Notes: a model not told the origin generated them from the letters alone. A stretch of DNA of 64,000 nucleotides from Acidobacteriota bacterium (GCA_963664705.1 OY761556.1:1984001-2048000), one strand, 5' to 3'. Positions 1-64,000 are shown, numbered from the stretch's first letter. Numbers and translations are program-made.

Positions 1-413
1 CGCACATGATCCATGGCTATGCCGATATTTACATCCGGCTTGTTCCGTCGATGAGGCACTCCATCCGCAATCTCGAAGGAGGCATTGATCACCGGGAAGA
101 CCTTCAGGGACTGCACAATGGCCCAACAGATAATGTGCGTGAACGAGACTTTAGCCGAATCGGCGACATCAAGATTTTCGTTGATGATCCTCCGATTTTC
201 CTCCATCAGCTTTACTGGAATGGTTCGATATGATGTAGCCGTAGGGATTGAAAGGCTTGCATCCATGTTTTCGACAACGCGAACATTCCCTCCGCGTATT
301 GGTTCGGCGGTTCCCGGTTTGGAGACCGTCGCGATATTTGCGGTTGTGCCGCCGGACTCCGTTGTGGTTCTTTCCTCAACACGCTGCTCTACAGTCGGTT
401 CATCTAAGGACAT
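1..413 (-). CDS. kgd: Multifunctional 2-oxoglutarate dehydrogenase/decarboxylase (Kgd/SucA with N-terminal E2-like acyltransferase domain); 5' part only, runs off the window edge
   Basis: Not in ORF track. Manual translation from ATG at 413: MSLDEPT...IRGGNVRVVENMDASLSIPTATSYRTIPVKLMEENRRIINE...KVSFTHIICWAIVQSLKVFPVIN...NIGIAMD, matching the Kgd motifs NMxASLxxPTATSxR and KISFTH. Confidence 0.85.
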   Translation of the reverse strand, partial: MSLDEPTVEQRVEERTTTESGGTTANIATVSKPGTAEPIRGGNVRVVENMDASLSIPTATSYRTIPVKLMEENRRIINENLDVADSAKVSFTHIICWAIVQSLKVFPVINASFEIADGVPHRRNKPDVNIGIAMDHV

Positions 414-489
414 GCTAGTCTCGCCTGGATGTAGGTGAAGAATTTAGGAGCCGGACAGGCTCCGGAACAATTCGCAATAAACCGAAATC

Positions 490-849
490 CTATTCCTCCG
501 TTGAAGCCTCCGGAACGCCATCTCCCGAAAAGTATGCTTCGTACAGCTCACGAGCGCGCGCCAGTTGCCTTACTTCAACAAGCAGACTGACAGGCTCAGC
601 CCCGCTGGCAATGCCGATCGGGTCGGTCTCGCCGCGCTGTACTGTCAGGATGCTGTTTTCCTCCAGGATTTCCCTGGCCATTTCCGCTTCGGATACGTTG
701 GAAAACTCAGCCAATTCAACCAACTCGGTTCCAGTGTCATCTTCCTGGGATTCCTCTGCTGGCAGGGAGTCCACGAGTTTGACCTTGCAGATATCGCAGG
801 ATTCCATTGGAAGCGCATATTCGGTTCGGCAGGTCGGGCAAAAAGGCAT
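490..849 (-). CDS. Small acidic protein with N-terminal zinc ribbon and DUF2007-like (putative signal-transducing) domain
   Basis: MPFCPTC...CDIC zinc ribbon; EAEMAREILEENSI and LLVEVRQLARARELY resemble DUF2007; SD GGAGGTG upstream. Confidence 0.65.
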   Translation of the reverse strand: MPFCPTCRTEYALPMESCDICKVKLVDSLPAEESQEDDTGTELVELAEFSNVSEAEMAREILEENSILTVQRGETDPIGIASGAEPVSLLVEVRQLARARELYEAYFSGDGVPEASTEE

Positions 850-968
850 AAATCACCTCCGGTACTCGAAAGTTAATTTCGGCAACTCTCTAATATTATT
901 GCACTAAATGTTTGAGGAGAATAGTGGGGGCCGCTCGCGCGGCTTGGAATTTTACCCGCCTCCAGGGC

Positions 969-1892
969 CTATTTCAGCCTTCCGCGCAGGCATGCCAGCC
1001 ATTTGCGCAGGACCGAAGGAACTGGGGCTCGCAGTTTCCCGTGTGCGCCATCATGCAGCGAGCCCAAATCCATCATCATCGCCGAAATGCTCTGATATCT
1101 GTCTTCGCGATTTTTGGCAAGTGCCTTGCGCATGATGAAATCCAGTTCGGGGGAAATTTCGGCAGGCTGGGAGGCAATAGGCGCAGGCATATCCTCGAGA
1201 ATTGCACTGATTCGCGACAGAGAGGTCCGCGCATCAAACGGATGCCGCCCGGTCAATATTTCATAGAGAAGGACTCCGAATGAAAATATGTCCGTGCGGG
1301 AATCCACCGGCTCACCGCGGACCTGTTCCGGTGACATATATCCAAGAGCATCAAGAGGGATCATCGTATCCGCGAAGTCGAGGCCGTGATCTCCGGATGC
1401 AAACCTTCCGCGTTTTGGAATTTCGGTAAACCGGGAAATGCAACAGTCCGTAAGAAGAATTTGCGGCTCGGTAGTGTCGAGCATCCATATATTTCCAGGC
1501 TTAAGTCCGCGATGCACGGCGCCTGAGTTGTGGATCATTTCAAGGGGAGCTGCGAGCAAACGTGCGATGTCCATCGCATCCGGCCATGGGAAAGGCTTTC
1601 CAAGGCATTGATCCAGCCTTTTCCCGCGAACAAAGGGAGTGACAATAAAGAAATCATCATTATCGTCGCCGATCTCGAGTATCGGGCAGATGCTTTTATG
1701 CTGAAAAGCGCTTGCGGTTAAAATACACTGCAAAAACTTTTCCCGCTTTTCCATGCTGCAAAGAATCCCCGATCGCACAAGTTTCAGCGCAACCGTGCAG
1801 CCTTCGGAATCTTCGGCCCGATAAACGGTTCCCAAACTGCCGCGGCCAATTTCTTCGACTATTAGATATCTGCCTAACTTTTCGCCGATCAT
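969..1892 (-). CDS. Hanks-type Ser/Thr protein kinase-like protein, probable pseudokinase
   Basis: GRYLIVEEIGRGSLGTVY, VALK, YMSPEQVRG, DIFSFGVLLYE; HRD reads HRG and DFG reads DCC. Start placed at MIGEKLGRY (1892; alternative 1907). Confidence 0.85.
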   Translation of the reverse strand: MIGEKLGRYLIVEEIGRGSLGTVYRAEDSEGCTVALKLVRSGILCSMEKREKFLQCILTASAFQHKSICPILEIGDDNDDFFIVTPFVRGKRLDQCLGKPFPWPDAMDIARLLAAPLEMIHNSGAVHRGLKPGNIWMLDTTEPQILLTDCCISRFTEIPKRGRFASGDHGLDFADTMIPLDALGYMSPEQVRGEPVDSRTDIFSFGVLLYEILTGRHPFDARTSLSRISAILEDMPAPIASQPAEISPELDFIMRKALAKNREDRYQSISAMMMDLGSLHDGAHGKLRAPVPSVLRKWLACLRGRLK

Positions 1893-2091
1893 TTTCTGGT
1901 GAGGCATTCTTTCCCGGTAAAGAAAGCCATGGTCTCTCCTATATAGCACAATCGCAATAGCCCGCATAGGGGCCGCATGCGCCTGGAGAAATCCCAGCCG
2001 CCAACTCAATTGGAGACATAAAGTTCTGCAAATATAGGACGATATACCTAGTGGATGGTACGTACGGGATCGTTGTGTAACGGAGGAATGC

Positions 2092-3027
2092 ATGGCTAAT
2101 GCAAAAATACATCCTGGCAAAATTGTAGTCCATGGCCGCTCTTTGCGTGACATTCTAGGCCTTCATGCCGAATGGCTGCAGAACGGTCGGGGCGAGAGGG
2201 CTACGTTACGCGGCGGTTCCTTGTCGGATGCAAATCTGCAAAATGCAGATCTGCGTAAGGCTGTTTTCACCGATATAAATTTCCTGGATGCCGATTTGAC
2301 CGGCGCTGATTTGAGCGGCACGGAATTGACACGATGCGATTTCCGCAATGCTTCTCTTTTCAAAACCGATTTCACCGGAGCCAAGCTGATTGATGTAAAT
2401 TTCCAGCAATGCCAGATGGCGGAATCCAATTTTTCCGAAGTGATGATGCAAGGGGTGGTGTTACGCAGCGCCATTTTGAGGGACTGCCGCCTGTTCGAAA
2501 TCCGCTCAACCGCCTGCGACTTCACCGGAGCCAACCTGCGCGCGTCACAAATGAACCACTCCGTTCTGGCGGATTGTTCATTTACGGAAGCAGATCTTGA
2601 AGAGTGCAATCTGTTGCGCACACGCATGCGTGCCTGCCGCTTTACGGCCGCAAAACTGATCAATGCCAATCTCTCCTCGGTACAAGCAGTCGATTGTGAT
2701 TTTCAGGGGGCCGCGCTGAATTCGGCGAAGCTCTCGATGGCGAACCTGAGCCAGAATGTTTTCTGCCGCGCCTCCATGACAAGTTGCGACCTCCGCTCCT
2801 CCAACCTCACGGCAACCGACTTTTCCGGGGCGGCCATGATGAACTCCCAGTTCCTGGAAGCCAATCTGATGGCAGCCGATTTCCGTGGATCCGTGCTGGA
2901 GGGCGCAAGAGGAATCTCCGGACGGCAATTAGCGAACTCGGTGACTTCCTACGCGACCATTCTCCCCAGTGGAAGTCGAGGCCCTTATGTGCAGGGAACC
3001 AATTCCGAATCGCCGGCATTTCGATAG
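2092..3027 (+). CDS. Pentapeptide repeat protein
   Basis: Dozens of A(D/N)LxX / CDFxG pentads (ANLQN ADLRK, ADLTG ADLSG, CDFTG ANLRA); SD GGAGGA before ATG. Confidence 0.9.
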   Translation: MANAKIHPGKIVVHGRSLRDILGLHAEWLQNGRGERATLRGGSLSDANLQNADLRKAVFTDINFLDADLTGADLSGTELTRCDFRNASLFKTDFTGAKLIDVNFQQCQMAESNFSEVMMQGVVLRSAILRDCRLFEIRSTACDFTGANLRASQMNHSVLADCSFTEADLEECNLLRTRMRACRFTAAKLINANLSSVQAVDCDFQGAALNSAKLSMANLSQNVFCRASMTSCDLRSSNLTATDFSGAAMMNSQFLEANLMAADFRGSVLEGARGISGRQLANSVTSYATILPSGSRGPYVQGTNSESPAFR

Positions 3028-3080
3028 CTCGCTTCAATGCCCTCTTGTGCTTGGGCACAGGTATGTCATGATGTGAGGCT

Positions 3081-3611
3081 ATGTCAATTTTTCGCCTGCT
3101 TAAACAAAACCTCGTTGACCTGGGCAAAGCGCCCAGCGAAACCGATACCATTCGCAAAATCACCCAAGCGCTCGATCGGCTTGAGCCTGAACGAGCGAAA
3201 TACATTGCCGCTTTTGCCTATCTCCTCGGACGAACTGCCCGGGCAGACCTTCAAATCAGCGCTGAAGAGACAGCTGTCATGGAACAGATTGTTTCTGTTC
3301 ATGGCAAGCTGCCCGAGGAACAGGCAATCATTGTTGTCCAGATCGCAAAAGCTCAGAACACGCTTTTCGGCGGCACGGAAAACTACCTGGTCGGTCGCGA
3401 ATTCAAGGAGATGAGTGACTATCCCGAGCGCCTGGCACTCCTGGATTGTCTGTTCGCCGTCGCGGCCGCCGATCATTCCATTTCCACCATCGAGGATAAC
3501 GAGATCAGCCAAATTGCGGATGAATTGCGCATTGAACACCGTGATTTCATTACGGTGCGATCCAGATATCGAGATTCTCTCGCGGTGCTTCAGGATTCAA
3601 CCAAGATCTGA
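3081..3611 (+). CDS. TerB family (tellurite-resistance/DjlA-N-like) protein
   Basis: Two TerB repeats: TARADLQISAEE and VAAADHSISTIEDNEISQIADELRI. Confidence 0.8.
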   Translation: MSIFRLLKQNLVDLGKAPSETDTIRKITQALDRLEPERAKYIAAFAYLLGRTARADLQISAEETAVMEQIVSVHGKLPEEQAIIVVQIAKAQNTLFGGTENYLVGREFKEMSDYPERLALLDCLFAVAAADHSISTIEDNEISQIADELRIEHRDFITVRSRYRDSLAVLQDSTKI

Positions 3612-3783
3612 GCCGTTTGCGCCGAGTCTCGATGATTGACATCGTTCTTTTGTCGAGTCATACTGCGCAGGGTAATTGTAGACGAACGTTTTCGCTGATT
3701 CACATGCTCGCGCCCAGAGGTGGCTAGCGATGCGGACTTGACTTCACTGGCGAAAACCCAAAGCTGCCTCAAAGCGTTTGATT

Positions 3784-4311
3784 ATGACGGAACCAAGGAC
3801 TCACCATCGCGTCGTTAGAAACCGCAAGAAGAACACAATCCCACTCTCAAAATTGCGCACCTCCGATGTCGTCAAGACAGTGGTGGATCATCCGCGGCGT
3901 CTCGAAGAACTGCTACGGATGCTGGAAGACAAGGATAGAGGAGTTCGTGGCCGCGCCGCCGCCACGCTGGCAAAACTTTCGGAATCGCACCCGGGTCGAT
4001 TGCTCCGTGTCATTGCACGCCTGAAGGATGCGCTTGTGGATGACTCCGCCTATGTTCGATGGCACATTGCCTATACCTTCGGCAAAGTGGGATTCCGCTT
4101 TCCCGCGCACTCCCGCGGATTCATCAACGAATTGGGCGCCAGGCTGGATGACGAAAACAGGATTGTGCGTGTTGTCGCCGACAAAGCCATCATCCAAGTG
4201 GCAATCCGGAAGCCTGGCATTGTGCAGGAACTGTTTCAGGGGTTGAAGAAGGATGTCCCTCCGACGATTGCTCGCCTAATGCGCAATTCCCCATCAAAGA
4301 CATCTGAGTAG
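3784..4311 (+). CDS. HEAT-repeat protein
   Basis: LEDKDRGVRGRAAATL, LVDDSAYVRWHIAYTFG and LDDENRIVRVVA repeats. Confidence 0.8.
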   Translation: MTEPRTHHRVVRNRKKNTIPLSKLRTSDVVKTVVDHPRRLEELLRMLEDKDRGVRGRAAATLAKLSESHPGRLLRVIARLKDALVDDSAYVRWHIAYTFGKVGFRFPAHSRGFINELGARLDDENRIVRVVADKAIIQVAIRKPGIVQELFQGLKKDVPPTIARLMRNSPSKTSE

Positions 4312-4368
4312 ACACTGGCAGCATCGTGAACATGGGAAACCCGCAACAGCGGGTTCGCGAACGCTTTT

Positions 4369-5052
4369 CTACTGCCGGCTCAAAAGGACATAAACCGCGC
4401 CCACGCCTCCATCGCGAGATTGCGCGGATGCATAGGCAAGGACATATCGGCTCATGCGCCGGGTTGAAAGCAGGCGCTGCAGGCTCTCCTTGAGCGTAGC
4501 CCTGTCTGCAGGAGAGTTGATCCCTCGTCCGTGAATGATCTTTATGCAGCAGGATCGGAATCGGGACATTCGGGTGATATACTCTTCTACCGCGGTCTGC
4601 GCCTCAACACGACTTAATCCATGCAAATCAATCTGCCCTTGAATGGAATAAAGTCCATTCCGAAGATTCGGCAGGAACCGCTTGCCCGCAACACCAATCC
4701 ACCCTTCGATATATTCGGGATGATCGAGGATATCCATCGGGGAGTCTTCATTCAAAGCCTCCTGCATGAGTCTCCTGTTTTCCAACTCAGGATCTGCCAC
4801 TGGTGGACGATCTGCCGGGGCCGGGACATGAATCTGCTTTCTCCATGCAATGCGGCTCACGCTATCCATGGCTTCCGCGAAAAGGTCGTCATCAGAAGCC
4901 TCCTGCTTCACCGTGACATCTACAGGTTTGCTTTTCTCCGGCGGTGGAGCCTTTGGCGGCTCAGGGGCGCCTTTCAAGTGAATCCCTGCTTTGTTCACAA
5001 GTTCCTGCAACTGACTTATATTGCCTTGCGCGCTCTTGTTCGATCGGGACAT
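4369..5052 (-). CDS. Smr/MutS2 family endonuclease-domain protein
   Basis: C-terminal Smr domain: IDLHGL, IIHGRG, DGGVGAVYVLL; start MSRSNK with SD GGAGAGG. Confidence 0.9.
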   Translation of the reverse strand: MSRSNKSAQGNISQLQELVNKAGIHLKGAPEPPKAPPPEKSKPVDVTVKQEASDDDLFAEAMDSVSRIAWRKQIHVPAPADRPPVADPELENRRLMQEALNEDSPMDILDHPEYIEGWIGVAGKRFLPNLRNGLYSIQGQIDLHGLSRVEAQTAVEEYITRMSRFRSCCIKIIHGRGINSPADRATLKESLQRLLSTRRMSRYVLAYASAQSRDGGVGAVYVLLSRQ

Positions 5053-5261
5053 CGGCCTCTCCGGTGTTCTGGTCCAAAAGTATCCCATGCCGGCAACATC
5101 GGATCAACGGCTACCCGTTCCGATACATCGAAGTTTTGTCTTTGTGGCTTCGCCCGAAGTTGAATGCCCTGGCTGAGCCGATGTTTCACGCCGAGGGCCT
5201 CTTCATGCATAAATTTTGAGGATACAACCGGTTGCATATCGTGAGGCGCAAGTCCTGAACA

Positions 5262-5290
5262 TTGACTTTGACCTCGGACTTGGCTACCTT
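5262..5290 (+). promoter_or_regulatory. Putative sigma70 promoter upstream of the iscA/erpA-folB genes
   Basis: TTGACT-17 nt-TACCTT, 43 nt before the ATG at 5333. Confidence 0.45.
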
Positions 5291-5332
5291 TCCACTGGCT
5301 TCGCCTGAAACCAGAATTAGGAAGGAGAGGGA

Positions 5333-5653
5333 ATGATTACATTAACGCCGGTAGCAATCTCGAAGGTAAAGTCCATACTGGAAGAACGAAAAGAAGAAAC
5401 GGCGCTTCGAATTGCGGTTATCGGGGGCGGGTGTTCAGGATTTCAGTATCAGATGACATTGGATAAAGAGCCCCGCACGGATGACAAAGTCCTGGAAATC
5501 GAAGGACTCAAGGTTTACGTCGATACGCGTTCGCTCTTATATTTAAATGGAACCGAGGTTGATTACCTGGAGGGGGCCAACGGATCCGGTTTCAAGTTCG
5601 ACAATCCCAACGCGAAAGCGGCCTGTGGGTGCGGCGAAAAATTTGAAGCGTAA
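5333..5653 (+). CDS. A-type Fe-S cluster carrier (IscA/ErpA/HesB family)
   Basis: GGGCSGFQY, SGFKFDNPNA and CGCG motifs. Confidence 0.92.
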   Translation: MITLTPVAISKVKSILEERKEETALRIAVIGGGCSGFQYQMTLDKEPRTDDKVLEIEGLKVYVDTRSLLYLNGTEVDYLEGANGSGFKFDNPNAKAACGCGEKFEA

Positions 5654-5749
5654 TTGTCTCCAGATTGGGCAAAAGTGCGGATGGAATCGCTGCCCGCACT
5701 TCTACCTGGATACCCTCCACTCTCCTTTGAACCGCCAAGAGAGGGTCCC

Positions 5750-6115
5750 GTGCCGCGAAAACAGGATCGCATCACACTCGCAGGAATCAAACTTTTTCCC
5801 CATATAGGAACCTCGCCCGAAGAACGGGCCTCCCCGCAGGAGTGCCTTGCGGATCTGATCCTCTGGGGAGATTTCGAGGCGGCGGCCTCCACGGACTCGC
5901 TGGAAGAATCTGTCGATTATACGCGCGTACTCGCAACCGCTCAACAAACGGCCACATCACAGGAGTTTCAGCTTGTCGAGACTCTGGCATACAAGATTGT
6001 GCGGCGTGTGCTGCAGCAGTTTCCCGTGACCCGCGTATGCATTAAGCTGCGAAAACGGCCGGCAGTTTTGGCCAATGACCTCGATTTTGTCGAGATCGAG
6101 GTTGAGGAATCCTGA
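5750..6115 (+). CDS. folB: Dihydroneopterin aldolase
   Basis: DRITLAGI, HIGTSPEER, SVDYT, LVETLA and KLRKR motifs; GTG start at 5750 in the frame of ORF 5654..6115. Confidence 0.88.
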   Translation: MPRKQDRITLAGIKLFPHIGTSPEERASPQECLADLILWGDFEAAASTDSLEESVDYTRVLATAQQTATSQEFQLVETLAYKIVRRVLQQFPVTRVCIKLRKRPAVLANDLDFVEIEVEES

Positions 6116-6251
6116 CAATTTGGTTACTGGTCGAGGTAAACTATAAGGAAAGTCCCGATATAAACAACCGAGGCTGTCTTTTATTCCGCTGTACTGCAGC
6201 CCATCGATTTGGATATATTGAGGATTGATAACAATTTCATGGAGGGCTGAA

Positions 6252-6725
6252 ATGAAAGAGCTTTCGGGAGATGGGCCCGGATTTTTCACCTCCAGGCTTT
6301 CGGATGCGGTTGCCTGGGCCCGCAAGTACTCCATTTTTGTCTATCCTTTTGTGACCGCCTGTTGCGGAATGGAATACATGTCGGCGGCGTCCGGGCATTA
6401 TGACATGGACCGATTTGGAGCCGGCCTTCCTCGCTTTTCACCGAGGCAGGCCGATGTACTTCTGGTGGTCGGCACGGTCAGCCATAAAATTGCCCCCATT
6501 CTCCGACGCGTTTATGATCAAATGTGCGAACCGAAATGGGTCGTTGCCTTTGGAGTTTGTACATGCACGGGCGGATTTTATGATAACTATGCCACCGTGC
6601 AGGGTATCGATACGATATTACCTGTCGATATTTATATCCCCGGATGCCCTCCAAGACCCGAAGCGGTTCTTGACGGCTTAATCAAACTCCAGACCAAAAT
6701 AGAAAACCAAAAACAGGTTCTATAA
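6252..6725 (+). CDS. nuoB: NADH-quinone oxidoreductase subunit B (copy 1)
   Basis: TACCGMEYM, FSPRQAD, YDQMCEPKWV and PGCPPRPE; SD GGAGGG before ATG 6252. Confidence 0.93.
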   Translation: MKELSGDGPGFFTSRLSDAVAWARKYSIFVYPFVTACCGMEYMSAASGHYDMDRFGAGLPRFSPRQADVLLVVGTVSHKIAPILRRVYDQMCEPKWVVAFGVCTCTGGFYDNYATVQGIDTILPVDIYIPGCPPRPEAVLDGLIKLQTKIENQKQVL

Positions 6726-6733
6726 GGGGAACT

Positions 6734-8074
6734 ATGTCTTCAACGGCCGGCAACAGGGAAACCAGAAGCATGCTGCTGAACATCGGTCCGTCTCATCCCG
6801 CCATGCACGGTGTCATTCGGTTGATCACCGAACTGGATGGGGAAACGGTGACAAAGGTGGAGGCTGAGATCGGTTACCTTCACCGCGCATTTGAAAAAAG
6901 TTGCGAGAACTCAAGCTGGACCCAGGCGATTCCGTACACAGATCGACTTAACTATGTATCCCCCCTCATCAATAATTTCGGATATTGCGGGGCGGTGGAA
7001 AAGCTCCTGGGAATCAAGATCACGGAGAGGTGCGAATATGTCCGCGTGATCATGAGCGAAATTTCCCGAATCACCGACCATCTGACCTGCATCGCCGCAA
7101 GCGCCATGGAACTGGGCGCCATGACCGCCTTCTTGTATCTGATGAAGGCCAGGGAATATCTTTACGACGTTATTGAAGAGGTAACCGGAGCCCGGCTGAC
7201 CATTTCGTATGGACGCATCGGCGGTGTAAAAGGTGATCTGCCGGCGACATTTGAAGAGCAGACAGAAAAGGCGCTCAAGAAGTCCGAGAAAGAGATCCTG
7301 GATGTCGACAAGCTGCTGACGCGCAACAGAATCTTTGTGGATAGAACCCGTGATGTGGGAATTCTGACCAAAGAAGATGCCATCAGCTACGCAATAACAG
7401 GCCCCATGGGCCGTTCCGCCGGCATCAATTACGATGTTCGCAAAGCCTTTCCCTACTTCGCCTATGATCGAGTTGATTTCGACATTCCACTGGGGGAGCG
7501 AGGGGATAACTACGATCGCTACCTGGTCCGGATGGAAGAAATGCGACAGAGCATCCGCATCATCCGACAGTGTTTGAAGGATCTGCCCGGCGGGCCCACA
7601 AATGTCGACATGAAGGGAAGGGCGATCCCCTCGTTTCAGCTGGTCGACCAGGCCAAACTCGGAAAGACGGCAGGGCTCGTCAATGCCGTGGCGACCGTAG
7701 AGCCAACGCTGGAAGGCTCCGAGCGCCCCTATCACGACCGCATCATGTCTGAGGATAAACGCGTATCTCTGCCATCCAAGGCGGATACCTATGGCAACAT
7801 TGAAGGGCTGATGAATCACTTTAAGCTCATCATGGACGCTCACGGCATCCGGCCACCGGCTGGAGATACCTATTTCGCCGTTGAAGGCGCCAATGGTGAA
7901 CTTGGCTTCTACGTCGTCAGCAATGGCAAAGATCACCCTTACCGCGTTCACGTCCGCCCGCCTTGCTTTTTCGCAATGGCAGGGCTCCACAAAATGCTGG
8001 AGGGTTATATGGTCGCGGATATCGTGGCAACCTTCGGCTCCATCAATATGATCGCGGGAGAACTGGATCGATAG
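6734..8074 (+). CDS. nuoD: NADH-quinone oxidoreductase subunit D (copy 1) with a 48-aa insertion
   Basis: NIGPSHPAMHGVIRL, GYLHRAFEK, DRLNY and C-terminal GELDR; no NiFe CxxC motifs. Confidence 0.93.
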   Translation: MSSTAGNRETRSMLLNIGPSHPAMHGVIRLITELDGETVTKVEAEIGYLHRAFEKSCENSSWTQAIPYTDRLNYVSPLINNFGYCGAVEKLLGIKITERCEYVRVIMSEISRITDHLTCIAASAMELGAMTAFLYLMKAREYLYDVIEEVTGARLTISYGRIGGVKGDLPATFEEQTEKALKKSEKEILDVDKLLTRNRIFVDRTRDVGILTKEDAISYAITGPMGRSAGINYDVRKAFPYFAYDRVDFDIPLGERGDNYDRYLVRMEEMRQSIRIIRQCLKDLPGGPTNVDMKGRAIPSFQLVDQAKLGKTAGLVNAVATVEPTLEGSERPYHDRIMSEDKRVSLPSKADTYGNIEGLMNHFKLIMDAHGIRPPAGDTYFAVEGANGELGFYVVSNGKDHPYRVHVRPPCFFAMAGLHKMLEGYMVADIVATFGSINMIAGELDR

Positions 8075-8222
8075 CGCCATCGATCGATTACTCCCGACGG
8101 ATCTTCCGGAATGAGGGACAATCCCGGCTGGAACTGCTGGTGCTGTTGACTTCGCGGGCCAACCGATTGATCATTTAAACGAATACAGGGTTGGGAAGCA
8201 GCCCAGCCGCGAACAGGGATCT

Positions 8223-8978
8223 ATGACAGTCATCAAGTCAAAACGTGAAATCGACCTCATGCGAGAGGCCTGCCGAATCGTCGCCGTTGTTCTGCAGGAA
8301 CTGCGCTCATTATGCAAGCCCGGAGTCACTACCCGGGAATTGGATCACTTTGCCGAAGAGCGGACAAAAGAGCAGGGAGCAAAACCTGCATTCAAAGGGT
8401 ATCGGGGCTATCCCGGTTCACTTTGCACTTCCATCAATCAACAGGTGGTTCATGGCATCCCCGGAGATGTTGTTTTGAAAGAAGGAGATATCATTGGCCT
8501 CGATTTTGGAGTTCTCTATAAAGGCTATTTCGGAGATGGCGCGGTTACCGTCCCCATCGGTCCAGTTGCGCCTGAGATAGTGAAGCTCTTGAAGGTCACT
8601 GAAGAATGCCTCTACCTGGGCATTGAGAAAATGGTGCAGGAAAATCACCTTTCCGACCTGTCCAGGGCTATTCAAACGCACGCGGAATCCCAGGGATTCA
8701 GTCTCGTGAAGGAATTCGGCGGTCATGGAATCGGCAAAAACCTCCACGAAGACCCGATGGTCCTTAATTATGTGGATAGCCGAAGTGGACGTGGGCAGCG
8801 GCTCAAACCCGGGTTGGTTCTTGCCGTTGAGCCTATGGTCAATATGGGAACAGACCAAGTCCAAATCCTCTCGGACGGCTGGACGGTTGTTACGCTGGAT
8901 GGGATGCCTTCTGCGCACTTTGAACACACTGTTGCCGTTACGGAAAACGGGCCCGAAATTCTTACGAAGGTTTCCTAG
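8223..8978 (+). CDS. map: Type I methionyl aminopeptidase
   Basis: VVHGIP, DFG...FGDGA, GHGIG...HEDP, AVEPM and SAHFEHT. Confidence 0.95.
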   Translation: MTVIKSKREIDLMREACRIVAVVLQELRSLCKPGVTTRELDHFAEERTKEQGAKPAFKGYRGYPGSLCTSINQQVVHGIPGDVVLKEGDIIGLDFGVLYKGYFGDGAVTVPIGPVAPEIVKLLKVTEECLYLGIEKMVQENHLSDLSRAIQTHAESQGFSLVKEFGGHGIGKNLHEDPMVLNYVDSRSGRGQRLKPGLVLAVEPMVNMGTDQVQILSDGWTVVTLDGMPSAHFEHTVAVTENGPEILTKVS

Positions 8979-8986
8979 ACCTATTA

Positions 8987-9775
8987 ATGATTACGCAAAT
9001 ACTCCCCTACATGCGTTGCCCAGGCTGCTTTTCGCCGGAATTGCGCCCTGTCTCCGAGGCAATTGAATGTCCCAACTGCGGGGTTCATTTCCCGATCAAA
9101 AACGACATTCTGGACTTGCTAGGCAGCAAATCGGATGAAGTGATCACGCCATTTCAACGCCTGATGCAGACACCGCTCATTGTCTCTATCTACGAAAAGC
9201 ACTGGCGCAAAGTGGGCTACTTTCTGGCCAGTTCCAGATCGTTTACACGGGAAATGGAAACGGTTCTACATTTCGGAAAGAAGGTCTCGCCCGATCGAGC
9301 TATCGATCTGGCCTGTGGTCCCGGCGTCTTTACGCGTCCTCTCGCACAAATCACCAAAGGCCCGGTCGTTGGGATCGATCTCTCGTGGCCAATGCTGAAC
9401 CACGCGCAAAAAGTATTGCGGAAAGAAGGGCAGGGTGACGTTCACTTTGTGAGAGCCAGCGCATTCAGCCTTCCCTTCGTGGATAACGCATTGCCTTTCG
9501 TCAATTGCTGCGGCGCTTTGCATCTTTTTGACAGGCCGTCCGATGCCCTGGCTGAAATCGCGAGAGTTCTGAAACCCGGCGGTCACCTTTGCGTTCAGAC
9601 CACCATCCGCCCTAATCGATCGGCCGGATTTGCCTTTTTTCTCGAGCGCTTTATCCGTTTTGGTTTCTTTGATGAAATCGAACTTAGAGAAAAACTCCAG
9701 GCCCATGGATTTCACATTCTGGAAAGTGAGCGACATCGCATCAGCTTCACCTTCCTGGCGTCCCTGAGCAAGTAG
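8987..9775 (+). CDS. Class I SAM-dependent methyltransferase with N-terminal Trm112-like zinc ribbon
   Basis: CPGC...CPNC N-terminus; DLACGPG, GIDLSWPML and ARVLKPGG. Confidence 0.85.
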   Translation: MITQILPYMRCPGCFSPELRPVSEAIECPNCGVHFPIKNDILDLLGSKSDEVITPFQRLMQTPLIVSIYEKHWRKVGYFLASSRSFTREMETVLHFGKKVSPDRAIDLACGPGVFTRPLAQITKGPVVGIDLSWPMLNHAQKVLRKEGQGDVHFVRASAFSLPFVDNALPFVNCCGALHLFDRPSDALAEIARVLKPGGHLCVQTTIRPNRSAGFAFFLERFIRFGFFDEIELREKLQAHGFHILESERHRISFTFLASLSK

Positions 9776-10022
9776 CCGGAATTATTTCGCGATAATTATC
9801 TGATTTAACAAGAGATATTTTATTCGGCACGACTGCGCGCCTCGGAAGGGAACGCGAAACCCACCTGAAAAGCCCGCCTGTCGGGATGGTCAGGCTCCGG
9901 GATCGGATTGCCTTCCATTTTCCGGGAAAAACCATGATCGCATCTTGGCAAATCTTTGTTGAAGATCATTTGCAAAGTAATGATATGATAGAGAGCCGTG
10001 CATAGATGGAGGAGCGAAGAAA

Positions 10023-10991
10023 ATGTCACTGAGAAAATTGAAGGAAGAAACCGAACTCTTTTATAGTTACTTGCGACAGAACGGACTCAAGAAGACCTAT
10101 CAGAAAGATCTGATCCTGGAAACATTTTTAAATACGGAAGGTCATCTCAGTGTTGAAGATATCTATGCTCTGGTAAAGAAAAAGGATAAGAAAGTCGGTG
10201 TCGTAACTGTCTTTCGCACCCTCAAATCGCTCACAGCCTGCGGTATTGCACGGGAAATAACACTTGGAGACGGCTTAACCCGGTTCGAACACAGCTACCA
10301 CCATCCGCATCACCATCACATCGTTTGCACCGAATGTCACCGTGCAATTGAATTCGTCTGCCCCGAACTGGAAAGAATTCAGGACGAGATCATTCAGCGC
10401 TATCATTTCCAACCGATTCACCACCGATTTCAAACCTATGGCATTTGCGAAGACTGCAGGGAACACAGGCCAATTGCTGAAACGCAAAAACACGATACCG
10501 AGCGAATCTTCGCCCGTGATGCCGTAAAAATGGCCCTCAGCATGGAACAGCGCTGCCTTGACTTTTATCGCGATGCGGCGCGGCGCAATCAGGATGATGG
10601 CGGCCGTGATGTGTTTGAGCGGATGGCGCAAGAAGAAGAACGACATATTGCCGAACTGAATGCTAAACTTGAAGAGATTGTCCGGCAGGAAAAGGATCTT
10701 GAACACGCTTCGATATTCTTGCACTTTGATCCGTGTGAATTGGAAGCACTGATTCCGGATCTGAAAAAATTCGAAAATACCGGCGAATTCCGTCTGGATA
10801 CCAAGACGGCAACAGAGCTTGCGCTTTCACTGAATAGCAGCCTGGCCGATTTCTTCAGGAAGTTTGCCGACAGATTTGCGGAAACGCAAGGGAAGCAGGT
10901 ACTGATCAGTTTTGTCAATCAGGAGAATGAACACAATGATCTCCTGCGGCAGCGTATGGAAGGGATGCTGAGCGTGGCAAACGCCGGATAA
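10023..10991 (+). CDS. Fur-family transcriptional regulator fused to a ferritin-like (rubrerythrin) domain
   Basis: HLSVEDIY, TVFRTL, HHPHHHHIVCTEC and GICEDC (Fur); ALSMEQ...FY, EEERH and ENEH (ferritin-like). Confidence 0.85.
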   Translation: MSLRKLKEETELFYSYLRQNGLKKTYQKDLILETFLNTEGHLSVEDIYALVKKKDKKVGVVTVFRTLKSLTACGIAREITLGDGLTRFEHSYHHPHHHHIVCTECHRAIEFVCPELERIQDEIIQRYHFQPIHHRFQTYGICEDCREHRPIAETQKHDTERIFARDAVKMALSMEQRCLDFYRDAARRNQDDGGRDVFERMAQEEERHIAELNAKLEEIVRQEKDLEHASIFLHFDPCELEALIPDLKKFENTGEFRLDTKTATELALSLNSSLADFFRKFADRFAETQGKQVLISFVNQENEHNDLLRQRMEGMLSVANAG

Positions 10992-11085
10992 CCTTCACGC
11001 GTGTGAGGGAATCGCTGGAGAGATCCAGCCATGCGGCGCCGGTGCCCGTCCAGTTTATGCAAATAATCCGCTCGAAGGTTAGCGT

Positions 11086-11577
11086 ATGATCCAAAAGCCT
11101 CTGAACAGGATTGAACGAATTTACCTGATTGAGGTAATTCGCGGGCTCATGTTGACAGCTCGTCACTTTTTTATCAATTTCCCGCGGCATGTAGTGCGCG
11201 GCGTCGGGATTAAGATAGGCAAAGGGGAAACCGTTACCATCGAATATCCCGAGGAACGAAGGCCGTTTGCCAGAAGACTCCGCACGCGCCATCGACTGAC
11301 CAAACGGGACGACGGATCCCCGCGCTGCGTCGCCTGCATGATGTGCGAGACAATCTGCCCCGCGCAGTGCATTCACATAATCGCCAAAGAAAATCCTGAT
11401 CCCGATATCGAAAAGATGCCCCGTACCTTTGACATTGATATCGGAGTCTGCGTTTTCTGCGGATTTTGTGTAGAGGCGTGCCCGGAAGATGCCATCCGAA
11501 TGGATACGGGAATCGTCGAAATGGCTTCCTACACGCGGGAAGGCATGATCTTTCGAATGGATCAGCTGCTTCAGTAA
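11086..11577 (+). CDS. nuoI: NADH-quinone oxidoreductase subunit I (copy 1)
   Basis: TIEYPEE, CVACMMCETICP and CVFCGFCVEACP (two 4Fe-4S motifs). Confidence 0.92.
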   Translation: MIQKPLNRIERIYLIEVIRGLMLTARHFFINFPRHVVRGVGIKIGKGETVTIEYPEERRPFARRLRTRHRLTKRDDGSPRCVACMMCETICPAQCIHIIAKENPDPDIEKMPRTFDIDIGVCVFCGFCVEACPEDAIRMDTGIVEMASYTREGMIFRMDQLLQ

Positions 11578-11824
11578 AAAGAAGACGGGAGTCCGGCGAC
11601 GACTGTTTCCTGATTCCTGCCTCCTTCTTGACTGCACCAGTCTTGAGTTGTACTATTAAAACTTTGTAATTGCTCAATTTATAGCTGCTTAGACCGGGTA
11701 CATATTTTCAGGGGATAATCTCGGATCCCGGATTTGCATGACTCGGTGCTTTGCTCCCGCAAGCACGAAGATCCCCGTTCCGAAATCGTCTGCTGAATAT
11801 AAAAGCTTCCCAGAAGAGGTGACC

Positions 11825-13231
11825 TTGAGCGCAGAGTCCGTTCTCTATGACGTCGCAGTGATTGGCAGTGGTCCAGGGGGCTATGTGGCCGCCATTAAGG
11901 GCAGCCAGTTAGGCCTTCAGGTCGCTCTTATAGAAAAATATTCGAAATTCGGCGGCACGTGCCTGCATTGGGGATGCATCCCGACAAAAGCCTTTTTGCT
12001 GAATGCAGATATCTATGACAAGGCCCTGCACGGAAAAGAATTCGGGATTCTATACTCAGACATTAATCTCGACTTTCGGCTGGTAAAAGCCCGCAAGGAC
12101 AAGCTGGTCAAGAAGCTCTCGATGGGCACCGATTTCCTGATGAAAAAGAACAGAATTACCACCTTCCGAGGCAAAGGAAGGCTGACGGCAATCGGCACGG
12201 TGCAGGTCGAAGGGGAAACCGTGGAAGAGGTGCGGGCAAAAAATACCATTGTGGCTACCGGATCCGAGGCCAAGCTGCTGCCGGGATTGGAACTGGACGG
12301 GCAGTACATTCTGACCAACAAAGAAATTCTCGATCTGGAAAGTGTGCCCAAATCCCTGCTGGTGATTGGTGCGGGAGCGGTGGGAGTTGAATTTGCCTCC
12401 ATCTTTTCGCGCTTCGGCAGCGATGTGACGATCGTGGAAATGTTGCCCAGGGTGCTGCCGCTTGAAGATCAGGAAATTTCCGAGGAAGTTGGCCGCATAT
12501 TAAGCAGGAAGAAAATCAAGCTGCACCTGGGCGCGCGCCTTGAAGATATCAAGGTTCAGGATGGAGCCGTTCATGCACAAATCACAGTCCCGGGCGGGGA
12601 AGCCAGGACGATTATTGCGGAAAAAGCGTTGATCGCAGTTGGACGCCGGCCTGTCAGCGAGGAAATCGGACTGGAAAAGCTGCGCATTGAAACATCCCGT
12701 GGGTTTATTCCCGTAGATAAGAACATGCAGACCAATGTGCCTGGTGTTTTCGCGATTGGAGATGTTATCCCCACCCAGGCTTTGGCTCACCTGGCATCCC
12801 ACGAAGGCGTTCATGCCATGGAGTATATTGCAAACCGGAATCCAATCCCTCTCAACTACGAACTGGTTCCCAATTGCACTTTCTGTCAGCCGGAGGTTGC
12901 CAGCATCGGGTTATCGGAAGCAGCGGCTCGCGAACGAGGGTTCGATGTCGTCACGGCCAAATTCCCCTTTGCAGCCATTGGGAAAGCCACCATCCTTGGC
13001 GAAAACGACGGGTTCGTGAAGCTGGTAAGCGAAAAGAAATATAAACAGATTCTGGGTGTTCATATGATTGGGCCGCATGTAACGGAGATCATCTCGGAAG
13101 GCGCGGCACTGATCGGTCTCGAGGCAACCGCGGCAGATCTGTCTCATTTGATTCATCCGCACCCCACGGTGTCGGAGGGGATCATGGAAGCGGCTCATGC
13201 CCTGTATAGCGGCTCCGCCATCCATATCTAG
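11825..13231 (+). CDS. lpdA: Dihydrolipoyl dehydrogenase (E3)
   Basis: GSGPGG, GGTCLHWGCIP, GAGAVG and HPHPTVSE; likely TTG start at 11825 after GAGGT (GTG 11819 is an alternative). Confidence 0.95.
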   Translation: MSAESVLYDVAVIGSGPGGYVAAIKGSQLGLQVALIEKYSKFGGTCLHWGCIPTKAFLLNADIYDKALHGKEFGILYSDINLDFRLVKARKDKLVKKLSMGTDFLMKKNRITTFRGKGRLTAIGTVQVEGETVEEVRAKNTIVATGSEAKLLPGLELDGQYILTNKEILDLESVPKSLLVIGAGAVGVEFASIFSRFGSDVTIVEMLPRVLPLEDQEISEEVGRILSRKKIKLHLGARLEDIKVQDGAVHAQITVPGGEARTIIAEKALIAVGRRPVSEEIGLEKLRIETSRGFIPVDKNMQTNVPGVFAIGDVIPTQALAHLASHEGVHAMEYIANRNPIPLNYELVPNCTFCQPEVASIGLSEAAARERGFDVVTAKFPFAAIGKATILGENDGFVKLVSEKKYKQILGVHMIGPHVTEIISEGAALIGLEATAADLSHLIHPHPTVSEGIMEAAHALYSGSAIHI

Positions 13232-13237
13232 ACAGCC

Positions 13238-13984
13238 GTGAGTGATCATAAAATCTGCATTGCCGTGTGGTGTGGCCAGCTTCCATATGCTGAAGCGCTG
13301 GAATTGCAGATGCAGATCTGTGCGCTAAAAAAAGCCGGCTATGAAAGGGATGTTCTGCTTCTTCTGGAACACCCCCCTGTGATTACGCTTGGGCGAAATG
13401 CCAAGGGCGATCACCTGCTTGTCAGCGAAACCCTATTGAAAGCCAGGAATGTGGAGCTTTGGAATGTAGACCGCGGAGGCGATATTACCTTTCATGGCCC
13501 GGGGCAACTGGTCGGGTATCCGATTCTGTCCCTCGGAACCGGGGAAAAGGATGTCCACCGCTACATGAGGAATCTTGAAGAAAGTCTGATCCGAATGCTC
13601 TCAGATTACGATATTAAAGGTGTACGCGATTCACGGTTTACCGGCGTATGGACCGATAGCGGAAAGATCGCGGCCATGGGTGTTCACATCAGCCGGTGGA
13701 TTACGCGCCATGGTTTTGCATTGAATGTTCAGACAGACCTTTCCTATTACGATCTGATTGTACCCTGCGGGATTGTGGGAAAGAGCGTGACCTCAATGCA
13801 AAAACTCCTCGCACGCTCCCTGGACATCGTGGAAATCGCGGAGCGTTACGTCGTGGAATTCGGTCAGGTTTTTGAAAGAAGTATGTTGCGCATGAGCCTC
13901 TCGGAATTGAGAGAGGAACTCCAAGGCCGGCAGGGAAGTACAAAGGACCAGTACGCACATGCCAGCGCAGATTCCACGGGCTAG
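13238..13984 (+). CDS. lipB: Octanoyl/lipoyl transferase LipB
   Basis: LEHPPVITLG, RGGDITFHGPGQLVGY, KIAAMG, HGFALN and IVPCG. Confidence 0.95.
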   Translation: MSDHKICIAVWCGQLPYAEALELQMQICALKKAGYERDVLLLLEHPPVITLGRNAKGDHLLVSETLLKARNVELWNVDRGGDITFHGPGQLVGYPILSLGTGEKDVHRYMRNLEESLIRMLSDYDIKGVRDSRFTGVWTDSGKIAAMGVHISRWITRHGFALNVQTDLSYYDLIVPCGIVGKSVTSMQKLLARSLDIVEIAERYVVEFGQVFERSMLRMSLSELREELQGRQGSTKDQYAHASADSTG

Positions 13985-14069
13985 ATCGCGGAATTCGGGT
14001 CCTGCTGAAGGGCGGAAAAGCCGAGCATTGCATCAGACGGAGCAACACTGAATCGGAGGGACAATTGCC

Positions 14070-15449
14070 ATGGCAACCAAAGTGACGATGCCGCAGATGG
14101 GCGAATCCATTTTTGAAGGCACCATAACCAAATGGCTGAAGAAAGTTGGAGATACTGTTGCTCGAGACGAACCTCTGTTCGAAATCTCCACCGACAAGGT
14201 GGATTCGGAGATTCCGTCGCCCGCATCAGGGACTTTAAGCCAGATCTTGGTTCCGGAGGGCAGCACCGTTCAAATCAATACCGTCCTGGCAATAATCAAT
14301 GGCGAAGGAATTGCCGAGGCACCGGAAGCGATGACAAAGCCGCGCGATCTCGCGCCGCAGGAGATTCCGGAAGAAGCTCCGGCAAAGGCACCCGAACCCA
14401 GCGCTCCGCCGGTTGTTGAGCCCGAGAAGCCTCCGCTTCCGAAAGCCGCTGCACCTCAGCCGCCCAAACCGATCGAAGCGCTGCCGGGAATCCGAGCCCA
14501 GGATATTCGGACTTCGCCACTGGTGCGCCGGCTTGCGCGTGAAAACAACATCGACCTTTCGCAGGTGCGCGGCACTGGAATGGAGGGGCGCATCACAAAG
14601 GACGATGTCCTGAACTACCTGACGCAGCGCTCGGCCGCTCCTGCAGCCGAACCGCCCCAGGCCCGGCCACAACCGGCAGAACCTCCGGTTGCTGCGCCAG
14701 TAGTCTTCGAAAAGCCGGCGGAACCGGTACGACCTCCGTCAGAAACTCCCTTTGTCGGAGAGAGCGAAGTTGTTCCCATGAGCCCCATGCGCAGAGCCAT
14801 TGCAGAGCATATGGTTCTCAGCAAGCGAACCTCCGCTCACGTAAATACGGTGTTCGAGGTCGATGTAACACCGCTCGTGCGTCTGCGCGAGGCCCACAAA
14901 TCCGAATTTGAAAAGCGCGAGGGAATCCCTCTGACATTTACACCCTTCTTTGCCAAAGCTCTGGTCGACAATGTTCGGGAATTCCCTGTTTTCAATACCT
15001 CCGTGTCGGGCGATAGCATTGTCTACAAAAAATCGGTCAATCTCGGGGTTGCGGTCGCACTCGAAGCCGGCCTGCTGGTCCCGGTAGTCAAAGAAGCTCA
15101 CCTGAAAAACTTCACGGGCCTGGCCCTTGCTATCCACGATCTGGCGGATCGGGCACGTACCAAGAGACTGAAACCGGATGAGGTACAAAACGGGACCATC
15201 AGCATGACCAACCCGGGAAGCTACGGCTCTCTTTTCAACACGCCCATTATCAGCCAGCCGCAGGTTGCCATTCTTGGAATCGGGGGAATAGAAAAACGTC
15301 CGGTAGTTATTCAGGACGCCATCGCCATTCGTTCCATGGTCATTCTATCTCTTACCTTCGATCATCGCGTTATTGACGGAGCGGTAGCGGACCAATTCAT
15401 GGCCAAACTGAAACAGCGGTTGCAGGCTTGGGCTGAGTGGACGGAATAG
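14070..15449 (+). CDS. sucB: 2-oxoacid dehydrogenase E2 (dihydrolipoamide acyltransferase, SucB/DlaT type, one lipoyl domain)
   Basis: STDKVDSE lipoyl-Lys, SPLVRRLARE...GTGMEGRITK binding domain, DHRVIDG catalytic motif and Pro/Ala linkers. Confidence 0.88.
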   Translation: MATKVTMPQMGESIFEGTITKWLKKVGDTVARDEPLFEISTDKVDSEIPSPASGTLSQILVPEGSTVQINTVLAIINGEGIAEAPEAMTKPRDLAPQEIPEEAPAKAPEPSAPPVVEPEKPPLPKAAAPQPPKPIEALPGIRAQDIRTSPLVRRLARENNIDLSQVRGTGMEGRITKDDVLNYLTQRSAAPAAEPPQARPQPAEPPVAAPVVFEKPAEPVRPPSETPFVGESEVVPMSPMRRAIAEHMVLSKRTSAHVNTVFEVDVTPLVRLREAHKSEFEKREGIPLTFTPFFAKALVDNVREFPVFNTSVSGDSIVYKKSVNLGVAVALEAGLLVPVVKEAHLKNFTGLALAIHDLADRARTKRLKPDEVQNGTISMTNPGSYGSLFNTPIISQPQVAILGIGGIEKRPVVIQDAIAIRSMVILSLTFDHRVIDGAVADQFMAKLKQRLQAWAEWTE

Positions 15450-15462
15450 GCCGGAGCAGGAG

Positions 15463-16071
15463 ATGAAGCTGCGAATCGTCGCGCTGCGCCTGTCGATCGC
15501 GTTGCTGTATGTGCTGGGCGCATGCCACGCATTTTCCAGCCCGGCCGCGGATATCGGATCAAAAATTGCAAATTTTCAGCTCACGGATAATTCCGGCGAG
15601 TCCTGGTCGCTGCGAAACTATGCGGGAAAGACCGTGGTGCTTGTTTTTTGGTCCTGCAAATGTCCTATTTCTCTTTCCTACGATAGCCGCGTGGAAGAAC
15701 TCCGAACCCGCTATGCAGCCCAGGGGATCGTTGTAGCCGGAGTCGCTTCCAATACCAACGAGACCCCCGAGGAAATCCGAGCCAACCTCGCCAACAGGAA
15801 AATGCTTCTTCCCGTTCTCCTGGATTCCGAAGGAAACCTTGCGGAAAAATTGGGGGCAACCCACACACCCAGCGTCTTCGTTATTGATGGAAATGAAATA
15901 TTGCGATACAAAGGCGCCTTCGACAACAACAAAAAGCCCGGGGAATCCGGGCGGATTGCCTACGTCGAGGAAGCGCTGAATGCTATTCTGGCTGGTCAGG
16001 AAATTCGGCTGAAGGAAACGGGCTCCTTCGGTTGTGGCATCAAGCAGGGAAGAGCCGCCTCAGGGCGATAG
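15463..16071 (+). CDS. Exported thioredoxin-fold (AhpC/TSA, redoxin) protein
   Basis: Signal peptide; FWSCKCP, GATHTP, LRYKGAFD and C-terminal GCGIK. Confidence 0.82.
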   Translation: MKLRIVALRLSIALLYVLGACHAFSSPAADIGSKIANFQLTDNSGESWSLRNYAGKTVVLVFWSCKCPISLSYDSRVEELRTRYAAQGIVVAGVASNTNETPEEIRANLANRKMLLPVLLDSEGNLAEKLGATHTPSVFVIDGNEILRYKGAFDNNKKPGESGRIAYVEEALNAILAGQEIRLKETGSFGCGIKQGRAASGR

Positions 16072-16082
16072 TAGTGCTCTTC

Positions 16083-18077
16083 TCACTCGGCCGGCAGACA
16101 GTTCGCCAGCATCTCCGCAATATCCATAACCTGGACGGATTCATCTGCATTTTTAGCCTTCAAGCCATCGCTCAGCATAGTCATGCAAAATGGGCATTCG
16201 GTGGCGACAGCCTTCGGACCAAGACTCAGTGCTTCTTCCGTCCTCTCGACATTGATTCTTTTGCCGGTGGACTCCTCCATAAACATCCTTGCTCCACCGG
16301 CACCGCAGCATAACCCTCTGCTCCGGGACCGTTTCATGTCAGAGAAATCCACACCGGTGCGCTTGACCAATGTTCTTGGCAGGTCATAGATACCGTTGTA
16401 GCGCCCGATATAGCAGGAATCATGGAATGTAACACGCCCTGTCTGACGGGCCTCGATTTCGAGTCTTCCCGACTTCACCAGCTGCTCCAGGAATTCCGTG
16501 TGATGAAAAACCTGATACCTGCCGCCGAACTGTGGATAATCATTTTTCAGCGCATTGAAGCAGTGGGGACAGCTGGTCATTATTTTTTTGACTTTGTAGC
16601 GGGACAGAGTCTCGAGATTTTCGGAAATCAGCATCTGGGCCAGGTATTCGTTTCCGCTTCGGCGGGCCGGATCCCCATTGCATTTTTCCTCCTTTCCAAG
16701 TACGGCAAAAGAAACACCGGCGGCATTCAGGAGCTTTATCATTGCCCTGGATACCTTCTGGTACCTGGCATCAAATGCACCTGCACAACCTACCCAGAAA
16801 AGCAGATCTACGTCGCCATTGACCTCAGCCATTGTCCGGACATCGAGATCTTTTGCCCAGTCCATTCTGGCATCCGGACTGATTCCCCAGGGATTGAAGG
16901 CTGTTTCCAGACCTTTGTACGCCTGTGTCAATTCCTTGGGAAATCTGGATTCGCTCAGCACCAGATACCTGCGCATTTCCATAATCACCGGAATATGCTC
17001 GATGGCTACCGGGCATTCCTGCATGCAGGCTCGGCAGGTTGTGCAATCCCACAGCTCCTGCTCCTGGATGTAGGAGTCGAGCAATTTGTGTTTCGCAATG
17101 CCAGGCTTTTGCGGAAGCGTTTGAGCAATTAGCAGCGGCGCCAACTCGCCGGTTCTCTCCCGCACGTTCATGATGATCTTGCGGGGGCTGAGCGCTTTTC
17201 CGGTGATGCTTGCAGGACATGCAGCCGTGCACCTGCCGCAATCCGTACAGGTAAAGCCGTCGAGCAGTTGCTTCCAGGTCAGATCGCCGACATCCGACAC
17301 GCCATAGCTTTCGACGCTCTCATCCTCCAGATTCAATGCCTTCAACTCGCCGTAAGGTCTCAACGATGAAAAAAAGACATTCGGGATACTGGTCAGAACA
17401 TGCAGATGCTTCGAATAGGGAAGATAATTGAGAAAGCCCAGGATAAGCAGGATATGAGTCCACCAGGAAAGCCCCGCCCAGATGGCCAGATGCGAACCTG
17501 CAAAAACCGGCAGGATCAGGCAGGAGACGAAACGAGCGGCGTAAATTTCCTTGGACGCGAGCATCTGCGTGGCATTGGTGCAGAACATCGATCCCATGAT
17601 CATCAGGATAAGGCAGAGAATGAGCGTGGCATCCAGGCGAATATGTCCTGTGATTTCACGCCCATAGAAACGTCTGGGAGGATGCAGGTACCATCGCCCC
17701 AGCGCAAAGATACAGGAGAGGATAACCAGGGCCCCGATGATTTCCTGGGCAACAGCAATACCGGGAAAGAGAAACCCGACGCTTCTTTTTAGGGAAAAGG
17801 AGGGAAAAATCCCCTGCACGACGGCCTCAAAGACTGCAGACAGGAGAATGACAAATCCCCAAAAGATAAAAAAATGCATCAACCCCGCAACCGGATCGCG
17901 CAGCAGCTTGGACTGGGCAAATGCGATAACCAGAATATTTTTAAGCCGCCGGATGGGATGATCCAGACGAGGTTCCGCTCTTCCGATCCTGATTTCCCGG
18001 ATCAATCGATAGCAGCTGCGGGCAAAGCATCCAAAGGCGACAAGAAGAAGAATCGCGAATACCACGGTTCGTATCAT
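16083..18077 (-). CDS. Membrane-bound Fe-S oxidoreductase, FadF/HdrD-like (TM domain + two 4Fe-4S motifs + two CCG domains)
   Basis: N-terminal TM helices with His; CTDCGRCTAACP, CTTCRACMQECP; EKCNGD...SCPHC and HDSCY...CCGAGG...ECPFC. Confidence 0.9.
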   Translation of the reverse strand: MIRTVVFAILLLVAFGCFARSCYRLIREIRIGRAEPRLDHPIRRLKNILVIAFAQSKLLRDPVAGLMHFFIFWGFVILLSAVFEAVVQGIFPSFSLKRSVGFLFPGIAVAQEIIGALVILSCIFALGRWYLHPPRRFYGREITGHIRLDATLILCLILMIMGSMFCTNATQMLASKEIYAARFVSCLILPVFAGSHLAIWAGLSWWTHILLILGFLNYLPYSKHLHVLTSIPNVFFSSLRPYGELKALNLEDESVESYGVSDVGDLTWKQLLDGFTCTDCGRCTAACPASITGKALSPRKIIMNVRERTGELAPLLIAQTLPQKPGIAKHKLLDSYIQEQELWDCTTCRACMQECPVAIEHIPVIMEMRRYLVLSESRFPKELTQAYKGLETAFNPWGISPDARMDWAKDLDVRTMAEVNGDVDLLFWVGCAGAFDARYQKVSRAMIKLLNAAGVSFAVLGKEEKCNGDPARRSGNEYLAQMLISENLETLSRYKVKKIMTSCPHCFNALKNDYPQFGGRYQVFHHTEFLEQLVKSGRLEIEARQTGRVTFHDSCYIGRYNGIYDLPRTLVKRTGVDFSDMKRSRSRGLCCGAGGARMFMEESTGKRINVERTEEALSLGPKAVATECPFCMTMLSDGLKAKNADESVQVMDIAEMLANCLPAE

Positions 18078-18275
18078 GGGCGAAAAACCGACAATATCTG
18101 CAGAATAACCGATGATGGATTATTCATACAAGGTGGTTTCTATCAAACCGGACTTGCGTTACAATATTCACGAGGAAGCCGCCCGGCTCCCTAACATCGA
18201 GTGTTCAAAACGGTTAGCATGGTTCATTAGAAGTTGGCAATAGTGTCTAGTATTTGGACACACTGTCTTTTGTAC

Positions 18276-18303
18276 TTGATTTGTTTTGTTGCATTTATAT
18301 AAT
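18276..18303 (+). promoter_or_regulatory. Putative sigma70 promoter of the nuoA-N operon
   Basis: TTGATT-16 nt-TATAAT in an AT-rich intergenic stretch. Confidence 0.5.
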
Positions 18304-18436
18304 TTGCGTTTGATCTCCACTGACCATCGATTTCTATCAGTCTTCAAACGCTGCCATTTTGCAGATTGAGTGATGGCGCGGCGAAAAACAACTGAGGAAG
18401 GAATGGGTCTGTCCTCGGTTCACAGGGAGTGGGTCT

Positions 18437-18826
18437 ATGCTGTTCAGTTTCGGTACGGTTCTTCTCTTTTTTGTCGTAGGTTTTATCTTCCTTGTTTTCA
18501 CGCTCTTTCTGTCACGCCTGATACAGGCTAAAGGCGTGCCTGGCGTCGACAAGTACATTCCCTACGAATGCGGGGAGGTTCCGGAAGGTTCTGCCTGGAT
18601 ACGCTTTAACATACGGTTTTATGTGTTTGCCCTGGTGTTCATCATTTTTGATGTGGAAATAGTATTTTTGCTCCCCTGGGCCGTTGTCTTCAAGAAGCTT
18701 GGTTCTTTTGCCTTTCTTGAAGGTCTTGTATTCATAGTCATACTCGCGGTCGGGCTGGCCTACGTTTGGAAAAAGGGCGACCTGGAATGGGTGAAGCCGG
18801 ACGATTTGGACGCTATGAAGGAATAG
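18437..18826 (+). CDS. nuoA: NADH-quinone oxidoreductase subunit A
   Basis: PYECGE, FIIFDVE and WKKGDLEW. Confidence 0.95.
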
Positions 18827-18835
18827 GGAAAACAA

Positions 18836-19336
18836 ATGAGCGTTTTGGAAGGAAAATTCGAAGAAAATGTCTTCATAACATCCCTGGACTGGGTGTTTAA
18901 CTGGGCTCGCTCGTCCTCCCCATGGCCGCTGTCCTTTGGACTGGCATGCTGTGCCATTGAAATGATGGCTGCAGGTGCGTCGCGCTATGACTTGGCCCGT
19001 TTCGGAGCAGAAGTCTTTCGTGGGACTCCAAGGCAGGCGGATATCATGATTGTGGCCGGCACTGTTTCCCTGAAAATGGCAACGCGGATCAAGCGACTTT
19101 ATGATCAGATGGCGTCTCCAAAGTATGTTATTTCGATGGGCAGCTGCGCCAATCGCGGAGGCCCCTATTTCCGGCATGGGTATCACGTTCTCAAAGGAGT
19201 AGATCAGATCATTCCGGTGGATGTTTATGTCCCGGGCTGTCCTCCGCGTCCGGAAGCGCTCCTGGAGGGAATTATCAAACTGCAGGAAAAGATCCGGAAA
19301 GAAACGATTGCCAAAGACAAGGCGGGGGCAGCATGA
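18836..19336 (+). CDS. nuoB: NADH-quinone oxidoreductase subunit B (copy 2)
   Basis: [23 protein letters not shown] and PGCPPRPE. Confidence 0.95.
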
Positions 19337-19800
19337 CTCCACAGGAAATCGCGGCGTTACTGACGGAAAAATTCGAAGGCAAAATTCTCGAATCCAAAAC
19401 GGACTCGCTCAGTCCCTGGAGTGCTGTTGAATCCGCTTGCATCCTCGAGATCGGCCGTTTCCTGAAAGAAGACGGCCGGCTGTCCATGGATCACCTGGAA
19501 CTGCTGGGTGGGGCAGACTACAAGGACCGTATTGAAGTCGTTTACATTCTCTTTTCCATGAAGCATCGGCATCGCTACACTCTGAAATGCCGACTCCCCA
19601 GGGAAGCCCCGGCTCTCTCCACGGTCGAATCCCTCTGGGGCGTGGCCAATTGGCATGAGCGTGAAGCGTTCGATATGTTCGGGATTGTTTTTGAGGGGCA
19701 CAGCGACCTGCGCCGAATACTTTGCCCTGACGACTGGGAAGGATATCCCCTGCGTAAGGATTATAAGAGCCCGACAAGTTATCGGGACATGCCTGTCTAG
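19333..19800 (+). CDS. nuoC: NADH-quinone oxidoreductase subunit C
   Basis: [23 protein letters not shown] and YPLRKDY. Confidence 0.95.
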
Positions 19801-19808
19801 GAGGATCG

Positions 19809-20930
19809 ATGGAGGTTGATTACAGCGGCGACGTAATGACGCTGAACATGGGGCCGCAGCACCCTTCGACGCACGGAGTCTTGCGCCTTGAGCTCAAGAC
19901 GGACGGCGAAGTGGTGGCAGATGCCATCCCGCATATCGGATATTTGCATCGGTGCTTCGAAAAGCATGTCGAAAACGTGGATTATGCCGGGGTGGTCCCA
20001 TACACGGACCGGATGGATTACTGCGCAGCCATGAACATGGAGCTGGGCTACGTTCTCACGGTCGAAAAGCTGATGGGAATCGAAGTCAACAACCGTGTGC
20101 GCTGCATCCGGATCATCATGGCGGAATTGAGCAGAATTGCCAGCCATCTGATTGCGGCGGGAACGTACGGCAATGATATTGGCTCTTTCACGCCATTCCT
20201 GTGGTGCTTCCGCGACCGGGAGACGATCCTCGATATTTTCGAAGAAACCTGCGGGGCCCGGCTTCTGTATAACTACAATTGGGTCGGCGGGCTGATGTAC
20301 GACGTTAAGCCCGGTTTTGAAAAGAAAGTCATCGAGTTTATCGATTACTTCGAGCCTCAGGTCGGCAACCTGAATCGAATTCTCTCCGACAACTATATTT
20401 TCATCAAGCGAACCGCCAGCGTTGGAATTCTGTCGCCGGAAATGGCCATCAGCTATGGCGTCACGGGACCGAATCTTCGAGGCAGCGGTGTGAAATTTGA
20501 CGTCCGCAAGGATGAGCCTTACCTCGGGTACCAGGATATCGATTTCGAAGTTGCGGTAGGGCAGGGGGAATATGGCCCCATTGGTTCCTGCTGGGATCGA
20601 TACATGGTCCGGATTCGTGAAGTGCGGGAAAGCTGCAAAATCATCCGCCAGGCCGTCGCCCAGATGACGCCAGGGGATGTGCATGAAACCGTCCCCAAGC
20701 GCATCAAGCCACCGGCAGGCGAAATTTATATGCGGACAGAGTGTCCCAGGGGTGAATTAGGGTATTACATCGTCAGCGATGGAACTCTGAAGCCTTATAG
20801 ACTGAAGGTGAAATCACCCTGTTTCACCGTCATGAGCGCTTTCCGGGACGTCAGCAGGGGATCGATGATTTCCGATGTTGTGGCGATTCTGGGAAGCTTT
20901 GATATCGTGTTAGGCGAAATCGACCGCTAG
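19809..20930 (+). CDS. nuoD: NADH-quinone oxidoreductase subunit D (copy 2)
   Basis: NMGPQHPSTHGVLRL, GYLHRCFEK, DRMDY and GEIDR. Confidence 0.95.
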   Translation: MEVDYSGDVMTLNMGPQHPSTHGVLRLELKTDGEVVADAIPHIGYLHRCFEKHVENVDYAGVVPYTDRMDYCAAMNMELGYVLTVEKLMGIEVNNRVRCIRIIMAELSRIASHLIAAGTYGNDIGSFTPFLWCFRDRETILDIFEETCGARLLYNYNWVGGLMYDVKPGFEKKVIEFIDYFEPQVGNLNRILSDNYIFIKRTASVGILSPEMAISYGVTGPNLRGSGVKFDVRKDEPYLGYQDIDFEVAVGQGEYGPIGSCWDRYMVRIREVRESCKIIRQAVAQMTPGDVHETVPKRIKPPAGEIYMRTECPRGELGYYIVSDGTLKPYRLKVKSPCFTVMSAFRDVSRGSMISDVVAILGSFDIVLGEIDR

Positions 20931-20945
20931 TAGAGGATTGTACCA

Positions 20946-22001
20946 ATGGAGTCTCTTGCGCGACTGCTGCAACTAATACCGAAATATGATGCGCTTCCCG
21001 GCTTTCTGCAGGCGATTCTTCCGGGCCTGGTCAGCAGTGTTGTGATTTTTGCACTGATGGCGCTTGCGGTGCTCTTCCTCGTATGGCTGGAGAGGAAGGT
21101 ATCAGCTCATATTCAGGATCGCCTGGGTCCGATGTATGTGGGCGGATGGCACGGGTGGGCCCAAACCATCGCGGACGCGGTAAAACTTCTGCTGAAGGAA
21201 GACATTGTCCCCGCATCCGCTGACACGCTTCTGTATAAGATGGCCCCCTTTATCGTGTTTCTCGGTGCCTTTGCGGCCTTTGTCGTTATACCTTTCGGGG
21301 CCGCCTCGTTTGTAACCGATCTCAATATCGGGGTCTTGTATATTGTGGCAGTCGGCAGTCTCTCGGTAATCGGAATTATCATGGCCGGCTGGGCATCGAA
21401 CAACAAATATTCCCTCTATGGGGGAATGCGTGCAGCCGCGCAGATCATCAGCTATGAGATTCCATCCGCCATCGCCATCATGACTGTTATCATCCCGGTC
21501 GGAAGTCTGTCGATGGTGGACATCGTGAATGCGCAGAATGGCGGCATTCATCACTGGTTCATCTTTCGCAATCCATTCACCTTCCTGGCCTGCATCATTT
21601 ACTTTGTGGGGTCGCTCGCTGAGGTCAATCGTACGCCGTTTGATATTCCCGAAGCGGAATCGGAACTGGTGGCCGGCTATCATACCGAATACTCCGGAAT
21701 GCGTTTTGCATTTTTCTTCCTCGCTGAATACGCGAACATGATTCTTGTTGCCAGCGTTACCACCGCTCTTTTTCTCGGCGGATGGACGCCGGTCCTGCCA
21801 TCATCCATTGCTCCGCAGCTTTTGCCGGGACCGGTTACATTCCTGCTGAAGGTGCTGATTGTGGTGTTTGTCCAGATGTGGCTGCGCTGGTCCCTCCCGC
21901 GCCTGAGAGTGGATCAGCTCATGTATCTGAGCTGGAAGGTGCTGCTTCCAATCTCCCTCGTCCTTGTACTGGGCGTCGGCTGGCTGACGATCTATTGGTA
22001 G
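20946..22001 (+). CDS. nuoH: NADH-quinone oxidoreductase subunit H
   Basis: [24 protein letters not shown] and [24 protein letters not shown]. Confidence 0.96.
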
Positions 22002-22020
22002 GCCTTTTTAGGAAAACTGT

Positions 22021-22500
22021 ATGTTGACTTATTTTCGTAATCTCTGGCTCGGACTCACCACGGTGTTGCACTCGATGCATGAGGCATGGGGCCATCTGTT
22101 TACCCGCTCCGTGACACTGCAATATCCCACGCAAAAATGGACAATGCCGGAACGGAGCCGGGCACGGCTTTTGAACAAGATTGACGACTGCATTGGCTGC
22201 GGACAGTGCGCCCGTTCCTGTCCAACCAGCTGCATCACGATCCAGACCGAAAAGAGATCTAAAGAGGAGCCGCCGGTCTTTGCCTCCGACGGCACGGCCA
22301 AAAAGCTTCGCACGGTCGTCTTCGACATTGACATGACACTCTGCTGCTATTGCGGCCTGTGCACATTCGCCTGCCCCACGCATTGCCTGGTCATGACAGG
22401 GGCGTATGAGTATTCGGTTTACGATAGGAATGAACACACCTATCACTTTGCCAAGGAAAAGCCGCTCGGTGAAGCGCCAAAGGAGCAATCAACGGTCTAG
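22021..22500 (+). CDS. nuoI: NADH-quinone oxidoreductase subunit I (copy 2)
   Basis: TLQYP, CIGCGQCARSCP and CCYCGLCTFACP. Confidence 0.93.
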   Translation: MLTYFRNLWLGLTTVLHSMHEAWGHLFTRSVTLQYPTQKWTMPERSRARLLNKIDDCIGCGQCARSCPTSCITIQTEKRSKEEPPVFASDGTAKKLRTVVFDIDMTLCCYCGLCTFACPTHCLVMTGAYEYSVYDRNEHTYHFAKEKPLGEAPKEQSTV

Positions 22501-22515
22501 GCCCGAAATTTACCC

Positions 22516-23022
22516 ATGGACAATAAACTGGTTACCCAAGTCATTTTTTACTTTTTTGCGATCCTGACAGTCGGCTCCGCGGCGGTTGTGGTTTTTTCCA
22601 AAAGCCTCATCCGCGCTGCTTTTGCCCTGTTGTTTACTTTTTTTGGCGTTGCGGCGCTGTACGCTTTTCTTGGAGCGGACTTTCTCGCGGCAACACAAAT
22701 GGTCATCTATGTCGGCGGCATCCTCGTTCTGCTGCTGTTCGGCGTTATGCTTACCCACAAGCTCTATGACCTGAATCTGAGATCGGAGACCTTCCAGTTC
22801 ATTCCCGCTGTTATTGCGGTGCTGAGCATTTTTCTGCTGTTGGGGACTTTCATGATGAAGACCCAGTGGCATACTGGAGGCCAGAGAGCCCCGCTGCCCA
22901 CCACCTCGACCATCGGCGAATTATTCATGCAGGACTATATACTTCCTTTTGAAGCTGCCTCCATCCTTCTAATTGTTGCGCTGATCGGGGCTGCCATGAT
23001 CGTCAGGAGAAGATCGGAATGA
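22516..23022 (+). CDS. nuoJ: NADH-quinone oxidoreductase subunit J
   Basis: QMVIYVGGILVL and YILPFE. Confidence 0.93.
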   Translation: MDNKLVTQVIFYFFAILTVGSAAVVVFSKSLIRAAFALLFTFFGVAALYAFLGADFLAATQMVIYVGGILVLLLFGVMLTHKLYDLNLRSETFQFIPAVIAVLSIFLLLGTFMMKTQWHTGGQRAPLPTTSTIGELFMQDYILPFEAASILLIVALIGAAMIVRRRSE

Positions 23023-23324
23023 TAGGACTCAGCCATTATCTCATCATTAGCGCGGCGCTGTTCTCCCTGGGCATTATGGCGGTTCTTACGCGCAAGAATG
23101 CCGTCAACGTCCTGATGGGAGTCGAACTGATTCTGAACTCCGCCAATATCAACCTGGTTGCATTCTCCAGGTTTTCCGCGGGAAATATCAGCGGACAAAT
23201 TTTTGCCATTTTTATCATTGTAGTTGCCGCGGCCGAAGCGGCAGTGGCCTTGGCCATTGTTCTTTCGATGTACCGAATTATCAAAACCGTAAACCTGGAT
23301 CGGGCGGATACGCTGAAAGGGTAG
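23019..23324 (+). CDS. nuoK: NADH-quinone oxidoreductase subunit K
   Basis: GVELILNSANINL and AAAEAAVALA. Confidence 0.95.
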   Translation: MIGLSHYLIISAALFSLGIMAVLTRKNAVNVLMGVELILNSANINLVAFSRFSAGNISGQIFAIFIIVVAAAEAAVALAIVLSMYRIIKTVNLDRADTLKG

Positions 23325-23326
23325 GC

Positions 23327-24814
23327 ATGAATCCCCAGCTGCTTTTGGATCTTAAGAAGTTCTATCCTGAAATTACTCTGACGGCCGCTCTCCTATGCGT
23401 AATCGTGGTGGATATTGGATTCCCGCGAATTCGGAAGCAACTCAGCTTCGCCATCACGGCCCTGTCCCTGGCAGCCGCATTTTTCCTCAGCATTCCGTTG
23501 TTCCACTCTACTCCCGGAACGCTGTTTTATGGCACGCTTGCGCTGGATCCCATGGCCGTCTTCTTCAAGGGCTTCCTTATCCTTACCTCGTTCCTCGTCC
23601 TGCTGGCCACTCCGGGCTCAAAGGAACTCTATCAGCACCACCTTGGTGAATTCTACGCTCTGCTCCTCGGCGTTACGATCGGCATGCTTCTGCTGACCTC
23701 CAGTGTCGATCTGATCATGCTATACATTGCGCTGGAAACACTGTCGATCGGCAGCTATGTCATGGTGGGATATCTGAAGAATGACCGTCAATCCAACGAA
23801 GCATCGCTGAAATATCTGCTCTTTGGTGCGGTCTCAACCGGTTGCATGCTTTATGGCATGACAATTCTCTACGGATTGACCGGATCCACAAAACTGGCGG
23901 TCATCCGGGAGGTTTTTGCTTCCAGCGCATTTGCAGGCGGCAATGCCGCCATGCTGCTGATTGCGACGGCCCTGATGCTTGCCGGCTTTGGATTCAAAAC
24001 CGCCGCGGTGCCGTTTCATTTCTGGTGCCCGGATGTATATACCGGGGCTCCGACTCCGGTTACGGCCTTTTTGAGTGTGGCTCCTAAAGCCGCCGGGTTT
24101 GCCATGCTTGTCCGTTTCTTCTTCACCGGCCTTTCCACCTCTGCCACGCCCGGCTATTGGGTACCGTTCCACCAGATCGACTGGCATATCCTGATACTTG
24201 CCATCTCGGTTATTACAATGGTTCTGGGAAATATCGCTGCTCTGCGCCAGGATAATATCAAGCGGATGCTGGCCTATTCCTCCATTGCACACGCCGGCTA
24301 TATCTTCATGGGTGCCGTAGTCCTGACTGCCCAGGGCCTTCAGTCGATTCTCATTTATCTGATCACATACCTTTTCATGAACCTGGGTGCCTTTCTTGTG
24401 GTCATCGAGGTTTTCAATCGCACCGGGAGTTTTGACCTCAAGGATTACCGCGGGCTGTACCGCCGATCTCCATTCCTCACGATTGCGATGAGCGTTTTCA
24501 TGCTTTCGCTGATGGGAATTCCTCCCTTTGCCGGCTTTTGGGGAAAGATGTATGTGTTTATGGCGGCGGTGAACCGGAACCTGGCATGGTTTGCCGTGGT
24601 TGGCGCCCTCAACAGTGTCATCGCGGTCTACTATTATGTCCGGGTTATCAAAACCATGATCATTGAGCCCAACGAGGATATGACGCCCATTCAAATCCCC
24701 TGGACCAGTCACGTCATGGTTTGGGTCATGATGATTCCAACCGCCGCGATGATGCTCTTCTGGAACCAGATCGAAAAGCTGACGATGAGTTCTCTCAGCC
24801 TATTTTTGGGGTAA
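23327..24814 (+). CDS. nuoN: NADH-quinone oxidoreductase subunit N
   Basis: EASLKY, FKTAAVPFHFWCPDVYTGAP, KRMLAYSSIAHAGY and GIPPFAGF. Confidence 0.95.
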   Translation: MNPQLLLDLKKFYPEITLTAALLCVIVVDIGFPRIRKQLSFAITALSLAAAFFLSIPLFHSTPGTLFYGTLALDPMAVFFKGFLILTSFLVLLATPGSKELYQHHLGEFYALLLGVTIGMLLLTSSVDLIMLYIALETLSIGSYVMVGYLKNDRQSNEASLKYLLFGAVSTGCMLYGMTILYGLTGSTKLAVIREVFASSAFAGGNAAMLLIATALMLAGFGFKTAAVPFHFWCPDVYTGAPTPVTAFLSVAPKAAGFAMLVRFFFTGLSTSATPGYWVPFHQIDWHILILAISVITMVLGNIAALRQDNIKRMLAYSSIAHAGYIFMGAVVLTAQGLQSILIYLITYLFMNLGAFLVVIEVFNRTGSFDLKDYRGLYRRSPFLTIAMSVFMLSLMGIPPFAGFWGKMYVFMAAVNRNLAWFAVVGALNSVIAVYYYVRVIKTMIIEPNEDMTPIQIPWTSHVMVWVMMIPTAAMMLFWNQIEKLTMSSLSLFLG

Positions 24815-24847
24815 TCCGTAGATTGGCGTTTGCAATTTCCAGGCGCC

Positions 24848-25897
24848 TCAGTCGGGAATATATCTGCCGGTATGCAGGTAGTTCATTACCACGGTAGTTC
24901 CCAAAGCCGCAAGAGAAGCAAGACTGGAGCTTTCCTCATCGGGCGAGTAGGTCAAGCCCAACTCCCGACATCGTCCGAAAAAGCGTCCAATAACGGGAGC
25001 CACAACCTTTTCCCGTGCGCCGGTCCACCGGGCGATCGTTTCCACCAGGAATCGACGGTTTCTGCGAATGAGGTTTTTGGCTGGAACACTCCGTTTGTGC
25101 CCGTTGGATACAATAAAGATCTTCCGTAGATCCTCATCATAGATGCCCAAGGCATTGTCTTTGAAATCGTCAAGGTCTTCCCCGTAATAATCGATCAGCG
25201 TGTAGGTCTTGAGATGATAGGGAGAGTCCAGTTGCTCTTCCTCAAATGTGATCGGCGCCCGTTTGCCTCGCAGTCGGCGCATTGCGGCATCGATATACTC
25301 CAACTTTTTAATGCAGGGCCATTTCCGGTAGATGCTTCGCCAGTTTGACCGGGGCGTCAACCACACGGCGAAAGTCTCGGCAAAATCCTCGTCCGGATGG
25401 GCCTGCGCATAATACTTCGGCTCCCCTTGACTCCGAACATACCCACGGCTGAATCGGTTAAACTTAAACTTGAAATTTGTTGGGTAAGTACTGTTAAATT
25501 CACCAAATAAATCAGTCCACTCTCGCTCTTCATAGAGCGCAAAGGCATAGTTGATTGCGTGGCCAGCCTCATGGCGGAGCAGGACCATAAGATCGCTTTT
25601 ATCGTAGGATGTGTATCCCATCTCCCGCTCGAGTTTTACAAGCCTGTTGTCTGCCAGGTGAAAGGGAATACCAATGATGGGCACACGATCCGGACAACCC
25701 CATTCGTCTCCGGCGCAGGTAAAGTAATAGGCGGGGCGGAAAGCTAGCTTTTTGGCTTCTAGCTCGACATAAAGCTTTTGAATACAACGATATAATAGAG
25801 TTTGTTCAAGATCGAGTTTTAGGTCACGGATTCGGGTGTTCAGAAGAGCGTATCGTTCGGTTTCCCAATTCAGCTCAAACTTCAGCTCGGTGGCCAT
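24848..25897 (-). CDS. Putative zinc-binding metallopeptidase (Peptidase_Mx-like)
   Basis: LLRHEAGHA (HExxH) and YAQAHPDEDFAETFAVW. Confidence 0.82.
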   Translation of the reverse strand: MATELKFELNWETERYALLNTRIRDLKLDLEQTLLYRCIQKLYVELEAKKLAFRPAYYFTCAGDEWGCPDRVPIIGIPFHLADNRLVKLEREMGYTSYDKSDLMVLLRHEAGHAINYAFALYEEREWTDLFGEFNSTYPTNFKFKFNRFSRGYVRSQGEPKYYAQAHPDEDFAETFAVWLTPRSNWRSIYRKWPCIKKLEYIDAAMRRLRGKRAPITFEEEQLDSPYHLKTYTLIDYYGEDLDDFKDNALGIYDEDLRKIFIVSNGHKRSVPAKNLIRRNRRFLVETIARWTGAREKVVAPVIGRFFGRCRELGLTYSPDEESSSLASLAALGTTVVMNYLHTGRYIPD

Positions 25898-26070
25898 CTT
25901 TTCGTACTCGGGGAGACATTGGGAGAGAGATCACCCCATCCAGGCACCGCCTCGGCTTTTGCCTGGACGAATGATGATTATATGCCATGGCCGAAAGACG
26001 TTGAAGAGGATTTACAACTAAATATTATCCATTGTAAGCAATAGATAAATAAAGACTAACAGGATTATCT

Positions 26071-26400
26071 CTATTTAGGTTTCTCTGTGGTTGAAATACG
26101 GATTTCGCTGGCGGAACCATCCAGACCAATGCCATTTTTGGAGGACTTCTTCAGATCCATCTTCACCTGAAGGATGGAAAAAATCTTCAGCTCGCCAAAC
26201 TCAGCAGCCTTGCCATTGACCGTAATTTTGGCGGAGGAGGCATCCAGGAGATACTTTGCTTTTCCCGGGATATGGGAAACCAGGATCAGCTTCTCCGAGC
26301 TCGATATCGAAAGGAGGCGATACATTCCCGACTCGACAGGAAAGGCACTCAGGCAAATCAACACCAAGGCAATGACCAGCCACACTCTCTTCATTTTCAT
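26071..26400 (-). CDS. Hypothetical exported small beta-rich protein
   Basis: MKMKRVWLVIALVLICLSAFP signal peptide followed by a basic beta-rich domain. Confidence 0.6.
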   Translation of the reverse strand: MKMKRVWLVIALVLICLSAFPVESGMYRLLSISSSEKLILVSHIPGKAKYLLDASSAKITVNGKAAEFGELKIFSILQVKMDLKKSSKNGIGLDGSASEIRISTTEKPK

Positions 26401-26586
26401 GGCACCGGTTCCTTTTATGGACCATCCGGCATGACCCGGCATATGGACCCCGCTTATTGGAGTTACGAGCAGCACTGAAGGTTCAATCTCAGCTTCATTT
26501 CATCTCCCCTGAGCATTATAGCCTATTGCAAAACGCAGGACGCGCTTCTTGTTTTATGGTATCCATACAGTTTCAGGAGAATCCGA

Positions 26587-27780
26587 GTGAAAACGTGTTC
26601 CGGCCTGGTTCTGTTTCTTTTATTTTTAATGCCCTGCGCTAATCTTGCGGCTGAACAGCCTTTGTTGATTGTCTTCCCGTTGGATGGCCCCGCCAACGCC
26701 AGCGCCCCGCCGTGGCTGAGCGAAGGTCTGGCTTTATCCATCTCCAACCAGTTGAGCGGTAGGGAACTGAGGACGCTTGAACGAGAGGAACGGCTAAAAC
26801 TGATTGAAAACCTGGATCTGCCTCCGGGAGCCAGGCTCAGCCGTGCGAGCATGATCCGGGTTGCGCAGCGCGCAGGCGCGGACATGCTGGTCATGGGAGG
26901 ATATTCCGGTACGGAACAAAGTTTGAAGATATCGCTCCGAGTACTTAATCTCAAGACTCTGAAACTTGGCGGCGAGATGACAGCCAACGGACCGCTTTCT
27001 GCGCTGCCGCAGATTGAAAACGAGCTTGCCTGGCTCATCCTCATCAATAATGGATTCGAAAAGTCGTTTACACGCGAAAAATTTCTGGAACGGACGCGCA
27101 GGATTCCGACGCCGGCCTACTCCCTTTATGTCAAGAGCCTCGATACCATCCCGGAATCCGAGCAGCTTCGTCTACTGCAGAATGCGGTACAGCTTTACAA
27201 GGATTTTCCGGAGGCGCAATTCGGACTGGGTCGGGCGTATTTTCGCAGGGGAGACTGCATCAACGCCATGCCCCATCTGCTGCAGAGTCGTACCGACCGG
27301 AGCTCTATGGTGGACATCGATTTCATGCGCGGCACGTGCTATCTGCAATCCGATCAGCCGCTGCAGGCCGTGCAATCCCTCTGGCACCTTTTGCAGACCG
27401 CACGCCCGTACGAAGCCCTCAATAACATCGGTGTGGCCTATATTCGCAAAGGGGACCTGACCCTGGCCGCCAATTCCCTGACCGAGGCACGAAACATGGT
27501 TCGCCATGATCCGACGGTAACGCTGAATCTCGCGCTCGTGCGGCATCTGCAGGGCAATGAATCCGCTGCCAGATTTTTCCTGGAAGAAGGCGGCAGAGTT
27601 CACCCCGATAACGGGATGCTCCAGTTCCTGCTTAGCATCGTGCTGAAAGCGCAGGGCGAGCCGGAAAAGGCAGCCGCCGCGGCCGGCAAAGCCAAAAACC
27701 TGGGAATCAACGTGGAAAAATACCAGGCGGAGGATCCTATAAAATGGTCCCGGGCGCTTTCAAGCCTGGAAAATCGATAA
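26587..27780 (+). CDS. Exported tetratricopeptide-repeat protein with N-terminal TolB-N/CsgG-like domain
   Basis: Signal peptide; WLSEGLA and ADMLVMGGY; TPRs FPEAQFGLGRAY, EALNNIGVAY and LNLALVRH. Confidence 0.78.
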   Translation: MKTCSGLVLFLLFLMPCANLAAEQPLLIVFPLDGPANASAPPWLSEGLALSISNQLSGRELRTLEREERLKLIENLDLPPGARLSRASMIRVAQRAGADMLVMGGYSGTEQSLKISLRVLNLKTLKLGGEMTANGPLSALPQIENELAWLILINNGFEKSFTREKFLERTRRIPTPAYSLYVKSLDTIPESEQLRLLQNAVQLYKDFPEAQFGLGRAYFRRGDCINAMPHLLQSRTDRSSMVDIDFMRGTCYLQSDQPLQAVQSLWHLLQTARPYEALNNIGVAYIRKGDLTLAANSLTEARNMVRHDPTVTLNLALVRHLQGNESAARFFLEEGGRVHPDNGMLQFLLSIVLKAQGEPEKAAAAAGKAKNLGINVEKYQAEDPIKWSRALSSLENR

Positions 27781-27806
27781 ATTCTTGAAATTGCTGAATG
27801 GACGCC

Positions 27807-27835
27807 TTGACAAGGTTTCGGCTCCCACATAAGAT
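27807..27835 (+). promoter_or_regulatory. sigma70 promoter of tRNA-Leu
   Basis: TTGACA-17 nt-TAAGAT ending 15 nt before the tRNA. Confidence 0.7.
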
Positions 27836-27849
27836 AGCTGTTCCAGTCA

Positions 27850-27933
27850 GCCGAAGTGGCGGAATTGGCAGACGCGCTAGGTTCAGGGTCTAGTGGGCTT
27901 AAGCTCGTGGGGGTTCGAGTCCCCCCTTCGGCA
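27850..27933 (+). tRNA. tRNA-Leu (anticodon CAG); CCA not encoded
   Basis: Acceptor stem GCCGAAG/CTTCGGC+A; D-loop GGAATTGGCAGAC; anticodon arm CTAGG-TTCAGGG-TCTAG; long variable arm; T-loop GGTTCGAGTCC. Confidence 0.96.
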
Positions 27934-28342
27934 CTCTCCTTTCCTTAGACAACCCATAAATATTCCATGCTGCCAATCCAATTCTAACGTCGGCGGCTCG
28001 TCCGATGCCGGGCAGATTTCTGCAAGAGGAGCCCTGCGGAGCCTGCTCTTTTTCGGCCACACTGAAGCATGGCTTTCAGGCCTCCTTTTTATAAAAAAAG
28101 GCCCAGGAGGCCGCGCGCCGGCCGGGGCCATTACGGCAGTCGCATCCACGGAAAGAAACCGATGCAAATAAAAAGATTGCGGATTTTTTGCGGGTTTGGG
28201 CCCTGGTTGCACCCGGTCCTTGAGTGAAGCGGCATTTCATAAACGGACTTGAAATTCTTATTTTTTATCCCCCCAGGCCCTTAGTTCGTGGTATATTGCG
28301 CAGCTTGGAATTCGCAACCCTTAGCAGCTGAGGAGATGATTA

Positions 28343-29947
28343 ATGGCTAAAAAGACTCCGCTCGATAGACGGACCCTGACCGGTGCCCCCATCAATCCAA
28401 TACCTCTCGAGGTGCCTTACAAGACCCTTTCGCTTTGCCCCGATTGCACGGCAAAGCTGGACGCCCAGGTGGTTGAAAAGGACGGCAAGATCATCATGGA
28501 GAAAACCTGTCCCGAGCATGGTTTCTTCAAGGAAGTTCTTCTGTCAGACGCCGAGTATTACCATCGCATGATGGCCTGGAACCGCGATGTGGGGTGCGGA
28601 GTTTCCAACCCTGCCGTCCCGGACGCCAAATCCTGTCCGGATGACTGCGGAATGTGCAACCTGCATGTGAGCCATACAGTCCTGGCCAATGTGGATTTGA
28701 CCAATCGCTGCAACCTGGCTTGCCCGATCTGCTTCGCCAATGCCAACGTCCAGGATTACATTTACGAACCGCCCTATGAACAGATTGTTCAGATGCTGCA
28801 AACCCTCCGGGATTCCCGACCCGTCGCTGGACGCGTTGTTCAGTTTGCCGGCGGCGAACCCACACTGCATCCGGACTGGTTCAGGATTCTGAAGGCGGCG
28901 GGGGATATGGGATTCTCTCACGTGCAATGCGCCACCAACGGCCTCAAATTCGCGGAAGATCCTTCTTTTGCCGAGAAATCCAGGGAAGCCGGACTGCATA
29001 CGCTCTACCTGCAGTTCGATGGAGTGGATCCGGCTCTGTACAATACGATCCGGGGCAGGAAAGATCTTTTGGACGTCAAAATGAAGGCTATTGAAAACGT
29101 CCGCAAGGCGGGACTTAAGATTGTCTACGTCCCGACCATCGTTGGCGGCCTCAACGATGATCAGGTTCCCAAGATCGTTCAATTCGCGCTGGACACCATT
29201 GATGTATGTTCCGGTATCAGCTTCCAGCCGGTTGCCATCACGGGCCGAATTGATGATGCGGAACGCGAGAAAATGCGCTTCACCCTTTCTGACTTGGCAA
29301 ACCGCGTCAATGAACTGGGATATACCACCAAGGAAGACTGGTTCCCGTTGTCCTGCACAACGCCGATCACCGAGCTCATCCAGGCACTGAGGAACGAGCC
29401 CAATGTCATGGTTTCGTGCCATCCGCTCTGCGGCATCGGAACCTATTTCTTCGTGGATCAGAACCGGAAGCCGACGCCTGTTACGCGTTTCCTGAACATC
29501 AAGGGATTGTTTGACGACATCCAGAAGCAGGCGGAAAAACTGGCAAACAAAACCACGTTTAAGAGCCTGTATAACAACCTCAGCAAATTCAGCCTTTTCA
29601 GCAGCGCCAATAAGCATTTCGATGCCAGCAAGGCACCCGAGGGTCTGACTCTGGCCAAGCTGGGCCAGACGATCGAAGGACTGCTCGACAAAAAAGCAGG
29701 ACGCGGATCCAACGACGGCACCTATACCTACAAGACGCTTATGGTCGCCGGCATGCACTTCATGGATTCATACAATTATGAAGTGGAACGCGTAAAGCGC
29801 TGCGTCATCAACTACTCCACGCCCGACGGCCGTCTCTACCCGTTCTGCACATACAATTCCGGCCCCGTATTCCGCGAGAAGATTGAAAGACAATTCTCCG
29901 TCTCAAAGGAAGAGTATCGGCAGAAGAAGCTGATAAACGTGGAATAG
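28343..29947 (+). CDS. tes: Radical SAM protein of the tetraether synthase (Tes / GDGT-MAS / MJ0619) family
   Basis: SLCPDC...CPEHG, CPDDCGMCNLH, NRCNLACPICFANA, QFAGGEPT, YLQFDG, CHPLCG and GMHFMDSYNYEVERVKRCVINYSTPDGRLYPFCTYN. Confidence 0.82.
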   Translation: MAKKTPLDRRTLTGAPINPIPLEVPYKTLSLCPDCTAKLDAQVVEKDGKIIMEKTCPEHGFFKEVLLSDAEYYHRMMAWNRDVGCGVSNPAVPDAKSCPDDCGMCNLHVSHTVLANVDLTNRCNLACPICFANANVQDYIYEPPYEQIVQMLQTLRDSRPVAGRVVQFAGGEPTLHPDWFRILKAAGDMGFSHVQCATNGLKFAEDPSFAEKSREAGLHTLYLQFDGVDPALYNTIRGRKDLLDVKMKAIENVRKAGLKIVYVPTIVGGLNDDQVPKIVQFALDTIDVCSGISFQPVAITGRIDDAEREKMRFTLSDLANRVNELGYTTKEDWFPLSCTTPITELIQALRNEPNVMVSCHPLCGIGTYFFVDQNRKPTPVTRFLNIKGLFDDIQKQAEKLANKTTFKSLYNNLSKFSLFSSANKHFDASKAPEGLTLAKLGQTIEGLLDKKAGRGSNDGTYTYKTLMVAGMHFMDSYNYEVERVKRCVINYSTPDGRLYPFCTYNSGPVFREKIERQFSVSKEEYRQKKLINVE

Positions 29948-29982
29948 ACGGCCTAAAACGGCTCCAGCGGCCTTAAAAAACG

Positions 29983-30026
29983 AAAAGGGGATCGGTGATC
30001 CAATCGGACGCCGATCCCCTTTTTTT
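29983..30026. terminator. Bidirectional intrinsic terminator between tes and the S2P protease gene
   Basis: AAAAGGGGATCGG...CCGATCCCCTTTTTTT between convergent genes. Confidence 0.85.
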
Positions 30027-30042
30027 GTTATCTGCCGGCCGG

Positions 30043-31023
30043 TTAAGTAATCGTTATCGGAACCGGAGTAAAAGATAGCAGCAGAATCAACAGTGCTATG
30101 AATCCAAGCAGAAGTCTTCCCGGCCCCAGTTTCTCATCTTCCGCGAGAGTCTGAGGGTGAAAGAAGCGCATGCGGGCACCGAGAACCAGAATCAGGGTGG
30201 CAAAGAAAAGCAACGAATAGGATGGAGGCCACTGGACAAAACTGAGGAGCACCAACATCGCGATGACCGCAATGGACAGCTTTTTCTGCGCAGTACGGCC
30301 AAAGATAGCGTAAGCAATGTGCCCGCCATCAAGCTGCCAGATAGGGAGAAGATTCAGGCTTGTTGCCAGTAGGCCCACCCAGGCCGCCATTGCCATAGGA
30401 TGCGCCAGCATGTCCTGCCTGGCCGGATCATATCCAAGGAGCAGCATGCCAAGCAGCCGGAAAATCAGCGGTTCGCCGAAACTCAGATGCCCCGGGAGGA
30501 TTCTGCCTTTGGGCACCAGGTGAGACAAGTGAATACCCAGCAGCAGGGTCGGCAGGACGAAAATGAATCCGGCCAGTGGGCCGGAAACCCCGATATCGAA
30601 TAGTACCTTTCTATTGCGGAACGGCGATTTTATTTTGATGAAAGCGCCAAACGTGCCCGCCAGCGAAATCGGGATCGGAATGAAATAGGGCGGAGTACAA
30701 CGCATTCCATAGTGCCGGCAGGTTAGAAAATGTCCAAGTTCATGCGCCAGCAGGATTCCAACCAATGGAATGGAAAAGGGAAGCCCTAACAGAATGACTC
30801 TCGGGTTTCGGATAAAGGCAAAAAATGCAGTAACAAAATCCGAATTAACCAGCGCACATAGCCCGGCAAATGAAGTACTTCCCAGAGTCAGGATCAGAAG
30901 TATAGCGGATAGAGCCCATTCTCGCCGGCTTGGCCCGGGCTCATGAGGATACTCGATAGGGTAAACCAGCCCCGCACTCCAGGACGAATGCGCCGGCGGG
31001 AACTCCGGAAGATCACTGCTCAC
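30043..31023 (-). CDS. Site-2 protease (M50 family) intramembrane metalloprotease
   Basis: LAHELGH, GVSGPLAG and NLLPIWQLDGGH. Confidence 0.92.
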   Translation of the reverse strand: MSSDLPEFPPAHSSWSAGLVYPIEYPHEPGPSRREWALSAILLILTLGSTSFAGLCALVNSDFVTAFFAFIRNPRVILLGLPFSIPLVGILLAHELGHFLTCRHYGMRCTPPYFIPIPISLAGTFGAFIKIKSPFRNRKVLFDIGVSGPLAGFIFVLPTLLLGIHLSHLVPKGRILPGHLSFGEPLIFRLLGMLLLGYDPARQDMLAHPMAMAAWVGLLATSLNLLPIWQLDGGHIAYAIFGRTAQKKLSIAVIAMLVLLSFVQWPPSYSLLFFATLILVLGARMRFFHPQTLAEDEKLGPGRLLLGFIALLILLLSFTPVPITIT

Positions 31024-31064
31024 AGGACTATGGGGCTTTCTTTATATGCGAGGGGAACAGTTAT

Positions 31065-31355
31065 TTATTCTGCCGCGCCGCGCGCGATTCTATCTGCGCG
31101 TATTTCCTTCCCGGGCTTAAATCGAATTGTTTTGCCAGGCGGAATAGCCACTTCCTCGCCCGTGCGAGGATTGCGTCCCACACCGCTCTTCCTGGGTTTG
31201 ACGATAAAAACTCCAAACCCACGCAGCTCAATTCTTTCGCCACGTTTCAGCGCATTTTTAAGCGAGTTGAATACAGATTCCACCGCAATTTCCGCTTTTA
31301 CTTTGGTGATATTCAGTTGCTCTGCAACACGGTTTACGATGTCCTGCTTTATCAC
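31065..31355 (-). CDS. HU/IHF family DNA-binding protein
   Basis: GTG start (VIKQDIV) after SD GGGAGG; IELRGFGVF, GRNPRTGE and FKPGK. Confidence 0.93.
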   Translation of the reverse strand: MIKQDIVNRVAEQLNITKVKAEIAVESVFNSLKNALKRGERIELRGFGVFIVKPRKSGVGRNPRTGEEVAIPPGKTIRFKPGKEIRADRIARGAAE

Positions 31356-31524
31356 GCTGAACCTCCCATAAGTTAGTGAGAGCATTTTACTTGTGGCATT
31401 CTGGACTGTCAAGCCATTTCTATTTACAGGATTTAGGGCTGATGGTAGACTCCATTTCGCACTCTGTCCGGATTCCAGTAGGGAGAATATTCCGGCGCCT
31501 TTTTTTTCCATTGGGAGCATGCAC

Positions 31525-32079
31525 ATGTCGGTAATGCCGGATACCTGGATCCGTGAAATGGCCAAGAAACACGGGATGATCGAGCCTTTTGCCGATCAGG
31601 GAAAGCGGGCCGGAAAAATATCGTACGGCACGTCTTCGTATGGCTATGATTTTCGCCTGGCCAAAGAATTCAAGATCCCGGATTTCTCTACGGTTAAGCA
31701 CTTCGATCCCAAGAAGATGGACCAGATTCGCTTCCGCGATCACAATGGCGGACCTTGTCTGATTCCACCCAACTCATTCATTCTTGGAAGATCATTGGAG
31801 TATTTCAGAATCCCGCGGGACATACTGGTGATTTGCCAGGGCAAGTCCACCTATGCACGCAGCGGAGTTCTCGTAAATGTAACGCCGCTCGAGCCCGAAT
31901 GGGAAGGCTTCCTGACTATCGCCGTTGTGAATACAACACCGGTTCCCGCAAGAATTTATCCGGGTGAGGGAATTGCGCAACTTATTTTCATGTCCGCGCA
32001 CACCGTCTGCAAAACGTCCTATGCCGATCGCAAAGGAAAATATCAGGGACAAAAACAGATTCGCCTTTCCCGCGTGTAA
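31525..32079 (+). CDS. dcd: dCTP deaminase
   Basis: SYGTSSYGYD, GKSTYARSG, TPLEPEWEG and KGKYQGQ. Confidence 0.95.
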   Translation: MSVMPDTWIREMAKKHGMIEPFADQGKRAGKISYGTSSYGYDFRLAKEFKIPDFSTVKHFDPKKMDQIRFRDHNGGPCLIPPNSFILGRSLEYFRIPRDILVICQGKSTYARSGVLVNVTPLEPEWEGFLTIAVVNTTPVPARIYPGEGIAQLIFMSAHTVCKTSYADRKGKYQGQKQIRLSRV

Positions 32080-32140
32080 TTGGACGCGGCGAATGCGCAA
32101 ACGGATCCACCGAATGAGAAACATCGACATCAGATCCGGA

Positions 32141-32689
32141 ATGATAAGGCCGCCAGTTTTCCAATTCATTCTGATGGCTGCGCTCCTGGTATTTTGCCCA
32201 TCCTGCGGATACCGGGTTCGAAGCTCCGTCGGCAAGCTCCCCTCCGACGCACAATCGTTGGGCATTCCCACATTTCGCAACCTCACGTCCCAGTACAAGA
32301 TAGAGCAGATCATTTCACGCGCGGTCTTAAGCGAATTTGCCGCAAGAACTCGCACGCCCGTTCATTCAAGCAGTTCCGGAGTCGATATGGTTCTTGTCGG
32401 CGAAATCCGGAATGTCAGTTCGAGTCCCGTCAGCTTTGGCACGCAGGCCGGAGGTTCACAAACCACGGGTTCCACCTTTCTGGTCACCGTGGAGATGAGC
32501 GTAAAGCTGGTGCGACTGAAGGACTCCGCTGTGATCTGGCAGAATGAGGATTTCCGGTTTCGCGAATCCTATGCTCTGAATAACAGCGTCCGGGACTTTT
32601 TCTCCGAAGAAAACCCCGCACTGGAAAGACTTGCGAAGAACTTCGCCGCCAGCCTTGCCAGTGCTATCCTGCACCGGACACAGCCTTGA
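32141..32689 (+). CDS. lptE: LPS assembly lipoprotein LptE family
   Basis: Lipobox PSCGY; IPTFRNLT; position directly before holA. Confidence 0.8.
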   Translation: MIRPPVFQFILMAALLVFCPSCGYRVRSSVGKLPSDAQSLGIPTFRNLTSQYKIEQIISRAVLSEFAARTRTPVHSSSSGVDMVLVGEIRNVSSSPVSFGTQAGGSQTTGSTFLVTVEMSVKLVRLKDSAVIWQNEDFRFRESYALNNSVRDFFSEENPALERLAKNFAASLASAILHRTQP

Positions 32690-33684
32690 CGACCTTGCAA
32701 AGCACGGAAGCGCTCGAACGCGAACTGCGCGAAGGAAAATTTCGCCCGGTCTATCTGGTTCTCGGGCCGGAGGAATATCAGTGCAGGGAAGCCGTCCATC
32801 TCTTGAAAGACAAACTGACTACACCGGATTCCCTGGCGTTTGACTATTCGGAGTTTGTTGCGGGTGAGACTCCGGTGGATGAAATTGTCGAGGCCGCCAA
32901 TACTTTTCCGATGATCTCGAAACGACGGCTGGTCCTTGTTCTCGAAGCCGACGCCTTCAAGGATGCAGAACAGGAGGAGATTCTCGAAGCAATCCCATCG
33001 CTATCAATTCGAAGCACCCTAGTCCTGTCTGCAACAGATCTCGATCGCAGAAAGAAGTTTTATCGAACACTCAAAGATTCCACGTATGTTATCGAGTTCC
33101 CAAAACTCAATGGGCCGGCACTCGAAAAATGGGCAGAGGCCTATATCAAGAAGCAGGGATATCGGATTTCCGCGACGGCCATTAAGAAAATCTCTGATCT
33201 GGCGGGTTCTGACTTACAGAGTCTCGCAATGGAACTCGACAAGCTGCTGCTCTACGCGGGCAATGAGAAAACCGTTCCGGATACCATCGTCGATGATCTT
33301 GTGCGTGGAAGTCGGGAACAAACCATCTGGGATCTGATTGACGCAGTCGGCCGCCGTGACCGCAGCGGCGCACTGAAAGCCCTGGCCAATCTCATCGGAA
33401 TGGGAGAGCCCCCTCTACGCATCGTGGTCATGCTTGCGCGCCAGTTCCGGCAGGTCATTATTGTGCATGAAGGGCTGCGGGAAGGGATTCCAAACAGGGA
33501 AATAGGCGTTCTGGCTCAAATCCCTCCCTTCAAAATCCAGGACTTTATCAGAGACGCACGAGCAGTCCATCCGGATACCGTCCGAAGACTGTTTGTCCGG
33601 CTTGCAGACCTCGACCGGCAATTGAAGACTTCGAGTGCGGACGGACGCATGCTCCTGGAGAGCCTTCTCTGCTCGCTTTCTTAA
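32686..33684 (+). CDS. holA: DNA polymerase III delta subunit
   Basis: PVYLVLGPEEY, ANTFPM...RRLV, ELDKLLLY and DRQLKT. Confidence 0.93.
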   Translation: MTTLQSTEALERELREGKFRPVYLVLGPEEYQCREAVHLLKDKLTTPDSLAFDYSEFVAGETPVDEIVEAANTFPMISKRRLVLVLEADAFKDAEQEEILEAIPSLSIRSTLVLSATDLDRRKKFYRTLKDSTYVIEFPKLNGPALEKWAEAYIKKQGYRISATAIKKISDLAGSDLQSLAMELDKLLLYAGNEKTVPDTIVDDLVRGSREQTIWDLIDAVGRRDRSGALKALANLIGMGEPPLRIVVMLARQFRQVIIVHEGLREGIPNREIGVLAQIPPFKIQDFIRDARAVHPDTVRRLFVRLADLDRQLKTSSADGRMLLESLLCSLS

Positions 33685-33782
33685 TCAGGAAGACATCTGT
33701 GAAAATTCGTGGCTTAGAATACTGTCTCCTGCCACGAATTCTCACGAAGTAGAAAATCTCAGCAGATGGGAGGTTGGCCGGA

Positions 33783-34061
33783 TTAAGCCTTTGCAGTATT
33801 CAACGCAGAATTCAGGCGTTTGGTCAGCCGGGATTTTTGCCGTGAGGCAGCGTTCTTGCTGATTGCCTTTTTCTGCTGTGATTTGTCGATTACCGCATAC
33901 AGCTCGGCAAGCGAATTCTTGGCGTCATCCGCCTTGCCCGTATCCAGACTGTCATTGAACTGCTTCAAATAAGTTCGGAGACTGCTGCGATTGCTTCGGT
34001 TAATGCTGCGATGCTTCAAATTCTGCCGATGTGCTTTGAGGGCAGATGCGTGATTGGCCAT
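33783..34061 (-). CDS. rpsT: 30S ribosomal protein S20
   Basis: MANHASALK, NRSNRSSLRT and KNAASRQKSRL. Confidence 0.95.
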   Translation of the reverse strand: MANHASALKAHRQNLKHRSINRSNRSSLRTYLKQFNDSLDTGKADDAKNSLAELYAVIDKSQQKKAISKNAASRQKSRLTKRLNSALNTAKA

Positions 34062-34131
34062 CCTGAACAACTCCTTATTATTGTTTAAATCCAGCCTGGG
34101 ACCGCCAAAAGCTCGGTCTTATGAACCCCTT

Positions 34132-34203
34132 ACTTTACAAGCAGTTAAGATCCCTGTCAATTCATATTTTATGATTGACTTCAAAACAGGGCGGACCTAG
34201 AAT
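34132..34203. promoter_or_regulatory. Back-to-back sigma70 promoters for rpsT (-) and phoH (+)
   Basis: Minus strand TTGACA(34160-34155)-17-TAAAGT(34137-34132); plus strand TTGACT(34175-34180)-17-TAGAAT(34198-34203). Confidence 0.65.
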
Positions 34204-34316
34204 TTTCTTTAGACATGCGAGCGCAATTCTCCATTAGTCTTTTGTTTGTTGAGGTTAGGAATCATTTCCTCTTCCGAAATCTACGCCCATCCGCGAGGTC
34301 AAGCAAAAACAGTTAG

Positions 34317-35285
<969 letters not shown>

Positions 35286-35308
<23 letters not shown>

Positions 35309-36392
35309 GCTGGGCATCATATTCGGGGGAAAATCCGGGGAATACGAGGTGTCGCTGACATCGGCGGCGTCTGTAATCAGCGCTCTGGATCCCGAGGAAT
35401 TTCAAATCACCGCAATCGGCATTACAAAATCGGGAAAATTAGCGGGTGCCGCAGAAATAGGCGGCATGCTGCCACCCGCAGTTCTGTCGAGAGTCCGGCC
35501 GAGCCCTGCGCTCGAAGCGGACAATTCCACAATGCGGATTATATCTGGACTCCCCGAAAAAGCAGATGATTTGCGGGACGCCCCAATGATTGTATTCCCG
35601 CTGCTTCACGGCCCCTATGGAGAAGATGGGACGATCCAAGGCCTTCTCGAAATTGCAGGAATCCCCTATATCGGCTGCGGTGTCTTGGCTTCTGCCGTGG
35701 GGATGGATAAGGATATTGCCAAGAAGCTATTTCTGCAGGCGGGCCTCCCGGCCACACCGTACCGAACCGTACTCTCACGGGATCTGAACGGCGACCTGTC
35801 AAAGCTTGAACGGTCCGTCTCGGAAGAATTCGGGTATCCGATGTTTTCCAAACCGGCCAATCTTGGTTCCTCCGTCGGGGTATGTAAAATCCACTCCAAA
35901 AGCGAGTTTGAGAGTGCGGTGCGCAGCTCTGCCCAATTCGACAGGAAGATTCTCATTGAAAAGGGGATTGACGGCCGCGAGCTGGAATGCGCCATCCTCG
36001 GCAATGACGATGCGCAGGCATCGGTCGTCGGCGAGGTCATCTCGGCCCATGAGTTTTACGATTACAATGCCAAATATGTAAATCCTGAAAGCCGCGTAGA
36101 AATACCCGCTCACATCGACAACAGAACGGCTGAAGAAATCAGAGATTTGGCTTTGCGCTCTTTCAAGGCAGTCGAAGGCTCCGGGCTCGCAAGAGTCGAT
36201 TTCTTTCTCGACCGCAAAACGGGGAAAGTCTGGCTGAACGAAATCAACACCATGCCTGGCTTCACGCCCATCAGCATGTACACAAAGCTTTGGGCCGCAA
36301 GCGGCGTTGCGTTCGTCGACCTGGTGCGAAGGCTCATCCGGTGTGGAGAGGAGCGTTTCCAGCAAAGAAATCAATATAGGATTTCCATTTAG
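35286..36392 (+). CDS. ddl: D-alanine--D-alanine ligase
   Basis: [42 protein letters not shown] and NEINTMPG. Confidence 0.95.
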
Positions 36393-36458
36393 ATCCATTA
36401 GGAATATATATACATCCTCGGGCCGATTAGGCATCGCGCCCGGCAGGAGGTTACGCCG

Positions 36459-36704
36459 ATGAGCAGCATAACGGGAGATGCAGAACTCCGAGAGCACTTA
36501 TTAAAGGAAAATGCGGAATACCGGCGGCTGGCCGCCGAGCATCATGCCTGTGATGATCAGCTGGAAAATTTTTCCAAGAAGCACTTTCTCAGTGAAGAAG
36601 AGGAGCTTCAGGAGAAGACTCTGAAAAAGAAGAAGCTGATGCTGAAAGACCAGATGTATTCCATCGTACAGAAGGCTCGCAAAGAAATGGAAGCAGGGGC
36701 GTAG
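36459..36704 (+). CDS. DUF465/YdcH-family small helical protein
   Basis: EYRRLAAEHH and LKKKKLMLKDQM; SD AGGAGG. Confidence 0.8.
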   Translation: MSSITGDAELREHLLKENAEYRRLAAEHHACDDQLENFSKKHFLSEEEELQEKTLKKKKLMLKDQMYSIVQKARKEMEAGA

Positions 36705-36734
36705 ATTCGTCGCTCGAGTTTTGGTTGAAAGCAT

Positions 36735-36764
36735 AAGGGGGGACTTCGAAATGCCCCCCTTTCT
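36735..36764 (+). terminator. Intrinsic terminator after the DUF465 gene
   Basis: AAGGGGGG-11 nt-CCCCCCTTTCT. Confidence 0.6.
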
Positions 36765-36826
36765 ATTGCCGGTGCTCTTGATTTTTCACGTTTTCGGTCT
36801 CAACAGGGATAGAAGGGAAGCATGCT

Positions 36827-37429
36827 ATGGTAAGCGATGCCTACAGATTTGTGATTCCAGCGCTGGCGCTGGGCATCGTATTTTTCTGGTTCCACATTTT
36901 TTCTGTGGCCGTGATCTTTATTCTGCTGGCCGCGTTTGTATGCTTCTTTTTCCGTAATCCTAACCGGAATATTCCGGAAGGGAAGAATTTGGTTGTTTCC
37001 CCGGCGGATGGAAAAATCGTAAAGATCTCCCAGGGTCCCGGCTCAAATCAGACAATCTGCATTTTTCTAAATATCTTCAACGTTCACGTCAACCGATCTC
37101 CCATCGCCGGAGAACTGGTAAAATTCGAGTACAAGCGCGGAAAATTCAAGGTTGCCTATGACGAGGAAGCCTCGCGCGTGAACGAACAAAATGTCCTCAC
37201 GATCGCCGGTTCAGGCATCACGGTAACAGTGCAACAGGTTGCCGGGTTGATTGCCCGCCGGGTTATTTGCTGGAAAAAGCCGGGAAATGCGCTGGCCCGA
37301 GGTGAGCTGTTTGGACTGATACGATTCGGATCGCGCGTGGATGTTGTGGTCCCGGGAAATGTTACAATCAAAGTGAAAGTTGGCGAACACGTCCAGGGCG
37401 GCAGTTCCGTCCTAGGAGAATATGCATGA
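36827..37429 (+). CDS. psd: Phosphatidylserine decarboxylase proenzyme (short type)
   Basis: FFRNP, SPADG, NVHVNRSP and RFGSR (pyruvoyl self-cleavage site). Confidence 0.93.
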   Translation: MVSDAYRFVIPALALGIVFFWFHIFSVAVIFILLAAFVCFFFRNPNRNIPEGKNLVVSPADGKIVKISQGPGSNQTICIFLNIFNVHVNRSPIAGELVKFEYKRGKFKVAYDEEASRVNEQNVLTIAGSGITVTVQQVAGLIARRVICWKKPGNALARGELFGLIRFGSRVDVVVPGNVTIKVKVGEHVQGGSSVLGEYA

Positions 37430-38220
37430 GCCAGTCTCCTGAAGAACCATTGAAAGCCCCTGCGGCGCAAAACAGTCCTCGCAGACGCCTGGGGCGGTCT
37501 GTATATCTTCTGCCCAGTCTTTTTACGGTCGGAAATATCTTTTGCGGCTTCTACGCCATTCTCTCCACTATGTATGGCGCCTATGGCCACGCGGCTTATG
37601 CCATAGGCCTGGCGATCGTGCTGGATTCACTTGATGGAATGATCGCACGGTTGACCAATTCGACGAGCGGTTTCGGACTGCAACTCGATTCACTGGCCGA
37701 TGTCATCTCTTTCGGCATTGCCCCCTCCGTTCTTGCCCTCTGCTGGGGCTTGACGGCTGTAGATCAGCGACTGGCATGGATTGCTTCCTTCACCTTTACC
37801 ATCTGCGGAGCCATGCGACTGGCGCGATTTAATATTCAGGCCGAAAATTTGAAGCATTTTGTCGGATTGCCCATCCCCGCGGGAGGAGGTACGGTTGCCG
37901 CTCTGGTCCACTTCTTCGGCGATCCGGTCAAAAGCCGCCTGGGATCCAATCTGATGCTCGCCGGAGTGTTTCTGCTTGCGCTGCTGATGATCAGCACCAT
38001 TCGCTATTACAGCCTCAAACATCTCCCGCTTGGCAGGAAGTCTCACCAGACCATTCTGCTGATCGCCCTGTTCGTGGCATTGCTCTTCTTCCTCTCAAAA
38101 CCGACACTGCTGGTCCTGGCCATCGTCTATGTGCTTTCGGGCCCGCTGGCCCGATTGAGCGGGGGACATCGCAACAAACCGGGAGGGGAATTGACTCTGG
38201 CCAATACTCCGCAGCAGTGA
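37426..38220 (+). CDS. pssA: CDP-diacylglycerol--serine O-phosphatidyltransferase
   Basis: LPSLFT, DSLDGMIAR...GLQLDSLADVISFG, RLARFN and FVGLP. Confidence 0.93.
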   Translation: MSQSPEEPLKAPAAQNSPRRRLGRSVYLLPSLFTVGNIFCGFYAILSTMYGAYGHAAYAIGLAIVLDSLDGMIARLTNSTSGFGLQLDSLADVISFGIAPSVLALCWGLTAVDQRLAWIASFTFTICGAMRLARFNIQAENLKHFVGLPIPAGGGTVAALVHFFGDPVKSRLGSNLMLAGVFLLALLMISTIRYYSLKHLPLGRKSHQTILLIALFVALLFFLSKPTLLVLAIVYVLSGPLARLSGGHRNKPGGELTLANTPQQ

Positions 38221-38364
38221 TCTGATTAATGCCTTTTGCCAGATTCGTAAGGGCCAAAAGTCCTGGCCCCGAATTTGGCAAATTCCGGAATTAGGCATCC
38301 ATTCCTCTTTGGGCTGCGGCAGATTTCCAGACCGGACACTGTCCATCCGCGCTACAATGGATGG

Positions 38365-39111
38365 ATGCCAGTACATGAAGCCGAGGCCGTTGTCCTGAGG
38401 CAGTATTCCCTTTCCGATTCGGATCGTATTGTCGTTTTTGCGACCCGGGAATATGGCAAGGTGCGCGGCGTGGCCCAGGGAGTCAAAAAGCCGAAAAATC
38501 GTATGGCCGGCACCCTGGAGCCATTGAATCATATTCGCGTCGAGTTTTATTCAAAGGAGGGACGCGAACTCAGCCAGGTTCGCCAGGCCGAGTTGATTCA
38601 CCCCTACCTGGGGAAAAATCCATCGCTCCTGAGTGTTTATGTGTATAGCTATTTTGCAGAGATCGCCAACGAGATCGTGCAGGATGGTCAGCCCAATCAT
38701 CCGTTCTTTCGGCTTTTGCTGGCCTGCCTGCAGGCGGGAGATGCGCAGGGACCCAACCAGGCGCTGGTACGATACTATGAAGTCTGGAGCCTTAAACTTA
38801 GCGGCCTTCTTCCCAATTATGCCTATTGCTCGAATTGCGGCAAATGTGTTAAAGATGAAGGGTTTTTTGCCTGGATTGAATCCGGGCAAGTGCGTTGTTA
38901 TTCATGTGCCGCGGGGCGGGGATTGGGAATTGGCGCAGCATCGGCCGCATCCCTTGAAGCGATGATGAAATACGGCCCCGAACAGTTTATGGCACGGCCC
39001 CTGCCGCGGGATTCCGCCGCGGAACTCGAGCGCCTGTCGCAGAGACTCCTGGGGCTTCAATTGGAGAGGGAACTCAAATCCTACCGCATGTTGCGAGAGA
39101 TTCTTTCATAA
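38365..39111 (+). CDS. recO: DNA repair protein RecO
   Basis: EAVVLR...[16 protein letters not shown] and CSNC...CYSC zinc finger. Confidence 0.92.
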
Positions 39112-39124
39112 CCAGAAGATTCCA

Positions 39125-40015
39125 ATGCCACCAAAAAATATTCAGCAGATTATCATGACACTCGAGCAGTTCTGGGACCGACAGGGCTGCATCTTACAGC
39201 AACCATACGACAATGAGGTCGGCGCGGGCACAATGGCTCCGGAGACCTTTCTTCGCGTTTTGGGTCCGGAACCCTACCGTGTCGCCTACGTCATGCCGTC
39301 GCGACGGCCGACGGACGGACGCTACGGAGACAATCCGAACCGTGTTCAAAAGCATCATCAATACCAGGTCATCATGAAGCCTTCACCCAAAAATATTCAG
39401 GATTTGTATCTTCAAAGCCTGATGGCGTTGGGAATCAATCTGAAGGAGCACGACCTGCGTTTTGAAGAGGACAACTGGGAATCCCCAACGCTCGGCGCCT
39501 GGGGAATCGGCTGGCAGGTCCTCCTGGATGGGCTTGAAATCACGCAGTTCACCTACTTTCAACAGGCAGGCGGACAGGATCTTGACCCGATCAGTGCCGA
39601 AATCACCTATGGACTGGAACGCATCGGAACCTTTATTGCGCAGGTAGACAGTATTTATGACCTGCAGTGGTCCAACAGCGTAACCTATCGAGACATCCGG
39701 CACAGGGAAGAAGTCGAATTCTCAAAATACAACTTCGAAGCAGCGAACGTCGACATGCTGTTTAAGCTGTTCTCCCTGTACGAGGAAGAAAGCAAGCGGC
39801 TTCTTGAAATGGACCTTGTCCTTCCGGCATATGATTATTGCCTGAAGTGCTCCCATACTTTCAATCTGCTCGATGCCCGGGGTGCGATTAGCGTAACCGA
39901 AAGAGTAGGGATCATCGCGCGCGTGCGGCAACTGGCTTGCGAGGTTGCGCGCCGTTATCTGGAGAGTCGCGAGAAGCAGGGATTCCCGCTGCTCGCATCA
40001 CGTACAGCATCTTAG
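39125..40015 (+). CDS. glyQ: Glycine--tRNA ligase alpha subunit
   Basis: [32 protein letters not shown] and TYGLER. Confidence 0.97.
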
Positions 40016-40036
40016 GTGGAGCCATCCTAATCGATT

Positions 40037-42115
40037 ATGGAAAAATCAGAGCTCGTTATTGAGTTGGGCGTGGAGGAAATCCCGGCCTCGATGATCGAGG
40101 ACGCCTCGCGTCAGTTTACGGATTTGATTCTGGAGTCGCTAAAAGCGCAGCGGCTTGCCTGCGGAGAGGTGACTCGGTGGTATACTCCGCGGCGCGTCAT
40201 CCTGGGAATTCAGGATGTTCCCGTGCGCCAGGAAGATCTCGTGGAAGAGATTACAGGGCCACCCAAGAGCGTCGCCTATGACAATGCCGGCAATCCCACG
40301 AAAGCCGCGATGGCTTTTGCACAAAAAAACAGCGTCCCCCTTTCGAAACTGAAAATCGTTCAGACACCCAAAGGCGAATACATTTCCATCCAGCGGAAAG
40401 TCCGCGGAGAGAAGACGGCAAAACTGCTGGAACGTCTGATCCCGGCCGCAATCGGAAAAATTCAGTTTCCCAAGACCATGCATTGGAGCCCGGATCACTT
40501 CCGCTTTGCGCGCCCATTGCGCTGGATCGTAGCCTTGTTTGCCGGCAAAACCGTCCGGTTTACCATTGCCGATGTCGCTGCATCGAACTATACCTCCGGA
40601 CACCGTTTTCTTGGAAAGCCCAGAATTGCGGTTACCTCGCTCTCCACATTGAAAGAAAATTTGCGCGCAAATTCTGTCATGGTCGATCCGGTGGAACGAC
40701 TGGCCAAAATTCAGGAAGGACTGCTGCGGGAGGCAGAGGCCTGCGGCGGCACATTGCTGGCAGATCCCGATCTGCTGAGCACCGTTGTGAATTTGAATGA
40801 AGCGCCGTCCATCGTTCGCGGCAATTTCGAAGAGCGCTTCCTGGCACTGCCCAAGGAAATCCTCATCACGGTCATGCGGGAACATCAGAAATATTTCTGT
40901 GTTCTTAATGCGGAGGGACAGCTTCTTCCCGTTTTTCTTGCCGTGGTCAATATCGAATCCGACCGGGACCGGATCATCCAAACAGGTCACGAACGCGTCC
41001 TGCGTGCAAGGCTCGCGGATGCCGCTTTCTTCTGGGATACCGACCGCAAGACCCGGTTGGCCGACCGCGAAGAGGCACTGAAACATGTACTGTTCCAACT
41101 GAAGTTGGGATCTTATTTTGACAAAACGCAGCGCGTACTTTCATTACTCCCGAAGGTAGCGAACGCCCTGGGCAAGCCTGATCTGATTCCCGATCTGGAG
41201 ACGGCCTCGCATTTCTTCAAATGCGATCTCATCACGGAAATGGTGAAGGAATTCACCGACTTGCAGGGCGTAGTCGGTGGACTGTATGCACGCGCGGAAG
41301 GCTATCCGGAATCGGTCTGGCGTGCCGTATACGAACAGTACGAACCCAAATCCACCAATTCACCCTCTCCCGGTTCCATCACCGGCGCTATTCTCGCGCT
41401 TGTGGATCGCCTGGATACCGTATGTGGCTGCTTCAGCATCGGCCTGATTCCTTCCGGATCGGGAGATCCGTTCGCAGTTCGTCGACAGGGCAACGGCATT
41501 CTCAAAATTGTTTTCGATCATCGTTTGAGCATTTCTCTCCAAGATATGATTCAATGGAGTCTCCATGCTCATGGAAAAGACGTTTCTCAGGTAATCGACA
41601 GCCTGAAGGAATTTTTCGAGGGTCGACTACGCTTCCTGTTTGAAGAAATGGGCTATGCCTATGACTGCGTCAATGCAGCATTGGCCGCCGGTTTTGATGA
41701 TCCATTGGATGTATTGGAACGGCTGCGCGCACTTCAGGAACTCAGGCAGGAAGCTGACTTCCTGTCGCTGGCATCCAATTTTAAGCGCATCGTAAACATA
41801 CTGTCTCAGGCAGGAAATGAAACGGGCACTCTGGATGAGTCCAAGCTTCAGGATCCGGCGGAGATGGCTTTGTGGAAGAGCTACCTCCAGGTTCAGCCGG
41901 AAGTGGAGGCGGCCAGAAGAAATCATGACTATGGCGCGGCTCTGCGATCGCTTGCATCCATGCGCCAAGTCGTGGATGAATTCTTTAAGCAAGTCATGGT
42001 GATGGCCGAGGATCCGGCGCTTCGCCAAAACCGGATATCGCTTCTGTTTAGGGTTTCACAGATTTTCAGGAGTATCGCGGATATTTCCAGGATTGTCATC
42101 GAACGAGGCGCCTGA
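40037..42115 (+). CDS. glyS: Glycine--tRNA ligase beta subunit
   Basis: ELGVEEIP, TPRR, RFARPLRW, RARLADA and GSGDPFAVRR. Confidence 0.96.
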   Translation: MEKSELVIELGVEEIPASMIEDASRQFTDLILESLKAQRLACGEVTRWYTPRRVILGIQDVPVRQEDLVEEITGPPKSVAYDNAGNPTKAAMAFAQKNSVPLSKLKIVQTPKGEYISIQRKVRGEKTAKLLERLIPAAIGKIQFPKTMHWSPDHFRFARPLRWIVALFAGKTVRFTIADVAASNYTSGHRFLGKPRIAVTSLSTLKENLRANSVMVDPVERLAKIQEGLLREAEACGGTLLADPDLLSTVVNLNEAPSIVRGNFEERFLALPKEILITVMREHQKYFCVLNAEGQLLPVFLAVVNIESDRDRIIQTGHERVLRARLADAAFFWDTDRKTRLADREEALKHVLFQLKLGSYFDKTQRVLSLLPKVANALGKPDLIPDLETASHFFKCDLITEMVKEFTDLQGVVGGLYARAEGYPESVWRAVYEQYEPKSTNSPSPGSITGAILALVDRLDTVCGCFSIGLIPSGSGDPFAVRRQGNGILKIVFDHRLSISLQDMIQWSLHAHGKDVSQVIDSLKEFFEGRLRFLFEEMGYAYDCVNAALAAGFDDPLDVLERLRALQELRQEADFLSLASNFKRIVNILSQAGNETGTLDESKLQDPAEMALWKSYLQVQPEVEAARRNHDYGAALRSLASMRQVVDEFFKQVMVMAEDPALRQNRISLLFRVSQIFRSIADISRIVIERGA

Positions 42116-42316
42116 TATAAAATCCGTGCTACGGAAAGAATACTCTTTGAGATTGTTTGAGCTCTTTGCCCGATTGCAAGAGCTTCAATAATTTCAAAGA
42201 GGCTTTGGTTTTGGGAGAGCCTGGATCCAATGAACCGACTTCTCCCGGAATGCAATCAAACCAGGTGGCAGACCAGGTCGTTTTTTGGCCGGCTATCCAT
42301 ATTGAGGAATTAAAAA

Positions 42317-43633
42317 ATGATCGCCAAAGGAAAAGAAATTGCGCCCGCAACAGGCAAATTGGGCGTAGTACTTCCCGGAATGGGCGCAATCAGCTCTACA
42401 TTCATAGCGGGAGTGGAGGCAGTTAAAAAGGGAATCGCCAAGCCGATCGGCTCGTTGACACAAATGGGAACTATCCGTTTGGGGAAGCGCACGGAAGGGC
42501 GCATTCCCAAGATTAAGGATTTCGTTCCGCTGGCATCTCTCGACGACCTGGTATTCGGCGGTTGGGACATTTTCTCTGATAACATCTACCAGGCCGGATT
42601 ACACGCCGGTGTGCTGGAACGCAGCCTTTTGGATCAGGTGCGGCCCGAAATGGAGGCGATTAGCCCGTGGACCGCTGCTTTCGACAAAAACTATGTCCGG
42701 AAGCTCGATGGCACCCATGTAAAAAAGGGCGCCAATAAAATGGAATTAGCGGAACAGCTGCAGGATGATATCAAGGCGTTCAAAAAGAAGAACAACCTCA
42801 GCCGCATGGTCATGGTCTGGTGCGCCAGCACTGAAGTCTTCCTAAAGCCTTCTGCCGTACACCAAACCGTGGAGAGCTTCGAAGAAGGTTTGCGGAAGAA
42901 TGATCCGGATATCGCCCCAAGCATGCTTTATGCCTACGCCGCCATCAAATCCGGAATCGCTTATGCCAACGGCGCGCCCAACCTTTCGGCCGATATTCCG
43001 GCGCTGAATCGCCTCGCGAAAGATCACAACATTCCGATTTGCGGAAAGGACTTTAAGACCGGACAGACTTTGATGAAAACCATCCTGGCCCCCGGATTGA
43101 AGTCGAGACTCATCGGACTGAGCGGCTGGTTCTCCACCAACATCCTCGGCAACCGTGACGGTGAAGTGCTGGACGATCCGGATGCTTTCAAGACCAAAGA
43201 GGAAAGCAAGCTGTCGGTCCTGGAACACATCCTTCAACCGGATCTCTATCCGGACCTTTATTCGAATTATACTCACAAGGTGAGGATCAATTACTATCCT
43301 CCGCGCGGCGACAACAAAGAAGGCTGGGATAACATCGACATCTTTGGCTGGCTCGGATACCCAATGCAGATCAAGGTCGATTTCCTCTGCCGCGATTCCA
43401 TCCTGGCAGCCCCAATCGTTCTGGATCTCGTGATGTTCCTCGATCTGGCGCAGCGCTGCGGCATGAGCGGCATCCAGGAGTGGCTCTCCTTCTACTTCAA
43501 GAGCCCGATGTGCGCTCCAGAGCTTTATCCTGAACACGACCTGTTCATTCAGCTGATGAAGCTTAAAAATACGCTTCGCTACCTGCAAGGCGAAGATCTG
43601 ATCACGCACCTCGGCCTGGAGTATTACGACTAG
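42317..43633 (+). CDS. ino1: myo-Inositol-1-phosphate synthase
   Basis: GWDIF, NGAPN, GKDFKTGQT, NILGNRDG, GDNKE, RDSILAAP and SFYFKSP. Confidence 0.93.
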   Translation: MIAKGKEIAPATGKLGVVLPGMGAISSTFIAGVEAVKKGIAKPIGSLTQMGTIRLGKRTEGRIPKIKDFVPLASLDDLVFGGWDIFSDNIYQAGLHAGVLERSLLDQVRPEMEAISPWTAAFDKNYVRKLDGTHVKKGANKMELAEQLQDDIKAFKKKNNLSRMVMVWCASTEVFLKPSAVHQTVESFEEGLRKNDPDIAPSMLYAYAAIKSGIAYANGAPNLSADIPALNRLAKDHNIPICGKDFKTGQTLMKTILAPGLKSRLIGLSGWFSTNILGNRDGEVLDDPDAFKTKEESKLSVLEHILQPDLYPDLYSNYTHKVRINYYPPRGDNKEGWDNIDIFGWLGYPMQIKVDFLCRDSILAAPIVLDLVMFLDLAQRCGMSGIQEWLSFYFKSPMCAPELYPEHDLFIQLMKLKNTLRYLQGEDLITHLGLEYYD

Positions 43634-43645
43634 GAATCTGGCTTT

Positions 43646-43702
43646 AAACAAAAAAGGCGATTGAAAAGGTTTCAAAGCCTATTCAATCGCCTTTTTTGTT
43701 TT
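43646..43702. terminator. Bidirectional intrinsic terminator between ino1 and ppdK
   Basis: AAACAAAAAAGGCGATTGAA...TTCAATCGCCTTTTTTGTTT inverted repeat; a second hairpin GGCTCGAAGG...CCTTCGAGCC lies at 43721-43749. Confidence 0.85.
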
Positions 43703-43763
43703 TGAACGTCGATCGCTCCAGGCTCGAAGGCCACCTGAGCCTTCGAGCCCGAAGAAAATCCAT

Positions 43764-46538
43764 TTATGCCGTGTGGCTGATGGTCTGCTGTGAACCCAAT
43801 GCCGCCTGAGCCGCAGCAAGACGAGCAATGGGTACGCGATAAGGCGAGCAGGAGACGTAATTCAGTCCTACGCGGTCGCAGAACTGCACCGAAGAAGGCT
43901 CGCCGCCATGCTCTCCGCAGATACCGACCTTGAGTTCCGGTCGTGTTTTTCGGCCTTTATCCGTGCCCATCTGAACCAGCTGGCCCACACCTGTCTGATC
44001 CAGAACCTGGAAGGGATCATCCTTGAAGATGCGGTTTTCGATGTAGAACGGCAGGAACTTACCGGAGTCGTCGCGAGAGATGCCGAATGTCGTTTGAGTA
44101 AGATCGTTGGTCCCGAATGAGAAGAATTCGGCCACCTCGGCGATCTTGTCCGCCGTCAGGGCAGCGCGCGGCAGCTCAATCATGGTTCCGACAAGATATT
44201 CGATAGATATCTTCGATTTTTCGCATACCTCCGAGGCCACCCGGCGGACGACATCGCCCTGCAGCTTCAACTCGCTGACATCCGCGACCAGCGGAATCAT
44301 GACTTCCGGATAAACCTTGACCCCTTTCTTCTGCATGTTCGCGGCGGCTTCAAAAATGGCGCGCGCCTGCATCTCCGTTATCTCCGGGAAGACAACCCCA
44401 AGGCGGCAACCTCTGTGGCCGAGCATCGGGTTCGCTTCATGCAGCGACTGCACTCTGTCCCACAGAGTTTTGGCATTGGCTTTCAGTTTGCGGGCAAGCT
44501 TGCGAGTGTCCTCTTCGCTATGCGGCAGGAATTCGTGCAACGGCGGATCCAGGGTACGGATGGTAACCGGGAATCCGTCCATGGCTTTGAAGATGCCTTC
44601 GAAATCCTTCCGCTGCAGGCGAAGAAGTTCGTTAAGCCCACCCTTGTACAGTCTCTTGGGTTCTTCGATTTCCTTCTTAAGCTTCTTTTTCAAATCCTGA
44701 AGCTCTTTGCGCTTCTTGGGGGATACGCCACGCGCAAGATCCGCCTCGACGGCATTCAGATCGCGCTCCAGCCGCTTGAAATCGAGAGAGCCGAGAATCA
44801 TCTGGCGAACAAAATCAATCCGGTCTCCTGCAAAAAACATGTGCTCAGTCCGGCAGAGTCCGATTCCCTGGGCACCGAAACCTCTTGCAATCGCGGCATC
44901 CATGGGGGTATCCGCGTTTGTCCGCACCTTCATTCTGCGGGCTTTGTCGGCCCATTCCATCAGCTGCTTGAAATCGTTCCCCAGTTCGGGATCGATAAGG
45001 GGGGCCTGTCCAAGAATAATTTGGCCGCTGGTTCCATCTACGGTGATCCAGTCACCCCGGCTGATCTTCACTCCATTGACCGTGAATTCATTCTTGGCAT
45101 AGTTGATCGCCACATCCCCGGCGCCCACGACGCAAGGTTTGCCCCAGCCGCGGGCAACGACCGCTGCATGACTGGTGGGACCACCCGTGGAAGTGAGAAT
45201 GGCTTGTGCGGCATCCATACCACGCACATCTTCCGGAGACGTTTCACGCCGTACAAGAATGACCTTCTCGCCCTTTTCCTTCAAGAGTTCCGCTTCTTTC
45301 GGGGTAAAGACCACTTTTCCTGAGGCAGCACCCGGACTGGCGTTAATGCCCTTGGTCAACACCTTCAGTTTGGCTTTAGGATCCACCATCTTATGCAGCA
45401 ACTGGTCCAGGTCGCCGGCCGGCACGCGCATGATGGCCGTCTTCTCGTCAATTAACCCTTCCTTCACCATTTCCACGGCGATGCGCACGCCTGCGGGTCC
45501 GGTTCGCTTTCCATTTCGAGTCTGCAGCATCCAGAGTTTTCCGCGTTCCACTGTGAACTCGAGGTCCTGCATATCCCGATAGTGTTTTTCGAGCTTATCC
45601 GCCAGTTGAACAAACTGATCGTAGATCGCGGGCATGTCTACCTTGAGCTCATCGATGTGCTTGGGTGTGCGGATACCGGCAACCACATCTTCTCCCTGAG
45701 CGTTCGACAGATAATCCCCAAACAGCCTTCTCTCACCAGTCGCCGGGTTTCTCGTAAAAGCGACGCCGGTTCCGGAATCTTCGCCCATATTTCCGAATAC
45801 CATTGTCACCACGTTGACGGCCGTGCCCAAGTCATCAGGAATTCTCTCTCTGCGGCGATATGCCTTGGCTCGATCTCCGTTCCAGGAACGGAATACGGCC
45901 TTGATTGCCTCTTCAAGCTGCTGGTACGGGTCAGCCGGGAAGTCTGATCCGGTTTCGGCTCGAATAATTTTTTTGAATTCCCTGCAGACATCGGCAAGAT
46001 CACCGGCTTTCAGATCCGTGTCCATCTTGGCTTTTACCGAGTGTTTGATCTTTTCCAACGCCTGTTCAAACAACTCGCCGTCGACGCCCAGAACAATCTT
46101 GCCGAACATCTGGATGAAGCGTCGGTAGGCATCAAGAGCAAACCTTTCGTTCGATGTAAGGCTTGCCAGCCCCTGCATCGTCTCATCATTCAATCCCAGA
46201 TTAAGAACCGTATCCATCATGCCTGGCATGGAGAACTTCGCCCCGGACCGTACGGAAACGAGCAGCGGATTTGTAATGCTGCCGAATTCTTTGCCTGTTG
46301 AGGATTCAACCTTCTTCAGCGCAGATAAAACCTGGTTCCACATCCCTTCGGGAAACTGGGCTCCGCTGGAATAATAGGCGTTGCAGGCCTGAGTAGTGAT
46401 CGTGAATCCAGGTGGGACCGGCAATCCTGCATTCGTCATCTCGGCAAGGCCGGCGCCTTTTCCACCGAGAAGATCTTTCATTTCACCGTTTCCGTCTGCT
46501 TCACCATCTGCAAATAGGTATACATATTTGATGGACAT
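43764..46538 (-). CDS. ppdK: Pyruvate, phosphate dikinase
   Basis: LGGKGAGL, SVRSGA..SMPGMM, GPTSHAAVVARG (phospho-His), GLCRTEHMF and SFGTNDL. Confidence 0.97.
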   Translation of the reverse strand: MSIKYVYLFADGEADGNGEMKDLLGGKGAGLAEMTNAGLPVPPGFTITTQACNAYYSSGAQFPEGMWNQVLSALKKVESSTGKEFGSITNPLLVSVRSGAKFSMPGMMDTVLNLGLNDETMQGLASLTSNERFALDAYRRFIQMFGKIVLGVDGELFEQALEKIKHSVKAKMDTDLKAGDLADVCREFKKIIRAETGSDFPADPYQQLEEAIKAVFRSWNGDRAKAYRRRERIPDDLGTAVNVVTMVFGNMGEDSGTGVAFTRNPATGERRLFGDYLSNAQGEDVVAGIRTPKHIDELKVDMPAIYDQFVQLADKLEKHYRDMQDLEFTVERGKLWMLQTRNGKRTGPAGVRIAVEMVKEGLIDEKTAIMRVPAGDLDQLLHKMVDPKAKLKVLTKGINASPGAASGKVVFTPKEAELLKEKGEKVILVRRETSPEDVRGMDAAQAILTSTGGPTSHAAVVARGWGKPCVVGAGDVAINYAKNEFTVNGVKISRGDWITVDGTSGQIILGQAPLIDPELGNDFKQLMEWADKARRMKVRTNADTPMDAAIARGFGAQGIGLCRTEHMFFAGDRIDFVRQMILGSLDFKRLERDLNAVEADLARGVSPKKRKELQDLKKKLKKEIEEPKRLYKGGLNELLRLQRKDFEGIFKAMDGFPVTIRTLDPPLHEFLPHSEEDTRKLARKLKANAKTLWDRVQSLHEANPMLGHRGCRLGVVFPEITEMQARAIFEAAANMQKKGVKVYPEVMIPLVADVSELKLQGDVVRRVASEVCEKSKISIEYLVGTMIELPRAALTADKIAEVAEFFSFGTNDLTQTTFGISRDDSGKFLPFYIENRIFKDDPFQVLDQTGVGQLVQMGTDKGRKTRPELKVGICGEHGGEPSSVQFCDRVGLNYVSCSPYRVPIARLAAAQAALGSQQTISHTA

Positions 46539-46853
46539 TGATGTTCTCCCGGGATAATCGTCGGATGTACTTCTGATTTACTGACACGCGCTTGTATATT
46601 ACCTCAAAATGGGATAGCGCTCAAAACCTTCGTTTCTGTTAAAACGAATAAAGTAATTGCCCTTATCGGAATTGTGTTTGCTTTAGATTTGATTATGCTG
46701 AGCTTAATTTGAGATCAGGGGATTGGTGTCGCAGGGTCGCATCCCCAACCTGGAATCGGCGAGCCGGCGAACCGGCATCGATAACCCCAGGCTGGGGTCA
46801 GCTTCTCGAATAGCCTAATTTTCATATCGGCAGGCGGCGGAAATAGATCAGGC

Positions 46854-47894
46854 TTATTTCGCCTCCCTGGCATTTAGGGCATTTTTCAACTCGGTGATCT
46901 CCTTCTCGAGACTCCTCAATTTGCGCATCATGTCCGGCAGTTTTGCAAAGACCGCCGTCGACCGCAGCCATGCGGAGTTTTCAAACGCCGGCGAACCCGA
47001 CATCACCGCTCCGGGAGCAATATCATGCGAGGTTCCGCTTTGCGCCGTAATGATTGCCTTGTCGCCGACCTCCAGGTGCCCGGCAAATCCTACCTGCCCG
47101 CCGACCCAGACGCCCCTCCCAAGTCTCGTGGAGCCCGCAAGTCCGACCTGCGCTGCCAACACGCAGTCCGGCCCAACCTGGGCTCCATGTCCAATCTGCA
47201 CGAGATTGTCCACCTTGGCTCCCCGGCGAATGATCGTATCCCCAACCGCCGCTCTATCAATGGTTGTATTCGAACCAATCTCTACATCGTCCTCGATTAG
47301 AACACGGCCGGTCTGGCAGATCTTATAAAAGCCCCCTTCTCTGGTGGGAGCAAATCCAAACCCATCGCTGCCAACCACGGCACCATTTTGCAGGATGACC
47401 CGGTTCCCAAGAATGCAATCCTCCCGAACAATGACATGGGAATGCAGCAGACAGTTGTTCCCGACCGAGACTCCCGGATAGAGAACGACATGCGGATGGA
47501 TTTCGACTCCGGAGCCGATCGTACATCCCTTGCCGATCACCGCATATGCACCGATACTGGCATCGTCCGGAATTTCCACGCCCTCCGCTACAACCGCCGT
47601 CGGATGCACTCCAACCTCAGGCTTTTGCGGAACGAAGAAAATTTCCAGCGCACGCGCAAAGGCAAGGTATGGATCCTCGGTTCGAAGGGAAGGTTTGTCG
47701 ATGGGCGCGATATCCTCACCTAAAATGATTGCAGAGGCATTCGTGGTTTTGATGTGGCTGACATATTTGCGGTTGGACACGAAAGTGATATCCCCCGGGC
47801 CGGCTTCATCAATCCCCGCAACCCGAAAAATTTCGACGTCGTTTTCAGCGACCATTCTGCAGCCTAATCGGAGAGCAATTTCGGAAAGCTTCAT
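46854..47894 (-). CDS. lpxD: UDP-3-O-(3-hydroxyacyl)glucosamine N-acyltransferase
   Basis: Hexapeptide repeats; GSDGFGF, DVEIGSNTTIDR and KVDNLVQIGHG. Confidence 0.96.
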   Translation of the reverse strand: MKLSEIALRLGCRMVAENDVEIFRVAGIDEAGPGDITFVSNRKYVSHIKTTNASAIILGEDIAPIDKPSLRTEDPYLAFARALEIFFVPQKPEVGVHPTAVVAEGVEIPDDASIGAYAVIGKGCTIGSGVEIHPHVVLYPGVSVGNNCLLHSHVIVREDCILGNRVILQNGAVVGSDGFGFAPTREGGFYKICQTGRVLIEDDVEIGSNTTIDRAAVGDTIIRRGAKVDNLVQIGHGAQVGPDCVLAAQVGLAGSTRLGRGVWVGGQVGFAGHLEVGDKAIITAQSGTSHDIAPGAVMSGSPAFENSAWLRSTAVFAKLPDMMRKLRSLEKEITELKNALNAREAK

Positions 47895-47998
47895 AAGACC
47901 CAACCTCGATTCCCACGCAAAATATGGCATTGCAACGTGTTATAGAAACGAAGCCCTATGGTAGTATTAAGCTCCACATGCGTCAAGGAGAGGCTGCT

Positions 47999-49618
47999 TT
48001 GGAGCCACCGGTAATAGCATCCGGAAATCGAAATGCCGGTTTGATGAGTGCGGCGGGATCGGTGAGCATCGCCATCATGGTCAGCCGGGTCCTTGGATTG
48101 ATGCGCGACATGGTCCAGGCGAGATATTTCGGCGCAGGGCTTTATACCGACGCTTTTAACATCGCCTTCAGGATCCCGAATCTTCTAAGAGATCTGTTCG
48201 CCGAAGGGGTTCTCAGCTCCGCATTTGTCCCCACCTTTATCCGCAGACTCACACAGGATGGCAAAGAGCAGGCCTGGTTGCTTGCCAACCGCGTCATCAG
48301 CATGCTGTTGATGATCATGGCCGCACTCACCCTGCTGTTCTTTTTCGGCGCACGTTTTTTTGTCTATCTGCTGGCTTCCGGCTATGCGCGGATACCGGGG
48401 AAATTCGATTTGACGGTTCAGATGACTCAAATCATGTCTCCTTTTCTGCTGTTCATTGCGCTCGCCTCCGTTGCCATGGGCATGCTGAATGCCTACGGAT
48501 CCTTCTTCATCCCCGCAATGGCATCCTCGATCTTCAACGCCTGTTGCATCCTTTGCGGGATCTTTCTTTCTCCCTTCATGCCCCGTTGGGGCCTTCACCC
48601 GATTGTTTCTATGGCCATAGGGGCACTGATCGGTGGCGCCGCGCAGTTTCTTATCATGGTACCTTCTGCTCGCAGATATGGGTTCCGGTTCCGGTTTGAC
48701 ATCCGCCCGTCCGATCCGGATCTCCAAAAGATCTGGCGCCTGATGCTGCCCGCCATCGTTGGGCTTTCCGCAACCCAGATCAACATTACGGTAGACTCTC
48801 AAATTGCTTCGATGTATGGAGACGGCCCCGTCTCCTGGCTCAACTATGGATTCCGCCTCATGCAGCTTCCTATCGGCGTATTTGGAATCGCTATCGCCAC
48901 CGTTACCCTGACATCCGTTTCCCATCATATCGCCCGGAATGAACCAGGCAAGCTCCAGAACACCCTCTCCTCCAGCCTTCGGCTGGCCGCATGTCTGACC
49001 TTCCCGGCTACCGTTGGACTGGTATTCTTTCGCAAGGAAATCGTTCAGCTGATTTTTGAACGCGGGTCTTTTCTGCCGGCCCACACGATAGAAACCAGCA
49101 AGGTGGTGATGTTTTATGCCCTGGGGCTGTTTTTCTATTCGGCGGTCAAGATCCTGGTTCCGACGTTCTATGCGCTCGAAGACACACGGACTCCGGTGCG
49201 GCTGAGCTTGATGACGGTTGCAGCCAAAATAGCTTTCAATCTTGCAATGATCCGATACCTGGGTTTTCTTGGTTTTCTCGGGCTGCCGCTTGCCACAACA
49301 TTCGCCTCCTGCCTGAACTTCGGCCTGCTGCTGAGGAAGCTCCGCACAAAGGCGAATATCGGGTCCATCATCGGAAGTCCGATGGTTTATTTGCGCATCG
49401 CCATCGCATCCCTGGTTATGGGCCTGCTGTCCCTACTGGCATATCGTGCCAGCGGCATGATCTGCTCCGGCACCGGGTTGACGGCACAAGCCTTGAGGCT
49501 GGGATTGGCCATAGCCGTTGCCATGGCCTCCCTGCTTCCGCTGCTCAAATTGTTCAGGGTTGAAGAAGGAAAGGCCCTGTATCGGATGGCCGCATCGTAC
49601 CTTGGGAAGGCTCAATGA
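47999..49618 (+). CDS. murJ: Lipid II flippase MurJ (MviN)
   Basis: [24 protein letters not shown] and RLMQLPIG; TTG start after SD AAGGAGAGG (ATG 47978 is an alternative). Confidence 0.95.
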
Positions 49619-50502
49619 CCAGAGATTTTCTTGCAGAATTTTCCACCTATCTGCGCGTAGAAAAAGGCCTTTCGCCAAATACAATCGCTTCCTATGGATT
49701 GGACTTGAAAAAGCTCAAACAGTACGCCGATGCCAGGGAACTGGATATCAGCAGGCTAAGCCAGGAGGATATCATCGGCTGGATTCAAGACCTGCTTGGC
49801 CAAGGCTTGGCTCCCAGGTCTGTCGCGCGATCGATCAATGCGGCTCGGAGTTTCTACCGCTATCTGGTAGGGGACCGGATCATTGATACCGATCCAACGG
49901 AAAACCTGGAGACGCCACGATCCCTGACGCCGCTGCCAAGATTCCTTACCCGAGAGGAAGTGGATAAACTGCTTCTGACCCCCGATACCGACACCGCCAT
50001 CGGCAGCCGGGACAAAGCGATGCTGGAAGTGCTTTATGCATCCGGCCTGCGTGTCAGCGAATTGGTCAGACTTGGAATGACACAAGTGGATCGAAATCTC
50101 GGTATCGTTTCGTGCGTCGGGAAGGGAAGTAAGGAACGTATCGTCCCTATTGGATCTGCTGCGGGCGAACAGGTCGATGCCTATATTCAGAAATTCCGGC
50201 CCCAGCTCTTGGGCAAAAGGAAGAGCAACTACCTCTTTGTCACACGCCGCGGCGGCCCTATGACCCGGCAGGGCTTCTGGAGGAATCTACGGGATTATGG
50301 AATCAAGGCCGGAATCACCAAATCACTGACTCCGCACATGCTCCGCCATAGCTTTGCCACACATCTGCTGGAAAATGGCGCGGACCTTCGCTCTGTGCAG
50401 CTCATGCTGGGGCATTCGGATATTTCGACAACGCAGATTTATACGCACGTTACGCGGGAGCGACTCAAGCAGGTATACCGAAAATTTCACCCGCGAGCGT
50501 GA
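49615..50502 (+). CDS. xerD: Tyrosine recombinase XerD
   Basis: [52 protein letters not shown] and KFHPRA. Confidence 0.92.
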
Positions 50503-50531
50503 AATATTTCACGCTGCAGGCAGCGATAGCC

Positions 50532-52877
50532 TCAGGTCCGTATCGTAAAGAGAAGAACCAGACCCGCCGCGCCGAAAAGCAGATTCGGAGCCCACGCCGC
50601 CAATACCGGAATCAGCAACCCATAGGCCCCCATCGCCTCGAAAACACCAGAGAGTCCCCAGTAGCTCATGGCAATCGCAATGCTCATCCCAACGCCAAAC
50701 AAGGCCCCCTTCTTCCCTGTCGAAAAGGAAAAGGGAACACCCAGAATGGCCATGACAAGACAACTCAGCGGAAAGGCTATTTTCTTATGGAGCTCAACCT
50801 GTAATTCTGTAGCATTATAGCCAGATTTCAAGAGATCTATAATGCATTTCCTTAACTCGAAATAGGTCATTTTAGCCGACTCTTTTGGCTGGAATATTTC
50901 CTTTTCAAAGTAATCGGCCTTTTCGGGCAACTGACAATACTCCTTGGTTATGCGCCGAAAACCCGTTGCCGCTGATTCATAGTCGCGGACCCAGCCATCC
51001 TCCAGAGTCCAAAGTCCATTTTTATCTACCAGAGCCCGGTTTGCATGGATACGCCGCAGTATCTTCACCTGGTTCATCTCGATATCGTAGATATTGAGAT
51101 CCACAAATGAATGCTGGCTATTGTCAAAATACTCGTAATTATAGATTCGGTTGGCCTCGCCAAAAATCCACTTCCGTTGAAGGCGCATGGCGGTTTGCGG
51201 CGGCTTTCCTTTGATTCTATTATGCAGATCATCCTGGACGCTATTAGCATAGGGAAGGACGTAATCCTGTAGCAGGTAAAGACTTGCGCATAGGCCGCAG
51301 GCAATCAGCAGCACCGGAACGGCAATACGGTAAAGGCTCCATCCACCCGCCTTGATCGCGGTGATTTCCGAATTTTTTTCCAGGATTCCAAAATTAATGA
51401 GAACGCCCAGCAGGACGGACATCGGCACCACAAGCATCAGGATGTGCGGTGTAAAAAAGGTGAAATAATCCAGAACCATGGAAGCGGGGATCTTGTTCTT
51501 GATGATGTCGTCGAGAAGATCAAAGAGCGTGAAAAGAACAAAGAGCGTTCCACAAACCATCAACGACCAGAAGAAATAGCCGAAAAACCCTTTGGAGATA
51601 TAGACATCCAGGACTCTTGGAAATCGGAATCGCGCAACGCGAGCCGTTGATTTAAGTAAACTGTTGTCCATTCCGGCGACGCGGTTCCGAATGCTTTTAA
51701 GGCGTTGATCCCAACCACCAAATCCGATGCGCCAGGAAATCCAGGATAGCATGTGGCCGATGGCATGGCTTTGTTCCACCCGGTAGAAAAAAACCAATCC
51801 AAGCGTAGTCAGGATCAGGTTGGCGCCCCAGGCTCCCAGCCAGGGATTCACTTTTCCCACCGATGCCAGGCGAATGCCGTTGGCAAACAGCATATAAAAA
51901 AGAATGACGAGGACAAGGCTTAATGCAAAGCCCGAGGTACGGCCGCCCCGGTGGGAACCGACTGCGAGGGTTAATCCAAGCAGCGCAAATGGGACGATGG
52001 CAAAAGGAAGCGCAAAACGCCGATTCAGTTCGATCAGTTGTTCCAGCCGCAGTTTGGGCGGCGATGTGCCGAAGGAATGCCATAAATAGGAGGTGCTTTG
52101 CTCGATGACCTTGCGCAGGCGAGTCTCCGTAGGCGAGGAGGTAAACCTGGGGCTCAAAGGAATTGGGATATCGGTGGTATTAAAGGTTGTAAGGGTATCT
52201 TTGCTGGGATCCTCCGGGTCGATGACGTAGCTTTTGCCGCCTTCAAGATGCAGTTGGAGACGCTTGTTGGAGGAATCGCTGACCCAGGATCCCGACTTTG
52301 CCATTATGGTGCGTGGAGACTTGGGGTCCGAGTTGTCGGACAGAAAGACGCGCGCCCAGCGCTGTTTGTCGACAGCGAGATCGTCCAGGTAGAAGACGAT
52401 ATTGGGAAAATCGTCGTTGCCCCCATTAAAAACTCGCGGCTGCACCTGGGAAGTTGCCTGGGTCAGACTAACGCGACTTTTCAGCTGGGCAATAACGTCA
52501 TTTGTTCTGGGAAAGATAACGGTTGTGACGATTCCGGTCATAAGGCCGACGAGCGCCCCAAAGATGAGAATGGGGCGCAGCAGCGTACGGATAGGAACTC
52601 CGCAGGCGCGCAAAGCGGTAATCTGGCTTTCGCCGGAGAGTCCGCTCAGGCCAATCAGAATCCCGATCAGATAGGAAAGAGGGAGAGAAAAGATAAGCGT
52701 TCCCGGAATAATGGCGGCGCTGATCAGGAGAATGGTTCCGAGGGAAGCGTTGCGCGTAATCAGGAGTTCGGAGAGGCTTCCGAGGTATTGAACAGATAGG
52801 ACAAAGGTCAGAATAATAACCGTGATGAAGAAAGGGGGAATGATCGAGATATAGAGGAGCTTATCAATCTTGCTCAT
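50532..52877 (-). CDS. lptFG: Fused LptF-LptG LPS export permease
   Basis: Two tandem YjgP/YjgQ units: EITALRACG-like (SQITALRACG)...AWGANLI and SEITAIKAGG...AWAPNLLF. Confidence 0.88.
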   Translation of the reverse strand: MSKIDKLLYISIIPPFFITVIILTFVLSVQYLGSLSELLITRNASLGTILLISAAIIPGTLIFSLPLSYLIGILIGLSGLSGESQITALRACGVPIRTLLRPILIFGALVGLMTGIVTTVIFPRTNDVIAQLKSRVSLTQATSQVQPRVFNGGNDDFPNIVFYLDDLAVDKQRWARVFLSDNSDPKSPRTIMAKSGSWVSDSSNKRLQLHLEGGKSYVIDPEDPSKDTLTTFNTTDIPIPLSPRFTSSPTETRLRKVIEQSTSYLWHSFGTSPPKLRLEQLIELNRRFALPFAIVPFALLGLTLAVGSHRGGRTSGFALSLVLVILFYMLFANGIRLASVGKVNPWLGAWGANLILTTLGLVFFYRVEQSHAIGHMLSWISWRIGFGGWDQRLKSIRNRVAGMDNSLLKSTARVARFRFPRVLDVYISKGFFGYFFWSLMVCGTLFVLFTLFDLLDDIIKNKIPASMVLDYFTFFTPHILMLVVPMSVLLGVLINFGILEKNSEITAIKAGGWSLYRIAVPVLLIACGLCASLYLLQDYVLPYANSVQDDLHNRIKGKPPQTAMRLQRKWIFGEANRIYNYEYFDNSQHSFVDLNIYDIEMNQVKILRRIHANRALVDKNGLWTLEDGWVRDYESAATGFRRITKEYCQLPEKADYFEKEIFQPKESAKMTYFELRKCIIDLLKSGYNATELQVELHKKIAFPLSCLVMAILGVPFSFSTGKKGALFGVGMSIAIAMSYWGLSGVFEAMGAYGLLIPVLAAWAPNLLFGAAGLVLLFTIRT

Positions 52878-52984
52878 GAATGAAGACTAGCACAGGTCAG
52901 GGAAGAATTGCATCAAGCGCTTGTAAATAAAGGCGTTTCTGGAATTATTATCGTCAAATCAACCAGGATGTTTTTGCAAATATA

Positions 52985-53012
52985 ACTTCTGATAAGATAT
53001 ATTATGTAAACT
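52985..53012. other. dif: dif chromosome dimer resolution site (XerC/XerD target)
   Basis: ACTTCTGATAA-GATATA-TTATGTAAACT: 11-6-11 layout; 24/28 identical to the Bacillus subtilis dif as recalled (ACTTCCTAGAATATATATTATGTAAACT); AT-rich intergenic location. Confidence 0.85.
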
Positions 53013-53116
53013 AAAAATTATTTGTCTGAAACGCAATTATTGCTTTTAGCCACCGGAAATGTCTCACAGAACTCTCCTCCGGAGACTGACTCTCAATTGC
53101 CACTCCTGCCCATTTC

Positions 53117-53614
53117 TTACATCTTATATTTTCCGAGATCTTCGGGATTGAGATTCTCCAGCCATTTCCGGATGTCCTCCGGAGAGCTGCGGTCTGAAGT
53201 CAGAGTGGTGGTTGAAGTGCTGGAGGACTTTGAAATCACGTCCTCGGTGACAAAAATCGGGGAATCTGTTCTCAGAGCCAGCGCAATCGCATCCGATGGC
53301 CGTGAATCGACCGTAATCACCTTTCCCCCGGCATCCAGGAAGATCAGCGCATAGAACGTGTTGTCTTTCAATTCGGTTACCACGATCTTTGTGACTCGTG
53401 CGTTGAGATGATTCAGCAGCCCCTTCATCAGGTCGTGAGTCATAGGCCTCGGGGTATCTACCTTTTCAATCTGGAGAGCAATCGCATTGGCCTCAAAGAT
53501 TCCTACCCAGATCGGAAGCAGCGTATCGCTTGTCGCTTCCTGCAGTACCACGATTGGCGAATTGGTGAGTGGATCCATCATCAGACCTTTTATCTTAAAC
53601 TCGATTTCCTTCAT
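53117..53614 (-). CDS. Bifunctional nuclease family protein (DUF151)
   Basis: LPIWVGIFEA, RPMTHDL and DSRPSDAIALALR. Confidence 0.92.
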   Translation of the reverse strand: MKEIEFKIKGLMMDPLTNSPIVVLQEATSDTLLPIWVGIFEANAIALQIEKVDTPRPMTHDLMKGLLNHLNARVTKIVVTELKDNTFYALIFLDAGGKVITVDSRPSDAIALALRTDSPIFVTEDVISKSSSTSTTTLTSDRSSPEDIRKWLENLNPEDLGKYKM

Positions 53615-53720
53615 GATCCCTCCCGGCCCGGATTTTGAAAATCAGGGGCAAAATCCCGCGCGCCCCGCTGCGCGTCTTCGTTCTGGCAAGATTCCAGTCA
53701 ATACACGCCTTGGCGACAGT

Positions 53721-55040
53721 TCATGCGTTAATTCGGATTCCCTTCAAACTGTTAGGGCTGGCACCCGTGACCTCCACCATGATCAACTGGCCCATTAGGT
53801 CTTCCGGTCCGTCAAAATTGACAATCTTGTTCGTTCCGGTACGTCCCATCAGGTTGAAACGGCTTCGAGCTTTGTCTTCGACGAGCACCTCCACGATCCG
53901 GCCCAGATACGCCTTGTTCTTCTCATGCTGAATTCCCTTCTGGCGTTCCTGGAGCAATTGCAGCCGTCTTCCCTTCTCCTCCTCGGGTACATCGTCCGGG
54001 AAGCTCAGTGCCGCAGTATTCGGCCTCGGCGAGTACTTGAAGGAAAAGGCGCTATCGTATTGTACCTCATCGAGCAAACGCAGAGTATCCTCAAAGTCCG
54101 CTTCGGTTTCGCCCGGAAACCCAACAATAAGATCCGTGGAGATGGCAATTTCACGTGTTGCGCCGTGGATTTTTTTGATGACAGCCATATAGCTGTCTCT
54201 CGTGTAACCACGCCGCATGGTTTTCAGGACGCGTGTCGAACCGGATTGAACGGGCAGATGAATCTGGTTGCAGACTTGCGGACAGGTGATCATCACCTCG
54301 AGCAGCTCATCGGTAAAATCGCTGGGGTGCGGAGAGGTGAATCGAATCCTTTTCAGGCCATCGATTCCGCTCATTTTCCGAAGCAGCTTGGCAAAATTCA
54401 ATCCCCCAGGGGTTCTCTCCCGATAGGAATTTACCGTTTGCCCCAACAGCAGGATTTCGAAATAGCCCTTCGCTACCAGTTCTTCCACTTCAGCCAGAAT
54501 GTTCGAACTCGGTCGTACCCGCTCGGCGCCTCGCGTCAGGGGGACAACGCAGAATGCACATTGGCGGCTGCATCCTTCGCTGACCGTGACGCTGGCGCGC
54601 CATGAATTCTGTCGCAGCACATCCGATGTCTCGACCGGCCCGGGATCCTCATCCAGACGCAACTGCACCAGCGGAAACTCGCCACCAAGGCTCCGTTCGA
54701 CGAGATCTCTCATGACGTGCCCCTTTTGAGGACCCGCCAGGATGTTCACGAAGGGTGCCTTTTTGAGGATCTTTTCTCCCTCCAGCTGCGCCATGCAGCC
54801 CACCACGCCAACAACCATATTCTGCCGATGGTTTTTATGGCGCTTGATTTCGCCCAGGCGCGCATAGACTTTCTGGACCGCCTTTTCCCGGACGCTGCAT
54901 GTATTCAGGATAATGACATCCGCTTCCGAGGCATCGACAGCTTGTTCCATGCCACTATTTCGAAGGCTCCCGGCAATCTTCTCGGAATCCAGATCATTCA
55001 TCTGGCAGCCAAAGGTCTCAATCAAATACTTTTTATTCAT
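53721..55040 (-). CDS. miaB: tRNA-2-methylthio-N6-dimethylallyladenosine synthase
   Basis: TFGCQMN, NTCSVREKA, GCSRQCAFC, FTSPHP, YSPRPNT and C-terminal TRAM domain. Confidence 0.95.
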   Translation of the reverse strand: MNKKYLIETFGCQMNDLDSEKIAGSLRNSGMEQAVDASEADVIILNTCSVREKAVQKVYARLGEIKRHKNHRQNMVVGVVGCMAQLEGEKILKKAPFVNILAGPQKGHVMRDLVERSLGGEFPLVQLRLDEDPGPVETSDVLRQNSWRASVTVSEGCSRQCAFCVVPLTRGAERVRPSSNILAEVEELVAKGYFEILLLGQTVNSYRERTPGGLNFAKLLRKMSGIDGLKRIRFTSPHPSDFTDELLEVMITCPQVCNQIHLPVQSGSTRVLKTMRRGYTRDSYMAVIKKIHGATREIAISTDLIVGFPGETEADFEDTLRLLDEVQYDSAFSFKYSPRPNTAALSFPDDVPEEEKGRRLQLLQERQKGIQHEKNKAYLGRIVEVLVEDKARSRFNLMGRTGTNKIVNFDGPEDLMGQLIMVEVTGASPNSLKGIRINA

Positions 55041-55060
55041 ACGACTAACAGCCACTATTC

Positions 55061-56767
55061 CTATTTCTGAGTTTGCCGCGAGTGCTCGATCATTTCCATT
55101 GCATGTCGGCGTGTGGTTTCGGTGATGGTTTCGCCACCGAGCATTCGTGAGAGTTCCTCAATTCTATCCTTATCGCTGAGTTGCAGCACCACCGTTTCGG
55201 TCCGGTTGCCGACAACCTCTTTGCTGACGTTGAAATGATTGCGGGCAAAGGCTGCAATCTGGGGCAGATGGGTCACACAAAGCACCTGATTCTCTTCCGC
55301 AATGTCCCAGAGCCGCTTCCCCACGGCCTCCGCAACTCTTCCCCCGATCCCGGCGTCCACCTCATCGAATACAAGAGTCCTTCCGGATTCATCTCCGCCG
55401 CAAACCGAGCGGATCGAGAGCATCAAGCGGGACAACTCACCTCCCGAAGCTATCTTCGCAAGCGGTTTCATTTCCTCGCCCTTGTTCGGGGCTATTAAAA
55501 ACTCTACATGGTCGATGCCATTGAGTCCATAAAAAGTCGGAACCTGTGCCTGCACACCGTCATGATTGCGGGGGTGGAACTGCACGCTCATTTCCATGCG
55601 TTCCATTGCGAGGGAAGCAAATTCCCGCCGTATCGCTTTTTCCAGGCCCGCGGCATCCCGTCGACGCTTCTCCGAAAGCTTTTCAGCCAGGGCTTTGTAG
55701 TCATCCAGATCCTGCTGCAGTTCCCGTTGCAGCCTTTCGGCCGAATCCGCATGGCAACCCAACTCATCCAGCTCTTTGATGCAGTTTGCAAGATAGCCCA
55801 GGACATCGGTGGTCGAGCTGGCGTACTTCTTTGTCAGTTTTTCCAGTGCGTATAGCCGTTCTTGCACCTGTTCCAGCCGCTCGGGGCTGAAATCGCAGCC
55901 GGCGGCATAATCCCTGGCGGCAAACGCTACATCCTCGAGCTTGTACCGGCTTTCCTGAAGTGTTTCACGATGAGCGCCCCAGAAAGCATCCAGCCGCGCC
56001 AAATCCTCCATCAGTCTTTCAAGGTGGCTCAGTTGAAGCAGGACAGAAGATTCGCTTTCATACAATGCCGTATAAATCCCGGAAGCAAGACCGAGTATCT
56101 TTTCTCCATTCGCAAGGAGGATCCGCTCATTTTCCAGCGCTTCCTTTTCTCCCGGCTGCGGATTCACGCTGCGGATCTCTTCGATCTGAAACTGAAGAAC
56201 GTCCATGCGGCGCAGACGCTCCTGTTCATTGGTGGCGATGGATTCGAGCATGCGAGCCGTATCGCGAAGCTTCCGGTAGCGGACCTTAACCTCATTCCGC
56301 AGAACAGAGTTGTCGCCATAGGCATCCAGCCACTCGAGATGGGTGGCAAGATCCAAAAGGGTGCGCTGCTCCTGCTGTCCGTGAATATCGGCGAGCTTTT
56401 CGCCAATTTCCTTCAGCGTCGCAACCGTAGCAAGGTGATTATTGAGAAAAACGCGATTTCTCCCGGAGACGGAGATCTCGCGACGGATTAGCAGCGTATT
56501 GTCTTCGGAATCAAAACCGGCATCTGCCAGCATCGCGGAGGCGGGGTGTCCGGATGCAATTTCGAAAAGCCCTTCAACCACCGCACTGTCGCACTCGGAA
56601 CGGATCATTTCCTGGGAAGATCTTGCTCCCAGAAGCAGGCCCAGTGCATCCACAAGGATGGATTTTCCGGAGCCGGTTTCACCGGTCAGCAGGTTCAATC
56701 CGCGGCCGAATTCGATCTCCAGCTCTTTGATCAGGGCCAGATTCCGGATTCGAATCAGACGAAGCAT
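55061..56767 (-). CDS. recN: DNA repair protein RecN
   Basis: TGETGSGKS, DIHGQ, ASGGELSR, FDEVDAG and VTHLPQ. Confidence 0.96.
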   Translation of the reverse strand: MLRLIRIRNLALIKELEIEFGRGLNLLTGETGSGKSILVDALGLLLGARSSQEMIRSECDSAVVEGLFEIASGHPASAMLADAGFDSEDNTLLIRREISVSGRNRVFLNNHLATVATLKEIGEKLADIHGQQEQRTLLDLATHLEWLDAYGDNSVLRNEVKVRYRKLRDTARMLESIATNEQERLRRMDVLQFQIEEIRSVNPQPGEKEALENERILLANGEKILGLASGIYTALYESESSVLLQLSHLERLMEDLARLDAFWGAHRETLQESRYKLEDVAFAARDYAAGCDFSPERLEQVQERLYALEKLTKKYASSTTDVLGYLANCIKELDELGCHADSAERLQRELQQDLDDYKALAEKLSEKRRRDAAGLEKAIRREFASLAMERMEMSVQFHPRNHDGVQAQVPTFYGLNGIDHVEFLIAPNKGEEMKPLAKIASGGELSRLMLSIRSVCGGDESGRTLVFDEVDAGIGGRVAEAVGKRLWDIAEENQVLCVTHLPQIAAFARNHFNVSKEVVGNRTETVVLQLSDKDRIEELSRMLGGETITETTRRHAMEMIEHSRQTQK

Positions 56768-56962
56768 CGGCTAAAAACCCTATTAAAGTTTATGGGTAAC
56801 GCGCGATCCGCAGTCTACCATATTTGGCCATCAGTCGTCAGTGGGGATGAACCGCACAGTTGTTTTGGATCTATCCAGCGACTGCTGACGTATATTCATA
56901 TTCGGAATATCGAACGGCAAGCCTTGCTGACAACCGTCCGCTGACGGCTGAGAACTATTGAC

Positions 56963-57751
56963 ATGCCCGGCATCCTATGGTTACTTCTGGAATTTATTAT
57001 TCACTATTTTCGCGGAGGGACTCCAATCATCCACCCACATACAGTTCTTTTTCAAGTACCACCCTCAACCCCGTTCGGCGGTTCGATCTTTGGTATGATT
57101 GGGCACATCAGCGGGGTTGCACTTTGCATCCTTATCCTGCTCGTGGCATTCTCCATTTTTTCCTGGACGATCATTCTGAGAAAGTGGCTGACATTCCGCC
57201 AGATTGAGCAGAAAAACCAGGCTTTTATCAGCCTGTTCCGGAAAAGCGCGCGGCTCAGCGAAGTGGGCTCCGCCTGCGAAATGTACCGCGGTACGCCTTT
57301 GTCCGGGATTTTCAGCGCCGGGTACCAGGAACTCAACGCGCAGATTCAAACGCTCGGTGCGCAGAAAACCGATCGACCGGTGCTCGTCGAACGGAACTTT
57401 ATCGGAATCCAGAGATCGCTTCAGCGAGCTGCCGCCGCCGAACTGTCGGTCATTGAACGCAGCATGAGCTGGCTGGCAACAACCGGTGCCGTAACCCCCT
57501 TTGTCGGCCTGCTCGGCACCGTGATCGGAATCATGAGCGCATTTCTGGGCCTTGGCGAAGGCACGACGTCGATTCAAGCCGTGGCGCCTGGCATTGCCGA
57601 AGCCCTGATCGCTACGGCCATGGGGCTCTTTGCCGCTATTCCAGCCGTCATCGCGTATAACCAGTTCATCAGCAGGATAAAAAACATTGCGGTTGAAATG
57701 GACGATTTCTCCTCCGAATTCCTGAATCTCGTAGAACGGAGCTTCAGCTGA
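56963..57751 (+). CDS. tolQ: TolQ (MotA/TolQ/ExbB proton channel); start uncertain
   Basis: TPFVGLLGTVIGI and VAPGIAEALIATAMGLFAAIPA; first gene of the tol-pal cluster. Confidence 0.9.
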   Translation: MPGILWLLLEFIIHYFRGGTPIIHPHTVLFQVPPSTPFGGSIFGMIGHISGVALCILILLVAFSIFSWTIILRKWLTFRQIEQKNQAFISLFRKSARLSEVGSACEMYRGTPLSGIFSAGYQELNAQIQTLGAQKTDRPVLVERNFIGIQRSLQRAAAAELSVIERSMSWLATTGAVTPFVGLLGTVIGIMSAFLGLGEGTTSIQAVAPGIAEALIATAMGLFAAIPAVIAYNQFISRIKNIAVEMDDFSSEFLNLVERSFS

Positions 57752-57752
57752 C

Positions 57753-58181
57753 ATGGCCTTCACGACATCGCAAGGAAAAACTGCTACGTCCCTGTCGGAA
57801 ATCAATGTGACACCCCTGGTGGATGTCATGCTGGTGCTGCTCATCATATTCATGGTGACGGCTCCGATGTTGCAGACGGGAATAGAGGTGCAGCTTCCGG
57901 AAACCAGAAATGTTAAAGAAGTGAATCCGGAGCAGCGAATCATCATTTCTATCAGCCGCGATGGGCTCATTTACTATGGAGCGGATGCAATCAAGTTTGC
58001 GTCCATTCCGGGGCGCTTGAAAAAGGATGCCAAAGGCCCGAAGGATGCCATCTTTTTAAGAGCGGACATCGATGTGAAATGGAAGTATATCGTTTCCGTA
58101 ATTGATGCCATTCGCGGTGCGGGCTATAACGAGATTCGTCTGGTTACAAAGCCATTTACCAAAGAAGCAACAAACCGATAG
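57753..58181 (+). CDS. tolR: TolR (ExbD/TolR)
   Basis: SEINVTPLVDVMLVLLIIFMVTAP. Confidence 0.92.
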   Translation: MAFTTSQGKTATSLSEINVTPLVDVMLVLLIIFMVTAPMLQTGIEVQLPETRNVKEVNPEQRIIISISRDGLIYYGADAIKFASIPGRLKKDAKGPKDAIFLRADIDVKWKYIVSVIDAIRGAGYNEIRLVTKPFTKEATNR

Positions 58182-58196
58182 GGCTTCTGATCCGAA

Positions 58197-58994
58197 ATGG
58201 ATAATGATAACCGCAGGGAAACACTGCTGAATATCCCGCTTATCCAGGAGCGCTATGGGAAGTTCTTTATCGCCTCTCTGGGAATCCACGGCATCGTGAT
58301 TCTGATGTTGATTTTCGGCGGATATCTGCTTCCTTCAAATCCTATTATGATCGGCGGCGGTGTGGGGGGCGGGACTGGCGGTGACACCACAACCGTCGGG
58401 GTCGTGGATGAGCTTTCCGGGGGCGCCGGCATGTATAAACCCTCGATTGTTCCCCGTCCGCCGGCTCTTAAGGAAAAGCCCGAACCGAAGGATGAATCCA
58501 AGGCCATTCCACTTCCGCACACTTTGGAATCAAAAAAGAAAAAGCCGGACACCGCGAGAGAAACAAAACCGGCTCCCGATTCCAATGCAATACCGACCGC
58601 TCCGGAACCAGGCTCCGGGGGCGCCGGAGGTCATAGCGGAGGCAGTGGTGGCGGCTTCGGAGGAGGCAGCGGTGTTTCAATTGGCCCGGGATCCGGCGCC
58701 TTTGGGGATTCCATGTATGCGCGGACCGTTGAAAAGAGAATCAGCGATGCCTGGCAAAAGCCGCCCGATAACGTGCACGTCGAAATTGTTTTTAGTTTCC
58801 TCATCCTTGCGAATGGCAAAGTCACAAACATCAAGATGGAAAAATCGTCGGGGAATCCGACTCTGGATAGGTATGCCGAACGCGCGATACTCGACTTGAC
58901 CAATCCACAACGCCCGCTGCCGGCTCCACCGCCGGAATACAGGGGGCGCCCGATAACGTTCGTTGCACAGTTTATCTATCCACCGAGCCAATGA
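58197..58994 (+). CDS. tolA: TolA/TonB-family energy transducer
   Basis: TM helix with SLGIH (SHLS-type motif), Pro/Gly-rich linker, TonB_C domain (KSSGNPTLDRYAERAI); position between tolR and tolB. Confidence 0.78.
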   Translation: MDNDNRRETLLNIPLIQERYGKFFIASLGIHGIVILMLIFGGYLLPSNPIMIGGGVGGGTGGDTTTVGVVDELSGGAGMYKPSIVPRPPALKEKPEPKDESKAIPLPHTLESKKKKPDTARETKPAPDSNAIPTAPEPGSGGAGGHSGGSGGGFGGGSGVSIGPGSGAFGDSMYARTVEKRISDAWQKPPDNVHVEIVFSFLILANGKVTNIKMEKSSGNPTLDRYAERAILDLTNPQRPLPAPPPEYRGRPITFVAQFIYPPSQ

Positions 58995-59014
58995 TCAGTT
59001 TACAAAGGAAAAAA

Positions 59015-60361
59015 ATGGCCGCCAAAATAGTGACATTCACGCTGCTGATCCTCAGCACTGTGCTGCCCTCTCTGTTCACGCAGGATCTCCCGCCGGTAAC
59101 CGTTCGTCCGAAACCAAACGAAGAAGTGATTCTTGCGGTTGTGGATGTTCAGCCTGCCAATAGAGAAAACTCAACCGAGCTTTCGGAGATCATCAAGACC
59201 TTCAATCAGGTTCTATGGGATGATCTCTCGTTTGCCGGGTATTTTACGATGGCCGGCCGCAGTTTTTACCCTCCCAAGCCCATCATTCGGCCGGAGGATC
59301 TGAATTATGACGAGTGGGGCAGTCTGCCGTTCAAAGTGAGCTACCTGTCGGCGGGAACCCTGAATATCACGGGTGGAACCCTCCGGGCAGAGCTTCGCAT
59401 CTTTGACATGAAGGGCCGGCAACCGGGCCCCGGGCAGATCATTACCGGAGATCCGGCTCAGATCCGGACAATCGCTCACCGCTGGGCGGATGAGATCGTT
59501 TATCAGTTGACCGCCGGAGCATCCAGAGGTATCGCATCCACGAAGATTGCCTATGTTTCCAGGAAAGGAAATGCCAAGGAGATCTACATCGCCGATTATG
59601 ACGGGTTTAATGCCCAGGCATTCACCCATAGCGGGACGCTGAATCTGTTTCCGAACTGGGCTCCCGACAACTCCAAGTTGGCGTTTGTCACCTATCGCAC
59701 CGGCAAGCCCGAAATCAACATCTATTCATATCTGGATGGCTCCAGGCTTCAATTCCCGATCTTCAACTCGCTGGCCTCAACCCCGGCCATAGCCCCGGAC
59801 GGAACCGAAATCGCCTATGCGCTCAGAACGCCGCGTGGGGATACTGATCTGTATATTTCAAAACTGGATGGCTCCGACCGGAGGGACATTACCAACAACC
59901 CCTCTATCGATACTTCCCCAACATGGTCCCCATCAGGACGTCAGATAGCTTTTGCCACTGACAGGATCCAGACAGGGGCGACCCAGATTCACATCTGTGA
60001 TGTCGACGGCACCAACGTAAGGAGAATTGTCAAAGAAGGTGGAGACTCCGATTCCCCGGCATGGTCTCCGGACGGAAAGTTTATTGCGTTTCACTGGAAG
60101 CCGCGGCTGAGCACCAGCTACGACATCTTCATTGCCGAGGTCAGCACCGGGAGGATCCGTCAACTGACCAGCGGCAGCGGCAGCAACGAGGGACCGACCT
60201 GGGCGCCAGATAGCCGGCATATTTCCTTTCAATCGAATCGTACGGGAACGACTCAGCTTTATATTATGCTTTTGGATGGATCCGAGCTCCGCATGATAAC
60301 CAAGCAGGGGAATAACAGCAGCCCCGCGTGGAGCGGCTATTTCCGTTCCGCGGAAAAATAG
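59015..60361 (+). CDS. tolB: Tol-Pal beta-propeller protein TolB
   Basis: AHRWADEI, TKIAYVS and PD40 repeats (PNWAPD, PTWSPSG, PAWSPDG). Confidence 0.93.
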   Translation: MAAKIVTFTLLILSTVLPSLFTQDLPPVTVRPKPNEEVILAVVDVQPANRENSTELSEIIKTFNQVLWDDLSFAGYFTMAGRSFYPPKPIIRPEDLNYDEWGSLPFKVSYLSAGTLNITGGTLRAELRIFDMKGRQPGPGQIITGDPAQIRTIAHRWADEIVYQLTAGASRGIASTKIAYVSRKGNAKEIYIADYDGFNAQAFTHSGTLNLFPNWAPDNSKLAFVTYRTGKPEINIYSYLDGSRLQFPIFNSLASTPAIAPDGTEIAYALRTPRGDTDLYISKLDGSDRRDITNNPSIDTSPTWSPSGRQIAFATDRIQTGATQIHICDVDGTNVRRIVKEGGDSDSPAWSPDGKFIAFHWKPRLSTSYDIFIAEVSTGRIRQLTSGSGSNEGPTWAPDSRHISFQSNRTGTTQLYIMLLDGSELRMITKQGNNSSPAWSGYFRSAEK

Positions 60362-60501
60362 TGAATTTTCTGACGATGTGTTTTCCGGCATCGGGCTGCG
60401 TGCTATACTCCGATTGATCGGATATAAATCCGTATCCGGGAGCACTGCTATTAATCAAACCTCGACGAAAACCAGAAACACGTGATGAAGGAGATACCGC
60501 A

Positions 60502-61269
60502 ATGAGAAGCTCATTGTACAGGTTCACTGCCGCGGTCATCGTTCTGACGGCTTTGATGCTTTCTGGAACGAGCTGCAGAAAGAATCCCCCAGTTCAACCG
60601 CCTGCCCCGGCGAAAGAGACGCCTCCACCGCCTCCTGCGCCGCCGACTCCGGCTCCCACGATTTCCTTGAGTGCGTCTCCATCCGCCATTGAGCGAGGAC
60701 AGTCTGCAACGCTTTCATGGAATTCCACCAACGCCACGGGCATAACCATCGATAATGGCGTGGGGACCGTCGAAGCCTCCGGCAGCCGTGCGGTACGGCC
60801 GCAATCTTCCACGACGTACATGATTCGTGCAACCGGCCCCGGCGGCAATGCTGTGGCCGAGGCCAGAGTCACGGTCACGGTTCCAACCGTCGTTACACCA
60901 CCGCAGCCTCAGCCCATTAGCGACACCGAGTTCTTCACCTCGAGTATCAAGGATGCCTTCTTTGATTATGATCAATACAGCATCCGTGAGGATGCCAGGC
61001 AAGCTTTGATGGCTGATGCCCGCGCATTGGCGCAAAGACCTGGAATCCGGATAACGATTGAAGGGCATGCCGATGAGCGCGGGTCCGAGAAATACAATCT
61101 CGCACTCGGCGACCGAAGAGCCAATGCGGCGAAGGAATTTCTGGTCAGCCAGGGAGTCGATGCCAGCCGTATTGATACCACTTCGTACGGCAAAGAGCGG
61201 AATTTCTGTGAAGAGCATACCGAGGAATGCTGGCAGCTGAACCGCCGCGCTCATCTGGTAATGCGCTAA
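60502..61269 (+). CDS. pal: Peptidoglycan-associated lipoprotein Pal with an extra Ig-like domain
   Basis: Lipobox GTSC; FFDYD, IEGHADERGSEKYNLALGDRRA, SYGKE and NRRA. Confidence 0.93.
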   Translation: MRSSLYRFTAAVIVLTALMLSGTSCRKNPPVQPPAPAKETPPPPPAPPTPAPTISLSASPSAIERGQSATLSWNSTNATGITIDNGVGTVEASGSRAVRPQSSTTYMIRATGPGGNAVAEARVTVTVPTVVTPPQPQPISDTEFFTSSIKDAFFDYDQYSIREDARQALMADARALAQRPGIRITIEGHADERGSEKYNLALGDRRANAAKEFLVSQGVDASRIDTTSYGKERNFCEEHTEECWQLNRRAHLVMR

Positions 61270-61401
61270 GCAAGGATACTGGTTTGAAATCGCGGGAGGG
61301 CGGAAGGACTGCCGCAACAGTACTTCGGCCCTCCCTGTCCATTACCCCGTCAATCTGTGCCATAATACTGTGTGCAATCCCTGTTCAATAGGAGAAAGCG
61401 C

Positions 61402-62244
61402 ATGAAGCGAACACTGATTTTTTGCCTGCCCGTATTCCTGCTGTGCATCCTTCAGGCAGCATCGGCCGGCACAAGAGAGGATCTCCTGCGTTTGCAGAGC
61501 GATGTCAATGCGATGCAGGCTCAGATCCGAGACATTGATAGGAAGTTTGACGAACGCTACGATGGCATAAAAAGCCTGGTGGTCCAGCTGAACGACCAGG
61601 TGGCTAAATCGAGCCTGATATTGGATCGAATTGCCAGATCGCTCGAATCCCAGGCCGCCGGTACAAAGTCCAATGACCAGGCATTTTTGCAGGAGGTGCA
61701 TAACCTGTCGCTAAAGATGGACGATGTTACAACCCGCTTGTCCGCTCTGGCGCAACAGGTCAACGATTTGAAAGTGCAGGCCAAAGCGATAGCGACGGAG
61801 CCGGCAGCCAATTCGGTTGTTTCGCCACAATCGATCTTCGATCAGGCCTACAGTGATTACGTCCAGGGGAATTTCGATCTCGCAGCACAGGGTTTCTCGG
61901 ACTATCTGCGGAATAATCCGGCTTCAGACAAAACCGCGGCCGCGCAGTTTTATCTTGGCGACTCCTATGCACAACAGAGCAAAATATCTCAGGCTATCAC
62001 CGCCTTCACGCGGGTCATCAATGATTTCCCCGATGCAGAACAGGCAGCCAGCGCTTTGTATAAACGTGGAAGGGCTGAACTGCAGATGAAGGAAAGCGAC
62101 AACGCCATCGCCGATTTCAGGGCGGTGGTCGACAAATTCCCCGCTGCGCCCGAAGCGGAGCGGGCAAAAGACGAACTCCGGAAGTTGGGTGTCAGCATTA
62201 CCAAACCGGCAGCTGCCAAAGAGCCGCGCCGGCGATCAAAGTGA
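61402..62244 (+). CDS. cpoB: Tol-Pal protein CpoB/YbgF
   Basis: Signal peptide, coiled coil, then TPRs ([15 protein letters not shown]); directly after pal. Confidence 0.88.
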
Positions 62245-62254
62245 GGTACACATA

Positions 62255-62698
62255 ATGGCTTCTCTGAACAAAGTTCTGCTCATCGGACATCTTGGAAAAG
62301 ATCCTGAAGTCCGCTATACGCCGGATGGTGCCGCTGTTGCTTCCTTCAGCCTCGCAACCAGCGAGGTGTTTAATGACAAGAATGGCACGCGCCAGGAGCG
62401 CACCGAGTGGCACAGGATCTCTGCCTGGGGCAAGCTGGCCGATATCTGCAAACAGTATCTTGCCAAAGGACGGCAGGTTTACATCGAGGGACGTATTCGA
62501 ACCCGCGAATATACGGATCGCGAAGGAATTAAGCGATATGCGACCGAAATTGTCGCCAACCAGATGATTATGCTGGGCGGACGTCCCCAAGGCGGAGAAG
62601 CGGGATACCAGTCCGGTACATCCGTCGCCAGACCGGTCGCAGATGCCGACCAGGCCTTCGGCGATCCGGGAATCACCGATAGCGATATTCCCTTTTAA
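62255..62698 (+). CDS. ssb: Single-stranded DNA-binding protein
   Basis: [32 protein letters not shown] and C-terminal DSDIPF. Confidence 0.96.
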
Positions 62699-62767
62699 TA
62701 CCTGCGGGAGGGAGAGTGCATTCCGGTCCTCCCCCTCCCGCGTCATTTATTAGCAAGGCGGTTGTGC

Positions 62768-63820
62768 GTGTCAAAGGATTCCAAGCAAAAAAGACTGACC
62801 GAGTGCAGCAGTGCCGGTGGTTGAGCCAGCAAAATGAGTCCGGCGGTGCTGGACAAAGTTTTATCAAAGCTTCCACGCCAGGAGGACCCGCGTCTGCTGG
62901 TGGGCTTTGGAAAAAAGGATGATGCCGGAGTTTATCTTCTTCATGATGGACTCGCCCTGGTACAGACAACCGATTTCTTCACCCCTATCATCGACGATCC
63001 TTATCAGTACGGACAGATAGCCGCCGCCAATTCCCTTTCCGATGTCTATGCCATGGGGGGGCGTCCCATTACTGCCCTCTCCATAGTCTGTTATCCCGAA
63101 GACGGCGATCTCGAGATGCTCGAGCAAATCCTGGTCGGCGGCATGGACAAGATGATTGAAGCCGGCTGCACGGTAGTCGGCGGCCACATGGTGCGCGACG
63201 CCGAAGTTAAATTCGGCTACGCCGTCACCGGCACCGTTGATCCCAAGAACGTATGGACCAATGCCGGCTCTCATCCGGGGGATGTGCTGCTTTTAACCAA
63301 ACCTCTCGGCACTGGAGTGATCGCGACTGCTATTCGCGCCGGGAAATCCGAACCTGAATGGACCCAGGCTGCCATAGATGTAATGCGCCAACTGAATAAG
63401 GACGCGGCCATTGCTCTCGACGCGGTGAAGGATTCCATCCATGCGGTCACCGATATAACGGGATTCGGCTTCATCGGCCACACTCTCGAAATGGCGACCG
63501 GAAGCGAAGTCAGCATTCGCATCGAAAGCGGCAGCATCAGGCTGATTCCAGGAGCGATGGAGTGCGTGCGGCTGGGGTGCATCGCCGGCGGACTGAAAAA
63601 GAACCGCGCTTTTGTCGGCGCCGATGTGCAGTTCGCGGACGGAGTTTCTCCGGAATTGCAGCAACTGCTGTTCGATCCGCAGACATCCGGCGGACTGCTG
63701 ATCTCCATTCAGCCGGAAGCGGCGGAAGAAGCTTCCCGGTTGCTGGAAGCCGCCGGCTGCCAGGCCATGCGCATTGGCACCGCCATCGAAAAGATGGCTT
63801 TTCCCGTCCTGGTCATCTGA
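62768..63820 (+). CDS. selD: Selenide, water dikinase (selenophosphate synthetase), selenocysteine-containing
   Basis: GTG 62768 gives SKDSKQKRLTECSSAGG-UGA(62822-62824)-ASKMSP in frame with DDAGV, TTDFF, AAANSLSDVYAMGG, TDITGFG and DPQTSGGLL. Confidence 0.92.
62838..62854 (+). promoter_or_regulatory. Putative bacterial SECIS hairpin for selD
   Basis: GTCCGGC-GGT-GCTGGAC stem-loop; G-containing apical loop begins 20 nt after the UGA. Confidence 0.65.
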
Positions 63821-64000
63821 TCCTTTGGGAATATTCGACCGGGACCGTCTGCGCCTCGGCGAGCATCTCGCCGGCAAAATCCCAGTTGTGTCCACGACAC
63901 TGATGCCGCCGCGACGGCGACGGTTCCTGCATGCTAAAAGCGGTATTTGGCCTTCTTGACATCCTGGCGGAAATCCGGCCCCTGAATTTCTACCTCCCGA

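Follow-up and report, generated by a model that had tools for sequence, protein, structure and literature searches.

The bacterial genome studied here carries an intact gene of the Tes (GDGT-MAS) family of radical SAM proteins, whose product probably couples two fatty-acid-derived chains of bacterial phospholipids at the carbons of their tail ends. The resulting membrane-spanning lipids would become lipids of the branched GDGT (brGDGT) type if a separate PlsA/Ger-type reductase converts their esters to ethers. As proxies for palaeotemperature and pH, branched GDGTs are in wide use. The gene, tes, lies in a stretch of 64,000 nucleotides (the window) from an Acidobacteriota assembly (G000), and its product is a genuine, intact member of the family in a phylum where such genes are expected. 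Acidobacterial copies are not novel: they have been catalogued since 2022, and 40 of the 301 Acidobacteriota genomes that we sampled, in 13 families, carry a Tes above the curated cut-off. The accessible text of Zeng 2022 (PMC8941075) counts 456 Tes homologues in bacteria, the best of them acidobacterial, and proposes a role in brGDGT synthesis; when the first-pass annotation of the window presented acidobacterial Tes proteins as established brGDGT candidates, it repeated a proposal in print since that year. A paper of 2025, as far as its available text goes, still describes bacterial Tes activity as unconfirmed, and in the literature that we covered, where subscription geochemistry journals are thinly represented, we found no in vitro or expression test of a bacterial Tes.

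Identity of the protein and its metal sites

The first-pass annotation had described a 534-residue radical SAM protein with the motif layout of Tes, and every motif it quoted is present in the open reading frame, which starts with ATG (Table 1). The protein scores 569.8 bits against NF045702, the NCBIfam model of Tes, with a cut-off of 450, and 326.8 bits against NF045646, the model of the sister family TrsS, below the cut-off of 490. NF045702 is a curated equivalog model; among 14 control genomes only M. jannaschii, S. acidocaldarius and M. acetivorans exceed its cut-off. The Pfam model PF04055 matches with an E value of 2e-25. A search of the PDB gave nine matches, of which GDGT-MAS of M. 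jannaschii (MJ0619, entry 7TOL; E 1.6e-130, residues 24-529) is the sole close solved relative, the next being MoaA at 9e-11. The AlphaFold model computed from an alignment has a mean pLDDT of 90.2 and a pTM of 0.91, and replaced a single-sequence prediction with a pLDDT of 40.7. The gene is under strong purifying selection, with dN/dS values of 0.02-0.07 against seven close relatives at dS near saturation. The assignment to Tes is thus sustained by the score above the curated cut-off, the complete set of metal ligands and the position within Tes in the tree.

Residues were mapped by eye onto MJ0619 from the 7TOL alignment, the chain number minus 20 giving the MJ0619 number; this offset reproduces the published rubredoxin ligands C9, C12, C33 and H36. 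The alignment used for residue conservation comprises 112 rows (136 hits from the fetched loci, less 13 duplicates and 11 partial sequences), namely 98 Tes-type proteins, 13 long paralogues and one TrsS. The window protein follows the rubredoxin pattern CX2CX20CX2H, and the ligands of this site are invariant in a 65-row alignment, apart from the context of C56 and H59. The C-terminal motifs named in the first-pass annotation, CHPLCG (residues 359-364), GMHFMD (470-475), RCVINY (486-491) and PFCTYN (500-505), are all there, and within them C363, M471, C487 and C502 are invariant in 98/98 Tes-type rows and Y491 in 97/98. This invariance points to C363, C487 and C502, all kept in the alignment, as the probable ligands of the C-terminal cluster. 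The first cysteine of CHPLC, C359, does not share this conservation: it varies among homologues (C, S, A, T or L) and is therefore unlikely to be a ligand.

The window protein resembles MJ0619 (PDB 7TOL, 7TOM; PMC9433317) in its full-length homology, its four metal sites and its equivalents of Met439 (M471) and Tyr459 (Y491). The deoxyadenosine-binding Phe106, Arg210, Gln268 and Arg275 are likewise matched in the alignment by eye, by F131, R237, Q295 and R302. Unlike MJ0619, it has Ala in place of Ser271, Gly in place of Cys438 and Val in place of Cys456. The first-pass annotation had taken the methionine and the tyrosine for mechanistically important residues. Their match and conservation hold, but the importance does not, since the MJ0619 variants M439A, Y459F and Y459L retain robust activity (Lloyd 2022, PMC9433317, available text); for this reason the two residues are family markers and not proof of function.

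Table 1. Features of the tes locus (window positions, counted from the first nucleotide)
Feature	Position	Strand	Basis or remark
tRNA-Leu(CAG), upstream neighbour	27850..27934	+	context only
Possible extended -10 promoter element TGGTATATT	28289..28297	+	by eye; not reported by the promoter scan
Ribosome-binding site GAGGAG	28330..28335	+	sequence; 7 nt upstream of ATG
tes, Tes/GDGT-MAS-family radical SAM protein, 534 aa	28343..29947	+	NCBIfam score, 7TOL match, model, dN/dS
Rubredoxin-like Fe site C32, C35, C56, H59 (MJ0619 C9, C12, C33, H36)	28436..28519	+	7TOL alignment, Pfam PF23545
N-terminal auxiliary [4Fe-4S] ligands C98, C102, C105, H108 (MJ0619 C73, C77, C80 and a conserved His)	28634..28666	+	alignment
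Radical SAM CxxxCxxC motif C123, C127, C130	28709..28732	+	sequence, Pfam, alignment
C-terminal auxiliary [4Fe-4S] region: C363, C487, C502 (probable ligands), M471, Y491	29429..29848	+	alignment invariance
Intrinsic terminator hairpin in the gap separating tes from the convergent M50 peptidase gene, likely acting in both directions	29979..30029	+	folding energy, terminator scan
Convergent M50 peptidase gene	30043..31023	-	Pfam PF02163; context only

Phylogeny, distribution and gene surroundings

The first-pass annotation had called for a tree; those computed here place the window protein inside the Tes clade, beside Thermoplasmatota Tes. A tree of 36 rows, computed under a mixture model with Bathyarchaeia as the root, unites the 28 bacterial rows in a single clade (support 99/97) beside four Thermoplasmatota and methanogen rows. 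A quick tree of 63 rows, rooted on one TrsS sequence, sets the bacterial clade inside archaeal Tes; its root is a single long branch, with long-branch warnings and limited archaeal sampling. The bacterial sequences thus take a place among archaeal Tes, which is the criterion used by Garcia et al., with Bathyarchaeia outside. These trees were built without MJ0619, MA_1486, Saci_0703 and the S. usitatus protein, for which a Ca. Solibacter sp. homologue, 55% identical to the window protein over 517 columns, stands in. Judged by this stand-in, the window protein shares a bacterial clade, mostly of Acidobacteriota, with the Tes of Ca. Solibacter usitatus (Acid_5929) and Ca. Koribacter versatilis (PMC8941075, PMC10087280). 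Unlike these homologues, it lies in a separate sub-clade among sequences of another family (f37), and its host is uncultured.

Among these f37 sequences, which lie outside its own class, the window protein is nested with full support. It stands apart in the tree from Tes of the sister genera, to which it is 52-55% identical. Vertical inheritance within the family was rejected: forcing that grouping costs 150 log-likelihood units (AU p 7e-34, a descriptive value, as the constrained group was chosen with the tree already in view). The simplest reading is that the genus acquired tes horizontally; we infer the direction of transfer from the nesting only.

The host is an Acidobacterium, likely of family UBA6911 (group 18), which has been described from soils, digesters and freshwater sediments. 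Among named records, the closest belong to uncultured Acidobacteriota (83-92% identity), and some homologues already carry the NCBI name tetraether lipid synthase Tes; at least 4865 proteins match at E 1e-20 or better among 8000 scored candidates. A Tes above the cut-off occurs in 33 of 121 genomes of the class. The 29 other genomes of the host genus comprise 21 with such a protein, two with fragments and six without, and four of the six are at least 95% complete. One assembly marked as unpublished (G013) enters these denominators only as a Tes-negative row. No link between UBA6911 and brGDGTs appeared among the literature matches listed, in which subscription geochemistry journals are thinly covered.

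The first-pass annotation saw tes as a stand-alone gene behind a tRNA-Leu with its own terminator, and the locus agrees. The tRNA ends 408 nt upstream and has a promoter-like site of its own (TTGACA-17-TAAGAT, 27807-27835). The hairpin after the tRNA is not significant (z -0.76) and another at 28060-28120 is weak (z -2.1); tes may be transcribed by read-through from the tRNA. The AGG core of the ribosome-binding site is invariant in 13/13 aligned upstream regions, and the possible extended -10 element occurs in four of the 13, those of the window and of the three relatives in synteny with it. The hairpin with a U-run that begins 32 nt past the stop codon of tes is strong (-31.8 kcal/mol, z -6.44, none of 200 shuffles equally stable), so that the transcript ends there; terminator-like matches were found on both strands. 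Three clusters of ORFs recurring from locus to locus, antisense or in alternative frames, were discarded as shadows of the conserved tes.

Pfam matches confirm lpxD, lptE, lptFG and tol-pal, the envelope genes named in the first reading, as well as psd, pssA and ino1. The suggestion that ino1 and psd-pssA supply headgroups found no support: psd lies 6.9 kb and ino1 12.4 kb downstream of tes, and the neighbours of the window, the M50 peptidase gene included, are shared by only 3 of 77 related loci. Likewise, of 19 loci from close relatives, some with little sequence upstream, two have a tRNA-Leu ahead of tes. A functional link of tes to tRNA-Leu, psd/pssA or ino1 was rejected, as conservation of the neighbours extends to three very close relatives only. 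The gene moves on its own, independently of its surroundings.

Lipid genes, ether-forming reductases and competing readings

The host genome is a single contig of 6.9 Mb, 98% complete, with four Tes-family genes: the window tes, a paralogue of 644 aa and two of TrsS type. No match to GGGP synthase (PcrB family) was found in this 98% complete genome, while 7 of 14 controls were positive. A phytanyl substrate is therefore unlikely and a bacterial phospholipid likely, which, with the bacterial host, sets the window protein apart from archaeal Tes, of which Maeo_0574 and MA_1486 are proteins that have been expressed (PMC8941075). The genome has a FabH above the cut-off, a fused 2-oxoacid dehydrogenase E1, FabZ, KAS II and PlsC-type acyltransferases; FabH and the fused E1 are candidates for the supply of iso-C15 fatty acids, with a putative specificity for branched chains. 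According to the available text of PMC9433317, crystals of MJ0619 held two phosphatidic acids of bacterial origin in the pockets of the enzyme, and Zeng 2022 (PMC8941075) points out that iso-branched and phytanyl tails end alike. Coupling of this kind on bacterial acyl chains is known from another radical SAM enzyme, Mss of Thermoanaerobacter ethanolicus and Thermotoga maritima, which joins fatty-acid tails and to which Tes is only remotely related (PMC13159169). NCBIfam models named Mss, Grs and Gms, taken by name and not by reference sequence, had no match among about 40 of the 79 radical SAM frames of the genome that were scanned.

Ether-forming enzymes, which the first-pass annotation had proposed to look for, are represented by a split PlsA/Ger-type pair of 549 and then 1101 aa, about 1.55 Mb from tes and unlinked to it. 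The 1101-aa reductase frame (453879-457184 in the host genome) matches PF01869 twice and PF09989. In sister genera the arrangement is compact: in 10/10 fetched loci from three genera, one copy being frameshifted, tes lies directly upstream of a Ger/PlsA pair of ~1030 and ~430 aa on the same strand. This order recurs in a Gemmatimonadota locus, there with one further gene interposed, and in three other families tes is preceded by a CDP-alcohol phosphatidyltransferase gene.

Across the 301 Acidobacteriota genomes, DUF2229 (PF09989) matches in 27 of the 40 Tes carriers vs 36 of the 261 others; 12 of the 13 carriers lacking a match belong to one family. The ~1030-aa Ger subtype, defined by at least 53% identity over full length, occurs in 22 of the 301 genomes and in nine families, and 20 of these 22 genomes carry Tes. 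Two Terriglobia assemblies of the Solibacter clade have the subtype as well, at 50% identity. The subtype was not found in the host genome, where the best match is 25% identical, and at this identity level it is absent from 25 of the 29 other genomes of the genus. Tes and Ger are both oxygen-sensitive enzymes. Since kin are not independent and a shared anaerobic lifestyle may in part explain the co-occurrence, the counts are suggestive and not a test. A candidate role of the window protein in membrane-spanning lipid synthesis is reasonable and draws support from this co-occurrence with ether-forming reductase genes. We found no description of a tes-ger operon in the literature available to us; supplements may already list such clusters or the lineage.

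The same chemistry may end in an ester-linked product, with (iso-)diabolic-acid tetraesters and no brGDGT, a variant in product that we regard as possible and which draws on the missing Tes-associated Ger subtype. A precedent would be Ca. Koribacter versatilis, which in the available sources has Tes homologues, no Ger listed and iso-diabolic acid without ethers, and which is reported second-hand as producing tetraesters only. A 2026 paper, citing Chen 2025, likewise has Tes with Ger coincide with brGDGTs and Tes alone with tetraesters. Against an ester end product stand the split PlsA/Ger-type pair of the host genome and the DUF2229 match in 29/29 other genomes of the genus. The sizes and domain positions of the pair are also like those of the S. 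usitatus PlsAR homologues (Halamka Fig. S13, the text of which is jumbled). S. usitatus, chosen for its Tes homologue, makes abundant brGDGTs (Chen 2022; Halamka 2023, PMC10087280), for which the available text proposes PlsAR, then Tes, with GrsA/B; like the host of the window, it combines a short Tes, a long paralogue and a split PlsAR-like pair. Coupling of the tails is likely, and the ester-only product and a subordinate role beside the long paralogue are the chief alternatives to the preferred reading.

A more elaborate history can be put forward tentatively, and we hold it doubtful. Tes and the ~1030 plus ~430 aa Ger/PlsA subtype would form a dedicated brGDGT module, co-inherited over nine families and arranged as a tes-gerA-gerB operon in the sister genera. 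The genus of the window would have taken tes from another lineage without its partner and would use a different reductase, yielding a distinct ester/ether membrane-spanning lipid.

It is unlikely that routine coupling falls to the near-universal long paralogue (773185-775119 in the host genome, upstream of an lpxD) and that the window enzyme is accessory, that is, weak, condition-specific or restricted to ring closure inside a single lipid, as MA_1114 seems to be. This archaeal homologue shares >30% identity with active Tes; its expression yielded no GDGT and only traces of macrocyclic archaeol, in the text available. The idea has the distribution on its side: 118 of the 121 class genomes have a Tes-family match and only the 33 are above the cut-off, most of the remaining matches, among those listed, being frames of 600-760 aa. 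In addition, the window tes is patchy in the genus and changes neighbourhoods, and the long type keeps the C-terminal cysteines and methionine. However, in 13/13 rows of this type (that of Acid_2410, which scores about 300-345 bits against NF045702) the ligands of the N-terminal cluster are missing, and the host copy, 33% identical to the window protein, reaches 308 bits. The window protein, with 534 residues and all ligands, is not of the long type; its own type is the nearest to active archaeal Tes, is strongly conserved and is the one contained in the tes-ger operons.

An enzyme outside lipid metabolism is very improbable. Several close homologues are named 7,8-dihydro-6-hydroxymethylpterin dimethyltransferase in JGI, and the N-terminal two thirds, with rubredoxin site, N-terminal cluster and radical SAM core, are common to TrsS (seleno)proteins of tungsten/selenium systems. 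Nevertheless, the pterin annotation of MJ0619 was shown to be wrong (Lloyd 2022, PMC9433317, available text), the window protein scores below the TrsS cut-off, the TrsS-type genes of the host are separate loci beside AMP-ligase genes, and lipid-gene neighbours recur in relatives. Despite a contamination estimate of 6.18%, an archaeal contaminant, or a part in an isoprenoid lipid pathway of archaeal type operating in a bacterium, is scarcely credible for a gene with bacterial flanks on the single contig, syntenic orthologues (90-92% identity) in three other Acidobacteriota assemblies, a position nested in a bacterial clade and no GGGP synthase found in its genome.

Proposed mechanism and significance

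By homology with MJ0619, the window enzyme would bind two phospholipids, probably with iso-branched acyl or alkyl chains, and cleave SAM twice for each C-C bond. Successive 5'-deoxyadenosyl radicals would take a terminal hydrogen from each tail in turn; the first substrate radical would be held at the C-terminal [4Fe-4S] cluster, and the second radical would then attack it to form the bond, with the rubredoxin site and the N-terminal cluster predicted to relay electrons. The partner reductase is putative: the product would be an iso-diabolic-type tetraester, or a brGDGT with a working reductase. Several observations weigh against this proposal. By stringent BLAST, Tes is reported in only 3 of 14 Acidobacteria producing iso-diabolic acid, according to the text available; MA_1114 yielded no GDGT; the Tes-associated Ger subtype was not found in the host genome; 13 of the 40 Tes carriers have no DUF2229 match; and Tes above the cut-off is patchy within the genus.

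The window tes is one more candidate for the tail-joining enzyme of acidobacterial brGDGTs, and alone it settles neither the enzyme nor the producers in anoxic settings. Should the module history outlined above hold, proxy lipids of the brGDGT type would also come from producers overlooked so far, uncultured Acidobacteria (likely of group 18) that live in anoxic sediments and digesters, and the three-gene operon would offer a minimal set from which to rebuild the pathway. The more useful outcome is the tight association between Tes and a single Ger subtype, together with the compact gene order in the sister genera, as these single out the three-gene set. The genome of the window, lacking that Ger subtype, is a natural point of comparison for the question whether tetraesters are what Tes yields on its own.

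Neighbourhoods of tes in relatives

Ten genomes from three sister genera (loci L123-L132) encode the tetraether lipid synthase Tes and the split ether-forming reductase Ger in one operon, tes-gerA-gerB. Across the phylum, 20 of the 22 genomes with the ~1030-aa Ger subtype carry Tes: this subtype tracks Tes. In three families, tes is preceded by a gene for a CDP-alcohol phosphatidyltransferase, whose best likeness is to archaetidylinositol/phosphatidylinositol phosphate synthase, with scores below the cut-offs. These loci (L190, L192, L196) are adjoined by kdsB-pyrG-kdsA-like genes.

Lipid-related and other loci, in locus coordinates (L) and in the window's genome (G000)
Feature	Locus	G000	Strand	Remark
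tes-gerA-gerB operon, example	L126:1901-7999		+	
tes-HEAT-gerA-gerB	L075:4250-11034			Gemmatimonadota assembly
CDP-alcohol phosphatidyltransferase-tes	L190:6208-8439; L192:5489-7843; L196:6261-8578			
Tes homologue	L028:7953-9554			assembly titled Chlamydiota
Tes homologue	L048:1091-2797			assembly titled Clostridia
Short Tes / long paralogue	L052:5045-9635; L199:1256-8489			neighbouring
TrsS-type gene	L106:6781-8091	2243780-2245093		one in-frame TGA
Radical SAM cluster	L112:11208-17766	about 4.189-4.196 Mb	-	
fabH, acyl-CoA dehydrogenase, 2805-aa PfaA-like type I PKS	L184:4596-16118	1284595-1296120		consecutive
HpnH adenosyl-hopene transferase	L216	3908512-3909516		above cut-off
Long Tes paralogue (644 aa), second lpxD	L104:7186-10246	773185-776245		lpxD directly downstream

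Divergent and out-of-place homologues

A divergent Tes sub-clade (455-512 bits) occurs in 13 of 20 genomes of family f39 (e.g. L193, L194), one copy lying after a B12-binding radical-SAM-like gene. DUF2229, a domain of Ger-type reductases, has no match in 12 of these 13 genomes, which are candidate ester-only producers. The Chlamydiota-titled homologue has Phe in place of the Tyr459 equivalent, and the Clostridia-titled one groups with Koribacteraceae; both are possibly misbins or transfers.

Further loci of G000

The TGA interrupting the TrsS-type gene is common to G000 and several relatives, and the product is likely a selenoprotein. The radical SAM cluster encodes a 4Fe-4S protein, a 488-aa radical SAM protein, a squalene-cyclase-like protein, a DUF116-polyprenyl synthase fusion and a prenyltransferase-fold protein. 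The 488-aa protein, which may resemble the ring synthase Grs, has mostly archaeal look-alikes (Atlas), and just 1 of 50 genomes of the family holds a close orthologue of its gene. The fabH-PKS cluster may supply membrane fatty acids, since no classical plsX-fabH-fabD-fabG-acpP-fabF operon was seen around the fabH or KAS II matches of G000. The HpnH match suggests hopanoid synthesis.

The long Tes paralogue of G000 is missing the N-terminal cluster ligands. In two Terriglobia-type loci, short Tes and the long paralogue are adjacent or separated by one gene. The long type, a candidate enzyme for making iso-diabolic acid, appears to be near-universal among the sampled genomes of the class.
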